Shown here: piece after piece, positions 1-35,405 of the stretch | Position numbering within the stretch: position 1 is the first letter of the stretch | How the letters are laid out: the number at the start of each line of letters is the position of its first letter | DNA from: a virus | Virus genome (UHGV): UHGV-0379469 | DNA: 35,405 bases | Direction: 5' to 3' (one strand) | Program-made: the position numbers and the translations under genes | The notes under the pieces: model-generated | Databases searched by the model: none | What the model saw: the letters and a program-made list of their open reading frames with translations, nothing else | What the model was told of the DNA's origin: nothing

Positions 1-405
1 ACACCACCAACGGGCTGGCTGAAATGTAACGGTGCAGCATTTTCTTCTGAAATGTATCCCAGACTGGCAAGGGCTTATCCCACCAATAAATTACCGGATT
101 TACGCGGTGAATTTATCCGTGGCTGGGATGATGGGCGCGGGGTGGATGCCGGAAGGGGCATCTTAAGCATGCAGGGGTGGTTAACAGGAAGTCATTATCA
201 TAATATTCGGTCATGGGATGCGTGGGATAACACGGTACTGGTGCCAAATGACAAAGGAGGGGATAGTCTGTTGTCGACAGATAACGCCGTCCGGCAAGGT
301 GCAATTAACGGTAGATTTACCAGTCAATACAGAACGGAATCCTCAGATGGGAATGAAAGCCGCCCACGCAATATTGCCTTCAATTATATTGTGAGAACCG
401 CATAA
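1..405 (+). CDS. H: tail fibre protein H, C-terminal variable (receptor-binding) cassette in the expressed orientation; the 5' part of the same gene is 34215..35405 (wraps the window junction)
   Basis: Reading frame is continuous across the end/start junction (...PVPWSSA|TPPTGWLKCNGAAF...); stop TAA 403-405; C-terminus ...RPRNIAFNYIVRTA matches the end of the silent cassette. Confidence 0.85.
   Translation, partial: TPPTGWLKCNGAAFSSEMYPRLARAYPTNKLPDLRGEFIRGWDDGRGVDAGRGILSMQGWLTGSHYHNIRSWDAWDNTVLVPNDKGGDSLLSTDNAVRQGAINGRFTSQYRTESSDGNESRPRNIAFNYIVRTA
16..137. repeat. inverted repeat, left copy (122-bp perfect core; imperfect homology extends about 35349..35405 and 1..152)
   Basis: Bases 16..137 are the exact reverse complement of 1309..1430 (checked base by base; first mismatches at 15 and 138). 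Confidence 0.9.
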
Positions 406-1016
406 TGAATAACGCGATATTAAATGATGACCTTATTGCCGTACAGGCAGGAAACATCGTCGTTTATAACTATGATGGTGAAACACGGGAATATATTTCC
501 GAATCAACTGAATATCTTGCTGTGGGTGTCGGTATTCCGGCAAATTCCTGTTTAGATGCCCCGGGCGCACATAAAGCGGGCTATGCTATCCGCCGTTCGG
601 AGAATTTAAGTTCATGGGAGTATGCGCCAGACCATCGTGGTGAAACCGTCTATAACACTGACACGGGAAACACCGAAGAAATCACGACGCTGGGTGACTA
701 CCCGAAAAATACAACCACTATCGCCCCGTTAACACCATACGATAAATGGGATGGTGAAAAATGGGTGACAGATACTGAGGCACAACATGGTGCCGCAGTA
801 GAAGCGGCAGAAACCAAGCGCCAGTCACTGGCTGATGCGGCAATGGCTTCCATAAGTCTGATTCAGTTGAAGTTGCAGGCCGGGCGGAAGTTGACGCAGG
901 CAGAAACCACCCGGCTTAACGCCGTGCTGGATTATATAGACGCACTGAACGCAATGGATATAAACATGGCACCAGATATCAACTGGCCGGAAATACCACT
1001 GGCAGCAGTCAGTTGA
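405..1016 (+). CDS. tail fibre assembly chaperone (Tfa; P2 G / Mu U-like)
   Basis: 203-aa ORF; ATG overlaps H stop (TAATG); sits directly 3' of the fibre tip as Tfa genes do. Confidence 0.75.
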   Translation: MNNAILNDDLIAVQAGNIVVYNYDGETREYISESTEYLAVGVGIPANSCLDAPGAHKAGYAIRRSENLSSWEYAPDHRGETVYNTDTGNTEEITTLGDYPKNTTTIAPLTPYDKWDGEKWVTDTEAQHGAAVEAAETKRQSLADAAMASISLIQLKLQAGRKLTQAETTRLNAVLDYIDALNAMDINMAPDINWPEIPLAAVS

Positions 1017-1022
1017 ATATAA

Positions 1023-1502
1023 CTAAGCCGCCCTCACGATATAGTTAAATGCAATATTGCGGGGGCGGGTTTCACTACCACCTGTGTTACCAATACTTCC
1101 TCGTGAATGAAGCGTTGGTGATGGAATCAAACTCCCTCCTGTATTTGTGGCATCAAGCCCCCTGCCTTGTGTATATGTTTTTTTGAAAATCGTGGCCAAC
1201 TCCCATTCATCCTTTGTGTCATATCCATCGTTAGCTACAACAATATGGCGGTGTTTTTCCAACATCCCGGTTTGAATGCTCAATAAAGCGCGTGCTGCAT
1301 CAATTCCTCGCCCATCATCCCAGCCACGGATAAATTCACCGCGTAAATCCGGTAATTTATTGGTGGGATAAGCCCTTGCCAGTCTGGGATACATTTCAGA
1401 AGAAAATGCTGCACCGTTACATTTCAGCCACCCCGTTGGCGGCGTGGCTGAGGGCCATGGAACGGGCACACCAACGGGCAGCGCAGAGCCTTCCCCCAAA
1501 CC
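1023..1502 (-). CDS. silent alternative tail-fibre C-terminal cassette (promoterless; would fuse to H after inversion)
   Basis: Minus-strand ORF whose first ~65 codons repeat the H junction peptide (GLGEGSALPVGVPVPW...RGWDDGRG) then diverge; own stop at 1023-1025; ends ...RPRNIAFNYIVRAA. Confidence 0.7.
   Translation of the reverse strand, partial: GLGEGSALPVGVPVPWPSATPPTGWLKCNGAAFSSEMYPRLARAYPTNKLPDLRGEFIRGWDDGRGIDAARALLSIQTGMLEKHRHIVVANDGYDTKDEWELATIFKKTYTQGRGLDATNTGGSLIPSPTLHSRGSIGNTGGSETRPRNIAFNYIVRAA
1309..1430. repeat. inverted repeat, right copy (perfect core)
   Basis: Exact reverse complement of 16..137. Confidence 0.9.
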
Positions 1503-1516
1503 AACGTTTTCGTTTT
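1491..1516. other. 26-bp hix/gix-like recombination crossover site (right)
   Basis: TTCCCCCAAACCAACGTTTTCGTTTT; its inner 14 bp (TTCCCCCAAACCAA) equal the reverse complement of the inner half of the site at 35335..35360; central AA dinucleotide; lies at the edge of the inverted repeat next to the invertase gene. Confidence 0.7.
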
Positions 1517-1570
1517 TATCCCTACCTATACCAACTATGTATTTTTCACGAAACAAAGAGGATGTTTTTT

Positions 1571-2170
1571 ATGCAAATTGGCTATATTCGTGTGTCAACA
1601 AATGACCAGAACACGGATTTACAACGCAATGCACTGAACTGCGCAGGATGTGAACTGATTTTTGAAGATAAAATCAGCGGAACGAAATCAGCCAGACCGG
1701 GATTGAAAAAACTGCTCAGAACGCTATCAGAAGGAGATACGCTGGTTGTCTGGAAGCTGGACAGACTGGGCAGAAGTATGAAACACCTGATCACGCTTAT
1801 TGAGGAATTGCGAGAAAAAGGTGTTAATTTCCGTAGTCTGACGGACAGCATTGACACATCAACACCCATGGGGCGTTTCTTTTTTCACGTCATGGGGGCT
1901 TTAGCCGAAATGGAACGTGAATTAATTGTAGAGCGTACACTGGCCGGGCTGGCAGCAGCACGCGAACAAGGACGCATTGGCGGACGTCGCCCGAAGTTGA
2001 CAAAAGAACAACACGAGCAAATAGCGAGGCTGATTAAAAACGGTCATGACAGGAAACAACTGGCGATCATTTACGACATCGGCATATCGACGATTTATCG
2101 TTATCACCCTGTAGGCGATATACAGGCTGAAGAAACAACCAGGCAGACTCAGGAAAATGAAAACCGCTAA
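1571..2170 (+). CDS. site-specific DNA invertase, serine recombinase of the Hin/Gin/Cin/Pin family
   Basis: MQIGYIRVSTNDQNTDLQRNAL... N-terminus with catalytic-serine motif, C-terminal HTH; ~199 aa; adjacent to the invertible segment. The ORF-track start at 1376 is an in-frame upstream extension. Confidence 0.9.
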   Translation: MQIGYIRVSTNDQNTDLQRNALNCAGCELIFEDKISGTKSARPGLKKLLRTLSEGDTLVVWKLDRLGRSMKHLITLIEELREKGVNFRSLTDSIDTSTPMGRFFFHVMGALAEMERELIVERTLAGLAAAREQGRIGGRRPKLTKEQHEQIARLIKNGHDRKQLAIIYDIGISTIYRYHPVGDIQAEETTRQTQENENR

Positions 2171-2189
2171 TCTGACCATTAGCGGTTTT
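2161..2189. terminator. bidirectional intrinsic terminator between convergent invertase and U
   Basis: Perfect 10-bp stem AAACCGCTAA/TTAGCGGTTT with 8-nt loop, U-rich on both strands after the stem. Confidence 0.5.
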
Positions 2190-2196
2190 GCGTTAA

Positions 2197-2691
2197 TCAA
2201 AACAGCCCTTTAACGGAGCTGGCCGCGCTGTTAAGGGATGATGTGACCTTATCTTTGAAGCCGGACAGCATATCACTGAACGATGAGGATTGCAGACGCT
2301 CCCGCAAATCCTCATCACAGCGTTCAAGGGTCAGTGAAAATTCTATCTTTTTCGCCTTACCGTAGCGATCAAACTCGGAACGGGTCGTATTCGTTTCAGT
2401 CAGTACATACATGCCGTAAATCTGCCCGACACCATCAATCAGAGGCCAGGGGCGTCCTGTATATGCCTGCGTGGTCAGCAACGAAAGCGACACTTCGCCA
2501 CCTGTAATTTCAGGATAAAGCACGCCGGAAAGCACGATGCGATCATCACCTGCGCCGATATACTGCCAGCTTGCTGAACGGTTAACGCGTTCATTTTTCA
2601 CATGCCGCCAGCTTTTGTTTTGCTGTAACTGCTGATGCGGCAATGTGCGCAGCTCAAAAACAAACATGCCGTAGATCATCATCATGGCCAT
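2197..2691 (-). CDS. U: tail protein U
   Basis: 164-aa ORF immediately 3' of the tape measure gene on the same strand; size and position as P2 gpU. Confidence 0.7.
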   Translation of the reverse strand: MAMMMIYGMFVFELRTLPHQQLQQNKSWRHVKNERVNRSASWQYIGAGDDRIVLSGVLYPEITGGEVSLSLLTTQAYTGRPWPLIDGVGQIYGMYVLTETNTTRSEFDRYGKAKKIEFSLTLERCDEDLRERLQSSSFSDMLSGFKDKVTSSLNSAASSVKGLF

Positions 2692-2697
2692 GACTCC

Positions 2698-5541
2698 TCA
2701 ATCTTTATCGTAAAAACTGCCACGTCCGGCACGGTCGCGTCGTTCCAATTCTGCCCTGACCATTTCACCGACCAGTTTCGCCAGTTCGCGGGGATTCTGT
2801 GTAACAACGTTATGCAGATGAACATGAATTTCACCGCCAAATCCGGAGGCAACAGGCTCCCGGTTACGGGAAGTTGCAGGAGCTGATGCCACTGGCGATC
2901 GTATGGCCTCCGCCACCGGGCGGGAGCTGGCCGCAACAACAGGGACCAGCGCCGGAGGCAGCGGAGCCGGAACCACGGGTGTGATATTAATTGCGGGGGC
3001 AGGCTTACTGACCTGCGCAATCTTCCGCTCCTGCCACTCCCCACGAACAGCAAGTGCGCGGGGCAGGTTCTTAAAGACAATATCGCCGGGGCCAATGCGT
3101 TTTTTCGTCTCATCAACCAGCTTACCTGTGTTATCAGCAATTTTGCTGAGTCTGCGTAGCGTACCGGTATTGCTGTCTGTGAGCGGTTTGTTGTCTTTGG
3201 GCTTATCACCTCCGGTACCATTGCCATTTTCCACAGGCTTCGGCGGATTGATTTTCGCCAGGTCCCCCTGAAGCAAGGCAACCTTGTCCTGAAGAATGGC
3301 CGCACGCTGTGCGTCTTCGATTTTCTTGCGCGCCCTTTCCGCTTCATCCGGAAGCACACCGAGCTTTTCAAGTATCCACGCCAGCGTATCCAGCAACATT
3401 TTTGCAGGTGTCAGAACAAGCTGTAACGCACCGCCAAGAACGTTACCGAATATCTCGCCAGCACTGGTACATTTATCCAGCGTTTCCTTGCTGGACTCCA
3501 TCGGTGACAGCAGCGATTTAAACCAGTTAAACACCTGGCTGATCCCGCTTCCGATTGCGTCAAAAACAGGACCAAACCGTTCAAAGGTTTCGCGCAACGG
3601 GGTCAGCCTTTCCATAATCCCGCTGAACACCCCGGCAAAAAATGCCCTGATGGGATCCCAGTATTTCCAGATGAGAACGGCAGCTCCGGCGAGCGCAGCC
3701 ACAATAAGACCAACCGGACTGAACAACGCCCCGATAGCGCCCCCCAGTAAAGAAACGGAACCCGTCACCATTCCCCACAGCGCAGGCAACACCCTGACGA
3801 CATTCATTGACCGGGTAAGAATGTCAAAACCAAGACGCAGGGTGGCCAGCTTCCCGTAAAGCACCCCAATAACCAGCGACAACGAGCCAATCGTTGCAGT
3901 CATTGCCAGCAACGCACCGCCTGCTATCAGCAGCTGGCGCGTCAGTACCGGATGGGCCTGCGCCAGCGCCGTCACCCTTGATACCACCCGCGTGAGCCAC
4001 TGCGTGACAGAACGCAGCGGACCGTCAATCAGATCTGCAATGCGGATGCGCAACCCTTCCCATGCACTGCCGAGTGATTTCAGATCGCCGTCAAGGTTGT
4101 TGGCCATAACCTTTGCTGTGCGTTCAGCCTCACCGCGCGCGCCTTCAAGTTCTTTTCTCAGTTTGGGTAAGGAACCGTCACCCGCTGCATCAACGAGCGC
4201 CATAAACGATGTGAAAGCCTCTTCTCCGGCAATGTCCTTAAAGAACGATACCCGGTCAACTTCCCCGTATTTGCGGGTGGCTTTATAAAGGTCGGCCAGC
4301 ACATCCTCCATCGGGCGCATTTTGCCCCCGGCATCCGAGACAGACACGCCCAGCTCTTTCAGCGCCTCTGCTGCCGCCTTTGGCGGTGATGCCAGACGAG
4401 CCAGGCTGGCACGCATTGCCGTCCCGGCATCACTTCCCCTGATACCCATATTCGCCAGCACGCCCGCCATCGCTGCGGCCTGCTCCAGCGATATTCCCAG
4501 CTTGCCCGCCACCGGACCTGCATATTTCATGGTTTCGCCCAGTGCGCGAAGGTCAGTGTTGGTACGGGTAAACGCTGCGGTGAGTGTGTCACCGACCCGA
4601 TCCATCTGGTCAGCAGAAAGGCCGAACTGCGTCAGGATATTTGAGCCAATATCTGCCGTCTCGCCGAGATCCATACCGCCAGCCGTTGCCATGCTCAGCA
4701 CGCCGGGAAGCGCAGCCTGAATGGCCTGCGGTGTGAAGCCAGCCATTGCAAGAAATGCCTGTCCACTGGCGGCATCGCCTGCGGTGAACTGCGTTTCAGA
4801 GCCAAGTTTTAACGCCTGCTCACGCAGCGCCTTAAACTGCGGGCTGTTCTGGTCGATTCGCGTCAGTGCCTGAACGCGGGACATCTCTTTGCCGAACCCG
4901 ATCGCAGGCTGCAAAAAACGCCCGGCAGCATAGCCGCCCGCCGCTGCCGCACCAATTGCCAGCGCACCACCTGTTTTCAGTTTTCCCGCTGTTTCCTGCG
5001 CGCGCGAATACCGCTCACGCGCCCGCGTTACACGCGCAAGCGCCTGCCGTTCGCGTTCAAGCTGGTTGTTGTACTGTTCGGTGCGTCTGATGGCCTGCTG
5101 GATGGTGTTATCGCTGCCTGTCAGGGAAATGCCGTGGCGTTTCAGCTCTCCGCCAAGTTCCCGCATTTTCTGAATTTCCCGTGTGCGCGATTCATTCAGG
5201 CGTTCAAGCCGGGTGCTTAACTGCTGCATCAGCTTTTGTTGTTTTTCGCTGAGCACTGTACCCGTGCGTTGTAACTGATTAAGGGCGTTAAGCTGGCGTC
5301 GTGCTTTCAATATGCCAGCATCCGCTTTACTGACAGCGTCACGGGCGCGCTCAAATGAACGCGCCTGACGCTCGAGATTTTTGATCGCCCCCTGCGTTCG
5401 CTGGATGGAGTCACCAAACTGCCCCATCAGGCGGCGGGCGTTTTCGGCAGGCCGGGTCAGCCTGTCAACGGCGCTGAAAGCGACCCGGATGTCAAGAGTC
5501 TTCATTGTCTGCATTCCCGCTGCGAAGTGCCGCCCGCTCAC
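2698..5541 (-). CDS. T: tail tape measure protein T
   Basis: 947-aa ORF, Ala/Gly-rich and coiled-coil N-terminal half with hydrophobic central segments; follows the E/E' chaperone pair; exact start uncertain (alternative Met 27-36 nt downstream). Confidence 0.85.
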   Translation of the reverse strand: MSGRHFAAGMQTMKTLDIRVAFSAVDRLTRPAENARRLMGQFGDSIQRTQGAIKNLERQARSFERARDAVSKADAGILKARRQLNALNQLQRTGTVLSEKQQKLMQQLSTRLERLNESRTREIQKMRELGGELKRHGISLTGSDNTIQQAIRRTEQYNNQLERERQALARVTRARERYSRAQETAGKLKTGGALAIGAAAAGGYAAGRFLQPAIGFGKEMSRVQALTRIDQNSPQFKALREQALKLGSETQFTAGDAASGQAFLAMAGFTPQAIQAALPGVLSMATAGGMDLGETADIGSNILTQFGLSADQMDRVGDTLTAAFTRTNTDLRALGETMKYAGPVAGKLGISLEQAAAMAGVLANMGIRGSDAGTAMRASLARLASPPKAAAEALKELGVSVSDAGGKMRPMEDVLADLYKATRKYGEVDRVSFFKDIAGEEAFTSFMALVDAAGDGSLPKLRKELEGARGEAERTAKVMANNLDGDLKSLGSAWEGLRIRIADLIDGPLRSVTQWLTRVVSRVTALAQAHPVLTRQLLIAGGALLAMTATIGSLSLVIGVLYGKLATLRLGFDILTRSMNVVRVLPALWGMVTGSVSLLGGAIGALFSPVGLIVAALAGAAVLIWKYWDPIRAFFAGVFSGIMERLTPLRETFERFGPVFDAIGSGISQVFNWFKSLLSPMESSKETLDKCTSAGEIFGNVLGGALQLVLTPAKMLLDTLAWILEKLGVLPDEAERARKKIEDAQRAAILQDKVALLQGDLAKINPPKPVENGNGTGGDKPKDNKPLTDSNTGTLRRLSKIADNTGKLVDETKKRIGPGDIVFKNLPRALAVRGEWQERKIAQVSKPAPAINITPVVPAPLPPALVPVVAASSRPVAEAIRSPVASAPATSRNREPVASGFGGEIHVHLHNVVTQNPRELAKLVGEMVRAELERRDRAGRGSFYDKD

Positions 5542-6030
5542 GCCAGCTAACCACTTCGCCGGGCGTCATCATGAAGATTTCGGCGGGCGACCAGTTAAAA
5601 ATGGCGGCAATATCCGCCACCAGATCTTCGATGTGCTCAAAGCACACCAGGGTGATTACGCTGCCGTCTCCTGCACGCTCTTCGCGCCAGAGTCTGGCTC
5701 GCTCATAAAATTTACAGCCACAGCGCACAACTGAATAAAATCGCGTGACGACATTTTTTTAATCATCACTTCATCCAGTCGTGGCGAGGTCACGCGAGGC
5801 AACAGCGTGAACATGGTATCCGCTTTCAGATTCAGCACATCAGACAGCGACAGACCACGCAGGGATCCAGCCTGCTCAATAGCCCCGGTGATCTCCACAT
5901 ACGTGATTTTTTCGCCACCACGCTCAATTGGTCGGGTCAGTTTTACGCCACGTTCGACAGCCATATCCTCACCTGCCGTCACATCATCCGCCACGGTGTT
6001 ATTCCGGGTTTCAGTATCGATGTCTTTCAT
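5492..6030 (-). CDS. tail assembly chaperone E+E' fusion made by programmed -1 ribosomal frameshift
   Basis: The -1 frame is closed by TAA immediately 5' of the A-run and open from it to the stop at 5492-5494, giving ...IKK|NVVTRFYSV... overlapping the start of T. Confidence 0.65.
5656..6030 (-). CDS. E: tail assembly chaperone E
   Basis: 124-aa ORF between tail tube and tape measure genes; contains the A7 slip site near its 3' end. Confidence 0.8.
   Translation of the reverse strand: MKDIDTETRNNTVADDVTAGEDMAVERGVKLTRPIERGGEKITYVEITGAIEQAGSLRGLSLSDVLNLKADTMFTLLPRVTSPRLDEVMIKKMSSRDFIQLCAVAVNFMSEPDSGAKSVQETAA
5754..5760 (-). promoter_or_regulatory. slippery heptanucleotide AAAAAAA for the E/E' -1 frameshift
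   Basis: Seven consecutive A on the coding (minus) strand inside E, at the point where the -1 frame opens. Confidence 0.6.
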
Positions 6031-6085
6031 CAGTTGTCTCCTTTTCAGTCAGAGGCGACGCACTGCGCCGCCTGCATATTACTTA

Positions 6086-6598
6086 TCAGCCAAGCCCAAG
6101 CGCGGAACGGATACGGTCAGGCACAATGTCCTTGCCGTCCTTCCGGTAGATGTGGTTCAACAGGTCGATTTCCCACAGCGGGCGATCGTTAACGCTCAGC
6201 TTGTAGTAGGTGTTTTTGACAGCGTAAGTGTGTGATGTGGCTTCGCCCTGTTTGGCTTCCCCCATATCAATTTCCGTCACACGCCCACGCATCTCGATTT
6301 CATACAGATCGCTTTCTGCATCGGTGTAGTATTCACCCGCAAAACGCAGCAGCGTGCCGTCAATCGTGCCGCCATATTTAAGGAACAGCGCACGAACAGC
6401 TCCCCCCATGACAAAACTCGCATCAAGCGCGGAGTCGTCCAGACCGAGATCAATACTTACCGCCCCCATCATGCCACCACCACGATAGCTGTCGGTTTTG
6501 CGCGTCAGTTTGGGCGGCGTGACGGATGTCACTTTACCCACTTCGTTTTCACCATCCACAAACAACGTAAAAAAGCGAAGATGTTTTGGTACAGCCAT
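6086..6598 (-). CDS. FII: tail tube protein FII
   Basis: 170-aa ORF directly after the sheath gene; stop/start juxtaposed with FI at 6598. Confidence 0.85.
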   Translation of the reverse strand: MAVPKHLRFFTLFVDGENEVGKVTSVTPPKLTRKTDSYRGGGMMGAVSIDLGLDDSALDASFVMGGAVRALFLKYGGTIDGTLLRFAGEYYTDAESDLYEIEMRGRVTEIDMGEAKQGEATSHTYAVKNTYYKLSVNDRPLWEIDLLNHIYRKDGKDIVPDRIRSALGLG

Positions 6599-7782
6599 CA
6601 GGCACCTCCCAGCACCGCAAATGCGGGACCAAAGAATTCATCAGTAAACGTCTGGTAAAGCTCCATGTCTTCCAGTGGCGGAACGGGCGTATATTTGTAG
6701 CGAATACGCACACGCCCCTGACGTAAATCCGTGGTGCCGTTATCCACCACGTCATACCAGCACTCCGCGCCAATCAGTTTCCCGGCAGTAACCAGCGAAT
6801 CCAGTTTTGCCCTGATGGCACTGATAACATCCTTCACGTTCGCAGGCGTCAGTGGACTGTCGATGGTTTCAAACTGCGCTTCCGCAATTGAATCAGCCAG
6901 CACCTGTGCGGTTCGGGTATACACCTCAAAGATGTAGGCGTTCGTTTCCGGTGTGCGGTTGCCCCAGAAGCGGAACCCGTTGCGACGAATAATGGTCGTG
7001 ATTTCTTTGTTGTTGAGGCTGTTGGCATCGCTGTCTTCGGCCTGCAACGACCAGAACACATGCCTCGACATCCCCAGCACATTTTTAACCGGAACGTTGG
7101 ACAGTGATTTGTGCCAGCCCTGCTCATGGTCAATGTACGCACGAAGGCCGCACGCATAGGCAGGCGCGGGGAACGTTTCGTTTTTGCCACTTTTCGGGTT
7201 GTAGGCGATGAAGTCCGGCCATAAGAGCATCACCTCACGTTCGTTGAATTTCTGGCGATAGGTAATCGCCTCAGCCATCGTGTTACAGCCGTGACATGAG
7301 GCATACACAAACGCGCGCAGTTTACCTGCAATCACGCACAGGGATTTTGTTACAGCCTCCGTGTCCAGCTCCGGCGCGGCCAGAATACGCGGACGGTATC
7401 CGATGCTTTCATCCTGCTCTGCAACAAGCAGCGCATACATCCCCGTATAGCTGCCGTCATCCTCAGAACCACCGATAACCAGTTGATCCTGCGTCTTTCC
7501 GTCTTCTTCTTTGTGTTCAGCCACGCGAACGACGATCACCTTTGTGCTCACCTGGTCTGAGATGGCCTTAAGCGCACGATAAAGCGTCCCCGTTGTTCCG
7601 CATTTTCCCAGCACGTCATTGACGCGGGTCAGCAGTGTGGGCTTGTTCAGCGGGAACAGCTTCGCGTCCGCATCATCCGCCGTTGCCACGATACCGATAA
7701 CGCTGGAATCAACATCGTTAATCGCTGTTACCAGGTCGGTATTTTCCGTAACACGGGCACCATGAAAACGAGTTTCACTCAT
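6598..7782 (-). CDS. FI: contractile tail sheath protein FI
   Basis: 394-aa ORF with motifs recalled from P2 sheath protein (…GFRFWGNRT…, …YTPVPPLE…). Confidence 0.9.
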   Translation of the reverse strand: MSETRFHGARVTENTDLVTAINDVDSSVIGIVATADDADAKLFPLNKPTLLTRVNDVLGKCGTTGTLYRALKAISDQVSTKVIVVRVAEHKEEDGKTQDQLVIGGSEDDGSYTGMYALLVAEQDESIGYRPRILAAPELDTEAVTKSLCVIAGKLRAFVYASCHGCNTMAEAITYRQKFNEREVMLLWPDFIAYNPKSGKNETFPAPAYACGLRAYIDHEQGWHKSLSNVPVKNVLGMSRHVFWSLQAEDSDANSLNNKEITTIIRRNGFRFWGNRTPETNAYIFEVYTRTAQVLADSIAEAQFETIDSPLTPANVKDVISAIRAKLDSLVTAGKLIGAECWYDVVDNGTTDLRQGRVRIRYKYTPVPPLEDMELYQTFTDEFFGPAFAVLGGA

Positions 7783-7939
7783 AGCTTCAGCCCCTTGTAT
7801 CCGTTAAATGATTCAGCAACAATCATCACCCACCACGCGCGTAATCTCACCCCTGCGCTATTCTCCCGCCACGGCGACAACAAAAAGCAGTAACCCCCTC
7901 CGCACGCACATGCGACCATGCCGCACAGGGAGGGAACAG

Positions 7940-9049
7940 ATGACCGACACCACCATGCAATTGCTCAGTCAGGGCACAGCCCCCGTGAAAATGCCGGATT
8001 TTGATATTCTCGCGGAGGGTAAAACGCTGTCAGGCGTGGCAGAGCGCCTGATGAGCCTGTCACTGACCGACAACCGGGGATTTGAGGCGGACCAGCTCAC
8101 CATCACGCTGGATGATGCGGATGGTCAGTTGCAGCTACCGCCACGGGGCGCGCGCCTGACGGTTCTCATTGGCTGGAAAGGAGAACCGCTGACAGAAAAA
8201 GGCACTTACATTGTTGATGAAATCGCTCACGAAGGACCGCCGGACAGGCTGACTGTTTCAGCCAGAAGCGCAGATTTTCGGGATGAATTTAACGTTAAAC
8301 GTGAGGTGTCCTGGCATGATGTGACCGTTGAGCGTGTGGTATCCGCCATCGCTCATCGGTATGGTCTGAAACCGCAAATCAGCGAAATGCTGATGGATAT
8401 CGAAATCGACCACGCCGACCAGACCGAAGAAAGCGACATGTCCTTCCTTACGCGCATGGCGGAAATGCTGGGCGCAATCACCACGGTAAAAAGCGGCAAT
8501 CTGTTATTCATCATGCCAGGTGGTGGCGTGAACGCGCAGGGCCAGCCGTTGCCCTCGTTCGCCATTACACGCAGCAGCGGCGATCGCCATCAGTTCCGCA
8601 TTGCTGACCGCGAGGCGTATACGGGGGTACGCGCTTACTGGCTTGATCTTAATTACGGGAAAAAGAAAAAAGTCAGCGTGAAACGCCGCAAACCGCCAAA
8701 ACCCAAAAAGGAGAAAAGCAGCAGCCGTGAAGGTGATTATATGGAAGGCGCGGAAGGCAATGTGTTTGTGTTACGCAAGACTTATCAGAACGAGCAGGCA
8801 GCAAGACGCGCAGCGGCGGCAAAGTGGCAGCAGCTACAACGCGGAGCTGCATCATTCTCCATCACGCTGGCGCGTGGACGTGCGGAACTCTACCCCGAAA
8901 TGCATGGCACGGTGACAGGCTTCAAAAGTGACATCGACAATCAGGACTGGATTATTGCAAAAGCCGAGCACACCATTGATAACAGCGGCTTTACCACGCA
9001 GCTTGAGCTTGAAGCAAAAATCCCGGAATGGATAGCAGAAACAGAGTGA
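7940..9049 (+). CDS. D: tail protein D (late control gene D family)
   Basis: ATG at 7940 preceded by AGGGAGGGAA; protein contains ...YTGVRAYWLD..., a Lys/Arg-rich linker and ...FSITLARGR...; ORF-track start 7808 rejected (upstream 44 codons are S/P/T/R-rich and lack an RBS). Confidence 0.8.
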   Translation: MTDTTMQLLSQGTAPVKMPDFDILAEGKTLSGVAERLMSLSLTDNRGFEADQLTITLDDADGQLQLPPRGARLTVLIGWKGEPLTEKGTYIVDEIAHEGPPDRLTVSARSADFRDEFNVKREVSWHDVTVERVVSAIAHRYGLKPQISEMLMDIEIDHADQTEESDMSFLTRMAEMLGAITTVKSGNLLFIMPGGGVNAQGQPLPSFAITRSSGDRHQFRIADREAYTGVRAYWLDLNYGKKKKVSVKRRKPPKPKKEKSSSREGDYMEGAEGNVFVLRKTYQNEQAARRAAAAKWQQLQRGAASFSITLARGRAELYPEMHGTVTGFKSDIDNQDWIIAKAEHTIDNSGFTTQLELEAKIPEWIAETE

Positions 9050-9118
9050 GCAACTTAGATATATTAGCTCAGACTTAAGCTGGCAAGTTTACAGTATAGA
9101 ATTAAACATAAACGACGG

Positions 9119-9140
9119 TCCGCTCCGTGCCAGAAGCGGA
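9119..9140. terminator. weak hairpin between convergent D and cargo gene
   Basis: GTCCGCT..AGCGGAC stem followed by TTTG. Confidence 0.25.
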
Positions 9141-9169
9141 CTTTGTCATCCCCATGTAAGGTTGATTGC

Positions 9170-10192
9170 TTAATACGCATTTAATTTAAATTTGTATTTG
9201 CTTTCTATGTAATGGATAAATTCAATTATGCTTTTTTCTATCGCGTCTAATATATGAATATATCCATCCCGATTTAAGGTCCTATCCAACTCAAAATGAT
9301 GAACTATCCCATGTCTATATTGTATGATTTCAGAAATTCGATTCTCAAGGTAATCAACTGATTTTCCAATTCTTTTTTTCTTATAAAGAATCGCTCTCAC
9401 ATCTATATCTAGCCACTCTTTATATGCTTTGTTTAGGAGGGTTAAGTTTTGAAAAGTGTAATTTCTTGCAATAACACTTTCTATTGAAATATTTCCTTTC
9501 TCTATCTCAAGCAGAATATCAAAATCAACTTTTTGCTTATACGATGTTCTTTTTGCTATTGCGAAAGGATCGTACTTTATAAGTATTTGAAAAGCTCTAG
9601 AGAAAAAATATTCAAACATAGCAACCGCAAAAGGTACTAATCCATTATATATAACTCTACTGGGATCCATACATTGCATATCATCAAAGTATTCGGATAA
9701 GCCGCCATCTTCCGGCAGGTTTAATTTAATAGAAGGTTCAGGTAAGGCATGTTTAACAGCGGAAATCTCATGATGAACATGATTAAATATTGAAGAAATG
9801 CCACGACTGATCGGACTACTAGAATCCCCCCATAGAGGAGCGTATCTATTTTTCCCATAATCACCTATAAGTGTTCCACCAAAAAGACTCCTTGCGCCTT
9901 TTAGAACATCATTAAGCATTTTTACATCATGCCAACTAGCGCTAGATAAATTACGCACATGCAATGCCCATTTATTACCAGATATGTGTAGTTCGTCATT
10001 TGAAACAGGATATATATCAGCCGAAACTCCATCTGTAGATTTGAAGTCCGTATCATCAAACCAAGAGTAATTTAACGTTCCTTGGGGCCATTCCCACAAA
10101 TGTTTACACCTTTTAAAACCTAAATTTTCAAGATAATTTTTAAGTTCGTTTCTAGTTGCTTTTTTAGGGTACAGCGTTATATCTCTTCCCAT
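9170..10192 (-). CDS. hypothetical protein, AT-rich cargo gene; candidate anti-phage defence or abortive-infection protein
   Basis: 340-aa ORF with AGGTG RBS; much more AT-rich than the flanking phage genes; convergent with D and divergent from ogr; C-terminal RHGIVHH fits the Rx4-6H HEPN motif; no family recognised. Confidence 0.6.
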   Translation of the reverse strand: MGRDITLYPKKATRNELKNYLENLGFKRCKHLWEWPQGTLNYSWFDDTDFKSTDGVSADIYPVSNDELHISGNKWALHVRNLSSASWHDVKMLNDVLKGARSLFGGTLIGDYGKNRYAPLWGDSSSPISRGISSIFNHVHHEISAVKHALPEPSIKLNLPEDGGLSEYFDDMQCMDPSRVIYNGLVPFAVAMFEYFFSRAFQILIKYDPFAIAKRTSYKQKVDFDILLEIEKGNISIESVIARNYTFQNLTLLNKAYKEWLDIDVRAILYKKKRIGKSVDYLENRISEIIQYRHGIVHHFELDRTLNRDGYIHILDAIEKSIIEFIHYIESKYKFKLNAY

Positions 10193-10383
10193 GCTTTATT
10201 CACCTGACATACAATATTTTACATTTTAACTATCATGAACGTATGAATTTTTACATTGGATGTATGGAAGTTCAACAGCTATTGAAAGTTCAATTTTCAC
10301 TCTTCGCACAGAGCGAGCTGTTAGTTGGAATTAGGGATCGTACAATCTAGAATAGCGGCAGCACCACGTTAAGGGAGGTCGCT

Positions 10384-10644
10384 ATGTTCCGTTGTCCGCT
10401 TTGTGGCGCATCTGCCCGTATCCGCACAAGTCGTCCGGAAAATGATTCAAACACCGTGCGGCAAAAGTATTACCAGTGTAACAATCTGGAATGCGGCGTA
10501 TGCTTCTCAACACTGGAAGCTTTCCATAAATTCACATCGAAACAAGCCTCCGGCGTTCACTCTTCAGAAGGTATCCCGTGGCATGAGCTGCCAGCTTCAC
10601 ACAGGGGAAACAATCAGATGAGTTTGCCTTTACCTCAGAATTAA
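10384..10644 (+). CDS. ogr: Ogr/Delta-type zinc-finger late-gene transcription activator
   Basis: MFRCPLCGASARIRTSR...YYQCNNLECGVCFST: four-Cys zinc finger in the Ogr arrangement; located after D as in P2. Confidence 0.85.
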   Translation: MFRCPLCGASARIRTSRPENDSNTVRQKYYQCNNLECGVCFSTLEAFHKFTSKQASGVHSSEGIPWHELPASHRGNNQMSLPLPQN

Positions 10645-10834
10645 CAGGCAGAATTGCCGGAGTAACAAAAAAGCGATAGATTACGCGCGGGTGCCTTTCG
10701 GCTGATGGTCGGAGGGAATACCCGAAGGCCAGATGTGGAAAGGCCCCGGAAAACACTTTTGTTTAACCGAGGCCCTAACCGTCTACCCTAAGCAAGTGAA
10801 AGGTTAGCGCCTCTCCGGAAAAGGAGCAAGTGCT

Positions 10835-10975
10835 ATGTCGCAAAAATCGCTTACGGCCATCACGTTCTGCGTGACGGTAATCCTCATCATCTGGATGTTA
10901 CACGGTTCGCTGTGCGAAATACGGATGAGCTTCTGGGGAGCGGAGTTTGCGGCGTTCTTACAGTGTAAGCAGTAA
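10835..10975 (+). CDS. hok: Hok/Gef-family type I toxin (small membrane peptide)
   Basis: 46-aa ORF MSQKSLTAITFCVTVILIIWMLHGSLCEIRMSFWGAEFAAFLQCKQ: N-terminal TM helix plus SLCE(I/L)R...E(V/L)AAF signature of Hok peptides; not in the ORF track because it is short; flanked by strong hairpins. Confidence 0.7.
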   Translation: MSQKSLTAITFCVTVILIIWMLHGSLCEIRMSFWGAEFAAFLQCKQ

Positions 10976-10985
10976 GGAAACCGCG

Positions 10986-11005
10986 ACGGGGGAGCAATCC
11001 CCCGT
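10986..11005 (+). other. 8-bp stem / GCAA-loop hairpin in the hok 3' region
   Basis: ACGGGGGA GCAA TCCCCCGT. Confidence 0.4.
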
Positions 11006-11110
11006 CAATCGGTTGCCAGGGTAAGGCCGAAGTGGCACCCAAATTTAAATTGAGGCCCACCAGTAAGAGTGGTGGGCTTAACACTTGTTTAAATTTGAAA
11101 GGAACTCTTT

Positions 11111-11407
11111 ATGAGTGAAATGGTATTTTGTCGCGGATGCGGCAAGGAAATACATAAAGATGCCACATCCTGCCCCAATTGTGGAGCACCTCAAAGAACA
11201 GCAAGTTCAAAAAGCAGAATGACAGCCGCACTACTGGCTTTCTTTTTAGGTGGTCTTGGTGCACACAAATTTTATTTAGGTAAAGTGGGGCAAGGATTCC
11301 TTTACCTTATTTTTTGCTGGACATTCATTCCGGCAATCGTGGCATTTATTGAGTTTTTTATCTATCTATGCACCTCTGATGAAGATTTCGCCCGCAAATA
11401 TGGCTGA
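11111..11407 (+). CDS. zinc-ribbon + TM2-domain small membrane protein (cargo)
   Basis: N-terminal CxxC...CPNC zinc ribbon followed by two hydrophobic helices (LLAFFLGGLGAHKFYLG...) typical of TM2-domain proteins. Confidence 0.7.
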   Translation: MSEMVFCRGCGKEIHKDATSCPNCGAPQRTASSKSRMTAALLAFFLGGLGAHKFYLGKVGQGFLYLIFCWTFIPAIVAFIEFFIYLCTSDEDFARKYG

Positions 11408-11542
11408 TGCCTAACGGACGAATCAGAATGACAAACCCGCAGCGTAAAAATTGCGGGTTTTCTTTTTGTCACCCTCACACGTGAGGGCATCATACTTAAG
11501 ACAAAGCCCGCAATATTGCGAGCTTACCCTACATCTCGAAAA

Positions 11543-11563
11543 TGTGGTCACTGCGTGGACACG
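11543..11563 (+). repeat. putative integrase arm-type binding site (dimeric direct repeat)
   Basis: TGTGGTCActgcGTGGACAcg. Confidence 0.5.
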
Positions 11564-11809
11564 CTCTGACATAAATCCTTTTATATCAATTAATTAAATC
11601 ATCATTTTTTTCATCAACAAGGATTTTTAACCCTTTTTCAGTCTCTGACAATCTAAGGCTCCTTTATTAACAAACGCCCATTTGCAAACTGCTGTTTAAT
11701 CTGAAAAAACATTCATAATCATACAGATAACAACATAACCATTTAGACGGGCAATACTGAAAAATTGTTATTCAGTATCGCCCTTTAAGCCGTTTCAGGC
11801 TATATAAAA

Positions 11810-12829
11810 TTAATCCCCCGTGGACACTGCGTGGACACTCACGCCACCTTTCAGCGGATTAAGGGCCACCGCATCCTGCAGGTAATCCGGTGCAAAATGT
11901 GCATATGCCATTGTTTGCTGAATGGTTGCGTGGCCAAGAATCTTCTGAAGCGCAATAATGTTTCCTCCGTTCATCACAAAATGGCTGGCGAACGTATGCC
12001 GCAGCACATGTGCAGCCTGGCCTTTTGGCAAATCGGGCTTAACTCTTTTCAGCGCCAAGCAGAATTCCCGGTACTTCACCTCAAACAAGCCGCCTGTTTC
12101 TCTGGTTTTGATCGCCTCACAAACTGCCTGCGAAATTGGCACTGTTCTCTTTCGGCCATTTTTGGTTTCAAGAAACGTTACACGGTTATGAACTATCTGT
12201 TCACCACGAAGCTTACAGGCTTCACTCCAGCGCGCCCCCGTGCTTAAACACAAAAGCGCAACACGCCAGTAATCGCCCTCCAGTGTATCGAGCAATAACG
12301 CCACTTCCTTCTGGGACAGGAAAGCCATTTCTCGTGGAGATACATAAAGAATAGAAATTCCCCTTACCGGATGTTCTGCATCCCAGAGGCCTATTTTCTT
12401 CAGTACGGTAAACATTCCGGATAACCGATTCATGTATCTGTTAGCAGATGACGGTTTCAATCCATCAGCTATCTTTTGAGAACGCCACGCGATAATTTTT
12501 AGCTTATCAAGATCCACAGCCTGCATATCAGCGCCAAGCTCATTGATTATGTTGCGCAGTTGTTTTCGGTCTTCTTCCGCCTTACGCCTGTGCTGGCCGT
12601 GATACATCCACCACAACTCAAGCAAATCATTTAGCGTTCGACGATCACGGTAGCCCTGTATATATTCCCGCTTTTCAGCGTTCGCCATGATGTAGCGTTC
12701 AGTGGCCACCGCTACCGATTTTTTGTCAAATACCTTACGCACGCGCTTTCCCTTGCGTCCGTTCGGCCTGATGTCCAGCAAATAACGACCATCTTCGAGC
12801 TTCTTAATCGACATTGCGAAGCCCTCCAA
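11810..12829 (-). CDS. int: tyrosine integrase (P2 Int-like)
   Basis: 339-aa ORF; C-terminal catalytic region ...HVLRHTFASHF...LGHATIQQTMAYAHFAPDY with the R..H..R..Y signature. Confidence 0.9.
   Translation of the reverse strand: MEGFAMSIKKLEDGRYLLDIRPNGRKGKRVRKVFDKKSVAVATERYIMANAEKREYIQGYRDRRTLNDLLELWWMYHGQHRRKAEEDRKQLRNIINELGADMQAVDLDKLKIIAWRSQKIADGLKPSSANRYMNRLSGMFTVLKKIGLWDAEHPVRGISILYVSPREMAFLSQKEVALLLDTLEGDYWRVALLCLSTGARWSEACKLRGEQIVHNRVTFLETKNGRKRTVPISQAVCEAIKTRETGGLFEVKYREFCLALKRVKPDLPKGQAAHVLRHTFASHFVMNGGNIIALQKILGHATIQQTMAYAHFAPDYLQDAVALNPLKGGVSVHAVSTGD
11820..11838 (+). repeat. putative integrase arm-type binding site (dimeric direct repeat), overlaps int 3' end
   Basis: GTGGACActgcGTGGACAc; encodes ...VSVHAVST of Int. 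Confidence 0.5.
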
Positions 12830-12910
12830 TGAACCGCTCTACAATTTCTCCAGCCTCTTTCCAGCAATAATCAGACCAGACAAAAAGCAGGTCTAACCAG
12901 TTTTCTGGCC

Positions 12911-13231
12911 TCAGCGGGATAATTTTTGGATTGTTTCGGTTGAAACACGATCTCCCTCCGAATTGCAGGAACCATCAAGAGAGAGAGCCGGAGAAATTTG
13001 CCCAACCTCCGGCATCGTTTCATCTGTTGATAACCAATAAGCATATTTCTTAAATTTAGGGTGTTTCGTAACCTTAAGTAAGGCACCCTCTGTTACTTGC
13101 TTCCCCCTCACCTCATAGTTAGTTACCGTCCCATAAGGCAGCCCAACACAATCCGCAAACTCCTGGCGGGTCATACCTTCTGCTTCACGAATCAGGCGAA
13201 ATTTTTCACCCATGCTTGACAAAGATGCCAT
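12911..13231 (-). CDS. C: immunity repressor, P2 C-type (HTH)
   Basis: HTH segment MTRQEFADCVGLPYGTVTNYE and ...QISPAL... match the P2 C layout as recalled; start taken at MASLSS (alternative in-frame starts up to 13285). Confidence 0.75.
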   Translation of the reverse strand: MASLSSMGEKFRLIREAEGMTRQEFADCVGLPYGTVTNYEVRGKQVTEGALLKVTKHPKFKKYAYWLSTDETMPEVGQISPALSLDGSCNSEGDRVSTETIQKLSR

Positions 13232-13290
13232 ATCGGGCATATCCTCCATCGCAACATGCCACATCGGGCACAAACATAAAAACACTCAAA

Positions 13291-13319
13291 TAAGCCGATA
13301 TAAGCCATTTTGAGCCATT
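13291..13319. promoter_or_regulatory. candidate immunity operator: three 10-bp-phased direct repeats
   Basis: TAAGCCgata / TAAGCCattt / TGAGCCattc in the C-cox intergenic region. Confidence 0.45.
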
Positions 13320-13344
13320 CGAACGAATTAGGGAGATTACCACA

Positions 13345-13632
13345 ATGAGCGAATCAGAGCTTGGGGGCTTCATTCAGGTAGCACCATATCCACTTGAAGC
13401 GGTGCCATATCAACTATTCGCCAAGATGATCGGCCGCAAGGAATCCACAGTCAGAACCATGATTGACGCAGCAAAGCTACCGACAATTGACTTTGTGAAA
13501 CCAGGTTCAGTAAAGACGCGTGCATCAGAAAACTGGGTATATCTGCCAGCATTTAACGAAGGCATGCGCAAAGCGTTTTTTGAGCAACCGAAAGAACGCC
13601 GCGATGCATGGTTGTTGTGGCTGGGGCTTTAG
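13345..13632 (+). CDS. cox: Cox-like excisionase / transcriptional regulator
   Basis: ...PYQLFAKMIGRKESTVRTMIDAAKLP...WVYLPAFN...WLLWLGL matches P2 Cox as recalled; first gene of the early operon, divergent from C. Confidence 0.75.
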   Translation: MSESELGGFIQVAPYPLEAVPYQLFAKMIGRKESTVRTMIDAAKLPTIDFVKPGSVKTRASENWVYLPAFNEGMRKAFFEQPKERRDAWLLWLGL

Positions 13633-13638
13633 TCATAA

Positions 13639-13845
13639 ATGACCAGCCATATCATCAGCGCCATTCTGACCCTTGTTTTTATTGAGATAGGCGTAATAGC
13701 GATCTATTTGTTTCGTAAGTTAACGGGACATGAAGAACGCTTTATTGAACTCAGCATTGAATATATCGCCGCTTATACCAAAGGGCTTTTCCCGGCAGCT
13801 ATTGGGGCGATGTTTATAGCGTTTGTTATCTGGTTTATCGGGTGA
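13639..13845 (+). CDS. small hydrophobic membrane protein
   Basis: 68 aa, two predicted TM helices, tightly packed after cox. Confidence 0.45.
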   Translation: MTSHIISAILTLVFIEIGVIAIYLFRKLTGHEERFIELSIEYIAAYTKGLFPAAIGAMFIAFVIWFIG

Positions 13846-14097
13846 GAAACCTGATAAACCACAACTACTGCAATGAGGGTAATTATGTGTGGCATGGACA
13901 AATTGGACCTTATGTTAATTGTAATACTATCAATTAACTTCGGTTACCTCTTAAGCGGCGTAATTCTCATGTGCGGAGGCAAACGAAAATGAACCAGCAG
14001 TCCGCACAACGTGAAAACAATGCGATGCGATTTAATCGCAAATATTTTGAGTTCGGCCGCTATGCCGGAATAATTAAATCTGTACAGAGTCTTTAAA

Positions 14098-14439
14098 ATG
14101 AAACAGCAACGTAATTCACGCTTTCGTAATGGTGCTGAACGTCACGCTAACCGTTTCGCTACCAGTGCATCACGCAGCAACATCCGCTACAGCCTGAGTG
14201 ATACACACGCAACGCCGGATGGCTACCCAGTAAAACAAATCGGCGAGCATGCCTGGCTGATTGAGAAAGCTGGAATCGTGGTCCACAAATGCCCACGCAA
14301 TCCGTTTACTGGAAACCGCATTTTTGCTCTAAGCAGCGGCGAAAATCAGTTCGGGCAGGATTTCACATTATACGAAGCACTACGCACGGTTGATCGTCTG
14401 CTTCGCGGACAAGGTTTTATTAAACAGGCTGATTTATAA
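14098..14439 (+). CDS. hypothetical early protein
   Basis: 113-aa ORF in the early operon, codon usage like neighbours. Confidence 0.5.
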   Translation: MKQQRNSRFRNGAERHANRFATSASRSNIRYSLSDTHATPDGYPVKQIGEHAWLIEKAGIVVHKCPRNPFTGNRIFALSSGENQFGQDFTLYEALRTVDRLLRGQGFIKQADL

Positions 14440-14449
14440 CAGGTGCTTT

Positions 14450-14737
14450 ATGACCAAAGACCATGCACAAGGTGTATTTATCCGTTTTATTGATTTTCGC
14501 GGTGAACTGTTATTACGCGCATCCGCTATTGATGGAGTGGCTCCGGCGGGTAAAAACGGAGCCGACGAAGCCACTTACGTTTATCTGAACGGCACGCGAC
14601 TGCTTGTGGAACTTCCGTACCAGACCGTACGAGAAATCATTAGCAAAGCTGAAAAAGCGCGCCAGGCTAATGGCAATGAACCCTATATCGAAATTATTTG
14701 CATGGATTCAGAAGCTGAAATTCAGAAAGCAGATTAA
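14450..14737 (+). CDS. hypothetical early protein
   Basis: ATG at 14450 (MTKDHAQGVF...), 95 aa. Confidence 0.5.
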   Translation: MTKDHAQGVFIRFIDFRGELLLRASAIDGVAPAGKNGADEATYVYLNGTRLLVELPYQTVREIISKAEKARQANGNEPYIEIICMDSEAEIQKAD

Positions 14738-14748
14738 AGGGTGTTGCA

Positions 14749-14991
14749 ATGGGCAAAGAATATAAAACACTCATCAACAAAGCACTTGAGCGTTTTTATT
14801 TTCGCTTAAGTGCATCAGGCTCTCATGCTGAACGTGCAGCCCGTGACTCATTGACCAGGGCAATCCGGAGTCTGTATGACGTGGCTTTTTACGCTGATGA
14901 TCTGGATGCACTTAACGAACTTTCCGAGCTAATCTGTGCCGCAGAATGCGGGGAACATATTGAACCGTATAAGCTGGGGAATATCGCATGA
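14749..14991 (+). CDS. hypothetical early protein
   Basis: 80-aa ORF, 11 nt after the preceding stop. Confidence 0.5.
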   Translation: MGKEYKTLINKALERFYFRLSASGSHAERAARDSLTRAIRSLYDVAFYADDLDALNELSELICAAECGEHIEPYKLGNIA

Positions 14992-15104
14992 GTATATTTA
15001 TCTCATGGCTTGTTCTGATTATTTCTGTGGCCTGCGCCATTGGGATTATGCGAATTATTCATTCAGTAAAAAAGATTGAACGCTTTTTCACTGGCGAATA
15101 ACAG
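14988..15104 (+). CDS. small membrane peptide (translationally coupled)
   Basis: 38-aa ORF MSIFISWLVLIISVACAIGIMRIIHSVKKIERFFTGE starting at an ATGA overlap. Confidence 0.3.
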
Positions 15105-15193
15105 AGCAAATAAAACCACAGGTTAAATAAGAAAATGTAAAAACAATCCGCATTCGCGGAGGTATTCGCACACGTAAATAACGGAGATATAAA

Positions 15194-15610
15194 ATGAACA
15201 CAAAAGAAGAAGGCATTATCAACACATTAAAAAAAATATCAGAAGCGGAAGATGAAATGGCTAAAGATGCCGTGAAGCGTAGCCAACATATGGCAGCACT
15301 TCACGCACTGACCATTGCAAAAATCACCGCTGACGCAGCCAAAATTATTGAGGAACAGAGCAAAGAAATCGACACTCTTAAAACACAGTCAACAGTTGCA
15401 GCCATGAATCCGTCCAGCATTGGACGCTGCATTTATATTCTTGGTTCAGCAATGATGCCGCAATACACCATTATTGCCGAACTGCACGGCAAATACCTGA
15501 TAACGCCTTACCACACAAAAGAGTCTGAGCTTCTGACAAATCTCCGCCTGATAGAACGCTCTCAAGCTGTATTCATTGATGACGCGCAACGTGCCGTATT
15601 TAACGCATAG
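15194..15610 (+). CDS. hypothetical early protein
   Basis: 138-aa ORF. Confidence 0.5.
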   Translation: MNTKEEGIINTLKKISEAEDEMAKDAVKRSQHMAALHALTIAKITADAAKIIEEQSKEIDTLKTQSTVAAMNPSSIGRCIYILGSAMMPQYTIIAELHGKYLITPYHTKESELLTNLRLIERSQAVFIDDAQRAVFNA

Positions 15611-15633
15611 GGTTACTGGACAAAGGGGGCGCA

Positions 15634-15837
15634 ATGGCAATTAAGCATTTTTCCGTCGTTCGCTTTACCTCCAGAGGGCGCGAATACGAGGTCGACGAAC
15701 GCCTGATTACCACTATCGACAAACATCGTTCGGAAAAGGATGCGCACCACATCTACCTCACTGACGGCACTTATTTCTGCGCCACCAACGTGGCGCGGGT
15801 GAATCTTATCCGACAAGTACAGGAGCCACGCAGATGA
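15634..15837 (+). CDS. hypothetical early protein
   Basis: 67-aa ORF, overlaps next gene by 4 nt. Confidence 0.45.
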   Translation: MAIKHFSVVRFTSRGREYEVDERLITTIDKHRSEKDAHHIYLTDGTYFCATNVARVNLIRQVQEPRR

Positions 15838-16100
15838 CCATTCTGGACTACATCGCTACTCATCCGGGGTGTAGCGGCGGAGAGATCGCCGCAGCACTGA
15901 ATACTCCAACCACAGCCATTAATGCTGAGTTACGCCAACTTTGGCGCGGCGGCTTAGTCATCAGAACAAACCGCAGCACAGGTGGTCGCGCTCGCAAAAC
16001 TGGAGGCCAGGCTTCTTACCACGTAAACCCGATGCCGTTCGGGTGTAGCAATCCACTTACTCACATGTTTAACCAGCTACTGAAGGAAGCCAGAACATGA
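15834..16100 (+). CDS. hypothetical protein, possible winged-helix DNA-binding
   Basis: 88 aa; ATGA overlaps on both sides. Confidence 0.5.
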   Translation: MTILDYIATHPGCSGGEIAAALNTPTTAINAELRQLWRGGLVIRTNRSTGGRARKTGGQASYHVNPMPFGCSNPLTHMFNQLLKEART

Positions 16101-16396
16101 GCACCATCAACCACCAGAAGCTACGCGAACTGGCATTTGCCCTGCAACGAATGGCAACTCCTCAAAAATTACTGGCATTTCGCGCAATGCTCTCGCCGTC
16201 TGCTGTGCTGGCACTGCTGGATCAGCTGGAGCACGCCAGAACCACGGCTCCTGCCATTCGCCTGACGCTCCATCATGAAATCGCTGATTTCTGCGCAACG
16301 CTGGGGGCACCTGGCGAACCGGAAACGCCGGAAGCAATGCAGCAAGAGCTGCTGCAACGCATTGACAAGGTTTTTGATTTTTTTCTGAACCAGTAA
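16097..16396 (+). CDS. hypothetical early protein
   Basis: 99-aa ORF. Confidence 0.5.
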   Translation: MSTINHQKLRELAFALQRMATPQKLLAFRAMLSPSAVLALLDQLEHARTTAPAIRLTLHHEIADFCATLGAPGEPETPEAMQQELLQRIDKVFDFFLNQ

Positions 16397-16518
16397 GAAA
16401 CCAGAACATGCACACACAAAAAAACCGCTTGCCATGCCGCAATCGGTCAGGTTACATTTCCGTTGCACCTCATAAAACGGGTGCCGGGATTCTCAACCCG
16501 ATACAGAGCAAAGCGCAT

Positions 16519-16540
16519 AACCGCGCCAGCGGTTTTTTTG
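16519..16540 (+). terminator. intrinsic terminator-like hairpin with T7 tract
   Basis: aaCCGCgccaGCGGttttttt, about 125 nt after the preceding stop. Confidence 0.45.
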
Positions 16541-16718
16541 TGCGTACTGTATTGCCACGTCTTTTTCGCGTCAGAATTATGGCGGGGCGTACGGGGCCGA
16601 CTTCGGTCGGGCCGGATTCTTTGCTCTCCGGTGTTGAGAACCCTGTACGTCTCGCCACCCCGAGATTCTCAACTCTGGATGGTGAGCTATTTCTATCACC
16701 GAGCAAAGAGGCCACACC

Positions 16719-16949
16719 ATGGCAAACCGCAAACAACAGCGCGCATACGCTGCGCGTCGTCACATCCAGACTGAAATCAACCGTAGACTTTTCCGCGCAT
16801 CACGCGTCGCGCAAATCATGCACATCAATATGCTGCATGAGCGCAGCCACGCGCTATCGAACATCTATTCCGCCTCTGTTTTCAGCTATCTGGCGGATGA
16901 TCTGCGCGAGCTGCAACAACTCTTCCAGCAGCAAAACAAACTCCATTAA
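16719..16949 (+). CDS. hypothetical protein
   Basis: 76-aa ORF with AAGAGG RBS 8 nt upstream. Confidence 0.5.
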   Translation: MANRKQQRAYAARRHIQTEINRRLFRASRVAQIMHINMLHERSHALSNIYSASVFSYLADDLRELQQLFQQQNKLH

Positions 16950-17021
16950 TTCCTGTTCCGGGCCTTTCCTGCACCTTGCGGCGGGAGGCCTTCGCACATC
17001 TGTAGTAAAGAGAATTGCAGC

Positions 17022-17411
17022 ATGATTGACGCTCATGACTTCACAAGATGGGTGCGCACACAGGACACCCGTCTGGCTCCCGTTCTTCAGGGATTATTTG
17101 ATCTCTACATCCGTGGTCGTGACAACAGAGCACGCACCACAAAACCGGAGAATGCAGACACCCTTTATTTCACAGTAGACGACTGCTACCGCGTGGACTT
17201 CACACCACACGGGCTGGCGTTGCACTGCCTGACACCACACGGAGAATCACTGCTGGCGTATTACGACTCCCCGGCCTCCGTATTTGCGGCAATGCTGGCG
17301 CATCGCACTGCTGGCGGGTGTGCCTCGCTGAGTGAATACACCGCTGAATTTAACCGCCTTTCTGCCCTCTTCTCGCAGGAGTGGCAGCGCGTGACGGGAT
17401 ACCAGCCATGA
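17022..17411 (+). CDS. hypothetical protein preceding the replication gene
   Basis: 129-aa ORF; its stop overlaps the A start (ATGA). Confidence 0.5.
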   Translation: MIDAHDFTRWVRTQDTRLAPVLQGLFDLYIRGRDNRARTTKPENADTLYFTVDDCYRVDFTPHGLALHCLTPHGESLLAYYDSPASVFAAMLAHRTAGGCASLSEYTAEFNRLSALFSQEWQRVTGYQP

Positions 17412-20248
17412 ATGAGTTTGCATGGAGCTGGAATGAACCACGGCCAGCCATTGATCCGGCCAGATTTACGGAGCACAGGCAGGAAACTGAAACCGACCTG
17501 CAACGCGCCATCCGTTACTACCTTGAGGCAGACAAAAAGGCTCTGGAAGAACAGGAAGCGAAGGAGGAAGCCTTTTTCGCACAATCCACCGTGGGTAAAA
17601 AACTCATGGCATCCCTTGAGGAAGCCGGACAGCGTGAAAAGCTGGCACAAAGCATCATCAGCAAGCGTCAGGCAACAGAACAAGACCCGGTGGCCCGTGC
17701 TTTTGCCACACTGAAGGTGCTTCCCGTTTATCTGCGTGAACCTCTGAGCCGCCACCTCTCTTTCCTGCGCAAAAAACAGGAAGCCGATCGCCAGAAAGGC
17801 AAAAAGAGCTGGCAGGCTGAACGCTACGCGCGCGGAACCCTGCGCAAAATATTCGAACGCCTGGACCGCACCGACCACCGCTGGCTGACACCGGGTTATC
17901 GCTCCCTTGCCGGACGCGAACGCCTGGATGATTTGCTTTACCTGCCGCAGCTCAACAAGCACCAGATACAGACGCTGGCCACCATGACGGCGGCGATGTT
18001 CAGCAGCACCTTCGAAAAACTCTGCGATGGCTTTGGCGCGACCGATGGTGAGCTGACCATGGAGGTGGCACTGAAGGCGTATCAGATGCTGGCCCGCATG
18101 GCGTTACACCTGCACGCCATGCCTCCACATTATGACGCACTGACAACAGACAAAGACCGCAAGAACGAACCGGACACGGAACTGCTGCCGGGCGCAATCC
18201 TCCGCCTGACCTGTGCGGAATGGTGGAAACGCAAACTGTGGCTGTTACGTTGCGAGTGGCGGGAAGAACAACTCCGCGCCGCCTGTCTGGTTTCCAGAAA
18301 AACATCGCCCTATCTGAGCCAGGACGCGTTAAGCGAGTTTCGCGCACAGCGCGAGAAAACACGCGATTTCCTGAAAAGTTTCATGCTGGAAAACGAAGAC
18401 GGGTTCACGATTGATCTCGAGACGGTGTATTACGCGGGAGTAAGTAACCCGGTCCACCGTAAAGCAGAAATGATGGCCACCATGAAGGGGCTGGAACTTC
18501 TGGCCGAAGCCCGTGGCGACAGAGCGGTGTTTCTGACTGTCACCTGCCCGTCAAAATACCACGCCACAACAGAGAACGGTCATCCGAATCCCAAATGGAA
18601 CGGGGCCACCATGCGCGACTCCAGCGATTACCTGGTTAACACGTTTTTTGCGGCGGTCCGCAAAAAACTGAACCGCGATGGCCTGCGCTGGTATGGCATC
18701 CGCACGGTGGAGCCTCACCATGACGGCACCGTGCACTGGCATATGATGGTCTTTGCACATCCGGACGAGATTGAAACCATCGTGTCCCATGTCTGCGATA
18801 TTGCCATTCAGGAAGACCGCCACGAGCTGGGCGATGACATAACTCCGCGTTTTAAGGCTGAGTACGTAGACGGCTCAAAAGGCACGCCAACCAGCTACAT
18901 CGCCACCTACATCGGAAAGAACCTGGACAGCCGCGCCGTGGATGGCATCGACCCGAAAACGGGCAAGCCACGCGTTGACCACGAAACCGGAAAATCAATG
19001 GCAGAGAGCGTGGAACGCGCCATCGGCTGGGCGCGCCTTCACCGGGTCCGCCAGTTCCAGTTCTTTGGCATTCCCTCTCGTCAGGTATGGCGTGAACTCC
19101 GCCGCCTTGCCAGCCAGATGGCACGCAACCCGGAAGGCCCACAACGGCTGAAGGATGATGCAATGGATGCGGTACTCGCTGCCGCTGATGCCGGGTGTTT
19201 TGCCACCTACATTGAGAAACAGGGCGGCGTACTTGTTCCACGCAAAGACTACCTGATTCGCACCGCCTACGACCTCGCAGATGAGCTGAACGATTACGGC
19301 GAACAGAGCGTACAGATTTACGGGATCTGGTCACCACTCATCGGGGAGTCTTCCCGTGTGTGCACACATCCGGATAACTGGAAGCTGGTAAGACGTAAAC
19401 CGGAAGCGGAAGACAGCGCCCGCGAAAATGGTTTTGACCTTCAGGGCGGCCCTGCCGCCCCTTGGACTCGTGGCAATAACTGTCCCCGTGTACAGGAAAC
19501 AGACAACAACGGGACAGAACAGCCGGAAGAACGGCCAGCACCGTGGCCGCAGCTTCCTGACGGCGTTGACGTGAACGAATGGGTGCGCTCACTGAAACGG
19601 CACGAACGCCGGGCGCTGATGCGTTCGCTGCGTGACAAACAGGCAAAAAACAGCAGTGATGAAATGCAGAACTGGACACAGAGCCGCAAACAGCCACAGC
19701 CTTTGCCTGATAACCACGAATTACTCGCTAAAGAATGGCGGGAGTCTGCTGAATCTCTCGGCCTGCATATCGGTGAACAGCAGATGCAGCACCTGTTACG
19801 GGGCGGCAGTCTGTACGTTGACGGCAGCATCATTGCACCGCAGGGATTTGAAATTGTACGCAAACCGGATACCCGCCCGGACAGCCGAATCACGCAGCTC
19901 TGGCAACGCCTGAGCCGTAACCACGGCGTAAGCAGCACGGAGATCCGCCATAACCCAGTCGCCAGCTATCTGGAACAACTAGGGGCATCAGACCCTGAAG
20001 CCGCCGCACGCCTGGCATCCACACTTCAGCAAGACCAGAACACCATGAAAACACCCGTTACCGTACTTTCTGACATGCTGCGCGCCATCCGCGACGCAGA
20101 GCACGAACAGAGAATCAGTGAAACAACTGAACGCGCCCGCCGCAAAGCAGACCTGCTGCGGGGTGACCTGACCAGTGGAAACAAAAAACAGACAGAAACG
20201 GGATTCACAAATCCCGTAAATGAGCAAAAAACGCGCCGCGAAATATGA
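17408..20248 (+). CDS. A: replication initiation protein A (HUH rolling-circle endonuclease)
   Basis: HUH motif ...GTVHWHMMVFAH... and catalytic Tyr motif ...TSYIATYIGKN...; about 946 aa, longer than P2 gpA as I recall it (761 aa). Confidence 0.85.
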   Translation: MNEFAWSWNEPRPAIDPARFTEHRQETETDLQRAIRYYLEADKKALEEQEAKEEAFFAQSTVGKKLMASLEEAGQREKLAQSIISKRQATEQDPVARAFATLKVLPVYLREPLSRHLSFLRKKQEADRQKGKKSWQAERYARGTLRKIFERLDRTDHRWLTPGYRSLAGRERLDDLLYLPQLNKHQIQTLATMTAAMFSSTFEKLCDGFGATDGELTMEVALKAYQMLARMALHLHAMPPHYDALTTDKDRKNEPDTELLPGAILRLTCAEWWKRKLWLLRCEWREEQLRAACLVSRKTSPYLSQDALSEFRAQREKTRDFLKSFMLENEDGFTIDLETVYYAGVSNPVHRKAEMMATMKGLELLAEARGDRAVFLTVTCPSKYHATTENGHPNPKWNGATMRDSSDYLVNTFFAAVRKKLNRDGLRWYGIRTVEPHHDGTVHWHMMVFAHPDEIETIVSHVCDIAIQEDRHELGDDITPRFKAEYVDGSKGTPTSYIATYIGKNLDSRAVDGIDPKTGKPRVDHETGKSMAESVERAIGWARLHRVRQFQFFGIPSRQVWRELRRLASQMARNPEGPQRLKDDAMDAVLAAADAGCFATYIEKQGGVLVPRKDYLIRTAYDLADELNDYGEQSVQIYGIWSPLIGESSRVCTHPDNWKLVRRKPEAEDSARENGFDLQGGPAAPWTRGNNCPRVQETDNNGTEQPEERPAPWPQLPDGVDVNEWVRSLKRHERRALMRSLRDKQAKNSSDEMQNWTQSRKQPQPLPDNHELLAKEWRESAESLGLHIGEQQMQHLLRGGSLYVDGSIIAPQGFEIVRKPDTRPDSRITQLWQRLSRNHGVSSTEIRHNPVASYLEQLGASDPEAAARLASTLQQDQNTMKTPVTVLSDMLRAIRDAEHEQRISETTERARRKADLLRGDLTSGNKKQTETGFTNPVNEQKTRREI

Positions 20249-20293
20249 AGTGCGCACAAAACAGGCAAAAGCGGGATTTCAGAATCCCGTAAA
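20199..20293. repeat. two 22-bp palindromic iterons 73 bp apart, upstream of parM
   Basis: CGGGATTcacaaATCCCGTAAA (20199..20220, inside the 3' end of A) and CGGGATTtcagaATCCCGTAAA (20272..20293, intergenic); each an interrupted GGGATT/AATCCC palindrome. Confidence 0.6.
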
Positions 20294-20324
20294 CGGTTAA
20301 TTAATCAACATAAGGAAAATCGAC

Positions 20325-21284
20325 ATGAAAATTTGTATCGACGACGGCTCCACCAACATCAAGCTGGCATGGACTGAGAACGGCGAACGCCGCAACGCCA
20401 TCAGCCCGAACAGCTTCAAGTCGGAATGGTCTGCGCCGTTCGGTGGCACGCAGCCCGCGAACTACATGCTTGATAGCGTGCGCTATGGTTTTGATCCGGT
20501 CAGCGATCGCTTTGTCCAGACGACTGACACGCAATATCAGTACAGTGATGTGAATGTCATTGCCATTCATCACGCGCTGGTCAAATCAGGCATCACGCCA
20601 CAGGAGGTGGATGTGGTTGTCACCCTGCCACTGAGCGAGTATTTCGACACAAACGCACAGCCGGACATGGCCAACATCAACCGCAAAAAAGCGAACGTTA
20701 TGCGCCCGGTGGAATACCAGAACGGCGAAGCATTCACTATCCGTAATGTACGGGTTATGCCTGAATCCATTCCGGCTGGCTTTAAGGCACTGGCTGACAT
20801 GAGTCCGTTTGAATCCCTGCTGATTGTGGATTTAGGCGGAACCACGCTGGATGTGGCAAAGGTTCAGGGACAACTGGCAGGTATCAGCCAGGTGTTTTGC
20901 GATCCACACGTAGGCGTTTCCCTGATGGCCGATGCCGTACTGTCGGTGATGGCCACTAACGGTATGCGTACCAGTCACCACATCGCCAATACCATTATTG
21001 AGCACCGTCACGATGAAGCCTGGCTGCGCCAGCACATTCACAATGACGCGCATTACAACAGCCTGATGGCGGTTATTCGTGAAAAGGAGGAGACACTGAA
21101 ACAACGAGTGATCCGCGCGCTGGCGGGTTTTTCCGGTTACGGGCGGGTGATGGTTGTCGGTGGAGGGGCGGAGATTGTGGCACCCGCTATCCGCGAAGCC
21201 TGCGGAGTTAATGCGACTTTCATCGCGGACGGGGTGCCACAATTTGCTCTGGTTAATGGGCTGTACGCAATGAACAAGGAGTAA
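20325..21284 (+). CDS. parM: ParM/StbA actin-like partition ATPase
   Basis: MKICIDDGSTNIKLAW... N-terminus and ...DLGGTTLD..., ...VMVVGGGAE..., ...LVNGLYAM motifs aligning with plasmid R1 ParM as recalled. Confidence 0.8.
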   Translation: MKICIDDGSTNIKLAWTENGERRNAISPNSFKSEWSAPFGGTQPANYMLDSVRYGFDPVSDRFVQTTDTQYQYSDVNVIAIHHALVKSGITPQEVDVVVTLPLSEYFDTNAQPDMANINRKKANVMRPVEYQNGEAFTIRNVRVMPESIPAGFKALADMSPFESLLIVDLGGTTLDVAKVQGQLAGISQVFCDPHVGVSLMADAVLSVMATNGMRTSHHIANTIIEHRHDEAWLRQHIHNDAHYNSLMAVIREKEETLKQRVIRALAGFSGYGRVMVVGGGAEIVAPAIREACGVNATFIADGVPQFALVNGLYAMNKE

Positions 21285-21288
21285 ACCA

Positions 21289-21600
21289 ATGACGACACCA
21301 ACCAGAAGAATAAGTTTCTATCTGAAGCCAGCTGCCGTCAAGAACGAAGGAGAAGCATGCGCCTGGCTGGACAGCCTTACACCAGAAGCCCGCAAAAGCG
21401 GCCAACGCGTGGCTTTTCTGGCCGGGCTGGCACTTCTGAAGACGAATCCGGCAGAGGCTTACCGACTGGCCGCATGGGCTGATGATGAGATGTTACCTGT
21501 GACACAAATCAGCTCAAAAAAGTTTGAAGCACAGTCTGCACCAGTGGCTAAGATAACCAGCCAGATGGCTGGGAATATCCGGGCGTTATTTCCTGAGTAA
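21289..21600 (+). CDS. parR: ParR/StbB-like partition adaptor (DNA-binding)
   Basis: 103 aa directly after parM; RRISFYLKP...LAGLALL...RALFPE pattern resembles ParR. Confidence 0.6.
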   Translation: MTTPTRRISFYLKPAAVKNEGEACAWLDSLTPEARKSGQRVAFLAGLALLKTNPAEAYRLAAWADDEMLPVTQISSKKFEAQSAPVAKITSQMAGNIRALFPE

Positions 21601-21728
21601 AAGCATCTGCACGAAAAATGCTCACGTTTATAGAAACAGTATCATTCCATTTGGCACACTTACTTCAATAATCGATCTGTTAAACAAATAGATTGTCTAT
21701 TATCTATCGATTAAAACGATCAATTATC

Positions 21729-21757
21729 TTGACAGTAATGTGCCTTTTTGTAAGATC
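21729..21757 (+). promoter_or_regulatory. sigma70-like promoter candidate bracketed by an 11-bp inverted repeat
   Basis: TTGACA, 16-nt spacer, TAAGAT; flanked by CAATTATCTTG (21721..21731) and its reverse complement (21775..21785). Confidence 0.35.
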
Positions 21758-21964
21758 GTTCGCATTGTGAGCGACAAGATAATTGCGCGGCATTGTCCAT
21801 GCAAAACGCCCCAATAGCAGCAACTATTGGGGCGTAAAACTCGGTCGGACTCACTTAACCTGATATGCGTGCCTTCCGAAGTAAATCAAAATGTGCGTCG
21901 TATATTTTATTGCTTACACGCACCTCTGTAAAGGCACGCATATTTTTCCTATGAGGTAAATAAA

Positions 21965-22234
21965 GTGCGGGCTAAAACAGGTATTTGCAAGAACCCTCAT
22001 CGTTATAACCCAACATTTCTGTCTCTCCCTGAATATCAAGGACAAGAAGGTCGGCACAAATGCGCTGCCTGTGCTTTTGAGCTAGGCATAAAAGATGCGC
22101 TTGAAGGACGCGCTATGGCTCAGAATGATTTAGTTTTAGCTAACATTCCGTTTAGCCAGGCTGGAACTGTAAGGCACAGAGATGCCTATGAAGCATATGT
22201 TCGTGGTTGGCGATTAATACACAGCAACAATTGA
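21965..22234 (+). CDS. hypothetical protein (hotspot cargo; GTG start)
   Basis: 89-aa ORF followed by a strong intrinsic terminator; no family recognised. Confidence 0.4.
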   Translation: MRAKTGICKNPHRYNPTFLSLPEYQGQEGRHKCAACAFELGIKDALEGRAMAQNDLVLANIPFSQAGTVRHRDAYEAYVRGWRLIHSNN

Positions 22235-22242
22235 TACTTTTG

Positions 22243-22268
22243 AAGCGCCGATAAGGCGCTTTTTTTTG
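22243..22268 (+). terminator. rho-independent terminator
   Basis: AAGCGCC gataa GGCGCTT stem-loop followed by T8. Confidence 0.7.
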
Positions 22269-22720
22269 TTTGCACGATAGTGCACAAGTTTGCACAATTT
22301 TTTTGAACGACTTTTTGTACTTCCGGCCCGCATGGCGGCTGGATCCGTCAAGGATCCGTGCGTGCACAAAAAAATGCGTTTTTTCTGCGCGCAGGTGACG
22401 GGGGAACAGCCCGCGTTTCAGGGGGTAAATAGCATTCCCTGAACGATGTCGCAGCGACACAACAGAATGGCTGTATTTCTCACACTGAGCGTGAAAAAGA
22501 CGTGAGGGCTTTTGATTTGATGGGGTGACAGACAAGGCCGTCAAAATCGCACTGAGGCGGCGAGAACATGCAGTCAACGCGGTGGGATTGCGTAAGAGTC
22601 TGACTGTCGATGATGGCAATAAGCAGGAAAGCGTCGTGAAATTATCTGATTGATACAAGAGCTGGAGAGTCGGGGCATAAATTTTTTATGCCCCGGCGAA
22701 GCAGCAGACAAGCGAAGCGC
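22268..22720. other. probable cos / packaging region (not pinpointed)
   Basis: Noncoding tract at the 3' end of Q, where P2-type phages carry cos; three TGCAC motifs phased at 10 bp (22271, 22281, 22291), GGATCCGT direct repeat, stem-loop at 22670..22694. Confidence 0.3.
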
Positions 22721-22721
22721 G

Positions 22722-23768
22722 TCAGGATGTGGGCTGGGTGTCCAGCAGTGCGTAAGGGTTAAAGCGGATCACCTCTTCGCCAAGCCAGTCATTGATGTGC
22801 TTCATGGCCTCCATGACGGGCATCAGCTCGTTAATTGCGTAAACCCGCGCGGCCTTCTCCACATCACCAAACGCACTTTTTTCGCCCGGCATCGCCCCCA
22901 TCAGTTGCGGCGGAACGCGGTGCGCAGCCAGCACATCATCACGGGATGCCGCCTTAACATTCATGAACTCATCCTTTGCGGTGATCTGCTGGAACGGCAA
23001 AATTTGCACCCCCTCTTTGCCCCCGTTGGGCGCATGGATGAGCACGTTTTTAAACGCACCACCACCACGCGCACCCTGTAACGTTTCTTTCAGGGAGTCC
23101 ATGCTTTCGCGGTTTACCTGCGCTGCACCGATGTAGATGATGCACCCGGCGTGGGATCCATTGTCGTAGTACAGTTTTCTGAACATGTCCGCCGAATGAG
23201 ACAGGCTGGCCGAGAGTAATGCGCCAAGATATTCCGGCATGCCGTAAATTTCCTGGTTAATGTCCGGATTCATCAGGTGGCACACTTTGCCAGGGCGAAA
23301 CTGAAACGCGTCCTTGCCATCCTGCACATACCACCATGACTCAAGATCGCTTCCGCGTCGCATGTATTTCGCCAGGGCGTGCCGTAATTTAAGCGGCTCG
23401 CCGAGCATATTGCTCCGAAGCTCAAGGAATGCGTTACCGAACACAAACCAGTCCAGCGCCAGCGCCGAGAAATCCTGCCGGGAAAGCAGCGGGTGCGGGA
23501 TGTAGCAACCCAGCAACACATTGCGCTTAAAGTAAAGCGCAGACTGATGCCAGGACGTTTGCCGGGCAGCTCTTGCCAGACCGTACCAGTCCACCGGGGT
23601 TTCATACCACCGCCCGTTATCAGCACAGTACATATTGTCCAGCAGGTCATGCCCGGTCAGGCGATAAGGACCATCAAATGTGAATGCACTGAGCGACGAT
23701 TCTTTCCTGAGCGCATCAGCGAGATCAATGCGTGAACTCATGCGCACTTTTTTATTTTTTCTGCTCAT
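22722..23768 (-). CDS. Q: portal protein Q
   Basis: 348-aa ORF downstream of and overlapping (ATGA) the large terminase gene; size and position as P2 gpQ. Confidence 0.85.
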   Translation of the reverse strand: MSRKNKKVRMSSRIDLADALRKESSLSAFTFDGPYRLTGHDLLDNMYCADNGRWYETPVDWYGLARAARQTSWHQSALYFKRNVLLGCYIPHPLLSRQDFSALALDWFVFGNAFLELRSNMLGEPLKLRHALAKYMRRGSDLESWWYVQDGKDAFQFRPGKVCHLMNPDINQEIYGMPEYLGALLSASLSHSADMFRKLYYDNGSHAGCIIYIGAAQVNRESMDSLKETLQGARGGGAFKNVLIHAPNGGKEGVQILPFQQITAKDEFMNVKAASRDDVLAAHRVPPQLMGAMPGEKSAFGDVEKAARVYAINELMPVMEAMKHINDWLGEEVIRFNPYALLDTQPTS

Positions 23769-25519
23769 CAGAACTCCATAACCGTGAAACGCTCGTTTTC
23801 TCCTTCGCCGCCAATCGGTTCGTTAATGACAGCAAGCATGGTTGCCCACGCAAGGTCGCCGTGGCTGATCCCCCTCGCGCGGTCCGTTTCGTAAGTGATA
23901 AAGCCGCCCGGTGTTTTCACCTTACGCACGGCGTTAAAGGCCGCGACCAGCTCGCGTTCGGCGCGATCGTATTCCCACCGCCCGGCACGCATTATTTGCA
24001 GCATTTTCAGTACCAGCGACCGTTTTGATGACAGCGTGAAGGTGTACGGAATAGCAGCAGGGAAAAACCGTTTCACTATCTGATAAACAGCCTCCCCGTT
24101 CCCGCCCGTCACATCAATGCCGATGTGTTCCACGTTGTAGCGATACGTGAACTCTTCAATGACTCTGGCCTGTTCTTCAAACTCCAGCCCCTGAACGCGT
24201 CTCGTCTCCACCGTTCGAAAACGGCCACCAGGAACAGCCGGAGGAACCACCACGGACACAGCGCCGCTGTCGCCGTTGCCACTGCTGCCGTTTGCGTCAT
24301 ACCCAATCCATACCGGACGATTCCCCATCGGGCGGGGAGCAAAAGGTTTCCAGTCTTTCCAGTCGTCGTATCCGTCAACACCACAGCCAATCAGGATATT
24401 CAGGTTAAATGCCGATTCCCCTTCGCGAACAAACTCACACATATAGAGATTGAGGAACTCGTCTTCGGTGTTTTCATCACGAATTTCGTCGATATCGGTG
24501 TGTTTCCAACCGTGATTAACCACATCTTCCAGCGTGACAATTTGCCGCCACGTCCGGTCAGGGCAGATAAGCCCGTTATGCAGCGTTTTCCAGTCCACAG
24601 AAAAACGCTGGCGTTTATGCGAGGCCTTTTTCTCGTTCCAGCGGTCGCCGTTCCAGTAGGCGTATGCCTCGTGCGTTTCGGTGGATGGCGTGGAGAAGTA
24701 GGTGCGCCGCAGTCCGCTGAGGGTTGCCATAGCGCCAGCCACCTTGCGCAGTTCAGCAAAGCGACTGACCCAGAAAAATTCATCAAAATAAAAATTGCCC
24801 GTATAGGACTGTGCCGACGCAGCAGAAGTGCCGAGAAAATGCAGCTCTGCGCCGTTGGAGAGGATGATTTTATCGCCCCCTTTCAGCTCCACATCAACTT
24901 CAGCCGCGGCCTTCTGAATAATGCTTTTAAACTGGAACGCCTGACGACGCGACGCAGACAAAAAAATCTGGTTACGCTGGTAAGGTTGCGCCACATCGTC
25001 ACGCAGCGCCATCAGCAGCGCTTCCTGTGCAAAATACCAGGTCGCCCCAATCTGTCGGGATTTCAGGATCATCCTGTTACGTATCCCGGCTTCCCTGCAA
25101 AGAGTCAGGGAGTCAAACCAGCCCCGCTGATGCCACTCCAGCCTGCTGATGATTTTTTCCCGCAGTGCGGAAATCTGTTCCGGCGTGAAATGATTTTTGA
25201 GTTTTTTCGCCCGGCCTTTCTTTCCTGCGGCCATCACATCCGGCTGGCCATCATGCAGCTTTTTAAGCTGCCGGGTCAGCAGGTCTATTTCCTTAAAGTC
25301 ACCGCCTGTTTTATTCTGTTTTTCAGTAAGCTGGATGAGGCGCGCATCGATGGACTGCGTGACACGCTGCACGGGTGGCGTTTCATCCCACTGGTCGCGT
25401 TTTTTCCACGCATAAATCGTGTTCGGGTTTATTCCCATCAGACGTGATATTTCTGCGGGCGGATAACCCTGCCAGTAAAGTTGCCGCGCACGCTGGCGCA
25501 CAAAAGCGTCCTGAATCAT
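23768..25519 (-). CDS. P: terminase large (ATPase) subunit P
   Basis: 583-aa ORF divergent from the capsid operon; P2 gpP size and position. Confidence 0.85.
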   Translation of the reverse strand: MIQDAFVRQRARQLYWQGYPPAEISRLMGINPNTIYAWKKRDQWDETPPVQRVTQSIDARLIQLTEKQNKTGGDFKEIDLLTRQLKKLHDGQPDVMAAGKKGRAKKLKNHFTPEQISALREKIISRLEWHQRGWFDSLTLCREAGIRNRMILKSRQIGATWYFAQEALLMALRDDVAQPYQRNQIFLSASRRQAFQFKSIIQKAAAEVDVELKGGDKIILSNGAELHFLGTSAASAQSYTGNFYFDEFFWVSRFAELRKVAGAMATLSGLRRTYFSTPSTETHEAYAYWNGDRWNEKKASHKRQRFSVDWKTLHNGLICPDRTWRQIVTLEDVVNHGWKHTDIDEIRDENTEDEFLNLYMCEFVREGESAFNLNILIGCGVDGYDDWKDWKPFAPRPMGNRPVWIGYDANGSSGNGDSGAVSVVVPPAVPGGRFRTVETRRVQGLEFEEQARVIEEFTYRYNVEHIGIDVTGGNGEAVYQIVKRFFPAAIPYTFTLSSKRSLVLKMLQIMRAGRWEYDRAERELVAAFNAVRKVKTPGGFITYETDRARGISHGDLAWATMLAVINEPIGGEGENERFTVMEF

Positions 25520-25673
25520 TGCTCCCCCTGAGTAATTACAGGAAGATTACCCGCGCGCGAAACCGTTCTCCTTAACCCCCTGTTCTGACTGTTTTCTTAC
25601 AACAAAAGCCCTTTGTATCAGCCTGTTACGCTTTGCCATCATGACTGAAGAACCAGTCAGAGGGGCAAAAACT

Positions 25674-26510
25674 ATGGCTAATGAAAAAAAGACATCCCGC
25701 AAAAAGTTTCGCGTGGCTGTCTCCGGTGTAACGGCAGACGGGCGCGAAATCAACGGCGACATGCTGAAAGCTGCCGCCACCAGTTATAACCCGTCCGTTT
25801 ATGGTGCACGTGTGAATATTGAGCACATCCTGTCACCACTCCCCGGTAGCGAGTTTTCCGCTATGGGCGATGTTGTGGGGTTGAGCACCGAAGACATAAC
25901 CGATGGCCCGCTGGCAGGTCGCACGGCACTGTATGCCGAAATTGAGCCGACCGCTCGCATGATGTCCCTGCTTAACGATGGTAAAAAAATTTACTCCAGT
26001 ATTGAGCTGGAACCACAGTCAACCATCACGGGAGGCCCTTACCTGCGCGGGCTGGCAATGACCGACACCCCCGCCAGCCTGGGCACGGAACGTCTGGCCT
26101 TTGCGGCACAACAACGTATGCAACTGATGACATTCAACTGTCAGCAGGGAGACGTGGCGATGTTTACCGCCGCTATGGAGTCAGAACTTATCGAACTCAC
26201 CGAACAACGTCAGGAGGAAGGCACCCAGTGGTTTAACCGCGTTATGGGGATTATTGGCCGTGGCCGCAAAGCGGATGACGCCAGTTTCTCCCGTATTCAG
26301 GAAGCGGTGGAAGGTGTCGCAACGTCACAGGCCGACATTATCGACCGTTTTAATGTGCTGGAAACCCGCCATCAGCAGGACAGCCAGAAAATCACTTTAC
26401 TGACCACAGAGCTGGCAGAACTGAAGGAAAAACTGCGCACGCAGGACGGCGATCCGCAGAACCGGTTCACCGCAACAGGCGCAGCCTCCGACCAGTTGGC
26501 TGACTTCTGA
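25674..26510 (+). CDS. O: capsid scaffolding protein O
   Basis: Start at MANEKKTSRKKFRV (AGGGG RBS); N-terminus ...YGARVNIEHI... aligns with P2 gpO as recalled. Confidence 0.8.
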   Translation: MANEKKTSRKKFRVAVSGVTADGREINGDMLKAAATSYNPSVYGARVNIEHILSPLPGSEFSAMGDVVGLSTEDITDGPLAGRTALYAEIEPTARMMSLLNDGKKIYSSIELEPQSTITGGPYLRGLAMTDTPASLGTERLAFAAQQRMQLMTFNCQQGDVAMFTAAMESELIELTEQRQEEGTQWFNRVMGIIGRGRKADDASFSRIQEAVEGVATSQADIIDRFNVLETRHQQDSQKITLLTTELAELKEKLRTQDGDPQNRFTATGAASDQLADF

Positions 26511-26533
26511 TAAGACAAAGGAGCAAATTTTTT

Positions 26534-27586
26534 ATGAATCTGGTGATGTCAGATATTACCCGCAACAAGCTGGGTTGCTATATGGCGCAGCAGGCGTCGC
26601 TTAACAATATCCCGGTTTCCGCACTGGTATCGCGATTTACCGTGGAACCCTCGGTACAGCAGCGTTTTGAAAACGCCTCAAAGGAAAGCACCGAATTTAC
26701 AAAAAGAATTAACGTGATCGGCGTGACCGACCAGAAGGGCGAAAAAATCCTCCTGGATACCACAGGACCGATTGCGCGCACGAATACCAGTTATGACGGA
26801 ACAAAACGCCGTAACCCGAATAACGTGGTTGATCTGAAAAACCGCAAATACCAGTGCGAACAGGTGAACTACGACACGTTTATTTCGTATCCGCAGCTTG
26901 ATGCCTGGTCGGCACACAGCGATTTTCAGTCCCGCATCAGCGCACAGATTGCCCGACAGGTGGCGCTTGACCGAATCATGATCGGTTTCAACGGCACGTC
27001 TCACGCGGATGAGTCCAACTTCAGCACCAACAAGTTGCTTCAGGACGTTAACGTGGGGTGGCTGGAGCACATCAGAACCGACGCCAGCGAACGCGTTATG
27101 AATGACGTGACGCTGACCTCCCGTAACATGGACAACACCGTGGCGCACGCGGGTAAGTATGCGAACGCTGATGCACTGGTACAGGACGCGCGCTCATCCC
27201 TGCTGGATGAATGGCACAAGGAAGCTGACGACCTCGTGGTGATTATGGGGCGCAACCTGTTTAACTCGCTGCGTCTGCCCGTGCTGAACAGCATCAGCGG
27301 CCAGAATCCCAATGCGGAATTACTCGCCGGGCAGCTCATTCTGTCATCGCGCACCATTGGCGGGCTGGGCGTGTTCCTTGCGCCGTTCTTCCCGGATTCA
27401 ACGATGCTGATCACCTCGTTCAACAACCTGTCGATTTACTGGCAGAAAGGTTCAATGCGTCGTCTGATGAAAGACGAACCGGAATACAACCGCATCGCCA
27501 CCTACCAGTCCATCAATGACGCTTATGTCGTTGAAGACTATGGCAAGTGCGCGATGGTCACTGGCCTGAAGTTCGCCGACAGCTAA
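26534..27586 (+). CDS. N: major capsid protein N
   Basis: 350 aa; ...FTVEPSV..., ...MIGFNGT..., ...YVVEDYG... blocks as in P2 gpN. Confidence 0.85.
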   Translation: MNLVMSDITRNKLGCYMAQQASLNNIPVSALVSRFTVEPSVQQRFENASKESTEFTKRINVIGVTDQKGEKILLDTTGPIARTNTSYDGTKRRNPNNVVDLKNRKYQCEQVNYDTFISYPQLDAWSAHSDFQSRISAQIARQVALDRIMIGFNGTSHADESNFSTNKLLQDVNVGWLEHIRTDASERVMNDVTLTSRNMDNTVAHAGKYANADALVQDARSSLLDEWHKEADDLVVIMGRNLFNSLRLPVLNSISGQNPNAELLAGQLILSSRTIGGLGVFLAPFFPDSTMLITSFNNLSIYWQKGSMRRLMKDEPEYNRIATYQSINDAYVVEDYGKCAMVTGLKFADS

Positions 27587-27631
27587 TCAACTCACGGCGG
27601 GCATCATGCCCGCCTGTAACGGAGAGAAAAA

Positions 27632-28432
27632 ATGATTACTCCTGCACAGCAACACTGGCAGAACGTGATGGCACAGCGCGCAGGCCGGGCGAATGAAGGG
27701 GTGGACCACGCCGCGCGTACCGCGCATGAAGAGGTGCTGTATCGTCTGCGTCTGGCACAGGCCCGGCTTAAGGGCGTACAGGCCAGAAGCGCGAAAGCCG
27801 CCATCAAAAAAGAGTTGTTGCCGGATTTTTCCGGCTGGATTGAGGGAACGCTGGAGGCTGACGGCGGGCAGCAGGATGAAGTGATTGCCACGCTGATGGT
27901 GTGGGCGATTGACTGTGGCGATCTTCCGCTTGCGCTGCGTATCGGCGCGTATGTGGTCCGTCACAACCTCATCATGCCGGATAACTTTGGCCGTACTGCT
28001 GCCACGGTACTGACCGAAGAAATCTGTAATCCGGTACTGACGCAGGCCGGGACGGATGCCGACGCGGATTTGTCCGCCTTTATCGAACCACTGGACACCC
28101 TCCGGGAGATTGTCACCGACCAGGACATGCCGGACGAAGTGCGCGCCAAATTATGCAAAGCGTGCGCGTTTGCCCGCCGTGGCCTGAGTGATGCGGACAG
28201 CATGGCCCTGTCACTGAAGCTGCTGCGCGAAGCAATGCACCTGAACCCGAACGCAGGTGTGAAACGCGAGATTGCAACCCTTTCCCGCGCCCTGAAAAAA
28301 GCCGATTCCGCAGCCGCACCAGAAGACGCCAGCGCACAGCAGGCGCAGGACGAAAGCAGCAAAAGTAAAAAGACAACGCGGAAGCCTGCAACACGAAAAA
28401 CCACCGCGACGCAGAAGGCGAAGCGCGGTTAA
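27632..28432 (+). CDS. M: terminase small (endonuclease) subunit M
   Basis: 266 aa; ...DMPDEVRAKL... and basic C-terminal tail as in P2 gpM. Confidence 0.8.
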   Translation: MITPAQQHWQNVMAQRAGRANEGVDHAARTAHEEVLYRLRLAQARLKGVQARSAKAAIKKELLPDFSGWIEGTLEADGGQQDEVIATLMVWAIDCGDLPLALRIGAYVVRHNLIMPDNFGRTAATVLTEEICNPVLTQAGTDADADLSAFIEPLDTLREIVTDQDMPDEVRAKLCKACAFARRGLSDADSMALSLKLLREAMHLNPNAGVKREIATLSRALKKADSAAAPEDASAQQAQDESSKSKKTTRKPATRKTTATQKAKRG

Positions 28433-28534
28433 CGGCTGACCCCGTCAGCGGGCGGCGTGCGCGGTGTTCCGGTTTGACTCCGTGACCGTTTACACCGCGC
28501 ACCCACCGCCCGATTTTTTTCAGGAGTGAACCCC

Positions 28535-29029
28535 ATGAGTATGGTTGCCAGAACTGAACCAGGACCCGCAGAGGACGACATCACCGATACCGATGATGGC
28601 GACACTCGCATTTCAGCGGGTGCATTCTGGCCGGATATTGTGCTGCGTGAGCTGCGTCTGGCGATACGACTGCCGGGCCGTGTGACCACCTCCCGCCTGC
28701 TGCATACCGCCACCGGGGCCGTGGCACACGTTACCCGCGAGCTGGAAGCGTGGCAGCAGGAACAGCAGGCGGCTGGACATCAGACGCTGGCCGATGTTCC
28801 GGCACCCGTAATTAACGGAGAAAGCGTCAATCTCTGGCACTGGCGCAATGCTGTTTATACCGCCACACGCGCCCTGATTCTGGAGCGTTACCGCGATGCG
28901 GACACAACGGATAAGGGCGACCGCCGGGCGGACGCACTGGATATACAGACATCGGATTTGTGGCGCGATGTGAGCTGGGCCATCTCTGACATTCTGCGCC
29001 GCCCGCGAATTTTTGCGGAGCTGTGCTGA
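28535..29029 (+). CDS. L: head completion / stabilisation protein L
   Basis: ATG 28535 with CAGGAG RBS; ...LADVPAP...GESV... and ...LWRDV.WA... as in P2 gpL. Confidence 0.8.
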   Translation: MSMVARTEPGPAEDDITDTDDGDTRISAGAFWPDIVLRELRLAIRLPGRVTTSRLLHTATGAVAHVTRELEAWQQEQQAAGHQTLADVPAPVINGESVNLWHWRNAVYTATRALILERYRDADTTDKGDRRADALDIQTSDLWRDVSWAISDILRRPRIFAELC

Positions 29030-29229
29030 TGAAAGTGAAGGCACTGGAAGGCGACACCGTGGATTCGCTCTGTTTCCGGTACTACGGCACGACGCAGGGC
29101 GTCACCGAAAAGGTGCTGGATGCCAACCCCGGACTCTGTCAGCAGGTATTTCTGGACGCCGGGCAGGAAGTTGAGATGCCGGAGCCGGAGAAGAAGAAAC
29201 GAGAAATGATTCAGTTGTGGGGGGAGTAG
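29029..29229 (+). CDS. X: tail protein X
   Basis: 66 aa, MKVKALEGDTVDSLCFRYYGTT...; ATG overlaps L stop (TGATG). Confidence 0.8.
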   Translation: MKVKALEGDTVDSLCFRYYGTTQGVTEKVLDANPGLCQQVFLDAGQEVEMPEPEKKKREMIQLWGE

Positions 29230-29231
29230 CA

Positions 29232-29555
29232 GTGAGCACCATTCAAACAGGGATCACAGAGCAGGTTATTGCGTGGCTCTTTGACCACCTGCCAACGGTG
29301 TATGCAGCAGGCGCGGCGGTCAGCATTTCCGCGCTGATGAGTCTTTATGACGGACGAACGCTGGTTCAGACCGTAACGGGATCGCTGGCGTGCGGCGTTC
29401 TTGCCATGGCCGTGGCCGGGTCGTTGCGCTTCTTCGGAGTTCCTGAAGATGCCGTGACGTTTTTCGGCGCATCTATCGGTTTTATGGGCGCAGAAAAAGC
29501 ACGCGACAAGATCATTGCCGCCTTTAACCGCATAACCCAAAAGGGAGATGAATAA
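29232..29555 (+). CDS. holin
   Basis: About 108 aa with hydrophobic TM segments and charged C-terminus, first gene of the lysis cassette; GTG start with GGGGAG RBS. Confidence 0.65.
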   Translation: MSTIQTGITEQVIAWLFDHLPTVYAAGAAVSISALMSLYDGRTLVQTVTGSLACGVLAMAVAGSLRFFGVPEDAVTFFGASIGFMGAEKARDKIIAAFNRITQKGDE

Positions 29556-29609
29556 GTCGCAGGCTTAAAGCCGGTAATCACCATAAAAATCATTCACAGA
29601 GGTGACGAA

Positions 29610-30155
29610 ATGAAATCGAAAGACGAAATTTTTGATGTCGTTCTTGGCAAAGAAGGCGGCTACGTCAATCACCCGGATGACAGAGGCGGTCCGACAAAAT
29701 GGGGCATCACTGAAAAGGTGGCACGGGCACACGGATACCGTGGCGATATGCGTGATTTAACGCGCGGACAGGCACTGGAAATCCTTGAAGCTGATTACTG
29801 GTACGGACCGCGTTTTGATCAGATAGCGAAGCTGTCCCCGGATATTGCCGCAGAACTGTGTGACACCGGAGTAAATATGGGGCCGTCTGTGGCAACCAGA
29901 ATGCTTCAGCGCTGGCTGAACGTATTCAATCAGGGCGGGAAACTGTATCCCGATATGGACACGGACGGACGCACTGGCCCACGCACGATTAACGCATTGC
30001 GTGTATATCTGGAAAAACGCGGTCGGGACGGCGAGATGGTGATGTTAACAGCACTGAACTGTACACAGGGTGAACGCTATCTGGAGCTGGCGGAAAAACG
30101 CGAAGCCAACGAGTCGTTTGTCTACGGCTGGATAAAGGAACGCGTGGCAGCATGA
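29610..30155 (+). CDS. endolysin, GH108-type muramidase with peptidoglycan-binding domain
   Basis: N-terminal ...EGGYVNHPDDRGGPTKWGIT... signature of glycoside hydrolase family 108. Confidence 0.8.
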   Translation: MKSKDEIFDVVLGKEGGYVNHPDDRGGPTKWGITEKVARAHGYRGDMRDLTRGQALEILEADYWYGPRFDQIAKLSPDIAAELCDTGVNMGPSVATRMLQRWLNVFNQGGKLYPDMDTDGRTGPRTINALRVYLEKRGRDGEMVMLTALNCTQGERYLELAEKREANESFVYGWIKERVAA

Positions 30156-30559
30156 AGTTATGGACTTCTCTGGGCGTCGCTTTTCTTCTGATTGCCGGAT
30201 GGGGAACATCCATGCGTCTGTCATGGTCGCTTGGCCGGGAGAACGCCAGAAACGAAGCACAGGCCAGCGCCCTGAAAAGTACCGTCGACACCCTGAATAT
30301 CATCAGCGCCGGGGTACAGGATATGCAGCAGGTGCTGGCGCAACTCCGCGTGGAAAATCAGCAACGCAATCAGGACGGAGAGGTAAGACGTGAACAGCTA
30401 CGCAACGATATTGCAAAAGATGAATGCGCTCACGCTTTGCCTGACGCTCGTTTTACTGACAGGCTGCGCAGGCACGCAGAACGCGCCACGGCCAGCGCCG
30501 TCAGTCCGGCTTATACCGCAGACGCTGACCATACCGGTAACGCCTCCCCCCTTCCCTGA
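30152..30559 (+). CDS. i-spanin (Rz/LysB-like)
   Basis: N-terminal TM helix then coiled-coil region; ATGA overlap with the endolysin stop. Confidence 0.6.
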   Translation: MKLWTSLGVAFLLIAGWGTSMRLSWSLGRENARNEAQASALKSTVDTLNIISAGVQDMQQVLAQLRVENQQRNQDGEVRREQLRNDIAKDECAHALPDARFTDRLRRHAERATASAVSPAYTADADHTGNASPLP

Positions 30560-30710
30560 TACTCCCACATGGGGAAATCTCGGTATATGGGGCGACCGCC
30601 TTCTGGATGCACTGGAAACCTGTAACGCGGATAAACGGGCCATTGAATTACTGGAACAGCGCAGGCTGCAACGACTGAACAACGAGGATAACAACCATGC
30701 TGAAAACTGA
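30420..30710 (+). CDS. o-spanin (Rz1/LysC-like lipoprotein) overlapping the i-spanin in the +1 frame
   Basis: MNALTLCLTLVLLTGC lipobox signal peptide, Pro-rich mature part. Confidence 0.65.
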   Translation: MNALTLCLTLVLLTGCAGTQNAPRPAPSVRLIPQTLTIPVTPPPFPDTPTWGNLGIWGDRLLDALETCNADKRAIELLEQRRLQRLNNEDNNHAEN

Positions 30711-31164
30711 TTCCCTGCGTGAAGCCATGACCCGTTCATGCCGATGGTGTCAGGCTAACCCGGAAAAATTCACCATTTTCGTGGAGAACGGCAACATTGA
30801 AACGACCGGAGAAACGCCCTCGTTTGTTTACCGCTATCAGATGGTGATGTTTGTCATGGATTACGCCGGGGAGCTGGACGACCTCACGCTGCCGCTGCTG
30901 GCGTGGTTATCCGAAAATCAGCCACAGTTGTTGCTCAACCCTGAGCGTAATCAGGACATCAAATTCTCCGCCGTTATCAATGACGATGACAGCGCCGATC
31001 TCCTGTTTACGCTCCCCCTGCGGGAACGCGTTCGCATCACGCGCAGCAGTCAGGGCACACCGCAGGCAGAACACCTGCCGGAGCCAAAACCCCGCCTGCC
31101 ATCTTCCGAAGGCGACTGGTCGCATGTATTCCAGGATGTGACGTGGGGTGAAAGCGATGGATAA
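30697..31164 (+). CDS. R: tail completion protein R
   Basis: MLKTDSLREAMT...; ...LPLLAWLSENQP... as in P2 gpR. Confidence 0.8.
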   Translation: MLKTDSLREAMTRSCRWCQANPEKFTIFVENGNIETTGETPSFVYRYQMVMFVMDYAGELDDLTLPLLAWLSENQPQLLLNPERNQDIKFSAVINDDDSADLLFTLPLRERVRITRSSQGTPQAEHLPEPKPRLPSSEGDWSHVFQDVTWGESDG

Positions 31165-31792
31165 GGCATTCACCCGCGTGGATGAAACCTTTGAGGCCAT
31201 CCGCGACAGCCTGAATCAGCAGGTCATCAATAACATCGCCAGAAAGCTGGCACAGGATTTACGCCGCGCCCAGCAGGCGCGTATCCGGTCACAGAAAGCG
31301 CCGGACGGGACCGCGTGGACACCACGCAGACGCCGCGTAACCCGGATACAGGAACGCATTCGCTTTATCTGGAATAACGAAGCACGCACGCTGAAAAACT
31401 GGCATCACGACACGGGGAAATACGGGCGAACCATTACCGGGTGGGATGAGGATAAAAACAATATCCGCACGTTTTACCGGGATGACATCGACCGTTTTCT
31501 GGAAATACGCACCCGGCGCATCAACCAGGACAGCACAAAGCGCGTCCCCATGTTCGTAAAACTGCGCACCGCCCGCTACCTGAAAGCCCGTGCAGATGCT
31601 TCCGGTGTGACGGTGGGTTACAGCGGCGTGGCCGCACGTATTGCACGCGTTCATCAGTTCGGTGAGCGCGATCAGGTTGCGCCGGGCATTTTCACCGATT
31701 ACCCGGTACGTGAGCTGCTGGGTATCAGCCAGGCAGATGAGCGCCTGATTTATAACACGGTGCTGGGCCGGATTGCGGAGGCTGTACGGTGA
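31157..31792 (+). CDS. S: tail completion / virion morphogenesis protein S
   Basis: ORF between R and V; start ambiguous (GTG 31148 or ATG 31157). Confidence 0.7.
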   Translation: MDKAFTRVDETFEAIRDSLNQQVINNIARKLAQDLRRAQQARIRSQKAPDGTAWTPRRRRVTRIQERIRFIWNNEARTLKNWHHDTGKYGRTITGWDEDKNNIRTFYRDDIDRFLEIRTRRINQDSTKRVPMFVKLRTARYLKARADASGVTVGYSGVAARIARVHQFGERDQVAPGIFTDYPVRELLGISQADERLIYNTVLGRIAEAVR

Positions 31793-32370
31793 GCGCAGAA
31801 CTCATGCGACTGCTGAGCAATATCATCCGCACCGGGATCATCTCTGAAGTTGATGAGAAGTCCTGGCGCGTGCGCGTTCGCAGCGGCGAACTGGAAACAG
31901 GCTGGTTGCGCTGGAACACCACGCGCGCGGGAGCCTTCAATGTGTGGCTGCCGCCATCACCAGGCGAACAGGTGGTCATTGCCTGCATTGGCGGCAACCC
32001 GGAAACCGCCATGATAATTGGCAGCCTGTGGAGTGATGCCAGTCCGGCCCCCGGCAAAAGCCTGAAAGAAATCGTGATCAGCGCGCCGGACGGCGCGGTG
32101 TTCCGCTACGACGCGGACGCAGGCGCACTGAGCGCCAGCGGCATGAAAACAGCCACCCTGAAGGCATCCGTCAGCGTGACACTGGATACGCCCGTCGTGG
32201 AATGCACAAACCTTCTGAGAACAGCGACGCTTGACGTCACAAAAGGGGGAAAGATGAGCGGCAATATCACGCACAGCGGTGGCAACTTCACCTCAAACGG
32301 CATCACTGTGCATACGCATAAACACGGTGGCGTTAAAGGTGGCAGCGATTCGACAGGAGGCCCGCAGTGA
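31789..32370 (+). CDS. V: baseplate spike / assembly protein V
   Basis: ...LSNIIRTGII.EVD... and ...GITVHTHKHGGV... as in P2 gpV; GTG start overlapping S stop. Confidence 0.8.
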   Translation: MSAELMRLLSNIIRTGIISEVDEKSWRVRVRSGELETGWLRWNTTRAGAFNVWLPPSPGEQVVIACIGGNPETAMIIGSLWSDASPAPGKSLKEIVISAPDGAVFRYDADAGALSASGMKTATLKASVSVTLDTPVVECTNLLRTATLDVTKGGKMSGNITHSGGNFTSNGITVHTHKHGGVKGGSDSTGGPQ

Positions 32371-32717
32371 CAACCCGCTACACAGGAATGAACCCGGACG
32401 GAACGGGAAACCTGAACGATATGGAGCACCTGAAACAGTCAGTCAGGGACATCCTGACCACCCCGCTGGCAAGCCGGGTTATGCGACGGGAATATGGCAG
32501 CCTTGTGCCTGATTTGATTGACGAACCCATGAATAACACCACGCGTCTGCAATGCATGAGTGCTGCCGTGATTGCGCTGACACGATGGGAACCCCGCATT
32601 GCCCTGGATGCCATCGACGTTGTCTGGAAAGCGGGAGGCCGCGCCGGGGTGACGCTGTCGGGCACTGTCATGCAGACCATGCAGAATGTTGAGTTAACCA
32701 TCACGCTGAGGGAGTAA
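32367..32717 (+). CDS. W: baseplate wedge protein W (gp25-like)
   Basis: MTTRYTGMN...; AGGAGG RBS; GTGA overlap with V. Confidence 0.8.
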   Translation: MTTRYTGMNPDGTGNLNDMEHLKQSVRDILTTPLASRVMRREYGSLVPDLIDEPMNNTTRLQCMSAAVIALTRWEPRIALDAIDVVWKAGGRAGVTLSGTVMQTMQNVELTITLRE

Positions 32718-32720
32718 ATC

Positions 32721-33617
32721 ATGCCCGCCGTTGACCTTTCCCAGTTACCGGAACCCGCCATCATCGCGGAGCCTGACTTTGAAGCAATTCTGGCTGACAC
32801 AAAGGCCATGATGATTGCGTCCTATCCTGCCGAACAGCGTGAAGCCGTCTCCGCCGCGCTGGAGCTGGAATCGGAACCCCTGAACGTTATCGCTCAAACC
32901 ATGTCTTTTCGTGAAATGCTGTTACGCCAGCGGATCAATGAGGGGGCACGCGCCTGCATGTTAAGCCACAGCGCCGGGACAGACCTGGACAACCTCACGG
33001 GCAATATGAACACAAAACGCCTGACCATCACTCCGGCAACGGATACCACCGACGCAGTGATGGAAAGTGACACCTCGCTGAGACTACGGGCGCAACGGGC
33101 ATATGACGGTCTGAGTGTTGCTGGCCCTTCAGGTGCATATGAGTATTTTGCCCGCAGCGCCAGCGGTCTGGTACGCGATGCGCGGGCCATCAGCCCGTCT
33201 CCGGCCAACGTGACGGTTTCCATCCTGTCCACTGAAGGCGACGGCACAGCAACGGAGGCGTTGCTTAATACCGTTCGCGCCGTTCTGAATGCAGAGGATA
33301 CCCGCCCGGTGGCCGACCGCCTGACCGTACAGAGCGCCAGAATCGTGACATGGCGGCTGAATGCAAAACTGTACTTTTACCCCGGCCCGGAATCCGAACC
33401 TATTCTGGCCGCGGCTGAATCGTCGTTCAGGAAGTGGCTGGCTGAACAGGGGCTTATCGGTCAGGACGTGGCGTTGTCCGCCATTGCTGCCGCACTGCAT
33501 GTGCACGGTGTGCAACGCGTGGAGATAATCGAACCCACACAGAATATGGCCATCAGCGACATACAGGCGGCGCGCTGTGAGTCATTCACCATCAGCGAAG
33601 GTGGACGCAATGAGTAA
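32721..33617 (+). CDS. J: baseplate protein J
   Basis: 298-aa ORF between W and I. Confidence 0.8.
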   Translation: MPAVDLSQLPEPAIIAEPDFEAILADTKAMMIASYPAEQREAVSAALELESEPLNVIAQTMSFREMLLRQRINEGARACMLSHSAGTDLDNLTGNMNTKRLTITPATDTTDAVMESDTSLRLRAQRAYDGLSVAGPSGAYEYFARSASGLVRDARAISPSPANVTVSILSTEGDGTATEALLNTVRAVLNAEDTRPVADRLTVQSARIVTWRLNAKLYFYPGPESEPILAAAESSFRKWLAEQGLIGQDVALSAIAAALHVHGVQRVEIIEPTQNMAISDIQAARCESFTISEGGRNE

Positions 33618-34218
33618 TTCGTTGTTACCACCATCAGCCAGCAATTTCATGCGTTGTGCCGAAGCCGTCGGAACACGCATTACAGACATTCCGGTAGACC
33701 TCAACACGCTGTGGTCGCCGGACACCTGCCCGGTGCATCTGCTGCCTTATCTCGCCTGGGCGTTTTCCGTTGACCGCTGGGATCGCAACTGGCCGGAAGA
33801 GACAAAGCGACAGGTGATTCGTGATGCATGGCTGATACACCGACACAAAGGGACCATCAGCGCACTGCGAAGAGCCGTGGAGCCTCTCGGCTACCTGATT
33901 GAAGTAAAGGAGTGGTGGCAACTCAACGAGGAGCCAGGAACATTTCGCATTGTTGTCGGAGTACTTGATCAGGGCATCACCGATGAAATGTATCAGGAAC
34001 TTGAGCGCCTTATTGCGGATGCAAAACCAGTAAGTCGCCATCTGACGGGGCTGGCGATCAGCCTGAGTGTGAACGGAAAGATTTTCGTTGGTACGGGATG
34101 CTATCACGGCGATGCCCTGACGGTTTATCCCTACACCCCGGAGTCCATTATTGTCGAAGGGGATTATTTCCCTGCCCCGGCCATTCATTTAATTGATAAT
34201 CTGAGAGTAAACGCATGA
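33610..34218 (+). CDS. I: baseplate / tail protein I
   Basis: MSNSLLPPSAS...LNTLWSPDTCPVHLLPYLAWAFSVDRWD... as in P2 gpI; start overlaps J stop. Confidence 0.8.
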   Translation: MSNSLLPPSASNFMRCAEAVGTRITDIPVDLNTLWSPDTCPVHLLPYLAWAFSVDRWDRNWPEETKRQVIRDAWLIHRHKGTISALRRAVEPLGYLIEVKEWWQLNEEPGTFRIVVGVLDQGITDEMYQELERLIADAKPVSRHLTGLAISLSVNGKIFVGTGCYHGDALTVYPYTPESIIVEGDYFPAPAIHLIDNLRVNA

Positions 34219-35405
34219 CAGTGAAATACTACGCCATTCTGACTAATCAGGGCGCGGCACGACTGGCTAACGCGACGATGCTCGGCAGTAAGCTGAATCT
34301 GACGCAAATGGCCGTTGGTGATGCAAATGGTGTGTTACCAACACCAGACCCTGCACAAACAAAACTGATTAACCAGAAACGCATTGCACCGCTGAATCTT
34401 CTGAGTGTTGACCCTAACAATCAGAGCCAGATTATTGCGGAGCAAATCATCCCTGAAAACGAGGGAGGATTCTGGATCCGTGAGATTGGTCTTTATGATG
34501 ATGAAGGTGTACTCATTGCGGTGGCAAACTGCCCGGAAACGTACAAACCGCAGTTGCAGGAAGGCAGTGGACGCACCCAGACTATCCGCATGATTCTGGT
34601 TGTCACGAACACCGAAGCCATCACGCTGAAAATCGACCCGTCTGTGGTTCTGGCAACCCGCAAATATGTGGATGATAAAATCTCAGAGCACGAACAGTCA
34701 CGACGTCACCCGGACGCCTCGCTGACCGTAAAAGGTTTTACTCAGTTAAGCAGTGCAATTAACAGTGAATCAGAAACACTGGCCGCAACACCGAAAGCGG
34801 TTAAGGCTGCATATGACCTGGCTAACGGGAAATATACCGCCCAGAACGCCACCACTACACAAAAAGGGATTGTTCAGCTCAGTAGCGCCACGAACAGCAC
34901 GTCTGAAACGCTGGCAGCGACACCAAAAGCTGTTAAGGCGGTAATGGATGAAACGAACAAGAAAGCACCATTAAACAGCCCGGCACTGACCGGAACGCCA
35001 ACAACACCAACAGCGCCACAGGGGACTAATAGTACCCAGATCGCAAGCACGGCTTTCGTTATGGCCGCGATTGCCGCACTTGTAGATTCGTCACCTGATG
35101 CACTGAACACGCTGAATGAACTGGCTGCGGCGCTGGGCAATGACCCGAATTTTGCGACCACCATGACTAACGCGCTTGCGGGTAAGCAACCGAAGGATGC
35201 CACCCTGACGGCGCTGGCAGAGCTTGCTACATCAGCAGATAAACTCCCATATTTTACAGGGGCAGATCGTGCCGCGTTAACCGCGTTGACAAGTGTTGGA
35301 CGTGCCATTCTTGGTAAAACCAGCACTCAGGGAGTTCTTGATTACCTTGGTTTGGGGGAAGGCTCTGCACTGCCCGTTGGTGTGCCCGTTCCGTGGTCCT
35401 CAGCA
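34215..35405 (+). CDS. H: tail fibre protein H, N-terminal constant part (continues at 1..405 across the circular junction)
   Basis: ATG 34215 overlaps I stop; internal tandem repeat QLSSA.NS.SETLAATPKAVKA x2; no stop before the window end and in frame with bases 1..405. Confidence 0.9.
   Translation, partial: MTVKYYAILTNQGAARLANATMLGSKLNLTQMAVGDANGVLPTPDPAQTKLINQKRIAPLNLLSVDPNNQSQIIAEQIIPENEGGFWIREIGLYDDEGVLIAVANCPETYKPQLQEGSGRTQTIRMILVVTNTEAITLKIDPSVVLATRKYVDDKISEHEQSRRHPDASLTVKGFTQLSSAINSESETLAATPKAVKAAYDLANGKYTAQNATTTQKGIVQLSSATNSTSETLAATPKAVKAVMDETNKKAPLNSPALTGTPTTPTAPQGTNSTQIASTAFVMAAIAALVDSSPDALNTLNELAAALGNDPNFATTMTNALAGKQPKDATLTALAELATSADKLPYFTGADRAALTALTSVGRAILGKTSTQGVLDYLGLGEGSALPVGVPVPWSSA
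35335..35360. other. 26-bp hix/gix-like recombination crossover site (left)
   Basis: TTCTTGATTACCTTGGTTTGGGGGAA: 18 of 26 positions match the Salmonella hixL consensus as recalled (TTCTTGAAAACCAAGGTTTTTGATAA); inner half is the reverse complement of the inner half of 1491..1516. Confidence 0.7.

What the first reader, a model, noticed from the sequence alone, without database searches (positions are those of the whole stretch)
20199..21600. ParM/ParR actin-type partition locus with palindromic iterons: phage-plasmid potential alongside int/attP
Immediately after replication gene A lie two 22-bp interrupted palindromes (CGGGATT-N5-AATCCCGTAAA) 73 bp apart, then parM and a small parR-like gene. 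This is the layout of a type II plasmid segregation system with its centromere/operator upstream. The position corresponds to the variable region between A and the cos/Q end of P2-like phages. Together with an intact int and attP it suggests the element can persist both integrated and as a partitioned plasmid.
Basis: partly seen in the sequence, partly recalled or inferred. Interest (0 to 1): 0.7.

Follow-up and report, generated by a model that had tools for sequence, protein, structure and literature searches.

The report
ParM/ParR partition cassette in P2-like phage
A plasmid-style actin DNA-segregation cassette (ParM, ParR and two upstream binding-site palindromes) sits after the replication gene of this P88/P2-like phage; it is real, conserved and already annotated, relatives are almost always integrated prophages, and its job in the phage is untested.

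Summary
Window 20199-21600 carries two CGGGATT-N4-AATCCCG palindromes 73 bp apart. They are followed by a true ParM (R1 ParM, E 6e-92) and a true ParR (PF10784; pB171 ParR 2jd3, E 2e-14).

Two corrections: the loop is N4, not N5, and the first palindrome lies inside the 3' end of gene A.

The window is a complete P88-like (Xuanwuvirus) genome. The cassette is annotated in RefSeq and occurs in 1304 of 5426 complete E. coli genomes. Rousset et al. 2022 already noted it and speculated on plasmid maintenance, so it is not new.

New here:
- All P2-like-context ParMs examined (five genera, down to 53% identity) form one clade with the same A-parM-parR-cargo-portal order.
- parM is under strong purifying selection (dN/dS 0.06).
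- A GGGW-N8-WCCC pair about 73 bp apart sits at the same position in E. coli, Plesiomonas and Hafnia phages.

The phage-plasmid reading is poorly supported:
- 1450 of 1452 copies are chromosomal.
- 0 of 413 genomes keep an intact attP.
- No plasmid replicon was found.
- One 34-kb circular record is the only exception.

My best guess is that the cassette moves circular phage DNA during replication, as AlpAC does in prophage CGP3.

The parts
17381..20248 (+). Replication gene A (gpA, 955 aa). This is context: its 3' end contains repeat unit 1.
   Evidence: Pfam Phage_GPA 1e-129. The same 14 phage records carry this A type and parMR.
20182..20220 (.). Repeat unit 1 (39 nt) with palindrome CGGGATTCACAAATCCCG at 20199-20216. 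Proposed ParR site (parC-like), inside the gpA coding end.
   Evidence: D3. GGGW-N8-WCCC sits at -125 from the parM ATG, and at -131 and -128 in the Plesiomonas and Hafnia relatives.
20255..20293 (.). Repeat unit 2 (39 nt) with palindrome CGGGATTTCAGAATCCCG at 20272-20289. Proposed ParR site and operator, intergenic.
   Evidence: -52 here; -59 and -55 in the relatives. Variants across 86 relatives keep the GGAT...ATCC core.
20297..20317 (+). Conserved TTAATTAATCAA box (20297-20308) and Shine-Dalgarno AAGGAA (20312-20317) ahead of parM. A weak promoter may overlap unit 2 (read by eye, unverified).
   Evidence: Invariant in 5 phages. A similar ATTAATCAA...AAGG is seen in Plesiomonas and Hafnia. 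The strict sigma-70 scan found no promoter here.
20325..21284 (+). parM, the actin-fold ATPase (319 aa).
   Evidence: phosphate-1 DDGST, E147, DLGGTT and GGGA are invariant. Intact in 81 of 82 relatives, with median dN/dS 0.058.
21289..21600 (+). parR, the adaptor (103 aa). It has an N-terminal RRISFYLKP strand plus helices, a hypervariable linker and a C-terminal NIRALFPE tail.
   Evidence: PF10784 1e-23. Profile hit to 2jd3 at 2.3e-14. Invariant N- and C-terminal motifs. Intact in 81 of 81 relatives.

Best explanation
This is a complete, functional type II (ParMRC-type) DNA-segregation cassette. It is a vertically inherited part of one lineage of integrative P2-like phages (P88/Xuanwuvirus and relatives in Plesiomonas, Hafnia, Serratia and Enterobacter).

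Proposed mechanism. ParR dimers bind the two GGGW-N8-WCCC palindromes through the N-terminal strand. The palindromes are 73 bp apart, about 7 helical turns, so both face the same side of the DNA. Binding also represses a weak promoter that overlaps unit 2. The conserved ParR C-terminal tail captures the ends of ATP-ParM filaments, and filament growth pushes the DNA molecules that carry the sites apart.

Proposed role. The cassette follows the replication gene on the same strand with no terminator between them, and the element is almost always integrated. I therefore infer that it acts on extrachromosomal circular phage genomes while they replicate, after infection or induction. It would disperse or position the circles for replication and packaging, as the AlpC/AlpA actin system does for prophage CGP3. 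I do not think it maintains a stable plasmid lysogen.

Shown: homology, motif conservation, synteny, purifying selection, site conservation and the integrated state of relatives.
Inferred: ParR-site binding, autoregulation, timing of expression and the role in replication.
For: - ParM and ParR homology.
- ATPase motifs invariant down to 53% identity.
- parM intact in 81 of 82 close relatives, median dN/dS 0.058; parR intact in 81 of 81.
- ParR keeps its N-terminal strand and C-terminal N-I-x-x-[LFM]-F-P tail while the linker varies freely. R1-type ParR ends in KKNAMKLIN.
- Same gpA-parM-parR-variable cargo-portal order in Plesiomonas, Hafnia, Serratia and Enterobacter prophages.
- All P2-like-context ParMs form one clade, apart from R1-type, D6 and ICE or integrated-plasmid ParMs, in an NJ tree without support values.
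- The GGGW-N8-WCCC pair sits at -125/-52, -131/-59 and -128/-55 in three genera and is rare elsewhere in those loci.
- ParR strand type tracks site type. TRR(I/V)SFYL goes with the palindrome pair. NRKISFYL (Serratia, Enterobacter) goes with a different long inverted repeat. KKVMIYL (D6) goes with TCTCA repeats. RRTIAFKL (R1-type) goes with AAACCCA direct iterons..
- No plus-strand terminator between gpA and parM.
- The P88-type gpA and parMR occur in the same 14 of 14 phage records.
- Integrated state.
- Precedent for a prophage actin plus adaptor needed for efficient phage DNA replication: PMC4446434.
- From my own knowledge, not checked here: P2 replicates by a modified rolling circle that yields monomeric double-stranded circles, which are the packaging substrate.
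Against: - There is no experimental or expression data for this cassette.
- P2 and 186 replicate well without it.
- Only two sites (four half-sites) are present, against ten iterons in R1 parC, so they might serve as an operator only.
- The promoter is weak and not detected by the strict scan.
- The site-strand correlation follows phylogeny, so it is not independent evidence.
- Within E. coli, ParR allele families do not covary with site variants.
- The AlphaFold model of ParR was poor (pLDDT 57), so the ribbon-helix-helix fold rests on homology to 2jd3.
- One circular 34-kb record shows that an extrachromosomal form can be assembled.
Confidence: 0.5

Rival explanations
1. Dual lifestyle. The phage can persist either integrated or as a low-copy plasmid prophage, and ParMRC stabilises the plasmid form.
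For: - The cassette is homologous to genuine plasmid partition systems.
- Phage-plasmid D6 (P1-like) carries a StbA-type ParM/ParR at 48% identity.
- NZ_CP148288.1 is a 34,461-bp circular 'plasmid' made of a whole phage of this type, with attP intact and an identical integrase.
- The idea was voiced in PMC9122126.
Against: - 1450 of 1452 copies in complete E. coli genomes are chromosomal.
- 0 of 413 genomes have an intact attP.
- Another 'plasmid' hit is a prophage among chromosomal genes.
- No plasmid-type Rep was found. The only initiator is gpA, in the repressor-controlled early operon.
- Integrase, repressor and cox are all intact.
- The circular record has frameshifts in portal, sheath, tape measure, D and C. 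It may be a noisy assembly of induced phage DNA.
Confidence: 0.15
2. Accessory hot-spot cargo that acts in the lysogen. Examples would be ParR/parC-based incompatibility or interference with resident plasmids or related incoming phages, or another host-level effect, with no role in the phage's own cycle.
For: - The locus lies in the gpA-gpQ hot spot that holds defence systems (PMC9122126).
- Phage half-sites (AATCCC, and AAACCCA in Hafnia) resemble R1-type iterons (AAACCCA).
- ParR alleles diversify strongly in E. coli.
Against: - Unlike true hot-spot cargo, the cassette is not swapped. It is monophyletic and syntenic across five genera.
- Homology between relatives ends exactly at the parR stop codon, where the variable cargo starts.
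- There are no PADLOC matches.
- It is strictly linked with the P88-type gpA.
Confidence: 0.12
3. The palindromes are not ParR sites. They would be RNA hairpins or processing signals between A and parM, a terminator for the opposite strand, or part of the replication origin.
For: - As RNA the region folds far better than shuffles (z -4.25).
- The minus-strand scan flags both palindromes as terminator-like.
- The common CCCG-to-CCTG variant would keep a G-U pair.
- From my own knowledge: the P2 origin lies inside gene A.
Against: - In Plesiomonas and Hafnia only GGGW-N8-WCCC, its position and its spacing are kept, not a stable stem.
- CAGG variants break pairing without compensation.
- In Hafnia the first site lies in a different upstream gene, so the sites travel with parMR and not with A.
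- No minus-strand gene ends here.
- No Rfam match was found.
- A separate 50-nt patch in gpA (19442-19491), conserved across many P2-like phages, is a better origin candidate.
Confidence: 0.1

Closest known systems
ParMRC (parA/stb locus) of plasmid R1, and pB171 par1 (StbA/StbB)
   Same: - ParM gives an end-to-end HMMER alignment with R1 ParM (1mwk, E 6e-92; the closest plasmid ParMs are 46-52% identical by tblastn), and all ATPase motifs are present.
- ParR is homologous to pB171 ParR (2jd3).
- Gene order is sites, then parM, then parR, with the repeats upstream.
- The C-terminal ParR tail motif is similar.
   Different: - It sits in an integrative P2-like phage, not on a plasmid.
- The centromere-like region is two 18-bp palindromes 73 bp apart, one of them inside the upstream gene. 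R1-type parC instead has ten direct 11-bp iterons.
- The phage ParMs form their own clade.
AlpC/AlpA/alpS of Corynebacterium glutamicum prophage CGP3
   Same: An integrated prophage encodes an actin-like ATPase and a co-transcribed DNA-binding adaptor, with sites upstream of the operon. In CGP3 the system links circular phage DNA to filaments and is needed for efficient phage replication (PMC4446434; PMC5539076).
   Different: I tested no sequence relationship. AlpC is a distant actin-like protein and the gene order is alpA-alpC. The function of the P88 cassette is untested, so this is a comparison of how it may work, not a claim of membership.
Phage-plasmid D6 (P1-like) StbA/ParR module
   Same: A tailed phage carries a StbA-type ParM (48% identical) followed by a ParR-like gene, with upstream repeats.
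   Different: D6 is a 91-kb plasmid prophage of P1 type. Its ParR strand (KKVMIYL) and its repeats (TCTCA-type) both differ. Its ParM falls with plasmid ParMs and not in the P2-like clade.
'Putative plasmid partitioning system' of the P2 gpA-gpQ hot spot (Rousset et al. 2022)
   Same: I take this to be the same object. It was reported in about a quarter of E. coli P2-like phages, with the same speculation about plasmid maintenance. I did not check gene-level identity against their Table S5.
   Different: It was treated there as one of many hot-spot systems. Here it behaves as a conserved backbone block next to the variable cargo, not as swapped cargo.

Membership tests
Type II (ParMRC) partition system | Actin-fold ATPase of the ParM/StbA family | tested here: met
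   StbA_N 8e-82 and the ParM C-terminal domain 1e-68. R1 ParM 1mwk at E 6e-92 over residues 2-316.
Type II (ParMRC) partition system | Nucleotide-binding and hydrolysis motifs (phosphate-1 DDGST..K, catalytic Glu, phosphate-2 DLGGTT, adenosine GGGA) | tested here: met
   They align with the R1 motifs. D6, D7, G8, S9, T10, K13, E147, D169-T174 and G279-A282 are invariant across 9 phage-clade ParMs.
Type II (ParMRC) partition system | Small ParR adaptor encoded directly downstream, with a ribbon-helix-helix N-terminal domain | tested here: inconclusive
   Homology is met: PF10784 at 1e-23 and a profile hit to pB171 ParR 2jd3 at 2.3e-14. The fold was not confirmed independently: the AlphaFold monomer had pLDDT 57 and the N-terminal strand was not modelled.
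Type II (ParMRC) partition system | ParR C-terminal peptide that binds ParM | not testable with these tools
   The C-terminal N-I-x-x-[LFM]-F-P motif is invariant across alleles despite a hypervariable linker. R1-type ParR ends in KKNAMKLIN. Binding itself needs an experiment.
Type II (ParMRC) partition system | Centromere parC: repeated ParR sites upstream of parM that overlap its promoter | tested here: inconclusive
   Repeats are present, non-random and positionally conserved in three genera. The architecture differs from R1. No clear promoter was found. Binding is untested.
Type II (ParMRC) partition system | Resides on, and stabilises, an autonomously replicating low-copy replicon | tested here: not met
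   1450 of 1452 copies are chromosomal. 0 of 413 genomes have an intact attP. One circular 34-kb record is the exception. Stabilisation itself cannot be tested here.
Phage-plasmid | Plasmid-type replication module alongside the phage genes | tested here: not met
   Pfam scans of the early operon find only gpA (a rolling-circle initiator) and no Rep family.
Phage-plasmid | Found as an extrachromosomal replicon in lysogens | tested here: not met
   The single exception is NZ_CP148288.1, which has many frameshifts.
AlpAC-type prophage actin system (function only) | Early induction on excision, and a requirement for efficient phage DNA replication | not testable with these tools
   The only indirect support is position: directly downstream of gpA on the same strand with no terminator between them.

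The most novel reading that the evidence does not exclude
An entire lineage of integrative P2-like phages has kept, since before the divergence of its Escherichia, Hafnia, Plesiomonas, Serratia and Enterobacter members, an actin-type DNA-pushing machine with a minimal two-palindrome centromere. The lineage would use it in the phage's own replication cycle, to separate or position the monomeric circular genomes that P2-type replication produces, rather than for plasmid inheritance. That would make ParMRC a phage replication and packaging accessory in Gram-negative bacteria.
Probability: 0.35. Interest if true: 0.6.

Novelty: already known. Interest (0 to 1): 0.33.

Why it matters
About a quarter of complete E. 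coli genomes carry this cassette. It is routinely labelled 'plasmid segregation protein' although it sits in a chromosomal prophage, and nobody appears to have tested what it does there.

If it works on replicating phage circles, it would be the Gram-negative counterpart of the CGP3 AlpAC system. It would also explain why a plasmid machine is fixed in an integrative phage lineage.

If it supports an episomal state instead, P88-like phages would be an unrecognised, very common class of facultative phage-plasmids.

In practice, a ParM/ParR annotation should not be used as evidence that a contig is a plasmid.

Tried and rejected
- Palindromes as replication origin or RNA element. This is unlikely: cross-genus conservation is of GGGW-N8-WCCC and its spacing, not of a stem, and there is no Rfam hit.
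- Defence-system reading. There were no PADLOC matches for ParM, ParR or the neighbouring cargo ORFs.
- Covariation of ParR allele family (103 vs 104 aa) with palindrome variants in 79 E. coli-type loci. None was found, and ParM has no fixed differences between the two groups.
- AlphaFold model of ParR from 21 sequences. Confidence was too low (pLDDT 57) to use for fold search, so I ran none.
- 'Escherichia phage 520873' looked like a separate replicon. It is a cut-out prophage with host flanks and an IS100 insertion.
- The genome-contig scan returned only 25 loci because the peptide patterns were narrow. The viral-contig scan returned only relatives at 98-100% identity.
- Literature searches with word-start matching of 'ParM' gave false hits such as Parma and parmentieri.
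- I could not retrieve a source for P2's circular-monomer packaging. That point rests on my own knowledge.
- I could not walk the rest of the 32-kb Plesiomonas contig to test whether it is circular.
Full report
**What the window is**

The window is a complete, excised genome of a P2-like phage. Reading along it:
- tail genes and gpD (7808-9049)
- an Ogr/Delta zinc-finger gene (10384-10644)
- a tyrosine integrase (11810-12829, minus strand)
- a C-type repressor (12911-13285, minus strand)
- cox (13345-13632)
- an early operon ending in gpA (17381-20248; Phage_GPA 1e-129)
- the two genes of the finding
- about 1.1 kb of unrelated sequence
- portal Q (22722-23768, minus strand) and terminase P

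Megablast places it in the P88 group (Xuanwuvirus, Peduoviridae). P88, phiSM, P884B11 and others are 94-97% identical over 20100-21700.

**Checking the observation**

CGGGATTNNNNAATCCCG occurs exactly twice in the window, at 20199-20216 and 20272-20289. None of 100 shuffles reached two matches. The two copies are the cores of 39-nt direct repeats (79% identical) that are 73 bp apart (D3).

Two details of the finding need correction:
- The loop is 4 nt, not 5.
- The first copy lies within the last 50 nt of the gpA ORF rather than after it.

parM (20325-21284) matches Pfam StbA_N at 8e-82 and the ParM C-terminal domain at 1e-68. It aligns over its whole length with R1 ParM (1mwk, E 6e-92). The phosphate-1, catalytic Glu, phosphate-2 (DLGGTT) and adenosine (GGGA) motifs are all in place, and they are invariant in nine phage-clade homologues down to 53% identity.

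The 103-aa gene (21289-21600) matches PF10784 at 1e-23. A profile of it and its relatives hits pB171 ParR/StbB (2jd3) at E 2.3e-14. An AlphaFold model was too uncertain to add anything (pLDDT 57).

The refutation criterion 'no actin-fold ATPase motifs' is therefore not met. The locus is a genuine ParM/ParR pair.

**Is it known?**

Yes.
- The genes are annotated 'plasmid segregation protein ParM' and 'plasmid partitioning/stability family protein' in RefSeq prophages and in P88 and phiSM.
- PHROGs has families for both proteins.
- The locus is present in 1304 of 5426 complete E. coli genomes.
- Rousset et al. [quoted passage not shown]
- The phiSM paper only lists the gene as a 'fitness' factor (PMC6456863).

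I found no functional study in the searchable library.

**Cargo or backbone?**

Homology among P88-like phages runs through gpA, the repeats, parM and parR. For most relatives it stops exactly at the parR stop codon (query position 1501 = window 21600). Beyond that point each phage carries different genes. The variable hot spot therefore begins after parR.

The phage records that carry this gpA type are exactly the 14 that carry parMR.

ParM homologues at intermediate identity lie in the same order, gpA-(0-2 genes)-parM-parR-cargo-portal, in four further genera:
- Plesiomonas, 63%
- Hafnia, 62%
- Serratia, 58%
- Enterobacter, 53%

Homologues at 49-50% identity lie in an ICE (Dickeya) and an integrated plasmid (Mangrovibacter).

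In an NJ tree without support values, all ParMs from P2-like contexts form one clade. R1-type, D6 and the ICE or integrated-plasmid ParMs fall outside it.

Among 82 close relatives, parM is intact in 81, with a median pairwise dN/dS of 0.058. parR is intact in all 81 in which it could be read.

This pattern fits a long-held, selected phage gene set. It does not fit a recent passenger.

**The cis sites**

Among 86 close relatives the two sites vary a little: CCCG to CCTG in about a fifth, CGGG to CAGG in a few, and loop changes. The GGAT...ATCC core and the 73-bp spacing hold.

The cross-genus comparison is more telling:

| Phage host | GGGW-N8-WCCC positions relative to the parM ATG | Other matches in the locus |
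|---|---|---|
| E. coli (window, 35 kb) | -125 and -52 | 2 |
| Plesiomonas (13 kb) | -131 and -59 | 1 |
| Hafnia (13 kb) | -128 and -55 | 0 |

In Hafnia the first site lies in a different upstream gene. The sites therefore travel with parMR, not with gpA.

ParR strand type tracks site type:

| ParR N-terminal strand | Source | Upstream sites |
|---|---|---|
| TRR(I/V)SFYLKP | E. coli, Plesiomonas, Hafnia phages | GGGW-N8-WCCC pair |
| NRKISFYLKP | Serratia, Enterobacter phages | long inverted repeat (GGGAAC..ATAGAAAAAT) |
| KKVMIYL | phage D6 | TCTCA-type repeats |
| RRTIAFKL | R1-type plasmid | direct 11-bp AAACCCA iterons |

This fits ParR-site co-evolution, but it follows the phylogeny, so it is not independent proof.

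Within E. coli the two ParR allele families (103 and 104 aa) share the first 18 residues and do not covary with site variants.

ParR keeps its N-terminal strand and helices and a C-terminal N-I-x-x-[LFM]-F-P tail, while the linker is hypervariable. That is the expected layout for a DNA-binding domain, a flexible linker and a ParM-binding peptide. R1-type ParR ends in KKNAMKLIN.

**Alternative readings of the palindromes**

- As RNA the region folds unusually well (z -4.25), and the minus-strand scan calls both palindromes terminator-like.
- Against these readings, the Plesiomonas and Hafnia versions do not keep stable stems, the CAGG variants are uncompensated, and no Rfam family matches.
- A separate 50-nt patch inside gpA (19442-19491) is about 90% conserved in about 70 otherwise unalignable P2-like phages. 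It is a better candidate for the origin, which in P2 lies within gene A (my own knowledge).

**Plasmid or not?**

- Of 1452 copies in complete E. coli genomes, 1450 are on chromosomes.
- A 1.3-kb probe across attP is split at about 11608 in every one of the 413 genomes with this integrase type, often next to pdxB. None has the intact junction.
- 'Phage 520873' is a cut-out prophage with host flanks.
- The Salmonella 'plasmid' hit is a prophage beside pheA among ribosomal and aromatic-pathway genes.
- The early operon contains no plasmid-type Rep. The only initiator, gpA, sits in the operon that the immunity repressor controls in P2-like phages. It is therefore hard to see how a repressed genome would replicate as a plasmid.
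- In favour of an episome there is one record, NZ_CP148288.1. It is a 34,461-bp circle with the whole phage, an identical integrase and an intact attP. It has frameshifts in portal, sheath, tape measure, D and C. These look like assembly noise, and the record may simply be induced phage DNA.

**Most likely function**

The cassette follows gpA on the same strand with no terminator between them. I therefore expect it to be made together with the replication proteins.

P2-type replication produces monomeric circles that are the packaging substrate (my own knowledge; I could not retrieve a source). Those circles are plasmid-like targets for a ParMRC machine.

The nearest functional precedent is prophage CGP3. 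Its actin-like AlpC and adaptor AlpA bind sites upstream of their operon, attach circular phage DNA to filaments, are induced early, and are needed for efficient phage replication (PMC4446434).

I therefore favour a role in moving or separating replicating phage circles after infection or induction (confidence about 0.5). I keep the facultative-plasmid idea at about 0.15. The remaining probability goes to a lysogen-level accessory or incompatibility function, or to the sites having another role.

**Verdict**

What remains open, and modestly interesting, is why an integrative phage lineage has conserved a plasmid segregation machine, and whether its two-palindrome site is a working centromere.

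Noticed in passing
window 21601-22721: This is the variable hot-spot cargo between the parR stop and the portal gene; homology to relatives ends exactly at 21600. It holds a sigma-70-like promoter (TTGACA-16-TAAGAT, 21729-21756), a perfect 12-bp-stem hairpin (21806-21835), a perfect 13-nt inverted repeat (21863-21875 / 21931-21943) and an 89-aa Cys-containing ORF (21965-22234, phrog_3941, unknown function) followed by a terminator at 22242-22262. There were no PADLOC hits.
   Followed up: partly
window 19442-19491 (inside gpA): A patch of about 50 nt is about 90% conserved in about 70 P2-like phages of Klebsiella, Salmonella, Yersinia and E. coli whose A genes otherwise do not match by megablast. 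It is a candidate replication origin or nick site, by analogy with P2, whose origin lies inside gene A.
   Followed up: no
window 9170-10192 (-): A 340-aa ORF lies between gpD and ogr, with a sub-threshold RiboL-PSP HEPN match (E 1.8e-4, 21.9 bits against a cut-off of 28.4). It has no PADLOC or PHROGs family. It may be uncharacterised defence or toxin cargo in the second P2 variable locus.
   Followed up: partly
window 11111-11407 (+): A 98-aa zinc-ribbon plus TM2-domain membrane protein lies next to attP (TM2 5.5e-19). It differs from the cargo at the same place in NZ_CP148288.1, which carries a methyltransferase, Com and Hok.
   Followed up: no
window ~11608: This is the attP break point. 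In all integrated relatives the match to the integrase side starts at window 11608. Several are integrated next to pdxB.
   Followed up: partly
window 21343 (codon ~18 of parR): This is a recombination boundary. About a fifth of relatives carry a 104-aa ParR allele family that is only about 55% identical after residue 18, while parM and the upstream sites stay 96-99% identical. The ParR linker is hypervariable, with 49 protein variants in 81 loci.
   Followed up: partly
L118 (NZ_CP148288.1, whole record): This 34,461-bp circular 'plasmid' is a complete phage of this type with an intact attP. It has frameshifts in portal, sheath, tape measure, gpD and the C repressor. It is either a noisy assembly of induced phage DNA or a defective episomal phage.
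   Followed up: partly
window 17381-20248 and 16719-16949: gpA is 955 aa, longer than the ~761 aa I recall for P2 A (not checked with tools). Relatives range from 785 to 955 aa, so the C-terminal part is variable. A 'Derepression protein' family gene (PF25738, 1.4e-7) sits upstream in the early operon.
   Followed up: no
L006 (Plesiomonas contig WEKF01000002.1, 32,167 bp): The contig is phage-sized and ends about 140 bp beyond the integrase gene, close to the expected att site. This pattern is expected if excised and integrated forms coexist in the culture. The rest of the contig could not be fetched.
   Followed up: no

What the first reader, a model, noticed from the sequence alone, without database searches (positions are those of the whole stretch)
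21601..21960. Repeat-dense noncoding tract downstream of parR: ATTATC cluster, operator-like inverted repeat around a promoter, and a nested palindrome
At least three ATTATC(T) motifs occur within 21669..21785 (21691, 21723, and reverse-complement at 21778). An 11-bp perfect inverted repeat CAATTATCTTG (21721..21731 / 21775..21785) brackets a TTGACA-N16-TAAGAT promoter. Further on, a nested palindrome ATGCGTGCCTT...TGTGCGT...ACGCACA...AAGGCACGCAT spans 21864..21941. This looks like a regulatory or centromere-like site (second parC, or operator for the downstream ORF) or a structured RNA.
Basis: seen in the sequence. Interest (0 to 1): 0.5.

Follow-up and report, generated by a model that had tools for sequence, protein, structure and literature searches.

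The report
Antisense-RNA-controlled leader of a prophage moron
The repeat-rich stretch after parR is most likely not a plasmid-type centromere but the control region of a small self-contained prophage gene, with a promoter, a long folded mRNA leader and a predicted, previously undescribed ~70-100-nt antisense RNA gene that is conserved next to this gene in prophages of many enteric bacteria.

Summary
The repeats are real and non-random: three perfect inverted repeats of 11-13 bp lie in 360 bp, and 0 of 1000 shuffles gave two. The window is a P88-like (P2-family) prophage. The tract is the 5' control region of an 89-aa gene (ORF89, 21965-22234).

Comparison with about 45 distinct relatives shows a shared architecture:
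- a sigma-70 promoter on the + strand (21729-21756);
- a roughly 200-nt structured leader;
- a convergent minus-strand promoter (TTTACA-17-TAAAAT, 21932->21904), kept as TGTAAA plus TAnnnT in 43 of 45 sequences;
- a G+C hairpin (21806-21835) that works better as minus-strand RNA and shows strong covariation.

Together these predict a cis-antisense sRNA of about 97 nt (about 21897->21801). No transcript has been observed.

Its right arm can instead pair with the start-codon region. The sRNA 5' end copies that arm, which suggests translational repression by helix competition.

The upstream dyad block travels with ORF89, not with ParR, so parC is not supported. The 11-bp promoter-bracketing repeat is lineage-specific and unexplained.

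Nothing matches Rfam. ORF89 has no annotated family beyond PHROG phrog_3941 (function unknown).

The parts
21668..21727 (.). 60-bp imperfect dyad block directly upstream of the + promoter (GATC-N9-aATAGAT-N8-ATCTATC-N9-GATC, with two ATCGAT sites). Operator-like or UP region; the binding factor is unknown.
   Evidence: I1: 26-nt arms, 73% complementary. Conserved at about 90% in the sister P88-like lineage although the flanks diverge. Its core motif is unique in the window. Absent after parR in L067 and L068.
21718..21721 (.). GATC 11 nt upstream of the -35 hexamer. Further GATC sites lie at 21674 and, overlapping the -10, at 21754.
   Evidence: A GATC 9-11 nt upstream of the -35 start is present in 19 of the 22 family representatives with a called promoter. 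Three GATC occur in 111 nt, against 2.3 per kb window-wide.
21729..21756 (+). Sigma-70-type promoter P(+), TTGACA-16-TAAGAT, for the ORF89 mRNA. Predicted transcription start about 21763.
   Evidence: An equivalent promoter sits at the same place relative to the ORF in relatives.
21721..21731 (.). Left arm of the 11-bp perfect inverted repeat. It overlaps the first three bases of the -35.
   Evidence: (I7). Not conserved in the L002/L050 lineage.
21775..21785 (.). Right arm of the 11-bp perfect inverted repeat, at about +13 to +23 of the predicted mRNA.
   Evidence: (I7). Lineage-specific.
21763..21964 (+). Predicted structured 5' leader of the ORF89 mRNA, about 200 nt: a 5' hairpin, the G+C hairpin, and a long-range helix.
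   Evidence: Folds. The helices are kept with different sequences in relatives.
21806..21835 (-). 12-bp G+C hairpin, read as the terminator stem-loop of the antisense sRNA. It is followed by UUUGCA on the minus strand and by A-rich sequence on the + strand.
   Evidence: I4. Covariation: 8 of 12 pairs show double changes and 97.6% of cells are paired. More stable as minus-sense RNA in 17 of 23 representatives; G.U pairs 32 against 6. The Klebsiella relative has a canonical hairpin plus U7.
21801..21897 (-). Predicted cis-antisense sRNA of about 97 nt (65-75 nt in most relatives): 5' single strand, internal stem-loop, U-rich spacer, terminator hairpin. Both ends are predictions.
   Evidence: Covariance model R1 hits the window only here (21799-21855 minus strand, 30.9 bits, E about 6e-6).
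21904..21932 (-). Sigma-70-type promoter P(-), TTTACA-17-TAAAAT, of the antisense sRNA.
   Evidence: TGTAAA lies 34-50 nt before the start codon, with TAnnnT at 17-nt spacing, in 43 of 45 unique family sequences. The -10 variants include TAAAAT, TACGAT, TAGACT, TACTCT, TAATCT, TACAAT, TAGTAT, TAAACT and TAACCT.
21863..21875 (+). Left arm of the long-range leader helix. It lies inside the region complementary to the sRNA.
   Evidence: I3. Left and right arms pair in most of the 23 representatives with different sequences (z <= -1.5 in 18 of 23).
21931..21943 (+). Right arm of the long-range leader helix, overlapping the P(-) -35 (it shares 21931-21932). It can alternatively pair with the start-codon region (CGCAU with GUGCG).
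21965..22234 (+). ORF89 (GTG start; Shine-Dalgarno GAGG at 21953-21956). A small basic soluble protein with invariant C8, H12, C33 and C36. It is the regulated gene.
   Evidence: (phrog_3941).
22242..22268 (+). Intrinsic terminator that closes the ORF89 module.

Best explanation
The tract is the cis-regulatory region and 5' leader of a self-contained prophage accessory gene (a moron), ORF89. It also contains a convergently transcribed antisense sRNA gene.

Proposed mechanism:
1. P(+) at 21729-21756 starts an mRNA with a leader of about 200 nt.
2. P(-) at 21932->21904 starts an sRNA of about 97 nt that ends at the hairpin 21835->21806. It is therefore fully complementary to the middle of the leader.
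3. In the free mRNA, the left arm (21863-21875) pairs with the right arm (21931-21943). This keeps the right arm away from the ribosome-binding site and start codon, so translation is ON.
4. The 5' part of the sRNA has the same sequence as the right arm. When it pairs with the left arm, the right arm is released and folds onto the Shine-Dalgarno and start-codon region, so translation is OFF. The long duplex is probably also an RNase III substrate.
5. The dyad, GATC-rich block upstream of P(+) is an operator or UP-type element of this promoter, possibly sensitive to Dam methylation.

Shown by comparison:
- conservation of both promoters, the hairpin and the helices;
- covariation of the helices;
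- the strand bias of the hairpin;
- independence from ParR.

Inferred only:
- that transcription actually occurs;
- the direction of regulation;
- RNase III involvement;
- any role of Dam or of a bound protein.
For: 1. Family-wide architecture.
- Nine diverse loci align with an invariant TGTAAAG and a hairpin whose pairing is kept while its sequence changes.
- In 43 of 45 unique sequences, TGTAAA is followed at exactly 17 nt by TAnnnT on the minus strand.

2. sRNA shape.
- 23 representatives fold into a 5' tail, stem-loop a and a G+C terminator stem-loop b.
- The Klebsiella member has a textbook terminator with U7 on the minus strand.

3. Covariation.
- 96.5% of cells are paired.
- 11 of 18 pairs have changes on both sides.
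- 0 of 500 shuffles reach the observed values.
- Slid controls give 39-63% paired.

4. Strand.
- G.U pairs number 32 in the minus sense against 6 in the plus sense.
- The hairpin is more stable as minus-strand RNA in 17 of 23 representatives.

5. Specificity.
- The covariance model finds one strong hit in the 35-kb window, at 21799-21855 on the minus strand.

6. Leader helix.
- Left and right arms pair in most of the 23 representatives with different sequences. Eighteen of 23 beat shuffled controls at z <= -1.5; for the window type dG is -26 and z is -4.4. Five, including the sister-lineage representative L003 (z -0.3) and L064 (z +0.8), do not stand out.
- This helix can only form in the + transcript, because the predicted sRNA start lies between the arms.

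7. Switch.
- The 3' segment alone buries the Shine-Dalgarno or start codon in most representatives (mean z -2.0; 16 of 23 below -1.5).
- Masking the sRNA target lowers accessibility of the translation-initiation region in 11 of 11 leaders.

8. Not ParR-linked.

9. Within the window's lineage, SNPs pile up in 21596-21656, while 21657-21964 is nearly invariant.
Against: - No expression data exist: both promoters, both transcription starts and the sRNA 3' end are predictions.
- The minus-strand U-tract is short (UUUGCA in the window; UUCCC-type in many relatives), so termination efficiency is uncertain.
- The invariant TGTAAAG also takes part in the mRNA helix, so part of its conservation could come from + strand structure alone.
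- The predicted accessibility change is modest in the window itself (0.55 to 0.44). The window's OFF hairpin is not more stable than shuffled sequence (z -0.6).
- The long-range helix does not beat shuffled controls in 5 of the 23 representatives.
- The alignment used for pair counting was fitted to the model, which favours the structure.
- The role of the 11-bp inverted repeat and of the dyad block is not explained by the RNA model.
Confidence: 0.7

Rival explanations
1. The tract, or its 5' half 21660-21790, is a ParR-bound centromere (a second parC) for the adjacent ParMR system.
For: - It lies directly after parR.
- It is repeat-rich and dyad-symmetric.
- It brackets a promoter, as R1 parC does (my own recollection of R1, not tested here).
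- The conserved N-terminal part of ParR (residues 1-65) and the block are both conserved between the window and the L002 lineage, although the full ParR proteins are only about 52% identical.
Against: - No direct-repeat or iteron array was found by Tandem Repeats Finder or the repeat finder.
- L067 and L068 encode a ParR identical to the window's over residues 1-50, with a single substitution (T52M) up to residue 67. After parR they have only a 60-100-bp spacer and other cargo, with no block.
- The promoter points away from parMR.
- The remaining elements recur with ORF89 in loci that have no parMR.
- A different conserved pair of palindromes lies upstream of parM in all P88-like loci.
Confidence: 0.05
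2. The locus is a type I toxin-antitoxin or abortive-infection module. ORF89 is a toxic effector kept silent by the antisense sRNA, which stabilises the prophage or kills infected cells.
For: - The layout matches type I loci (general knowledge of hok/sok, ldr/rdl and symE/symR): a long structured leader, a convergent short antisense RNA with its own promoter, and a location on mobile elements.
- ORF89 homologues occupy accessory-gene slots: the P2 gpA-portal slot, downstream of cI in lambdoid prophages, and next to mom or an integrase. From my own knowledge, these slots often hold exclusion or defence genes.
Against: - ORF89 is not a small hydrophobic peptide: it is 89 aa, has GRAVY -0.54 and has no transmembrane-like segment.
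- It has no hit in PADLOC.
- In other phyla its homologues sit, without this leader, inside DpnII-type restriction-modification operons. That is hard to reconcile with a stand-alone toxin.
- Toxicity has not been tested.
Confidence: 0.2
3. There is no antisense RNA. The conserved TGTAAAG, hairpin and helices are purely + strand leader elements, such as a protein-binding or sensor leader that controls ORF89 translation, perhaps autoregulated by ORF89.
For: - All helices can also form in the + strand leader.
- UGUAAAG pairs within the leader helix.
- The minus-strand U-tract is weak in many members.
Against: - The exact 17-nt spacing to TAnnnT is kept while the spacer and -10 sequences vary. A + strand RNA model does not explain this.
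- G.U pairs are strongly biased to the minus sense.
- One member has a canonical minus-strand terminator.
Confidence: 0.12
4. The 11-bp inverted repeat and the TTATCT copies are a split operator for a phage or host repressor that loops the DNA around P(+). Centre-to-centre spacing is 54 bp.
For: - It is a perfect 11-bp repeat with p of about 0.007 by shuffling.
- The arms flank the -35 and the +13 to +23 region.
- The same AATTATCT core occurs a third time in the dyad block.
Against: - It is absent from the sister lineage, which keeps the block, the promoter and ORF89.
- No other copy of the motif exists in the window's immunity region (for the block core; for ATTATC).
- No candidate binding protein was identified.
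Confidence: 0.2

Closest known systems
Type I toxin-antitoxin loci with an antisense RNA against the toxin leader (hok/sok, ldrD/rdlD, symE/symR)
   Same: A short antisense RNA with its own promoter is transcribed convergently within or against a long structured 5' leader. The leader has alternative foldings that decide translation. The loci sit on prophages and plasmids.
   Different: The regulated protein is an 89-aa hydrophilic, probably zinc-binding protein, not a membrane peptide. Toxicity is unknown. There is no sequence or Rfam similarity. The sRNA does not cover the Shine-Dalgarno or start codon; it covers an upstream anti-sequestering arm.
FinP/traJ of F-like plasmids
   Same: The antisense RNA is about 70-80 nt and has two stem-loops, a short spacer and a short tail. 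It is transcribed from a promoter inside the target's 5' leader. In Salmonella pSLT the pair is also influenced by Dam methylation at promoter GATC sites (my own knowledge, not tested here).
   Different: FinP covers the traJ ribosome-binding site and needs FinO. Here the target is upstream of the ribosome-binding site, and no chaperone gene is linked.
IS10 RNA-OUT/RNA-IN with a Dam-sensitive pIN promoter
   Same: Dual control is suggested: a roughly 70-nt stable antisense RNA against the 5' end of the mRNA, together with GATC sites in or next to the sense promoter (here at -46 and overlapping the -10).
   Different: RNA-OUT pairs with the translation-initiation region itself. Dam dependence here is only inferred from the conserved GATC positions.
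Phage antisense RNAs (P22 sar, lambda OOP)
   Same: Small phage-encoded cis-antisense RNAs that end at a G+C hairpin. The weakest Rfam similarity of the hairpin is to sar and ctRNA models (22 bits; the gathering thresholds are 43-45).
   Different: The scores are far below threshold and only the terminator hairpin matches. The target gene and genome position differ.
R1-type parC centromere (ParMRC)
   Same: It is adjacent to parMR, and repeats flank a promoter.
   Different: There are no iterons. The tract is not co-inherited with ParR, and the promoter drives a different gene.

Membership tests
ParMRC centromere (parC) | An array of several direct repeats (iterons) bound cooperatively by ParR | tested here: not met
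   Tandem Repeats Finder finds nothing in 20100-22300. The repeat finder gives only two-copy 10-nt matches.
ParMRC centromere (parC) | Co-inheritance with the cognate ParR DNA-binding domain | tested here: not met
   L067 and L068 have a ParR identical to the window's over residues 1-50, with one substitution up to residue 67, but no block after parR. The rest of the tract occurs without ParR.
ParMRC centromere (parC) | Specific ParR binding | not testable with these tools
   Needs EMSA or footprinting.
Cis-encoded antisense sRNA gene | Its own promoter on the opposite strand inside the target transcription unit | tested here: met
   TTTACA-17-TAAAAT, conserved in 43 of 45 unique relatives. 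This is sequence evidence only; no transcription-start data exist.
Cis-encoded antisense sRNA gene | A defined 3' end (intrinsic terminator) on that strand | tested here: inconclusive
   The hairpin is conserved, covaries and favours the minus sense. The U-tract is short in the window (UUUGCA) and in most relatives, and canonical only in L065/L066.
Cis-encoded antisense sRNA gene | Conserved secondary structure supported by compensatory changes | tested here: met
   11 of 18 pairs have double changes, 96.5% of cells are paired, and 0 of 500 shuffles reach this. Caveat: the alignment was fitted to the model.
Cis-encoded antisense sRNA gene | A detectable transcript | not testable with these tools
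   No RNA data were available. Literature searches found no description.
Type I toxin-antitoxin system | A small (usually under 60 aa) hydrophobic or otherwise toxic protein | tested here: not met
   ORF89 is 89 aa with GRAVY -0.54. The maximum 19-residue hydropathy is 0.58. Toxicity was not tested.
Type I toxin-antitoxin system | An RNA antitoxin that base-pairs with the toxin mRNA | tested here: met
   The predicted sRNA is fully complementary to 21801-21897 of the leader. This is prediction only.
Any Rfam RNA family | A score at or above the family's gathering threshold | tested here: not met
   The best hits in the tract are 19-22 bits against thresholds of 43-80. Nothing at the gathering threshold falls in the tract or the homologous leader in 10 related loci; the only hit there is an unrelated tRNA in L065.
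Restriction-modification controller (C) protein with C-box operator | A small helix-turn-helix protein encoded next to an endonuclease gene, with a palindromic operator before its own promoter | tested here: inconclusive
   ORF89 has no helix-turn-helix or Pfam domain. Homologues in other phyla do lie next to or inside DpnII cassettes, but there is no endonuclease in the window. A dyad block precedes the promoter in the window, but it is not shared with other family members.

The most novel reading that the evidence does not exclude
ORF89 may be an orphan accessory or controller protein of GATC-specific (DpnII/Dam-type) restriction-modification systems that enteric prophages have captured.

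In this reading its expression is gated twice:
- by the methylation state of the conserved promoter GATC sites, so that it is on in unmethylated or hemimethylated DNA after entry or during rapid replication;
- by a dedicated antisense sRNA that flips a leader helix.

The module would then act as a methylation-state-triggered circuit. It might exclude incoming DpnII-type systems or phages, or tune Dam methylation of the phage genome.
Probability: 0.12. Interest if true: 0.8.

Novelty: new member of a known kind. Interest (0 to 1): 0.55.

Why it matters
- It turns an unannotated 360-bp gap, found in about 3% of complete E. coli genomes (166 of 5426 with near-full-length copies), into a defined gene-control module with testable coordinates.
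- It adds an undescribed cis-antisense sRNA and leader family that recurs in P2-like, lambdoid and Mu-like prophages of Escherichia, Salmonella, Cronobacter, Proteus, Providencia, Yersinia, Rahnella, Edwardsiella and Klebsiella.
- It points to an uncharacterised small zinc-type protein family that is tightly regulated in prophages and embedded in DpnII restriction-modification operons elsewhere.
- It corrects the natural assumption that repeats next to parR are the centromere. That matters for anyone who annotates or engineers P88-like phages.

Tried and rejected
- Rfam at permissive and gathering thresholds found only sub-threshold terminator-like hits.
- Pfam, NCBIfam, PADLOC, PDB sequence search and PDB fold search for ORF89 gave no informative match. 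The afdb50 fold library was unavailable.
- RNAalifold on a plain MAFFT alignment failed because hairpins of different length were out of register. I replaced it with a covariance-model alignment.
- A search for other copies of the dyad core in the window, for example at the immunity region, found none.
- tblastn of ParR against plasmids, meant to borrow a known parC motif, returned only 7 records. Those I inspected are P88-like elements and the rest were not examined, so no comparison with R1 was possible.
- LexA box, P2 late-promoter TGT-N12-ACA, DnaA box and IHF consensus were checked by eye against 21660-21740. None fits.
- I looked for GATC palindromes upstream of the DpnII-linked homologues, to tie ORF89 to GATC binding. 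There were none.
- Literature searches for a prior description of the sRNA or of ORF89 found nothing.

Full report
**Observation.**
- An 11-bp perfect inverted repeat lies at 21721-21731 / 21775-21785, around TTGACA-N16-TAAGAT (21729-21756).
- A 13-bp perfect inverted repeat lies at 21863-21875 / 21931-21943. It encloses a 6-bp pair, GTGCGT (21893-21898) / ACGCAC (21918-21923).
- ATTATC is at 21699, 21723 and 21778 (minus strand), not at 21691.
- In 1000 dinucleotide-preserving shuffles of 21601-21960, only 7 contained one perfect inverted repeat of 11 bp or more, and none contained two. The real sequence has three.

**Context.** The window is a P88-like (Xuanwuvirus, P2-family) prophage. The gene order is gpA replication endonuclease (17381-20248), ParM (20325-21284), ParR (21289-21600; Pfam Plasmid_stab_B), the tract, an 89-aa ORF (21965-22234; PHROG 3941, function unknown), an intrinsic terminator (22242-22268), then portal and terminase on the minus strand. 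The tract occurs on the chromosome in 173 of 5426 complete E. coli genomes, 166 of them nearly full length at 95% identity or more. It carries no annotation in any of them.

**Relatives.**
- A sister P88-like lineage (L002, L003, L046-L050) has ParM 97-99% identical, but ParR only about 52% and ORF89 about 60% identical.
- ORF89 homologues are also found without parMR in Providencia, Proteus, Yersinia, Rahnella, E. whittamii, Cronobacter, Salmonella, Edwardsiella and Klebsiella.
- In those species the homologues sit in other prophage accessory slots: downstream of the cI-type repressor in lambdoid prophages, next to com/mom, or next to an integrase.

**Shared architecture.** In all of these enteric loci the 200-240 nt upstream of the ORF has the same layout although the sequence differs:
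- a + strand promoter;
- a 5' hairpin;
- a G+C hairpin;
- a long-range inverted repeat;
- an invariant TGTAAAG 34-50 nt before the start codon.

**The antisense gene: promoter and shape.**
- On the minus strand TGTAAA reads TTTACA. Exactly 17 nt further on, a TAnnnT hexamer is present in 43 of 45 unique family sequences. At least nine -10 variants occur, and the spacers vary.
- From the predicted start, 23 representatives fold as a single-stranded 5' tail of about 11 nt, an A-rich/U-rich stem-loop, a U-rich spacer and a G+C hairpin. Most are 65-75 nt long. The window type is about 97 nt because of an insertion of roughly 27 nt.
- The Klebsiella member ends in a canonical hairpin plus U7 on the minus strand. 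In the window the tail is UUUGCA.

**The antisense gene: model search, covariation and strand.**
- A covariance model built from eight members finds one strong hit in the 35-kb window, at 21799-21855 on the minus strand (30.9 bits, E about 6e-6). Its significant full-length hits in the other loci are all on the minus strand.
- On the resulting alignment, 96.5% of cells pair and 11 of 18 pairs show changes on both sides. No shuffle out of 500 reaches the observed values, and slid controls give 39-63% pairing. The alignment is fitted to the model, which favours the structure.
- The strand test is independent of that caveat. The structures contain 32 G.U pairs when read as minus-strand RNA against 6 as plus-strand RNA. 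The hairpin is more stable in the minus sense in 17 of 23 representatives.

I conclude that a cis-antisense sRNA gene is very likely, running from about 21897 to about 21801 in the window.

**The nested palindrome.**
- The predicted sRNA start lies between the two arms of the outer repeat, so the repeat can only form a helix in the + strand mRNA.
- A left-arm/right-arm helix is predicted in most of the 23 representatives, with different sequences. Examples are ATATGCGTGCCTT/AAGGCACGCATAT here, GAGGTGTCATC/GATGAACACCTC in L002, and GAGATCTC- or GTGATCAC-based arms elsewhere.
- Eighteen of the 23 beat shuffled controls at z <= -1.5, and the window type has dG -26 and z -4.4. Five do not stand out, including the sister-lineage representative L003 (z -0.3), for which the duplex program did not pick the arms I read by eye.
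- The right arm overlaps the -35 of P(-), sharing two bases with it.
- When the downstream segment is folded alone, the sequence after TGTAAAG forms a hairpin that buries the Shine-Dalgarno sequence or start codon in most representatives (mean z -2.0; 16 of 23 below -1.5).
- In the window, CGCAU of the right arm pairs with GUGCG, which contains the GTG start codon. This particular hairpin is weak (z -0.6).
- Masking the 35 nt targeted by the sRNA 5' end lowers the predicted accessibility of the initiation region in 11 of 11 leaders. The window drops from 0.55 to 0.44, and the drop reaches 0.34 to 0.09 in others.
- The 5' end of the sRNA therefore copies the right arm. The simplest model is that it captures the left arm, frees the right arm and closes the initiation region. 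This step is inferred from folding predictions only.

**The upstream block and the parC question.**
- The block at 21668-21727 is conserved in the sister lineage while its flanks are not. Within the window's lineage, SNPs cluster at 21596-21656 and spare 21657-21964.
- ParR residues 1-65, which I take to be the DNA-binding part, are also conserved between the two lineages. That alone would permit a centromere reading.
- Against that reading, L067 and L068 encode a ParR identical to the window's over residues 1-50, with one substitution up to residue 67. After parR they have only a short spacer and unrelated cargo.
- There is no iteron array, and the promoter next to the block reads away from parMR.
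- All P88-like loci keep two CGGGAyT-N4-AATCCCGTAAA palindromes 73 bp apart just upstream of parM. I did not test what these are.
- The block is therefore best read as an upstream element of the ORF89 promoter.
- A GATC 9-11 nt upstream of the -35 start is present in 19 of the 22 representatives with a called promoter, and further GATC sites often overlap the -35 or the -10. The window has three GATC in 111 nt against 2.3 per kb overall. This suggests, but does not show, Dam-sensitive control.

**The 11-bp inverted repeat.** It is statistically unusual but absent from the sister lineage. Its left arm is upstream of the predicted + transcription start, so it is not an mRNA hairpin unless transcripts read through from parR. 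Its function remains open.

**ORF89.**
- It is hydrophilic and basic (GRAVY -0.54, pI 9.2), with invariant C8, H12, C33 and C36.
- A confident AlphaFold model (mean pLDDT 86) has no PDB fold match.
- There is no Pfam, NCBIfam or PADLOC family, and every source calls it hypothetical.
- In non-enteric bacteria the homologues lie inside or beside DpnII-type (GATC) restriction-modification cassettes. This held in four of four look-ups, plus L011 and L056. In two contexts the homologue sits between the Dam-class methyltransferase and the DpnII endonuclease.
- Those cassettes have no GATC-rich promoter, so the link to the conserved promoter GATC in the enteric loci is only an idea.

**Comparison and novelty.**
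- The module works like known cis-antisense systems on mobile elements: type I toxin-antitoxin leaders, FinP/traJ, IS10 RNA-OUT and P22 sar.
- It does not meet membership for any Rfam family, for parC, or for classical type I toxins.
- I found no description in the searched literature.
- I therefore rate it a new member of a known kind, with moderate interest. The RNA family and its link to an uncharacterised restriction-modification-associated protein are new. All functional claims rest on comparative and folding evidence, without expression data.

Noticed in passing
window 20199-20216 and 20272-20289: Two copies of the palindrome CGGGATT-N4-AATCCCG followed by TAAA lie 73 bp apart. One is inside the gpA 3' end and one is in the 76-bp gap before parM. 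Both are conserved in all P88-like loci examined, including those that lack the ORF89 cassette. They are a candidate ParR site or parMR control element.
   Followed up: partly
L011, L056, L123-L130 (non-enteric loci): ORF89 homologues are embedded in DpnII-type GATC restriction-modification cassettes (D12 N6-adenine methyltransferase, DpnII endonuclease, N6_N4 methyltransferase; sometimes DUF6996/6997). In two contexts the homologue lies between the methyltransferase and endonuclease genes. The family may be an uncharacterised accessory or controller of these systems.
   Followed up: partly
window 20325-21600 compared with L002, L003 and L046-L050: There is a sharp mosaic boundary at the parM/parR junction: ParM is 97-99% identical but ParR only about 52%. 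ParR residues 1-65 and the last residues (NI.A.FPE) are conserved, and the middle is replaced.
   Followed up: partly
window 22268-22298: The direct repeat GTTTGCAC(G/A)AT occurs twice, 20 bp apart, overlapping the palindrome TGCACGATAGTGCAC. It lies just after the ORF89 terminator, in the region where P2-like phages have cos.
   Followed up: no
window 22663-22716 (+): A sub-threshold Rfam match to the gyrA leader RNA (22 bits against a gathering threshold of 45, E 0.03), at the 3' side of the portal gene region. Probably chance.
   Followed up: no
L002 3626-3913 and L003 3614-3901: The sister lineage carries an extra 95-aa gene after its ORF89 homologue, with a weak PADLOC hit (PDC-S02, E 0.005). 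RefSeq leaves the ORF89 homologue itself unannotated there.
   Followed up: no
L123 ~2760-2775, L129 ~2900-2915, L011 ~200-215: The motif (G)ATATTGCT(T/A)TT recurs upstream of the Dam-class methyltransferase gene in three unrelated DpnII cassettes that carry an ORF89 homologue. It may be a shared promoter or operator.
   Followed up: no
L064 2140-2330: In the Edwardsiella Mu-like locus, the region between com/mom and the ORF89 homologue holds 7-8 GATC sites in about 200 nt. It also contains a CGATCAATCGATAGAT stretch that resembles the window's dyad block. Part of this may belong to the mom regulatory region.
   Followed up: no

What the first reader, a model, noticed from the sequence alone, without database searches (positions are those of the whole stretch)
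21965..22268. Orphan 89-aa ORF with its own terminator in the A-to-cos variable region
The GTG-initiated ORF (MRAKTGICKNPHRY...HKCAACAFELGIKDALEG...) has no recognisable family. It is preceded by the palindromic region above and followed by a strong intrinsic terminator (22243..22268), forming a self-contained transcription unit in the region where P2 carries tin/old-type defence cargo, as I recall.
Basis: inference. Interest (0 to 1): 0.45.

Follow-up and report, generated by a model that had tools for sequence, protein, structure and literature searches.

The report
Antisense-gated phage gene from GATC restriction systems
The 89-codon ORF is a real, strongly conserved prophage gene with its own promoter, a predicted antisense RNA and a terminator; it encodes a stand-alone copy of an undescribed zinc-type domain that elsewhere is built into GATC-specific restriction-modification operons and their nucleases, so it probably reads DNA methylation state rather than being a random orphan.

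Summary
The GTG ORF 21965-22234 has a GAGG Shine-Dalgarno, is preceded by inverted repeats and is followed by a terminator. It is not family-less: it matches PHROG 3941 (E 6e-49) and about 1,600 uncharacterised ~85-aa protein clusters, with dN/dS 0.02-0.15. It is intact in all relatives checked. It has no Pfam, NCBIfam or PADLOC hit. The confident AlphaFold model (pLDDT 90) has no PDB or BFVD neighbour.

Two new findings:
- **Mobile unit.** About 260 nt of upstream DNA, the ORF and the terminator move as one block between three slots in three temperate-phage types. The "palindromes" are a convergent antisense promoter (invariant TTTACA-17-TAnnnT) and a hairpin ending a predicted ~100-nt cis-antisense RNA. 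The control region is GATC-rich.
- **Link to GATC restriction.** Outside phages the domain sits inside Dam-like methylase + DpnII operons (44 of 80 species-level loci; 0 in 1.16 Mb of controls). It occurs alone or in tandem on NOV_C or HNH nucleases.

My best reading is a nuclease-free, methylation-sensitive GATC-site DNA reader that modulates restriction or exclusion. Zinc binding, DNA binding, specificity and direction of effect are all inferred. Rivals are a type-I-toxin-like module, anti-restriction and a controller-like regulator.

The parts
21674..21757 (.). Cluster of three GATC sites (21674, 21718, 21754) flanking and overlapping promoter P1
   Evidence: the window holds 83 GATC in 35.4 kb (mean 0.61 per 260 nt, maximum 3), and this cluster reaches the maximum. 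Homologous leaders carry 3-5 GATC per 263 nt against 0.4-1.4 in dinucleotide shuffles, with P<0.05 in 13 of 16.
21729..21756 (+). Promoter P1 of the ORF's mRNA: -35 TTGACA (21729-21734), 16-nt spacer, -10 TAAGAT (21751-21756). Predicted transcription start about 21763.
   Evidence: 10 of 12 consensus matches. The -35 TTGAnn and -10 TAnnAT elements are conserved in position in 16 diverged lineages.
21763..21964 (+). About 200-nt structured 5' leader of the mRNA
   Evidence: MFE -72.3 kcal/mol, z = -3.9. Leader identity between lineages (74-94%) exceeds third-codon-position identity of the ORF (44-76%) in every comparable pair.
21799..21897 (-). Predicted cis-antisense sRNA (~100 nt) complementary to the mRNA leader
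   Evidence: Runs from Panti to the hairpin. Fold -35.6 kcal/mol, z = -3.9. Rfam gives only sub-threshold minus-strand hits to antisense-RNA families (sar, ctRNA_pGA1) at the hairpin. No expression data.
21806..21835 (-). G+C-rich hairpin (12-13 bp). Likely terminator of the antisense RNA, and also a stem-loop near the 5' end of the mRNA leader.
   Evidence: -22.7 kcal/mol. A hairpin of -14 to -24 kcal/mol occupies the same position in 14 of 16 lineages, with different inner-stem sequences and pairing kept. The U-tract is short (UUUGCAUG).
21904..21932 (-). Convergent antisense promoter Panti: -35 TTTACA (21932-21927), 17-nt spacer, -10 TAAAAT (21909-21904)
   Evidence: 10 of 12 matches. The plus-strand GTAAAG (minus-strand CTTTAC, which carries five of the six -35 bases) and the T, A and T of TAnnnT are invariant columns in 16 of 16 lineages. 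The TTTAC[AT]-N16-18-TAnnnT signature is present in 79 of 79 IMG/VR copies and 0 of 19 R-M-embedded copies.
21858..21875 (+). 5' arm of a long-range leader helix (ACCU + ATATGCGTGCCTT). It lies inside the region covered by the antisense RNA.
   Evidence: (I3).
21931..21957 (+). 3' arm of the long-range helix (AAGGCACGCATAT, 21931-21943) plus AGGU (21954-21957), which pairs with ACCU and so buries the Shine-Dalgarno GAGG (21953-21956)
   Evidence: MFE and centroid structures. In other lineages a local hairpin covers the SD instead.
21965..22234 (+). ORF 'X': 89 aa. Putative zinc ligands are C8, H12, C33 and C36. Repeated motif Q25...R30-H31 and S64-Q65...R70-H71.
   Evidence: invariant C8 H12 R30 G41 Q65 R70; >=90% Q25 H31 C33 C36 S64 H71; pLDDT 90.4; dN/dS 0.02-0.15.
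22242..22270 (+). Intrinsic terminator of the unit (8-bp stem, 5-nt loop, T8)
   Evidence: Every phage homologue examined also has a strong hairpin plus T-run directly after its stop codon. Homology with P88 resumes at about 22271.

Best explanation
What it is. The ORF is a genuine, strongly constrained gene. It encodes the free-standing form of an uncharacterised ~85-aa domain, called X here. The domain has a Cys-x3-His ... Arg-His-Lys-Cys-x2-Cys signature, presumably a zinc site, followed by a cysteine-less repeat of the same Ser-Gln-x-Gly-x2-Arg-His motif. Its confidently predicted fold has no solved relative.

The mobile unit. Together with about 260 nt of control DNA and its terminator, the ORF forms a mobile moron (about 21700-22270).

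Control.
- A sigma-70 promoter about 200 nt upstream produces an mRNA with a long structured leader that buries the Shine-Dalgarno.
- A convergent promoter about 30 nt upstream of the start codon, on the other strand, produces a ~100-nt cis-antisense RNA that ends at the 21806-21835 hairpin.
- GATC sites are concentrated at both promoters, so Dam methylation may tune the switch.

Function. Outside phages the same domain is a component of GATC-specific restriction-modification operons (Dam-like methylase + DpnII endonuclease + DpnA-like methylase). There it occurs either alone or in tandem at the N-terminus of PD-(D/E)XK (NOV_C) or HNH nucleases encoded in the same operons. I therefore infer that X is a DNA-recognition module that reads GATC-type sites in a methylation-sensitive way. 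The phage copy has no nuclease and lives in Dam-methylating hosts, so it probably acts by occupying DNA, marking or masking under-methylated GATC DNA. That would modulate restriction or exclusion rather than cut DNA.

Shown: the gene, the family, the mobile unit, the promoter and hairpin conservation, and the R-M linkage. Inferred: zinc binding, DNA binding, GATC and methylation specificity, the existence of the antisense transcript, and the direction of the biological effect.
For: Real gene and family:
- PHROG 3941, E 6e-49.
- 172 representative homologues and 1,598 clusters, found in many phyla.
- Invariant C8, H12, R30, Q65, R70.
- dN/dS 0.02-0.15.
- Intact in relatives.

Fold:
- pLDDT 90.4, pTM 0.83.

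Mobile unit in three slots:
- The P88-like ParR-cos slot (window, L046, L049, L050).
- Directly after a CI-like repressor (BIS08P22, L057, L063 and others).
- Between Q and holin on the opposite strand (Providencia phage, L051-L069).
- The upstream 230-260 nt is alignable across all of these and is more conserved than synonymous sites.

Antisense design:
- Invariant TTTACA-17-TAnnnT on the minus strand, followed by a hairpin whose sequence varies while pairing is kept.
- Structure z-scores of about -3.9.

GATC enrichment in the control region.

R-M linkage:
- All 6 metagenomic look-ups place X next to Type II R-M genes.
- In 80 species-level genome loci, Dam-like methylase, DpnII or DpnA-like methylase lie within 6 kb in 44. 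X is usually 2-160 nt from one of them; the commonest order is methylase-X-DpnII-methylase.
- Controls: 0 Dam-like methylase or DpnII hits in 680 kb of phage loci and 479 kb of NOV_C-only loci.

Fusions:
- Among 56 long homologues: NOV_C 25, HNH 9, HNH_2 5, DndB/DGQHR 3, WYL 1.
- All 5 tandem-X-NOV_C proteins looked up, and all 3 on long metagenome contigs, lie in the same GATC cassettes, typically just upstream of the DpnA-like methylase.
Against: - There are no expression, binding or phenotype data of any kind.
- Zinc and DNA binding rest only on residue conservation, a mildly basic composition and the domain architectures.
- The Dam-like (D12) methylase family is mostly, not exclusively, GATC-specific. 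GATC specificity of X is guilt by association.
- X's position in the cassettes is variable and sometimes on the opposite strand, so its role there is unclear.
- The window copy has fewer GATC sites than most lineages and none near Panti.
- The U-tract after the minus-strand hairpin is short or interrupted, and RNAalifold on a sequence-based alignment gives only a weak consensus.
- Plasmid-borne solitary copies lack the antisense module.
- 36 of the 80 genome loci show no R-M neighbour with my models.
- Phage DNA grown in Dam+ hosts is already protected from DpnII-type enzymes, so the benefit to an E. coli prophage is not obvious.
Confidence: 0.5

Rival explanations
1. Type-I-toxin-antitoxin-like stabilisation module. 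X would be a growth-inhibiting DNA-binding toxin whose translation is held off by the cis-antisense RNA. Loss of the prophage or plasmid would then let the stable mRNA be translated (hok/sok or symE/symR logic).
For: - Convergent antisense promoter and an sRNA overlapping a long structured leader that hides the SD.
- The gene sits beside the ParM/ParR partition genes in the window.
- On plasmids it lies near YoeB/YefM, RES and resolvase genes.
- The leader is under strong constraint.
Against: - X is soluble and mildly basic, not a hydrophobic peptide.
- Hundreds of homologues sit unguarded inside R-M operons with no room for an antisense promoter.
- Plasmid copies lack the antisense module.
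- Toxicity has not been tested.
Confidence: 0.13
2. Anti-restriction by site masking or dominant-negative action. X would be a nuclease-free copy of the recognition module of GATC-directed nucleases (tandem-X-NOV_C, X-HNH, perhaps DpnII partners). It would be made in a pulse on entry, before the antisense RNA accumulates, to shield the element's DNA.
For: - The same domain is the N-terminal module of nucleases in R-M cassettes.
- It is carried by phages and conjugative plasmids.
- Antisense gating fits zygotic-induction-type expression.
Against: - All phage copies are in Dam+ Enterobacterales or Orbales, whose DNA is already GATC-methylated.
- The tandem-X nucleases examined are mostly from Bacteroidota.
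- A protein made after DNA entry is late for protection.
- The slots it occupies (after cI; antisense to the late operon) are the ones usually expressed in lysogens.
Confidence: 0.17
3. Controller-like transcription factor. X would be a non-HTH analogue of R-M C proteins that times endonuclease expression. The phage copy would be an orphan regulator that autoregulates, or that interferes with resident or incoming R-M systems.
For: - It is a small basic protein inside Type II R-M operons, most often directly upstream of the endonuclease gene (13 of 44).
- In one arrangement it is paired with a 70-aa HTH_3 protein.
- WYL and DndB-type regulators carry the domain.
- GATC-centred palindromes sit at its own promoters.
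Against: - Its position in the cassettes is not fixed: after the second methylase, between endonuclease and methylase, or on the opposite strand.
- No HTH is present and no conserved C-box-like operator has been identified.
- Tandem fusion to nucleases points to targeting rather than transcription.
Confidence: 0.15
4. Chance ORF or decaying remnant with no function.
For: PGAP leaves it unannotated in many genomes that carry an identical sequence. It has a GTG start and is short.
Against: - Full-length PHROG match.
- Cross-phylum family with invariant residues.
- dN/dS 0.02-0.15.
- Only synonymous changes among E. coli copies.
- Confident fold prediction.
Confidence: 0.01

Closest known systems
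Controller (C) proteins of Type II restriction-modification systems (C.PvuII, C.Esp1396I; PMC2175313, PMC3351150)
   Same: Small (~80-100 aa) accessory proteins encoded inside Type II R-M operons, often just upstream of the endonuclease gene. Presumed to bind DNA.
   Different: C proteins are Xre-type helix-turn-helix dimers with C-box operators. X has no HTH (no Pfam hit), a Cys/His signature and a predicted fold with no PDB match. Its position in the cassettes varies, and it is also fused to nucleases.
Lar/RalR-RalA of the Rac prophage (restriction alleviation; type I toxin-antitoxin). Recalled from my own knowledge (Guo et al. 2014, NAR), not checked here.
   Same: A small prophage-encoded Cys-rich protein linked to restriction biology and opposed by an antisense small RNA.
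   Different: No sequence relationship: the Pfam scan, which includes the Lar family, finds nothing. RalR is reported to be a DNase acting on EcoKI-type restriction. X is linked to GATC Type II systems and has no recognisable catalytic motif.
P22 pid moron (PMC3573128)
   Same: An ORFan of ~86 aa in a temperate-phage late-region moron, transcribed against its neighbours and followed by a Rho-independent terminator. Highly expressed from prophage BTP1 (PMC7067206).
   Different: Not homologous: the X profile finds nothing in P22. Pid lies between orf25 and orf80 and acts on the host DgoR/dgo operon.
P2 old/tin hotspot between gpA and gpQ/cos (PMC9122126)
   Same: The same cos-proximal interval of a P2-family genome, documented as a hyper-variable cargo site enriched in anti-phage systems. 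P88-like phages also swap cargo here.
   Different: X has no similarity to Old, Tin or any PADLOC model. In this phage ParM/ParR also lie in the interval. No defence phenotype is known.
Cis-antisense control modules of mobile elements (hok/sok, P22 sar/ant, IS10 RNA-OUT with a Dam-sensitive pIN). From my own knowledge; sar is annotated in NC_002371.
   Same: Convergent promoters, a 70-100-nt antisense RNA with a 5' stem-loop and a terminator hairpin that overlaps the target's 5' leader. As in IS10, GATC sites lie in promoter elements.
   Different: No sequence or Rfam membership: the best hit is 22 bits against gathering thresholds of 43-45. The regulated product is a soluble Cys/His protein.
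Methylation-state readers of GATC (DpnI winged-helix domain, SeqA, MutH). From my own knowledge.
   Same: The proposed activity: discriminating GATC by adenine-methylation state. Association with Dam-type methylation.
   Different: No fold or sequence similarity was detected. GATC reading by X is inferred, not shown.
PADLOC candidate system PDC-S36 and other DUF3883/NOV_C nucleases (PMC3424549)
   Same: The tandem-X-NOV_C proteins match PDC-S36 at E about 1e-50 over the nuclease part.
   Different: The window protein lacks the nuclease and does not match PDC-S36. The X module of these proteins has not been described in the held literature.

Membership tests
PHROG 3941 (unknown function) | Full-length match to the family profile | tested here: met
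   E 6.3e-49, residues 4-89 matched to profile positions 1-86 of 86.
Unnamed 'X' domain family (this report) | C-x3-H ... R-H-K-C-x2-C-A signature plus a second S-Q-x-G-x2-R-H repeat, in ~85 aa | tested here: met
   Alignment A1: invariant C8, H12, R30, G41, Q65, R70; >=90% Q25, H31, C33, C36, A37, S64, H71. My profile scores 104 bits on the window ORF.
Unnamed 'X' domain family (this report) | Zinc binding and DNA binding | not testable with these tools
   Inferred from the Cys/His pattern, a net charge of about +4 and the fusion partners only.
Accessory component of GATC (Dam-like methylase + DpnII) R-M cassettes | Encoded next to a D12 methylase, DpnII or a DpnA-like methylase | tested here: not met
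   True for homologues (44 of 80 loci). The window itself has none of these genes, so the window copy is a solitary phage form.
Phage moron (own promoter and terminator; present or absent between related phages) | Autonomous promoter and terminator flanking the gene, and presence/absence polymorphism | tested here: met
   P1 and the terminator. Absent from P88, where homology resumes at 22271. The same block occurs in three phage architectures. Promoter activity itself was not measured.
R-M controller (C) proteins | Xre/HTH_3 fold | tested here: not met
   No HTH family in Pfam at E<=1. The model has no PDB neighbour.
R-M controller (C) proteins | C-box operator upstream of a C-R operon | not tested
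   No operator search was done in the cassettes. X's position in them is variable.
Type I toxin-antitoxin | Antisense RNA overlapping the toxin mRNA's 5' region | tested here: inconclusive
   Predicted from the conserved convergent promoter and hairpin. No transcript data.
Type I toxin-antitoxin | Small toxic (usually membrane-active) protein | not testable with these tools
   The sequence is soluble and basic with no hydrophobic stretch, read directly from the 89-aa sequence. Toxicity is unknown.
Lar/RalR restriction-alleviation family | Match to the Pfam Lar family | tested here: not met
   The only Pfam hit at E<=1 is a spurious 13.6-bit match to a methyltransferase dimerisation domain.
Known anti-phage defence systems (PADLOC 2.0), including Old and Tin | Match to any system model | tested here: not met
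   0 families at E<=10.
P22 Pid | Sequence homology | tested here: not met
   The X profile finds nothing in the six-frame translation of P22 at E<=10. The Pid sequence was read and is unrelated.
Rfam antisense RNA families (sar, ctRNA_pGA1) | Score at or above the gathering threshold | tested here: not met
   22 bits against thresholds of 43-45, over the terminator hairpin only.

The most novel reading that the evidence does not exclude
X is a new DNA-binding fold that reads the adenine-methylation state of GATC. As tandem-X-NOV_C or X-HNH it would define unrecognised GATC-directed restriction nucleases paired with DpnA-like methylases. As a free protein it would be a nuclease-less self/non-self reader, used both by DpnII-type R-M cassettes and, under an antisense-RNA and Dam-sensitive switch, by prophages of Dam+ bacteria to mark or mask under-methylated DNA.
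Probability: 0.3. Interest if true: 0.8.

Novelty: new variant of a known kind. Interest (0 to 1): 0.62.

Why it matters
DpnII/MboI-type systems are textbook R-M systems, yet a widespread extra component seems to have gone unnoticed. That component is a small Cys/His protein, together with related tandem-domain nucleases and DGQHR proteins in the same operons.

If the domain reads GATC methylation, three things follow:
- It adds a new fold to the short list of methylation readers (DpnI, SeqA, MutH).
- It predicts new restriction enzymes.
- It gives a concrete, testable function to a moron carried by about 3% of complete E. coli genomes (166 of 5,426) and by P2-like, P22-like and lambdoid prophages of Salmonella, Providencia, Proteus and Gilliamella.

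The conserved antisense-RNA and GATC-rich control region is also a compact model for epigenetically gated prophage gene expression.

Tried and rejected
- Pfam, NCBIfam and PADLOC scans of the ORF gave nothing usable.
- The first word-indexed homology search with the single sequence found only 2 near-identical clusters. The exhaustive representative search and a profile query were needed.
- Pseudogene in relatives: rejected. The indel is in the terminator T-run, and the 503458 record is error-ridden.
- Plasmid leading-region (anti-defence) context: not seen in the three plasmids inspected. The gene is solitary there, near TA, resolvase or TIR genes.
- Homology to P22 Pid: rejected.
- Methylated-GATC-directed (Type IV-like) reading of the tandem-X nucleases: disfavoured, because they sit in the same operons as GATC methylases.
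- A metagenome scan with the tandem-X-NOV_C alignment mostly returned NOV_C-only proteins. These served as a negative control.
- RNAalifold on a MAFFT alignment of the predicted sRNAs gave only a weak consensus. Per-sequence folds were more informative.
- Literature searches by accession, PHROG id, PDC names and keyword combinations found no description of the family.
- Neighbours of non-R-M genomic copies were heterogeneous and uninformative.
Full report
**Setting.** The window is a P88-like (Xuanwuvirus, P2-family) prophage of E. coli. Gene A (17381-20248) is followed by ParM (20325-21284) and a ParR/StbB-type protein (21289-21600). Next come the finding, the cos-proximal region, and then genes Q and P on the minus strand. 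The interval between gpA and gpQ is the documented P2 cargo hotspot that holds old and tin (PMC9122126).

**The observation.** The ORF runs 21965-22234 (GTG start, 89 aa), with GAGG 8 nt upstream. The terminator is an 8-bp G+C-rich stem at 22242-22262 followed by T8. It folds at -13.4 kcal/mol with z = -3.5. Upstream lie a perfect 12-bp hairpin (21806-21835) and a perfect 13-nt inverted repeat (21863-21875 / 21931-21943).

**Is it a gene?** Yes.
- It matches PHROG 3941 end to end (E 6e-49).
- An exhaustive HMMER search finds 172 representative homologues. A profile search finds 1,598 90%-identity clusters, nearly all 83-90 aa, with no Pfam domain and named only "hypothetical".
- A 45-sequence alignment has invariant C8, H12, R30, G41, Q65 and R70, and near-invariant Q25, H31, C33, C36, S64 and H71.
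- dN/dS between prophage homologues is 0.02-0.15.
- The 701-nt region is present at >=95% identity in 166 of 5,426 complete E. coli genomes.
- In five relatives the protein is identical. Both ORF substitutions are synonymous, and the common 1-base indel lies in the terminator T-run.
- The only "disrupted" copy is in a phage record in which portal, terminase and ParM are also fragmented.
- Pfam, NCBIfam and PADLOC give nothing.

**A mobile, self-contained unit.** Homologues that are 50-63% identical occur in three slots:
- the same ParR-cos slot of other P88-like prophages;
- directly downstream of a CI-like repressor in P22-like and other lambdoid prophages, the position lambda uses for rexAB;
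- between the Q antiterminator and the holin, on the opposite strand.

P88 itself lacks the gene. It carries two other ORFs there, one with a ClpX-type zinc finger.

The 230-260 nt upstream of the ORF is alignable across all these contexts. Between lineages it is 74-94% identical, while the ORF's third codon positions are only 44-76% identical. Every copy is followed at once by a hairpin and a T-run. So promoter, leader, ORF and terminator move as one block.

**What the "palindromes" are.**
- *Promoter P1.* The plus strand carries P1 (TTGACA-16-TAAGAT, 21729-21756), conserved in position in all lineages.
- *Antisense promoter.* The minus strand carries a convergent promoter (TTTACA 21932-21927, 17 nt, TAAAAT 21909-21904). 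Its plus-strand complement GTAAAG, and the T, A and T of the -10 TAnnnT, are invariant alignment columns in 16 of 16 diverged lineages, while the intervening bases vary.
- *Distribution of the signature.* It is present in 79 of 79 IMG/VR copies, 3 of 3 phage records, 4 of 4 E. coli copies and the window. It is present in 0 of 19 R-M-embedded copies and 0 of 3 plasmid copies. In the genome set it appears only in 8 Enterobacterales or Orbales copies.
- *Predicted antisense RNA.* About 70-100 nt downstream on the minus strand, 14 of 16 lineages have a -14 to -24 kcal/mol hairpin. Its outer GCCCC base is conserved, and its inner stem differs in sequence while keeping pairing. In the window this is the 21835-21806 hairpin. 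The predicted product is a ~100-nt cis-antisense RNA (about 21897 to 21799; -35.6 kcal/mol, z -3.9) complementary to the mRNA leader.
- *SD occlusion.* In the leader fold, the 13-nt repeat forms a long-range helix. ACCU (21858-21861) pairing with AGGU (21954-21957) extends that helix over the Shine-Dalgarno. In other lineages a local hairpin covers the SD.
- *Caveats.* Rfam gives only sub-threshold minus-strand hits to antisense-RNA families at the hairpin. The U-tract is short, RNAalifold on a sequence-based alignment is weak, and there are no transcript data.

**GATC.** The leaders carry 3-5 GATC per 263 nt, against 0.4-1.4 in dinucleotide shuffles (P<0.05 in 13 of 16). The sites fall at conserved positions:
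- just upstream of the P1 -35;
- at the antisense RNA's 5' end, within GAGATCTC or GTGATCAC palindromes;
- in the Panti spacer.

The window copy keeps three GATC within 81 nt around P1, which equals the densest 260-nt interval in the window. It has lost the sites near Panti.

**Where else the domain lives.**
- *Metagenomic look-ups.* Six of six non-phage copies sit next to Type II R-M genes. Three are beside a Dam-like (D12) methylase with a 420-aa Type II endonuclease, two beside a D12 methylase + DpnA-like methylase + DpnII, and one beside a DpnA-like methylase alone.
- *Genome scan.* In a one-genome-per-species scan returning 80 loci from many phyla, my own profiles find these genes within 6 kb in 44 loci. 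X usually lies 2-160 nt from one of them. The commonest orders are methylase-X-DpnII-methylase (13 loci) and methylase-DpnII-methylase-X (8 loci). Other positions and opposite-strand insertions also occur.
- *Controls.* There are no D12 or DpnII hits in 680 kb of phage loci or in 479 kb of NOV_C-only loci.
- *Loci without R-M.* These include all the Enterobacterales and Orbales (mostly prophage-type) copies, alongside loci from other phyla.
- *Fusions.* Among 56 longer homologues the partners are NOV_C 25, HNH 9, HNH_2 5, DndB/DGQHR 3, WYL 1 and HEPN 1. The nuclease fusions carry two complete Cys/His copies at the N-terminus and match PADLOC candidate PDC-S36 in the nuclease part.
- *Context of the fusions.* All 5 tandem-X-NOV_C proteins looked up, and all 3 on long metagenome contigs, lie in the same GATC cassettes. 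They typically sit just upstream of the DpnA-like methylase, sometimes with a DGQHR protein. Because the host's GATC is methylated in these cells, the module is unlikely to direct cleavage to methylated GATC.
- *The window.* It contains no methylase or DpnII gene.

**Interpretation.**
- *Shown.* It is a real gene. It belongs to a large undescribed family with a Cys/His signature and no structural relative. It travels as a mobile unit with conserved convergent promoters, hairpin and GATC sites. The family has a strong, specific genomic linkage to GATC-type R-M operons and their nucleases.
- *Inferred.* The domain is a zinc-stabilised DNA-recognition module that reads GATC-type sites in a methylation-sensitive way. 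The phage copy has no nuclease and lives only in Dam+ hosts, so it would act by occupying under-methylated DNA, under an antisense-RNA and possibly Dam-sensitive switch.
- *Open.* I cannot decide whether the net effect is exclusion or defence (favoured by the hotspot and the company the family keeps), anti-restriction, controller-like regulation or type-I-toxin-like stabilisation. These are listed as rivals with tests.

**Comparison with known systems.** It resembles R-M C proteins in size and location but fails their defining HTH feature. It resembles Lar/RalR-RalA (recalled, not verified) and hok/sok or sar/ant in regulatory logic, without homology. It shares slot type and size with P22 Pid but is unrelated to it. 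It is not a member of any PADLOC system. No paper in the held library mentions the family.

**Verdict.** This is a new variant of a known kind: a phage moron and an R-M accessory protein, carrying an apparently undescribed domain, and it is readily testable.

Noticed in passing
window 20325-21600: An actin-type plasmid partition pair sits between gene A and the ORF in an integrated P2-family prophage: ParM/StbA at 20325-21284 and ParR/StbB at 21289-21600. The same pair is present in P88 and in phage 520873.
   Followed up: partly
window 21660-21730: AT-rich repeats with ATCGAT/GATC cores lie directly downstream of parR. They could be a parC-like centromere or part of the ORF's promoter region. 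The two readings were not separated.
   Followed up: no
window 17381-20248: The replication protein gpA is 955 aa, with the Phage_GPA domain at residues 194-518 and long N- and C-terminal extensions. Phage 520873 annotates it as several CDSs.
   Followed up: no
window 22337-22358: The cos-proximal region carries GGATCCGT twice, 11 nt apart (GATC at 22342 and 22353).
   Followed up: no
window 22671-22695: A perfect 11-bp hairpin (CGGGGCATAAA ttt TTTATGCCCCG) lies just beyond the 3' end of gene Q (22722-23768, minus strand). It is probably a terminator.
   Followed up: no
L009 (NC_049341, phage 503458): The portal, terminase, ParM and this ORF are all split into fragments. The record appears to carry many indel errors, so its "pseudogenes" should not be trusted.
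   Followed up: yes
L008 4293-4960 (phage P88 gp19-gp20): P88 carries different cargo in the same slot: a 110-aa protein with a ClpX-type C4 zinc finger and a 112-aa protein with no family.
   Followed up: partly
L274-L278, L219 (Flavobacterium and other metagenomic loci): DpnII-type cassettes in Bacteroidota are larger than the textbook three genes. They also contain a tandem-X-NOV_C nuclease, a DGQHR/DndB-like protein and unknown proteins of 166-184 aa.
   Followed up: partly
L100 6317-7612, L097 6271-7584: Some X genes head an operon with a DUF3644 protein that matches PADLOC candidate PDC-S19 (E 4e-119), followed by a Dam-like methylase, a Type II endonuclease and a TIR protein. The operon sits next to AbiEii on an integrative element.
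   Followed up: no
E. coli genomes (e.g. H38, NZ_CM168011.1): PGAP annotates the ORF (WP_001390707.1) in only some of the genomes that carry an identical sequence, so annotation-based counts underestimate its prevalence.
   Followed up: partly
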